A stretch of DNA of 15,053 nucleotides from Octopus sinensis (lineage: Eukaryota), in contig NW_021825625.1 in NCBI RefSeq assembly GCF_006345805.1, positions 1 through 15,053 of the forward strand, given 5' to 3'. Of this stretch, positions 1-15,053 are shown piece by piece. Positions within the stretch are counted from its first letter, which is position 1, and the number at the start of each line of letters is the position of its first letter. The notes under the pieces were generated by a model. The model was given only the letters and a program-made list of their open reading frames with translations, was not told where the DNA came from and ran no database searches. A program made the position numbers and the translations under genes.

Positions 1-74
1 TCCGAGTGCTAACCGGTGTTTTGTTTATGAAGGACGAAATGAACGCGCGTGCCCCAGTAATTATGATGATGCAC

Positions 75-235
75 TAATGATCGTTAGATTGCGGTTTCGA
101 TTCCCGGAGGAGCGGGTGCTGTGTTGTGTTCTTGAACGAAATCCTTTCCCAAAGTGCTTCGGTCCACTCATCTGTAAATAAGCAACTCTGCGACAAACTG
201 GCATTCCGTTAGAGGGAGGAATGTGGTGATGCCGT
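75..235 (+). mobile_element. Old, degraded tRNA-derived SINE fragment
   Basis: B-box-like GGTTTCGATTCCC near 91-103 resembles the head at 11441-11497. It is followed by 'gtgttcttga...ccactcatctgtaaata' and 'gcgacaaactggcattccgttagaggg', which resemble central domains of ancient metazoan SINEs (recalled, not searched). Confidence 0.45.
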
Positions 236-344
236 TTACTTATACGTCAAGAAAAACGAGGAACAGGTCCTTATGATTTCTAGGAGTCGAGAGAGTCATA
301 TCCAGAAACTGTTGACGATGATAATGGTGATAATGATCATAATC

Positions 345-447
345 ATGAAAGGGTGAAAGTCAAGAGATTTGAACGCAGAGATCCGGAACGAACAACGCAA
401 AACTAATCATTCAATCTGATTTTCTAACCCCACCAACTCGCTGCCTA
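345..447 (-). mobile_element. Highly degraded family-A SINE 5' part
   Basis: 'atgaaagggtgaaagtcaagagatttgaacgcaga...ccaactcgctgcc' loosely matches the reverse complement of the family-A head and core seen elsewhere in the window. Confidence 0.35.
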
Positions 448-731
448 ATTTATGTCTTCAGATTTTATCTGCTACTTTATGTAGACAAATGCTAACACTT
501 TTCCTTTAGCTAAAATAGCTTCGCGAACAGAGAAATGGGATTCAAGCAGACTATTTTCAATTATGGGCAGAAATTTTGTGATTTGTCCCTAAAACAGTAA
601 TACCTCACTTTTACGAGGATCCGCTTTACAAAACACTGGACTTACGATTTTTTACGAGTTTTCTATATACGAATTAACTCGTTTATCAGGCATTTCTGAG
701 TATATATCAAGGTATATCGAGGCATAACTGC

Positions 732-751
732 ATATATATATATATATATAT

Positions 752-796
<45 letters not shown>

Positions 797-840
797 CTGT
801 ATGTATATATATATTATATGTCTGTATGTATATATATATA
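732..840. repeat. (TA)n microsatellite with a duplicated TTATATGTCTGTATG unit
   Basis: Read directly from the sequence. Confidence 0.95.
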
Positions 841-1013
841 CAGTGTACATTAAACACATAAGAGATGGCCATAATCAGACATCTAAACCGCTAGAAGGAG
901 TAGTTAAAATCCAAACCACAATTAGGGGTAATTTCGAAAGGGAATGAAAAATAAAAACATTTACCATCTATTTCCTGGACCATAGTTTCGAGCTATCTTA
1001 AGCAAATAAAGTA

Positions 1014-1025
1014 ATATATATATAT

Positions 1026-1090
<65 letters not shown>
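1014..1090. repeat. Compound (TA)n/(CA)n microsatellite
   Basis: Read directly from the sequence. Confidence 0.95.
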
Positions 1091-1091
<1 letters not shown>

Positions 1092-1279
1092 TCTCTTTAC
1101 TCTTTTACTTGTTTCAGTCATTTGACTGCGGCCATGCTGGAGCACCGCCTTTAATCGAGCAACTCAACCCCGGGACTTATTCTTTGTAAGTACTTATTCT
1201 ATCGGTCTCTTTTGCCGAACCGCTAAGTAACGGGGACATAAACACACCAGCATCGGTTGAAAAACACAGACACACAAAC

Positions 1280-1316
<37 letters not shown>

Positions 1317-1480
1317 CATATATACGACAGGCTTCTTTCAGTTTCCGTCTACCAAATCCACTCACAAGGCTTTGGTCGGCCCGAGGCCATAGTAGAAGAC
1401 ATTTGCCCAAGGTGACACGCAGTGGGACTGAACCCGGAACCATGTGGTTAGTAAACAAGCTACTTACCACACAGCCACTC
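1091..1480 (-). mobile_element. Family-B SINE, near full length (tRNA-like head, internal TA/TG microsatellite, GTAAAAGA tail)
   Basis: Reverse complement is colinear with 10186-10662: B-box GGTTCAGTCCC, 'gccttgtgagtggatttggtagacggaaactgaaagaagcc', and 'ccagcatggccgcagtcaaatgactgaaacaagtaaaagagt'. Confidence 0.9.
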
Positions 1481-1709
1481 ACACATATATACACACAAAC
1501 ATACACACATACACACAACAAGGCAACCACACAGACACACACAAGTAATTTATTCATTATTAAGAAATTTAACCCGACTCAAACACAAAGCAAAATTCCA
1601 GAATTTCTTGTGTCACTTCGTGACACAATCGTGAACCTCTTTTCCATTCAAACATTCAAGAGACTAATTTTGCCTTTGTTACTGTTTTTGTTTTTGTTTG
1701 TATTTTTGC

Positions 1710-1916
1710 CCCCCACTCCCCCGCCCCTCTTTGACCCAGTAGGGAAATTTTGTCAAGTATTGTACGACAAATGGAACGTTCGTTAACAATGCAACACTTC
1801 CGCCGCTTCAGTTTTGTTTGTTATTGTTTTTGTTTAACCGGAAGCGGAAAAGGAGCGGTGTTGATGACCTTTGTTACTGCTTTTAATGTGGTGAGTTAGC
1901 TAACATGGCGGTGAGG
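1710..1916 (+). promoter_or_regulatory. Putative housekeeping-type promoter / first exon
   Basis: GC box (CTCCCCCGCCCC, 1716-1727), ETS-type ACTTCCG (1796) and CCGGAAGCGGAA (1838-1849), YY1-like AACATGGCGG (1902-1911). ATG GCG is followed by a GTGAGG donor-like site at 1911, and a GTGAGT lies at 1891. Motif-based only. Confidence 0.45.
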
Positions 1917-2030
1917 GTCGCTTTAGCATTTATGAAGACTGAGTTTTTTTCATACGATTTGATTGAGAATTAGATTACTTCTTATCAAGGAGACGACTTA
2001 GCATCAAATGTTTTAAGAACACAACACAGC

Positions 2031-2190
2031 GTATGTATGTATGTATGTATGTATGTATGTATGTATGTATGTATGTATGTATGTATGTATGTATGTATGT
2101 ATTTATTTATGTATGTATGTATGTATGTATGTATGTATGTATGTATGTATGTATGTATGTATGTATGTATGTATGTATGTATGTATGTAT
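2031..2190. repeat. (GTAT)n microsatellite
   Basis: About 40 nearly perfect units. Confidence 0.98.
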
Positions 2191-2356
2191 ATAGTCGGCT
2201 TGTCTCCCTTGTCAGCTCATTAAGATAGTGATTTTTGTGGTTATTGAGTTATTTTGGCTGTTATTTCTAGTAATACTGGTGCTCAATAGTGTTCACTTCA
2301 GTGACGTATGTATTTCTACCTTTAGGTTGCAAAATAGCGAATTAGCCACCCATATT

Positions 2357-2400
2357 GTGTGTTTGTGTGTGTGTGTGTGTAAGTGTGTGTGTGTGTGTAA

Positions 2401-2428
<28 letters not shown>
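2357..2428. repeat. (GT)n microsatellite punctuated by AA
   Basis: Read directly from the sequence. Confidence 0.95.
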
Positions 2429-2433
<5 letters not shown>

Positions 2434-2891
2434 TTATCTTAATAATTCTGATGCGCACTCCGTACGATTTTTTCACCCTTTCGTTTTACTCTCTTTTTCT
2501 CTCTCTTATTCGTTTACCTCCTCTTTTCCCACTATTCTATCCTATTACTCTGTCACTCTCTCTCCCTCACTCCTCCTCCCTTCCTCATGTGGCTCCCACC
2601 TGACCATCGGCCATCTTTCTTTCTTTCTCTACGTTGTAGCTGGAACAGGGAAGATGTGTTCTTGTTTGTCTCCTGTCCTAGCTTGATTTACGCGTTCACC
2701 ACCACAACCTCGTTTAGGCTTAGCAGCCCTTCCTGTTTGTTTTCATTGTCCTGTTTGTGTTACCTATTTTGACCCTCCGCAAAATCCCAAATTTTATTTA
2801 ATTTACTATGATGCAAATTCTGGTAAGTGGCTCTTACTGCGCCTAGGGTTAAGCCCGTCACCTCGTCAACCGTTGAAACCGTTGAGAAAGT

Positions 2892-2940
2892 GCCTTGTGA
2901 GTAGAATTGGTAAACAGAATCTGAAAGAAGCCCGACGTAG
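2892..2940 (+). mobile_element. Family-B SINE, portion 5' of its internal microsatellite (host of the nested stack)
   Basis: 'gccttgtgagtagaattggtaaacagaatctgaaagaagcccgacgtag' matches 10290-10332 up to the point where the microsatellite normally begins. Confidence 0.7.
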
Positions 2941-2948
2941 ATAGATAA

Positions 2949-3073
2949 GTTTCTTTATTGGCCACACAGGGCTGCACACAGATGGGACAAGTTACAAGGT
3001 AGAGCTTTTCTTTTGGGGGATGAAAAAAAGGGGGTGGAGTAGGTTTTCGATCAAGAGGGATCGTAAAAGGGAA
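2949..3073 (-). mobile_element. Short 3'-terminal fragment of the Tx1-like LINE in (GATA)n
   Basis: Similar but not identical to 3409-3550. Sense strand ends AATAAAGAAAC. Flanked by short GATA (2937-2948) and long GATA (3074-3153). Confidence 0.85.
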
Positions 3074-3084
3074 GATAGATAGAC

Positions 3085-3153
<69 letters not shown>
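3074..3153. repeat. (GATA)n, about 20 units with one GACA
   Basis: Read directly from the sequence. Confidence 0.98.
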
Positions 3154-3154
<1 letters not shown>

Positions 3155-3379
3155 AGCTGGCAGAAACGTTAGCACGCCGGGCGCAATGCTTAGCGGTCTT
3201 TCGTCTGCCGTTACGTTCTGAGTTCAAATTTCGCCGAGGTCGACTTTGCCTTTCATTCTTTCGGGGTCGATAAATTAAGTACCAGTTAGGCACTGGAGTC
3301 GATGTAATCGACTTAATCCCTTTGTCTGTCCTTGTTCGTCCCCTCTATGTTTAGCCCCTTGTGGGTAATAAAGAAATAA
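3154..3379 (+). mobile_element. Family-A SINE with tail type 1 (copy 1 of the identical pair)
   Basis: A-box-like TGGCAGAAACGTTAG, B-box-like GAGTTCAAATT, core 'gactttgcctttcattctttcggggtcgataaattaagtaccag', tail ending AATAAAGAAATAA. Confidence 0.92.
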
Positions 3380-3407
3380 GATAGATAGATAGATAGATAG
3401 ATAGATA
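3380..3407. repeat. (GATA)7 at the LINE 3' junction
   Basis: Read directly from the sequence. Confidence 0.95.
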
Positions 3408-5085
3408 TGTTTCTTTATTAGCCACACAGGGCTGCACACAGATAGAACAAATTACAAGGTAGAGGTTTTCTTTTGAAGGTTTAAAAAAAAATAAAAAAAA
3501 AAAAAAAAAAAAAGGAAGGGGGAGTTTCGATCAAAAGGGATCGTAAAAGGAGAGAAAGAGGACAAAAAAAAAAAAAAAAAAAAGGGGGGGTTAAAAAAAA
3601 AAAAAGGGGGGGAGAGGAAAAAAAAATTGATCAATAGGGATCGTTATCACAGAAATGTCAATATGAAGTGTAAAGGGGAGGACAGGTGAGGTTTACCCGT
3701 GGAAAGAAAAGCCTACGGAAAAGACCACGGTAACCTCGGTCAATGAAGTCACATTTTATATTTCTTTTTTTTTTTTTTTTTTTTTTTGCAAATAAGCAAC
3801 TCTCTGTTTTCGATTTCTGGGTTCATAGGACTATGCTCAAGGTGGCTTCGTCATTCATACGTGCCATTCTTGCTACATTCACCCATCTTTTTTTAAAACA
3901 TTCGCTAGACAAAACTTGCCTCTCTACTCTCACTTTCCTTTTCAAGTGGTACTTGAAGAAGTTGATGAGAGATTGACCAGAGAGGAAAGTGTTTGTCTCC
4001 AATCCTTTCAGACGCGTCCACCAGATACATTCTTTCGCCATAGCCACAAGGATGATGAAAATAGCTCTTCCTCCCGTTTGAAGGAAGGAGGCGTGACAAT
4101 ATTGACGATAGACTCAGCTGATAAACCGACTCGTCCCACACGTGACAGCAGTTGTTCGACATAAGCCCACAGGTCGGAAATTGTTGGACACTGAACGAGT
4201 GCGTGCAGAACGGTTTCGTCGCTCTGACCGCATCTCGGGCAGGTCGGCCCCGTGTTTCTCGAGCCGTGTCTGTAGAGCTTATCCCGAACGGGTAGCGCTT
4301 CTCGGTAGCACTGCCAGGCCAGGGATCTCTGAAAGTTGTCCATGGGCCCTGGCCCGAAAGTCGTCCCGAACAGGCGGGTCAGGTACTCCTCGTCGACGTC
4401 CAGGTTCGCCCCGAGCTCGTCGTCGTACCTCCCCTCCACTAAACCCCTATAGAATGCTTTGGTTGTGTTGAAGTCACTTAAGGTCGACCCAGGACGGCAG
4501 AGTTGCTTGAGAGCAACGCGACACTCGCGGTGCCATTCGCCCTTCCTCGGCCTCTTTTTGATCCACGACTGCAGTTCGGTCATGGAGACGAGCTGCGGGA
4601 AAGCGTGCCTCACAAACGGCGACCACACCTGTTCACCGTCGTCTACATAGAGCCAGAGATGTCGCAGTCTCAGCGCGTGTCTGCGCATCATCAACCACGG
4701 CATGCCCAGCCCTCCTTTTAACGGGTGTTGACAGCAAATGGATCGCCTGACCATCGGGACGCATCCTTTCCACAAGAAGCGAAAGAGGATGCGTTGTAGT
4801 TTGGTGATGGTAGGGTCGGGACAAGGTACGACGGTCAGGCGGTAGTAGATGACGGACGCGATGTACGTGTTCGCCACCTCCGCTCGACCTTTTAGGGACA
4901 GTTTCCTCTCGGCCCATTGCCGGGCGAGAGTGACCACCCTACTCGTTATCTCGTTCCAGTTCTTCTCCACTTGGAGGTCCGGACCGAACCAGACCCCGAG
5001 CAACTCAACCGGGCCGTCGGTCCAGCGTCCCACGACGGAGGCGCTGGTGGACGGCATGGGCTTGCTTCTCCAGGTGCCTAGTCGC
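3408..5085 (-). mobile_element. 5'-truncated Tx1-clade (L1-group) non-LTR retrotransposon inserted in (GATA/TATC)n
   Basis: Encodes the post-RT region (GPVELLGVWFG, W-x2-RKLSLKGRAEVAN, LFRFLWKG, GGLG) and a CCHC zinc knuckle (CPRC-x8-H-x4-C). It has a ~415-nt pyrimidine-rich 3' UTR, AATAAA, then (TATC)n. It is visibly more GC/CpG-rich than the flanks. Confidence 0.9.

Positions 5086-5087
<2 letters not shown>
3823..5087 (-). pseudogene. C-terminal part of LINE ORF2 (RT thumb to zinc knuckle), one 1-bp frameshift near 4070
   Basis: The track ORF 4008..5312 from RLGTW onward, joined to ORF 3823..4047 by restoring one G (FKREG-RAIFIILVAMAKECIWWTR), gives one continuous reading to the stop at 3823. 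Confidence 0.85.

Positions 5088-5172
<85 letters not shown>
5086..5172. repeat. (GATA)n at the LINE 5' junction
   Basis: Read directly from the sequence. Confidence 0.98.
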
Positions 5173-5173
<1 letters not shown>

Positions 5174-5396
5174 AGCTGGCAGAAACGTTAGCACGCCGGG
5201 CGCAATGCTTAGCGGTCTTTCGTCTGCCGTTACGTTCTGAGTTCAAATTTCGCCGAGGTCGACTTTGCCTTTCATTCTTTCGGGGTCGATAAATTAAGTA
5301 CCAGTTAGGCACTGGAGTCGATGTAATCGACTTAATCCCTTTGTCTGTCCTTGTTCGTCCCCTCTATGTTTAGCCCCTTGTGGGTAATAAAGAAAT

Positions 5397-5398
<2 letters not shown>
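5173..5398 (+). mobile_element. Family-A SINE with tail type 1 (copy 2, identical to 3154-3379)
   Basis: Base-by-base comparison shows no differences; offset 2019 bp. Confidence 0.92.
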
Positions 5399-5472
<74 letters not shown>

Positions 5473-5485
5473 CAGATAGATAGAT
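5399..5485. repeat. (GATA)n with one GACA
   Basis: Read directly from the sequence. Confidence 0.98.
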
Positions 5486-5693
5486 GTGTATTTATATGCA
5501 TATTTCTATGTCTTTCCGTTTACACCTGTCCCCCAACATCTCCTGCTTGACAAACAATATTAGTTTGTGCACGTCCTCTTAACTTAGCGCTTTGACAACA
5601 GCACTGGTATCGATTCGGTCGATTAAACTCCTTGAAACCGGTGCCCCAGCATGGACGCAGTCCAAAGGTTGAGAACGAGTAAAAAGTAAAAAG
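5486..5693 (+). mobile_element. Family-B SINE 3' half (partner of 2892-2940)
   Basis: 'tgtcccccaacatc..gcttgacaa..cacgtcctcttaacttagcg...ggtgccccagcatggacgcagtc...gtaaaaagtaaaaag' is colinear with 10455-10662. Confidence 0.75.
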
Positions 5694-5734
5694 CGATTCA
5701 TTGAAATATGTCTTTTAGTGGTCGTTATAAGACA

Positions 5735-5776
5735 CACATACACGCACTCACATATGCAACATCCTACACCCACACA

Positions 5777-5822
<46 letters not shown>
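5735..5822. repeat. (CA)n microsatellite
   Basis: Read directly from the sequence. Confidence 0.9.
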
Positions 5823-5824
<2 letters not shown>

Positions 5825-6213
5825 GTCACGTACACACTTGTAGATAGTAACTGTAACCTCCATTGTCTGTATTGTAGTACATATTTCCTACTTGACCTTT
5901 TCACATGGCAACTCCACTCGGCAACAATGGTCCTGCTGTTAAATTTACACACAAAACAGTCTTTGCTCCCAGAGAGAATGAAGCTGTGATCCAGTCGACC
6001 CGTGGCTAAACAACAACAACATCAACAATAACAACAATAAGCAAACAAACAATGTGAAGGATATTTCATTGAGGGATATCGCACTCACACAAACGCACGT
6101 ACGCACACGTGTGTGTGTGTGTAAATTATTAAGATGGTTATTCACAACTTAGAACCGATATTCAACAAGTACAGCCGTCATTAAAGTGACGACGAACTCG
6201 AGTCAGAAAAAAT

Positions 6214-6384
6214 TCCTATTTCTTTACTGCCCACAAAGGGCTAAACACAGAGGGGACAAACAAGGACTGACAAACGGATTAAGTCGATTATATCGACCCC
6301 AGTGCGTATCTGGTACTTAATTTATCGACCCCGAAAGGATGAAAGGCAAAGTCGAACTCAAAACGTAGCGGCAGAAGAAATACC
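6214..6384 (-). mobile_element. Family-A SINE, tail type 1, 5'-truncated with an internal deletion
   Basis: Reverse complement of the 3154-3379 body and tail; lacks the segment between 'aaagtcga' and 'aactca'. Confidence 0.88.
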
Positions 6385-6493
6385 TATTTCTTTACTACCC
6401 ACAAGGGGCTAAACACAGAGGACAAATAAGGACAGACAAAGGGATTTAGTCGATTATATCGACTCCAGTGCGTAACTGGTACTTAATTTATCG
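6382..6493 (-). mobile_element. Family-A SINE, tail type 1, 3' half only
   Basis: Tail and 'gtcgattatatcgac...ctggtacttaatttatcg' are present; it is joined head-to-tail to the previous copy at 'tacc'. Confidence 0.85.
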
Positions 6494-6507
6494 CTTTTCA
6501 GAGCCCT

Positions 6508-6688
6508 ACTAATCCTTTCTATTCTAGGCGCAAAACCTGGAATCTTGGTGGGAGGGGTTAGTCGATGACATCGACCACCCCTCAGTGTTCAACTGGTACT
6601 TAATTTATCGACCATGAAAGCTGACCTCTGCGGCATTTGAACTCAGAACTTTGAACTCGCGTGGAAACGATTCTACCCGCTTGCCACC
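6508..6688 (-). mobile_element. Family-A SINE with tail type 3 (..GCGCCTAGAATAGAAAGGATT)
   Basis: Same core and B-box ('atttgaactcagaac', 'actggtacttaatttatcgacc') but a different tail. Confidence 0.75.
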
Positions 6689-6691
6689 ATT

Positions 6692-6720
6692 CAAGGCCCT
6701 AATAATAATTAGCAATATTA
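6692..6720 (-). mobile_element. Displaced continuation of the old R4-clade RLE ORF (IIIRAL, similar to 'IVIGALG')
   Basis: Minus strand att att att agg gcc ttg lies just beyond the 17-bp duplicated site, where this motif is expected after K..Y..L. Confidence 0.5.
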
Positions 6721-6730
6721 TGATCTTGCT

Positions 6731-6902
6731 TGGCACACCGGACAAAATGCTAACCGGAATTTCGTCCATCTTTACGTTCTGAGTTCAAATTCTAATAAGG
6801 TCGATTTTGCCTTTCATCTTTCAGTATCGATAAGTACCAGCTGAGCAATGCGATCGATGTAATCGACTTACCACTTCTCTAAAACTGCTGGTGTTTTACC
6901 AA
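6731..6902 (+). mobile_element. Family-A SINE, tail type 2, degraded (array unit 1)
   Basis: 'tacgttctgagttcaaatt...ggtcgattttgcctttcatc...gatcgatgtaatcgactta...ctgctggtgttttaccaaaatt'. Confidence 0.8.
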
Positions 6903-6919
6903 AATTTTAGGATCTTGCT

Positions 6920-7133
6920 AAAGCGTGCGCTGGCAGAATCATTAGCACGCCGGACAAAATGCTTCAAGGCTTTTAATCCGTCTTAATCCATCTTTACGCT
7001 CTGTGTCCACATTCCACTGAGGTTGACTTTGTCTTTCATCCCTTTCGGTGTCGATGAAATAAGTAACAGTTGAACAAGGGGGTCAACATGCCCCTCACCC
7101 GAACTTGTTGGCCTCGTGCCAAAATTTGAAATC
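6920..7133 (+). mobile_element. Family-A SINE, tail type 2 (array unit 2)
   Basis: 'ctggcagaatcattagcacgccgg...ttggcctcgtgccaaaatttgaaatc'. Confidence 0.8.
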
Positions 7134-7150
7134 AATATAAGGACCTTGCT

Positions 7151-7545
7151 AAGGCAGCGATCTACAGAATCGTTTGCACGCCAGGCATAACACTGAGCGG
7201 CATTTCGTCAACCGCTACGTTCTGAGTTCAAATTCTGCCGAGGTCGACTTTGCCTTTCATCCTTTCTGGGTCGATTAAATAAGTACCAGTTACGCACTGT
7301 GGTCGATATAATCGACTTAATTCGTCTGTCTGTCCTTGTTTGTCCCCTCTGTGTTTAGCCCCTTGTGGGCAATAAAGAAATAAGAATCGTTTGCACGCCA
7401 GACAAAACGCTGAGCGGCATTTCCTCCATCTTTAAGCTCTGATTTCAAATTCCGCCGAGGTTGACTTTACTTTTCATCCTTTTGGGGTCGATAAATTAAG
7501 CACTCTTCCTCTAAAATTAATGCCCTTGATTAAAAATTTGAAATT
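7151..7545 (+). mobile_element. Family-A SINE unit 3 (tail type 2) containing a nested tail-type-1 copy at 7185-7382
   Basis: The 19-bp direct repeat AGAATCGTTTGCACGCCAG at 7166-7184 and 7383-7401 flanks the inner copy. Confidence 0.8.
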
Positions 7546-7552
7546 AATATTA

Positions 7553-7950
7553 TGATCTTACTTTTGTGTTCTCGCACTTCGAGATTTCATACTTTAAGTC
7601 GTTATAATGCTCTACCTTATCTTTTTGGCGCTCTTTCTATTCTGGTGTTAAATCCGCCTATCACGTCGACTACAATACATAGCTTCTTCTTGTCTACGTC
7701 TACAATATCCGGTAAGCTGTATTTTATTTTTATTTCTATTTGTATACGAATCTGCCACAATAACCTCAATTCATCCTTTTTCTAAGGCTTGCATTTCTAT
7801 TCTCACAAAATGGTTGTAGCTTTGCTTTTCCCATGCGTGCAAAACTAAATTCCTAGCCAAAACCCCATTGTAGTTATGCAGCAATCTTATCATGCATACA
7901 CTTGTGTATTCATTCTGGGATAACTGCAAGTATTCCGATACAGTGTGAGC
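7553..7950 (-). mobile_element. Old, degenerate R4/Dong-clade non-LTR fragment (end of zinc knuckle plus restriction-like endonuclease)
   Basis: Manual minus-strand translation across frameshifts and stops gives HTVSEYLQLSQNEY / HDKIAA*LQW / LRLLWQIRIQIEIKIKYSLPDIVDVDKKKLCIVVDVIGGFNTRIE / KDKVEHYNDLKYEISK. This matches the ILWD..IQTD..RPDIV..D..K..KY..L pattern of RLE-type elements. Confidence 0.78.
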
Positions 7951-8190
<240 letters not shown>

Positions 8191-8236
8191 AACTATCTGG
8201 TGTATCGTGTGGGAGTCGCGATCATGTGTATATGCA

Positions 8237-8450
8237 TCTTTGTGTCTATGTTTGTCCTAGTCCCCACTGCTTGACAACCGGTATTGGTTTGTTTACGTCC
8301 CCTTAACTTAAGGGCTGAGCAACAGTGACCTAGAGAATAAGTACCAGACTTAAATAATAATTAGTGGGGTTGGTCTGTGCAACTCAAACCCATCAAAGCG
8401 ATGCCCCAGCATGGTCGCAGTCCAATGACTGAAACAAGCAAGCGATATAA
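8237..8450 (+). mobile_element. Family-B SINE 3' half
   Basis: 'tttgtgtctatgtttgtcc...gcttgacaaccggtattgg...ccccagcatggtcgcagtccaatgactgaaacaag'. Confidence 0.85.
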
Positions 8451-8459
8451 ACCTTCAAT

Positions 8460-8560
8460 ACACAGATTACATTGTGCTGTATGGTTTTTGGCCTTGGGTA
8501 GCAAATTATTACCTATTTACTTACTCCTTGAAAGTATGAAAGACGCTAATAACTCCTTCG
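8460..8560 (-). mobile_element. Possible upstream continuation of the old R4-clade ORF (SFIL...CNLC)
   Basis: Minus frame ELLASFILSRSK*IGNNLLPKAKNHTAQCNLCIEG supplies the CxxC half of the knuckle whose H half resumes at 7950. Confidence 0.4.
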
Positions 8561-8865
8561 TAATGATATTTATTCAAGTCCCCAAGAAATCTTCTCAACA
8601 CAAGACTATGATGCTCCCCCATTACTCCTGCTCATGATCAGAAATGCACATATTGTCATCCACAAGGGGACACACTCGAGTGGTTATGGACAAACAAATC
8701 TGGGGTATTGAGCAGAATATTTGCTATAACGATATTTCCGCTTCAGCAACTCAGCGTTGAATCTGTCTGAAATGTAATGGAACATACTTCAGTTTCACCC
8801 AGGTGACAAAAGCAAAGTTTGAAGGGAATAGCAGTGATTTCCTTTGGTTTCTAGATAGAAGCAGA

Positions 8866-9374
8866 TCTCTAGATATATAAAGCTGAAGTTGTCTGTGTAT
8901 AGCAGGTTTGGTAGCCTTCAACTAACACTAACTCCTCCGAGACCCTGCGGCGCAAGTTAACTAAAATTGAAAGTATAATAGAAGAAGCCTTGCTCTTCCT
9001 TCCGTAGAAGAAAAAATTCAAATCGGACCATGTTAACACCAAAAATTGTTAACATCAAAAAGGTGCTTTTTTTCTATGAAAATCCCTATTTTTTACGATT
9101 TTTTTTACTGCTGAGTCGCCATTTTATGGTGTATTTCAACCAGAAAAATGTTCACTTAAAGAGAATTACAAGCTACATAATGCAAAATTTTTACTTTTCA
9201 AAAATTCCAATTCTAAAGGGTCGAAACAAACCCGAGCAACGCCGGGCGATACTGCTAGTAAAAATGTTCACTTAAAGAGAATAACAAGCTACATAACGCA
9301 AAATTTTTACTCTTCAAAAATTCCAATTCTAAAGGGTCGAAACAAACCCGAGCAACGCCGGGCGATACTGCTAG
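8866..9374 (+). mobile_element. Non-autonomous Helitron with a tandemly duplicated 116-bp 3' end
   Basis: 5' TC preceded by host A (8865), then 'tctctagatatataaagctgaagttgtctgtgt'. The 3' hairpin CCCG(A)GC-AAC-GCCGGG lies shortly before CTAG, followed by T. The hairpin-CTAG unit occurs twice (ends 9258 and 9374). Confidence 0.75.
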
Positions 9375-10010
9375 TAGAAAATAAGGCTTACTGACCAAAG
9401 ACTAAAAAGTAGGAACATAAATTTTGTTACAGTGTTATCGTAGAAAATTTTGCACGTCTAAATATAGTTGCCTTGCTTTTGCATCGGCAGAAATGCTAAG
9501 TTTATATTTCCTACATTCCATCGTTTCTGTCAACAGTTGTGAAACATAACATGTCTGCCGGCTCTCAGATCATTCAATATGTCGTGTTAATACTTCTGTT
9601 ATGTCTCTGTATTCTGACGACGAGACAGCCGAGAAAGCTTCGAGCAAGTTTTTTATTTATATTTAAATCAGATAGCAGAATAAAATCACAAACAACGGTG
9701 ACCTTTATAGCGTCGATATTCTTGGTATAAATAGCAAACATATAAAGGAAGTTTGTTTGTAAAAGCACGCCGTCCTTTCGATCGTCGCTCGTCGTACATG
9801 AAACATATTGTACAAAGGACTGATGACAGGCAGAAGCCAGCAGTTTAACCTCTTTGCAACAACAACAAAAATGACATTGAAAGCAATATGAACAGAGCTA
9901 GTACAGTAGTTCTTCAATTGACAAAATCCCGGTCCGTCACCAAAATATTTTTTAAATATTTTTTTTCTTTTTGTTCCTTCTCGACTGCTTTTAATTTAAC
10001 TTTGTATAGG

Positions 10011-10180
10011 CGCAGGTATGTCTGTGTGGTAAGAAATTTGTTGCCCAAACACATGGTCTTGGGTTCAGTCTCACTGAGTGGCACCTTGAGCAAGTCTTTT
10101 TCTACTCTATCCCCGGGCCGGCTCAAGTCTTGTGAGTGGATTCTGTAGATGGAAACTGAAAGAAGCCTATCGTATATATA
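10011..10180 (+). mobile_element. Family-B SINE 5' half, diverged
   Basis: Head with GGTTCAGTCTC; ends at the 'gaaagaagcctatcgtatata' microsatellite start. Confidence 0.85.
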
Positions 10181-10185
10181 CGACA

Positions 10186-10662
10186 GGAGTAGCTGTGTGG
10201 TAAGTAGCTTGCTTACCAACCACATGGTTCCGGGTTCAGTCCCACTACGTGGCACCTTGGGCAATTGTCTTCTACTATAGCCTCACAAAGCCTTGTGAGT
10301 AGATTTGGTAGACGGAAACTGAAAGAAGCCGTCATATATATATACATATTAATATATATATATGTATGTATGTATGTGCGTGTTGTGTATGTATATATAT
10401 ATACATATATGTATGTGAGTGTGTGTGTGAGTATTTATGTGTGTGTGTCTTTGTGTCTGCGTTTGTTCCCCGACCATCGCTTGTCAACAGATATTGGTGT
10501 TTATGTCCCCTAAATCTAGCTCTTCGTCAAAAGAGAACCGATAGAGTAAGTACTAGGCTTACAAAGAGTCAGTCTTGGGGGCGATTTCTTCGACTAAAGA
10601 CGGTGCTCCAGCATGGCCACAGTCAAGCGACTGAAACCTGTAAAAGAGTAAAAGAGTAAGAG
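10186..10662 (+). mobile_element. Family-B SINE, near full length
   Basis: Head, internal TA/TG microsatellite (10333-10450), 3' half and (GTAAAAGA)n tail. Confidence 0.92.
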
Positions 10663-10735
10663 ATATATGTATGTATGATATATATATATGTATATACGAT
10701 ATATATTTACGTATGTGTGTGTGTGTATGTGTGTA
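10663..10735. repeat. Degenerate (TA)n/(TG)n
   Basis: Read directly from the sequence. Confidence 0.85.
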
Positions 10736-10841
10736 GAAAGGTAAGGTAGGGAGAGAGAGAGGGAGTAAGGTATACGTAAATACTGACGTATACAAAAAAC
10801 ACACCTATTTCTTTTTTCCAAATATGCCTCCCCCCCTATTC

Positions 10842-11002
10842 AGTCTTTACGCTCTGAATTAGAATACTACCGATGTCGGCTTTGCCTTTCATCTTTTCGG
10901 GGTTGATAAAATAAGTACCAGTTAAGCACTGGGGCCGATGTAATCGATTTACATCCTCTTTGAGCTTGCTGGCCTTGTGCCAGAATTTGAAATCGTTATT
11001 AT
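10842..11002 (+). mobile_element. Family-A SINE, tail type 2, 5'-truncated
   Basis: Core 'ctttgcctttcatcttttcggggttgataaaataagtaccag' and tail 'ctggccttgtgccagaatttgaaatcgttattat'. Confidence 0.85.
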
Positions 11003-11340
11003 AGCTGTGTTTGTAAATATGATTGTAAAAAAATACTTATGTTTATAAAGCTCAATGATGATCATACCCGTCTACGAATTAATACCCACCATAGCAATGT
11101 AGAGTTTATATGCGAGCGAGTATATATTATATATACATTTGCGTGAATCCATGCGTGTTATATATGCACGGCTCTATGTATGTTCGTGCATTCGGAAAAA
11201 TATGTGTGATTGTAAAGATGAAAAATACGTCTCGTTCGCTGTAATAAAAAACGGTTTACTAGGTTGATAACCCCAGCATAGACACATTTTCAGTGATAAC
11301 ACAAAGAATGTATGCTTAGTAAGCTGATATACCAGCATAT

Positions 11341-11440
11341 ATCTTTTATCCTTTATTTTTTTACCTATTTCAGTCATTGGACCGAGGTCATGGCAGAGCA
11401 ATGCCTTCTAGAAACTTTAGTTGAATGAATCGACATCAGT
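11341..11440 (-). mobile_element. Family-B SINE 3' end
   Basis: Reverse complement reads 'gtcgattcattcaactaaag...gtccaatgactgaaataggtaaaaaataaaggataaaagata'. Confidence 0.7.
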
Positions 11441-11588
11441 ACGCTAATGGTTAGACCAGTGGACTTGCGGTCGAAAGATCGCGGGTTCGAATCTCGGATC
11501 AGGCGATGTGTGTGTTTATGAGGGAAACACCTAAGCTCCACGCGGCTCCAGCAGAAGGTAATGGCGAACTTCTGCTTACTGTTTCACC
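11441..11588 (+). mobile_element. Family-C tRNA-derived SINE 5' part
   Basis: A-box GCTAATGGTTAGA and B-box GGTTCGAATCT (11484-11494), then 'gtgtgtttatgagggaaacacctaagctccacgcggctccagcagaagg', which I recall as an octopod SINE body. Confidence 0.7.
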
Positions 11589-11744
11589 TATATATATATA
11601 TATTCTCTTCCCACGTGACCGCCTCGGTCAAGCTTGTTCTTTCTTTCTTAGTCTGACCGTTGTCCGTGCAACATCGATATTCTTCCCTGCGTCTGTGAAA
11701 TTTGTGTATCTCTGTCGTAAGGCTTCATTTCCACACGCGCCCAG

Positions 11745-11926
11745 CTTAATTAGTCGAAAGACACCTGATGTTATGTCCTGTTATTATTTCTATTGTATTT
11801 TTTATTGTTTTCATATTTGTGTAACATTGTCCCTTTTTTCCGTCTTGTTTTTGTATACATTCACTACTTTCTTCCCTTTTTGTATCATCTAGCTGCCCGG
11901 ATGTTTTGCGTTCTTGTCCCATTTTG

Positions 11927-11930
<4 letters not shown>
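11745..11930. repeat. Fragment of a dispersed repeat (possibly a Penelope-like terminal region)
   Basis: 'attagtcgaaa...atgtcctg', 'tgtatacattc' and 'ggatgttttgcgttcttgtcccattttgtatt' are recalled from an abundant octopod repeat. Not verifiable here. Confidence 0.3.
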
Positions 11931-12502
<572 letters not shown>

Positions 12503-12889
12503 GACACCCATACCAGACTTTACTTTTTTCAATGATAACATCAGAAAAAGATACTTTGTACAAGTTTAACGCACGGCCGCTATCAATTATTCTTTTTTCA
12601 ATCAGAAACATACTTTTACTAGATTAATAACCCCAGCACAAACAACAGCGATTGGATTTCTTTTCAATAATATCACAAGGACACGTTTTTATGAGGTTCA
12701 CAATACCGACGAGATATCTTATATATTCTGCCTTTTGTTTCAATCCTACTGATGTATCGTCTACCACAGTTTAGTCAATCAACTCGACCGCAGAATTCAT
12801 GAGATTTTAAAGCCTGGAGCTTACTATATCGGTCTTATTTATTTATTCAAACTGCTAAGTTACGAGGGCGTAAAAAAGAAAAAAAAAAC

Positions 12890-12935
12890 AAAACCGGTCG
12901 TCAAGCAGTGGTCGGGGACAAATACAGACACACAC
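12890..12935 (-). mobile_element. Family-B SINE fragment just 3' of the internal microsatellite
   Basis: Reverse complement reads 'gtgtctgtatttgtccccgaccactgcttgacgaccgg'. Confidence 0.6.
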
Positions 12936-12999
12936 ACACACACACACACACACACTCATATATATATAGAATATATATATATATACATATATATGTATG

Positions 13000-13030
<31 letters not shown>

Positions 13031-13050
13031 ACATATATATGTGTATATAA
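12928..13050. repeat. Compound (CA)n/(TA)n/(TG)n
   Basis: Read directly from the sequence. Confidence 0.95.
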
Positions 13051-13347
13051 TAAACCTTTACATAAATAAATAACGTGAAATACACGAAGGGACGAACATA
13101 AGAGACAGACGGGTCATTCAAAGCCTTCGTTCTTCAGTCAGAAACCGATTCATCATCGCAGATTTCGGCTGTTTAATTCTGAGATCCGCTCTGAATCGGC
13201 CAGCCCCAGAAGGAAAGAATGCAATGCAACAGAGACGAACATGAAACGAAAAAATCTTTTTTGGAGACAGTAACGGTTAAAAACATGGATGACACAGCGC
13301 CCTACGGCTTTGAGACAAAAGGAGACACAAAAACAATATCAGCAAGC

Positions 13348-13348
<1 letters not shown>

Positions 13349-13433
<85 letters not shown>

Positions 13434-13515
13434 GTATATATTCGTACATATATATATATTTATGTATATATATATATATATATACATATATATGTATGTA
13501 TGTATATATATACAC

Positions 13516-13559
<44 letters not shown>

Positions 13560-13728
13560 GTATATATATATATGTGGTGTATATATGTGTATGTATGTGT
13601 ATATATATATATATATTGTGTTTTATTTGTACAAATAAATATGTATGTATATGTATATATGTATGTGCGTATATATATGTGTGTATGTGTGTATTCATTA
13701 TGTATGTATATATACATTCATAATACAT

Positions 13729-13808
<80 letters not shown>
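13349..13808. repeat. Long compound (TA)n/(TG)n array
   Basis: Read directly from the sequence. Confidence 0.98.
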
Positions 13809-13811
<3 letters not shown>

Positions 13812-13961
13812 GACGGAGTCCTTTCAGTTTCCGCCAACCAATCGACTTACAAGGCTTTGGTTGCCTCGGGGCTATAATAGAAGACACTTGCCCATGGTGC
13901 CACTCAGCTAAACTGAACCGTAGACAACATGGTCGGGAAGCATGGTACTTAACCAGACAGC
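13809..13961 (-). mobile_element. Family-B SINE 5' half, diverged
   Basis: 'tttcagtttccgccaacc...acaaggctttggttgcctcggggctataatagaagacacttgccc'. Confidence 0.8.
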
Positions 13962-14074
13962 GACGGTTCTATAAGATAGCAAAATCCAACTTATATAATT
14001 TGATTGACTTAGAAGCGATAGACTTAGCCTTATTATATCCCCCAACATAGATGATAATGTAGTGTGGCTGAAAA

Positions 14075-14315
14075 TTACCAAACGCTATATTACATCAAAC
14101 GACCGCAAATTCAATTTCTTAGCAAATCCCAGACGCCGGCTTATAATCCCGCTAAAGGCGAATTAGGTTAGATTAAAAGAAGTCTATTAGATTTCATCAA
14201 CTCTATTATTTCACGAGAGACACACATTACACTGTAAAATAATAACACTTTGGCTTATCAAGTGTTTCGACTACCACATTCTCTAGATTATTCTATTGAT
14301 TTCTATGCACTCATC
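14075..14315 (+). mobile_element. Degenerate Penelope-like element RT fragment
   Basis: KRYITSNDRKFNFLANPRRRLI-[frameshift at 14146]-PAKGELG*IKRSLLDFINSI ... SIDFYALI resembles the PLE RT pattern FITLKDHK.NF...P.CRLINPAK.E.G.ISK.ILD.IN...FDI.DFYPSI. Confidence 0.65.
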
Positions 14316-14362
14316 CTACATGTGGAATTGAGATGGGAAATGGGTTACCCTTTAAGTATTTC

Positions 14363-14397
<35 letters not shown>
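14363..14397. repeat. (TAA)n
   Basis: Read directly from the sequence. Confidence 0.98.
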
Positions 14398-14400
<3 letters not shown>

Positions 14401-14684
14401 CTCAGATACCAGGAAACCCCAAAATGGCAGAAATTCAAAAGATAGAGCTCATGGGAGCTGCTCATATCCTACGCAAAATACTTTCTATGTAATCTCAAGT
14501 TTTAAAGCAAACATAATTTTCGTATGGTCTTTTAGACATTCACTGGTACAACACTAAGAACAAAACCAAATATATGGCACCCTAGGCATAACACCAACAT
14601 GAACTTCCAACTTGTTGTCTCCTGAGGTCTCTGGGTGAGATTTGGAGCCAATTTGTACAAATGTAAAGCAAAAGTCAAACATAG
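14398..14684 (+). mobile_element. 3'-terminal fragment of an R4/Dong-clade non-LTR element (ORF end plus 3' UTR) between TAA tracts
   Basis: IPGNPKMAEIQKIELMGAAHILRKILSM* (stop 14490-14492) resembles the 'IQK.ALLGTAHILRKVL' C-terminus of RLE elements. A ~190-nt UTR follows, then (TAA)n. Confidence 0.75.
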
Positions 14685-14697
14685 AATAATAATAATG

Positions 14698-14756
<59 letters not shown>

Positions 14757-14762
14757 TATAAT
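14685..14762. repeat. (TAA)n
   Basis: Read directly from the sequence. Confidence 0.98.
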
Positions 14763-14960
14763 AGAGATTGAAAGTTTCATATTAGCGGCACAAGATCAAA
14801 GCTTGCTTACTAAAAACTACCAGGCTGACGTTCTTCAAAACGGTTCTGGCCCTAAATGCAGATTCTGCGATAAATTTGATGAAACAGTAGACCATTTCGT
14901 CTCGGGGTGTCCTGTGCTGACACCAAACGAATACAAAAATCGCAACGATAGAGTAGTACA
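14763..14960 (+). mobile_element. Internal R4/Dong-clade fragment with CCHC zinc knuckle
   Basis: EIESFILAAQDQSLLTKNYQADVLQNGSGPKCRFCDKFDETVDHFVSGCPVLTPNEYKNRNDRV contains AAQDQ, C-x2-C-x8-H-x4-C and EY..R.D. Similarity is lost after about 14960. Confidence 0.85.
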
Positions 14961-15053
14961 CTGTATTTTATATGAATAATATATAGTCTTTTGACTAACT
15001 TTTTTATACACTAGGCTACTGGTAAAAAAATTTCTATAATCTTTATTACCTTG

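What the first reader, a model, noticed from the sequence alone, without database searches (positions are those of the whole stretch)
2950..7380. SINE tail type 1 matches the 3' end of the Tx1-like LINE: candidate Tx1 LINE-SINE partner pair
Seen: the LINE terminus (reverse complement of 2950-2990), TTGTCCCATCTGTGTGCAGCCCTGTGTGGCCAATAAAGAAA, aligns without gaps to the SINE tail at 7340-7380, TTGTCCCCTCTGTGTTTAGCCCCTTGTGGGCAATAAAGAAA. Identity is 35/41, and a further CCTTGT matches upstream across a 3-nt gap. Established: SINEs often borrow the 3' end of their mobilising LINE (CR1, L2, RTE pairs), while Tx1/L1-group tail sharing is rarely reported. Inference: this SINE subfamily (five copies here) is mobilised by this Tx1 lineage. 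Caveat: the SINE in (GATA)n lies opposite in orientation to the LINE, and other tail-1 copies are not in GATA. The true partner may therefore be a related, less site-specific Tx1 family.
Basis: partly seen in the sequence, partly recalled or inferred. Interest (0 to 1): 0.8.

Follow-up and report, generated by a model that had tools for sequence, protein, structure and literature searches.

The report
Octopod SINE shares LINE 3' tail
A short parasitic repeat (SINE) in this octopod genome ends with the same ~45-50 bases as a microsatellite-targeting L1/Tx1-type LINE, the usual sign that the LINE's enzymes copy the SINE. It is a sound but fairly ordinary LINE-SINE pairing from an unusual LINE group.

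Summary
The reverse complement of 2950-2990 matches 7340-7380 at 35/41 without gaps, and local scores are 10-16 sd above dinucleotide shuffles (0 of 2000). The only non-SINE matches to the SINE tail in the window are the two LINE 3' termini, and they are co-terminal.

The LINE (fragment 2949-3079; copy 3407-5086, minus strand) belongs to the L1 superfamily. A near full-length Argonauta relative has an APE endonuclease, RT and zf-RVT, and its best solved relative is human L1 ORF2p. Five 3' junctions lie in (TATC)n or (TTA)n, and a sixth may lie in (CA)n. That is Tx1-like behaviour, but a Tx1-versus-L1 phylogeny could not be run.

The tail is conserved across LINE subfamilies and two octopod genera. 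About 20 Argonauta SINEs of at least two body types carry it. SINE-LINE tail identity (74-81%) is at least as high as LINE-LINE identity (67%), and the sequence just upstream is unrelated.

The two SINEs in (GATA)n are one insertion, copied inside a ~334-bp target-site duplication made by the LINE. So there are four independent SINE copies, not five.

Trans-mobilisation is inferred. The in-window (TATC)n subfamily is probably not the actual partner. I rate this a new member of a known kind.

The parts
2949..3079 (-). LINE copy A. A 5'-truncated 3' fragment of about 130 bp. Its last ~53 nt (2950-3002) are the shared tail, and its 3' end is followed by TTATCTATCTAC.
   Evidence: blastn of the LINE B 3' UTR; sequence; 89% identical to copy B over 92 nt.
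3073..3406 (.). Left copy of the duplicated block: (GATA)~19 + SINE + (GATA)7. It abuts the 3' end of LINE B.
   Evidence: In register with 5092-5425, with 1 mismatch at 3084.
3152..3379 (+). SINE, tail type 1, full length (228 bp). The tail is about 3327-3379. The copy lies in (GATA)n, antisense to the LINE.
3407..5086 (-). LINE copy B, 5'-truncated. It has an open C-terminal ORF2 remnant (4008-5086, 360 codons, zf-RVT) and a 3' UTR (3407-4007) with A/G runs. The shared tail is 3410-3460. (TATC)n flanks both sides in LINE orientation.
   Evidence: the ORF listing; Pfam PF13966, E 3.7e-8; homologues up to 84% identical, including Argonauta hians.
5092..5425 (.). Right copy of the duplicated block. 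It abuts the 5' end of LINE B. Together with 3073-3406 it has the geometry of a ~334-bp target-site duplication.
5171..5398 (+). SINE, tail type 1. It is 100% identical to 3152-3379, so it is the same insertion, duplicated.
6217..6384 (-). SINE, tail type 1, covering SINE positions ~44-227.
   Evidence: 83% over 184 nt; tail shown.
6385..6493 (-). SINE, tail type 1, 5'-truncated (positions 117-227). It directly abuts the previous copy.
   Evidence: 92% over 111 nt.
7165..7383 (+). It lies inside a head-to-tail SINE array.
   Evidence: 87% over 219 nt.
6730..7565 (+). Same SINE head and body with a different 3' tail ('tail 2', ...TTTGAAATCAATATTATGATCTTGC). Copies are at about 6730-6905, 6929-7140 and 7383-7565. 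Further copies lie at 10840-11000(+) and 6553-6649(-).
   Evidence: Body matches; tails read.

Best explanation
The last ~45-50 nt of this SINE family are homologous to the 3' end of a lineage of L1-superfamily, Tx1-like LINEs. These LINEs insert into microsatellites: (TATC)n in the window, and (TTA)n in Argonauta and in a JGI contig.

The most likely mechanism is the classical 'stringent' LINE-SINE partnership. The SINE RNA is probably a pol III transcript from a degenerate tRNA-like head. It presents the LINE-type tail, and the ORF2 protein (APE endonuclease + RT) of some member of this LINE lineage binds that tail. The protein then copies the RNA into nicked, AT-rich DNA by target-primed reverse transcription.

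Shown: the tail homology; its co-terminal position; its conservation across LINE subfamilies, at least two SINE body types and two genera; the L1-type architecture of the LINE; its microsatellite junctions; and recent activity of LINE copy B.

Inferred: tail recognition and trans-mobilisation, and which LINE subfamily is the partner. It is probably not the in-window (TATC)n one.
For: - **Match strength.** 35/41 ungapped, scores 10-16 sd above shuffles, 0 of 2000.
- **Specificity.** The only non-SINE matches to the SINE in the window are the two LINE 3' termini, and they are co-terminal.
- **LINE tails elsewhere.** Related LINE copies end in the same motif: Argonauta L001 at 11188 and 4847, and JGI contig L002...GCCCTTGTGGC(C/T)AATAAAAGAAAT.
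- **Argonauta SINEs.** About 20 copies of at least two body types end in GGCCCTTGTGGCTAATAGAGAAATCTA.
- **Identity pattern.** Consensus tail identity is 74-81% for the window SINE against LINEs and 67% between LINE subfamilies. The 14-16 nt upstream are 14-33% identical, which is background.
- **LINE architecture.** Exo_endo_phos + RVT_1 + zf-RVT. The best solved relative is human L1 ORF2p, E 1.5e-46 over APE through thumb.
- **Shared locus.** In Argonauta, a LINE 3' end, (TTA)18, three tandem SINEs and a full-length LINE followed by (TTA)4 all lie on one strand.
- **Target sites.** Three Argonauta SINEs have 13-15-bp TSDs starting TTTTA, TATT(G/A) and TTAAA, which resembles the TTA context of the LINE junctions.
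- **Recent activity.** LINE B has a 360-codon open ORF remnant and a TSD with 1 mismatch in 334 bp.
Against: - The LINEs are in microsatellites at every junction seen, but three of the four independent window SINE copies are not. The one that is lies antisense to the LINE.
- No convincing conserved RNA hairpin was found in the tail, unlike the eel UnaL2 paradigm.
- The sample is small: 15 kb plus 21 kb and a few short contigs. No genome-wide consensus, age profile or scan of other LINE clades was possible.
- The direction of tail transfer (LINE to SINE or SINE to LINE) is unknown.
- The window SINE head is not recognised as tRNA by ARAGORN or Rfam.
Confidence: 0.7

Rival explanations
1. The tail is a shared module, but the SINE is mobilised by something else. 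That could be a different LINE clade carrying the same or a closer tail, or a relaxed, tail-independent LINE. The similarity would then reflect past recombination or template switching, not the current partnership.
For: SINE tails are known to be exchanged as modules. Here the same head and body occur with a second tail in the window (reads). SINE copies are dispersed while the LINEs are microsatellite-bound.
Against: In 36 kb from two genera, every LINE-associated copy of this tail belongs to this one LINE lineage. The tail is kept in at least two SINE body types and in LINE subfamilies that otherwise differ, which suggests selection on it.
Confidence: 0.15
2. The transfer went the other way. 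The LINE lineage picked up its terminal ~50 nt from an abundant SINE, for example by template switching during reverse transcription. The tail would then be SINE-derived.
For: SINE copies far outnumber LINE copies (about 20 against 2 in L001). Direction cannot be read from the alignment.
Against: The tail is present in LINE subfamilies with different targets and 67% tail identity, and in two genera. It is therefore old in the LINE lineage. Even if the transfer was reversed, a shared tail still predicts the same partnership.
Confidence: 0.1
3. The similarity arises by chance or from composition, as T/G-rich sequence plus an AATAAA signal.
For: The tail contains AATAAA and is pyrimidine/T-rich.
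Against: 0 of 2000 dinucleotide shuffles reach the score. The match is co-terminal and is the only non-SINE match in the window. It is replicated in another genus. A 21-nt tail pattern gave only 6 chance hits in 241 million metagenome records.
Confidence: 0.02

Closest known systems
UnaL2 / UnaSINE1 of the eel (Kajikawa & Okada 2002), the paradigm of stringent LINE-SINE tail sharing (cited in PMC4494074 and PMC3747384)
   Same: The SINE and the LINE share about 50 nt at the extreme 3' end and are unrelated upstream. The partnership is inferred from the tail.
   Different: UnaL2 is an L2-clade LINE. From my own knowledge, it has a conserved stem-loop and terminal short repeats, and mobilisation was shown experimentally. 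Here the LINE is L1/Tx1-type, no convincing hairpin was found, and nothing has been tested at the bench.
SINEU mobilised by Tx1-Mar LINEs in crocodilians (Kojima 2015, PMC4494074)
   Same: A Tx1-group, target-specific LINE is proposed as the driver of a SINE.
   Different: In the passages I read, that inference rests on a shared insertion target (Mariner-N4_AMi) and shared U1/U2 5' heads. No shared 3' tail is mentioned there. SINEU heads are snRNA-derived. Here the evidence is the shared 3' tail, and target sharing is weak.
Monocot L1 lineage with a conserved 3' end shared with maize and sorghum SINEs (Ohshima 2012, PMC3472496; review PMC3747384)
   Same: An L1-group LINE with a specific 3' sequence that is also carried by SINEs, which is a rare stringent case within the L1 group.
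   Different: It is from plants, has a solid RNA structure in the tail, and has no microsatellite targeting.
Kibi, Koshi and crocodilian Tx1 families that target (TC)n, (TTC)n, (TTCC)n and (TTTC)n (Kojima & Fujiwara 2004, as summarised in PMC4494074)
   Same: APE-type L1/Tx1-group LINEs that insert into microsatellites in a fixed orientation.
   Different: The repeat units here are (TATC)n and (TTA)n. Clade membership is not shown by phylogeny. No SINE partner is mentioned for those families in the passages I read.
Octopus SINEs OK, OR1 and OR2 (Ohshima & Okada 1994), and the 'tRNA-Deu/tRNA-Core' and ~900 'unclassified SINE' families of octopus genomes (PMC8967140, PMC13282606)
   Same: Abundant octopod SINEs with tRNA-type heads. 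The present family may be one of them.
   Different: I could not obtain their sequences to compare. None of the octopus or mollusc papers I opened names a LINE partner for octopus SINEs.

Membership tests
Stringent-type LINE-SINE partner pair (shared 3' tail) | The SINE 3' end is homologous to the 3' end of the LINE 3' UTR, and the two are co-terminal. | tested here: met
   35/41 ungapped, extending to about 50 nt with one 3-nt gap. Both end ...AATAAAGAAA.
Stringent-type LINE-SINE partner pair (shared 3' tail) | The similarity is confined to the tail, and the rest of the SINE is unrelated to the LINE. | tested here: met
   Only SINE positions 179-225 match the LINE. Upstream columns are 14-33% identical.
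Stringent-type LINE-SINE partner pair (shared 3' tail) | The tail is conserved among copies and subfamilies of both partners in the same genomes. | tested here: met
   5 LINE tails and 18 SINE tails from the window, Argonauta and a JGI contig align, with invariant and near-invariant columns in the last 35 nt.
Stringent-type LINE-SINE partner pair (shared 3' tail) | The two have overlapping periods of activity. | tested here: inconclusive
   Both lineages are present in two genera. LINE B inserted after one SINE copy and is young (TSD 1/334 mismatch). SINE copies differ by 8-13% pairwise. No genome-wide landscape was possible.
Stringent-type LINE-SINE partner pair (shared 3' tail) | The two share target-site or TSD characteristics. 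| tested here: inconclusive
   The LINEs are in (TATC)n or (TTA)n. The SINEs are mostly dispersed. Three Argonauta SINE TSDs of 13-15 bp start T/A-rich. One Argonauta (TTA)n locus holds both LINEs and SINEs on one strand. The window SINE in GATA is antisense.
Stringent-type LINE-SINE partner pair (shared 3' tail) | Trans-mobilisation depends on the tail. | not testable with these tools
   This needs a retrotransposition assay.
Tx1 clade (L1 group) of non-LTR retrotransposons | ORF2 has an N-terminal APE-type endonuclease, RT and a C-terminal CCHC (zf-RVT) domain, with no restriction-like endonuclease. | tested here: met
   The window copy has zf-RVT. The Argonauta relative has Exo_endo_phos + RVT_1 + zf-RVT. 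The window copies themselves are 5'-truncated.
Tx1 clade (L1 group) of non-LTR retrotransposons | It belongs to the L1 group rather than to R2, CR1, RTE and so on. | tested here: met
   The best PDB relatives are human L1 ORF2p, at E 1.5e-46 over residues 6-867. R2 proteins score 1e-19 or worse.
Tx1 clade (L1 group) of non-LTR retrotransposons | It inserts at specific targets (microsatellites, small RNA genes or particular transposons). | tested here: met
   Five 3' junctions are in microsatellites: window A and B in (TATC)n, and L001 (x2) and L002 in (TTA)n. L013 may be in (CA)n. The sample is small.
Tx1 clade (L1 group) of non-LTR retrotransposons | ORF1 is of the RRM/zf-CCHC type rather than mammalian Transposase_22 (PMC5203782). 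| tested here: inconclusive
   Argonauta ORF1 (L001 5558-7477) has a CX2CX4HX4C knuckle by eye but no Pfam hit at E<0.01.
Tx1 clade (L1 group) of non-LTR retrotransposons | The RT domain clusters with reference Tx1 elements in a phylogeny (RTclass1 or Repbase). | not testable with these tools
   No labelled Tx1 or L1 references could be obtained. Three homology searches, one exhaustive search and a cluster look-up returned no clade names.
tRNA-derived SINE (SINE2), Deu-type core | [quoted passage not shown] | tested here: inconclusive
   ARAGORN found none. Rfam found none for the window SINE. The short Argonauta SINE scores 21.8 bits against tRNA, below the gathering score of 29. In the window SINE, A-box-like TTAGCACGCCGG and B-box-like GAGTTCAAATT are seen by eye only.
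tRNA-derived SINE (SINE2), Deu-type core | It is short, non-coding, multi-copy, flanked by TSDs, and shows 5' truncation. | tested here: met
   228-bp unit; 10 body matches in the window (9 independent insertions); truncated copies; TSDs of 13-15 bp in Argonauta homologues.
tRNA-derived SINE (SINE2), Deu-type core | The central domain is homologous to the Deu core. | not tested
   The resemblance of ...TTTCGGGGTCGATAAATTAAGTACCAG... to the Deu/Nin core is from memory only. No reference sequence was available. PMC8967140 reports tRNA-Deu as a main octopus SINE class.

The most novel reading that the evidence does not exclude
A microsatellite-targeting L1/Tx1-type LINE lineage is the reverse-transcriptase donor behind a large share of the octopod SINE expansion. 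At least two SINE body types in two genera carry its tail. This would be the first Tx1-group partnership based on a specific shared 3' tail. In it, the LINE's own copies are confined to microsatellites while its SINE passengers are dispersed. That would imply that target choice depends partly on the 3' read-through RNA, not on the endonuclease alone.
Probability: 0.35. Interest if true: 0.55.

Novelty: new member of a known kind. Interest (0 to 1): 0.4.

Why it matters
SINEs make up roughly 8-12% of octopus genomes, and most families are 'unclassified' (PMC13282606, PMC8967140). No LINE partner is named for them in any of the octopus or mollusc papers I opened.

Tying a widespread octopod SINE tail to an L1/Tx1-type LINE lineage gives a testable driver for that expansion. 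It also adds one of very few cases of specific tail sharing within the L1/Tx1 group. It allows better repeat annotation, for example a Tx1-end SINE class. And it raises a concrete question: how does a microsatellite-specific LINE machinery place SINEs elsewhere? The phenomenon itself, a shared LINE/SINE tail, is textbook.

Tried and rejected
- **Metagenome scan.** I scanned JGI metagenome contigs for the degenerate tail pattern CCYKTGTGGSYAATAAAGAAA to collect more copies.
- **Clade names for Tx1 versus L1.** Three homologous-protein searches, the exhaustive representative search and a cluster look-up of ten ~1290-aa hits gave no informative names. The flanks of the fish relative P0169 showed no diagnostic target.
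- **Conserved RNA hairpin in the tail.** RNAalifold gives only a 3-bp stem with about 0 kcal/mol. Single-sequence folds are no better than shuffles. I rejected this as evidence.
- **tRNA detection.** I ran ARAGORN and Rfam on the SINE head. Only the short Argonauta SINE gave a sub-threshold hit.
- **Full-text search for the SINE and LINE sequences.** Six strings, no paper. The O. vulgaris repeat paper's supplement holds no library. The octopus genome paper is not held.
- **Unequal crossing-over as the source of the two identical SINEs.** I rejected this because it would also have duplicated LINE B.
- **R4/Dong identity.** Dong is (TAA)n-specific, but I rejected it because this LINE has an N-terminal APE endonuclease and an L1-like ORF2.

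Full report
**Observation**

The window is SINE-rich, microsatellite-rich animal DNA. The nearest named protein relative of its LINE comes from the octopod Argonauta hians.

The reverse complement of 2950-2990 and 7340-7380 are identical at 35 of 41 positions without gaps. The extra CCTTGT lies upstream across a 3-nt gap. With sensitive blastn, the SINE finds its own copies and otherwise only two places in 15 kb of both strands. Those are 2950-2999 and 3410-3451, the 3' termini of two LINE copies. Local alignment scores between 70-nt LINE tails and SINE tails are 22-30, against a dinucleotide-shuffle mean of about 8 (sd 1.5). None of 2000 shuffles reached them.

**Anatomy of the locus**

Read on the minus strand, in LINE orientation, the region runs as follows:
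- (TATC)22
- SINE, antisense (5398-5171)
- (TATC)21
- LINE copy B (5086-3407)
- (TATC)7
- SINE, antisense (3379-3152)
- (TATC)19
- LINE copy A (3079-2949)
- TTATCTATCTAC, then unique DNA

LINE B keeps a 360-codon open C-terminal ORF2 remnant (4008-5086) with a zf-RVT domain and a 600-bp 3' UTR. LINE A is a 130-bp 3' fragment.

The blocks 3073-3406 and 5092-5425 are identical in register except for one base, and they abut LINE B on both sides. That is the geometry of a target-site duplication of about 334 bp made when LINE B inserted. Staggered nicks would have fallen in the GATA tract on either side of a resident SINE. Unequal crossing-over would also have duplicated LINE B, and it did not. 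So the two identical SINEs in (GATA)n are one insertion, the window holds four independent tail-1 copies, and LINE B is younger than that SINE and is recent.

The other tail-1 copies (6217-6384, 6385-6493, 7165-7383) are not in GATA. They differ from one another by 8-13%. The same SINE head and body also occur with a second, unrelated tail (about 6730-6905, 6929-7140, 7383-7565, 10840-11000).

**What the LINE is**

The window copies are truncated, so I used relatives. A 20.8-kb piece of an Argonauta hians contig (L001) carries a nearly full-length element. It has an ORF1 of 639 aa with a CX2CX4HX4C knuckle, seen by eye. Its ORF2 is split by frameshifts into an APE-endonuclease part and an RT + zf-RVT part. 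Its best solved relatives are human L1 ORF2p, at E 1.5e-46 from the endonuclease through the thumb. R2 proteins are far weaker. So it is an L1-superfamily LINE, not an R4/Dong-type element.

Five 3' junctions I could read lie in a microsatellite:
- (TATC)n for window copies A and B
- (TTA)n for two copies in L001 and for JGI contig L002

A sixth junction, L013, may lie in (CA)n.

L1-type architecture plus fixed-orientation microsatellite targeting is what the Tx1 clade is known for. Examples are Kibi, Koshi and the crocodilian Tx1 families (PMC4494074). An ORF1 with a zinc knuckle is 'consistent with the Tx1 clade' (PMC5203782). L1-Tx1 families are reported as recently active in Octopus vulgaris (PMC13282606). 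A formal Tx1-versus-L1 placement could not be done, because none of my searches returned labelled references.

**The tail is a conserved module of the LINE lineage and of several SINEs**

The Argonauta LINE ends ...TCGTCCCCTCTATGTTTTTGCCCTTGTGGCTAATAAAAGAAATAA. Against one window SINE copy (3152-3379) it scores even higher than the in-window LINE does (32 against 22-24).

In the same 20.8 kb, about 20 SINE copies of at least two body types end in GGCCCTTGTGGCTAATAGAGAAATCTA. One type is homologous to the window SINE. Another is a short element with a sub-threshold tRNA match (21.8 bits).

An alignment of 5 LINE tails and 18 SINE tails has invariant or near-invariant columns through the last ~35 nt. 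By group consensus:
- Window SINE tail against window LINE tail: 81% identical.
- Window SINE tail against (TTA)n-type LINE tails: 74%.
- The two LINE groups against each other: 67%.
- The 14-16 nt just upstream: 14-33% in SINE-LINE comparisons.

The SINE tail therefore sits inside the diversity of this LINE lineage's own tails.

**Targets**

The LINEs are microsatellite-bound, and the SINEs are mostly dispersed.

Some evidence points to shared machinery. One Argonauta locus reads LINE 3' end-(TTA)18-SINE-SINE-SINE-full-length LINE-(TTA)4, all on one strand. Three Argonauta SINEs have recognisable 13-15-bp TSDs that begin TTTTA, TATT(G/A) and TTAAA. Most SINE 3' flanks start with T, as the LINE junctions do (…AATAA|TTATTA).

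Other evidence points the other way. The single window SINE in (GATA)n is antisense to the LINEs, and GATA arrays are common here, so that co-location may be coincidence.

The LINE tail carries AATAAA 5 nt from its end and has no poly(A). LINE transcripts should therefore run into the downstream repeat and could anneal to the target. A SINE transcript would carry a different flank. This could explain the different distributions, but it is speculation.

**Mechanism and confidence**

The best explanation is a stringent-type partnership. ORF2p of some member of this lineage recognises the shared tail on SINE RNA and copies it by target-primed reverse transcription.

My confidence estimates are:
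- That the tails are homologous: about 0.95.
- That this lineage mobilises, or mobilised, the SINE: about 0.7.
- That the in-window (TATC)n subfamily is the actual partner: about 0.25.

I found no convincing conserved hairpin, so recognition, if real, may be sequence-based.

**Comparison with what is known**

Tail sharing is textbook for L2, CR1, RTE and other clades. Within the L1 group it is rare. A monocot L1 lineage shares a structured 3' end with maize and sorghum SINEs (PMC3472496, PMC3747384). The one proposed Tx1-SINE partnership, SINEU/Tx1-Mar, rests on shared target and shared 5' heads (PMC4494074). Bivalve SINE partners reported so far come from four LINE clades, two of them named Nimb and CR1-Zenon, and Tx1 does not occur in that paper (PMC11481361). 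None of the octopus or mollusc papers I opened names a LINE partner for octopus SINEs.

**Verdict**

This is a real, well-supported candidate LINE-SINE pair. It is a new member of a known kind, of moderate interest to transposon and cephalopod-genome specialists, and it rests on a small sample.

**Dead ends**

- The metagenome scan for the tail pattern.
- Clade naming.
- The flanks of a fish relative.
- Full-text search for the sequences.
- The supplement of the O. vulgaris annotation paper.

Noticed in passing
window 3073-3406 and 5092-5425, flanking 3407-5086: A 334-bp block, (GATA)~19 + a whole 228-bp SINE + (GATA)7, is repeated with one mismatch on both sides of LINE copy B. This looks like an unusually long target-site duplication, with both nicks falling in the microsatellite on either side of the SINE.
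   Followed up: yes
window 6720-7565: Four SINEs of one body type lie head-to-tail with almost no spacer. Three have 'tail 2' and one has tail 1, and the downstream members lack their first ~10 nt. Copies 6217-6384 and 6385-6493 also abut. This suggests repeated insertion at the 3' junction of resident copies, or tandem amplification.
   Followed up: partly
window 1325-1480(-), 2860-2936(+), 10000-10160(+), 10180-10330(+), 12345-12500(-), 13810-13960(-): A different SINE family ends ...GGAAACTGAAAGAAGCC(CGTCG). It is followed by a (TA)n array in five of five copies, including the 400-bp arrays at 11930-12343 and 13349-13808. A sixth copy ends exactly where the (GATA)n array that hosts the LINEs begins.
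   Followed up: no
window 1095-1260(+); reverse complement at 5500-5690, 8240-8440, 10460-10660, 12740-12920: A third SINE-like family (…CATGCTGGAGCACCGCC…) regularly lies next to (CA)n/(TG)n or mixed TA/TG arrays. Microsatellites in this window are mostly attached to SINE ends.
   Followed up: no
window 9144-9382: Two tandem copies of a 116-bp unit, 96% identical, of unknown nature.
   Followed up: no
window 14767-14976 (+): A C-terminal fragment of a second, unrelated LINE (…CRFCDKFDETVDHFVSGCP…, weak zf-RVT, E 0.0024). It is flanked by (AAT)n arrays at 14363-14397 and 14685-14763.
   Followed up: partly
L001 (Argonauta hians) 4780-11200: A LINE 3' fragment, (TTA)18, three tandem tRNA-like SINEs and a near full-length LINE followed by (TTA)4 all lie on one strand. 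It is a nest of the LINE and of SINEs that carry its tail.
   Followed up: partly
L018/L019 (ENA ERZ21867824, contig ctg88761c): A 39%-identical relative of the LINE (ORF1 718 aa, ORF2 1155 aa, 732 cluster members) lies in a head-to-tail tandem array with a 6.8-kb period.
   Followed up: no
L009/L010 (Metynnis hypsauchen) 2300-2500 and 7220-7400: A fish relative has a fused ZCCHC3-like RBD + CCHC + APE + RT reading frame. It carries the same ~190 bp in its 5' UTR and just after its stop codon, a terminal direct repeat that is unusual for a LINE.
   Followed up: no
P0003 (NCBI 'MAG: Herbaspirillum sp.'), L002/L012 (JGI metagenomes 3300045642 and 3300045673): Octopod-type LINE ORF2 fragments, 63-74% identical to the window's, are filed under a bacterial MAG and in metagenomes. 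This is host DNA contamination in those data sets.
   Followed up: no
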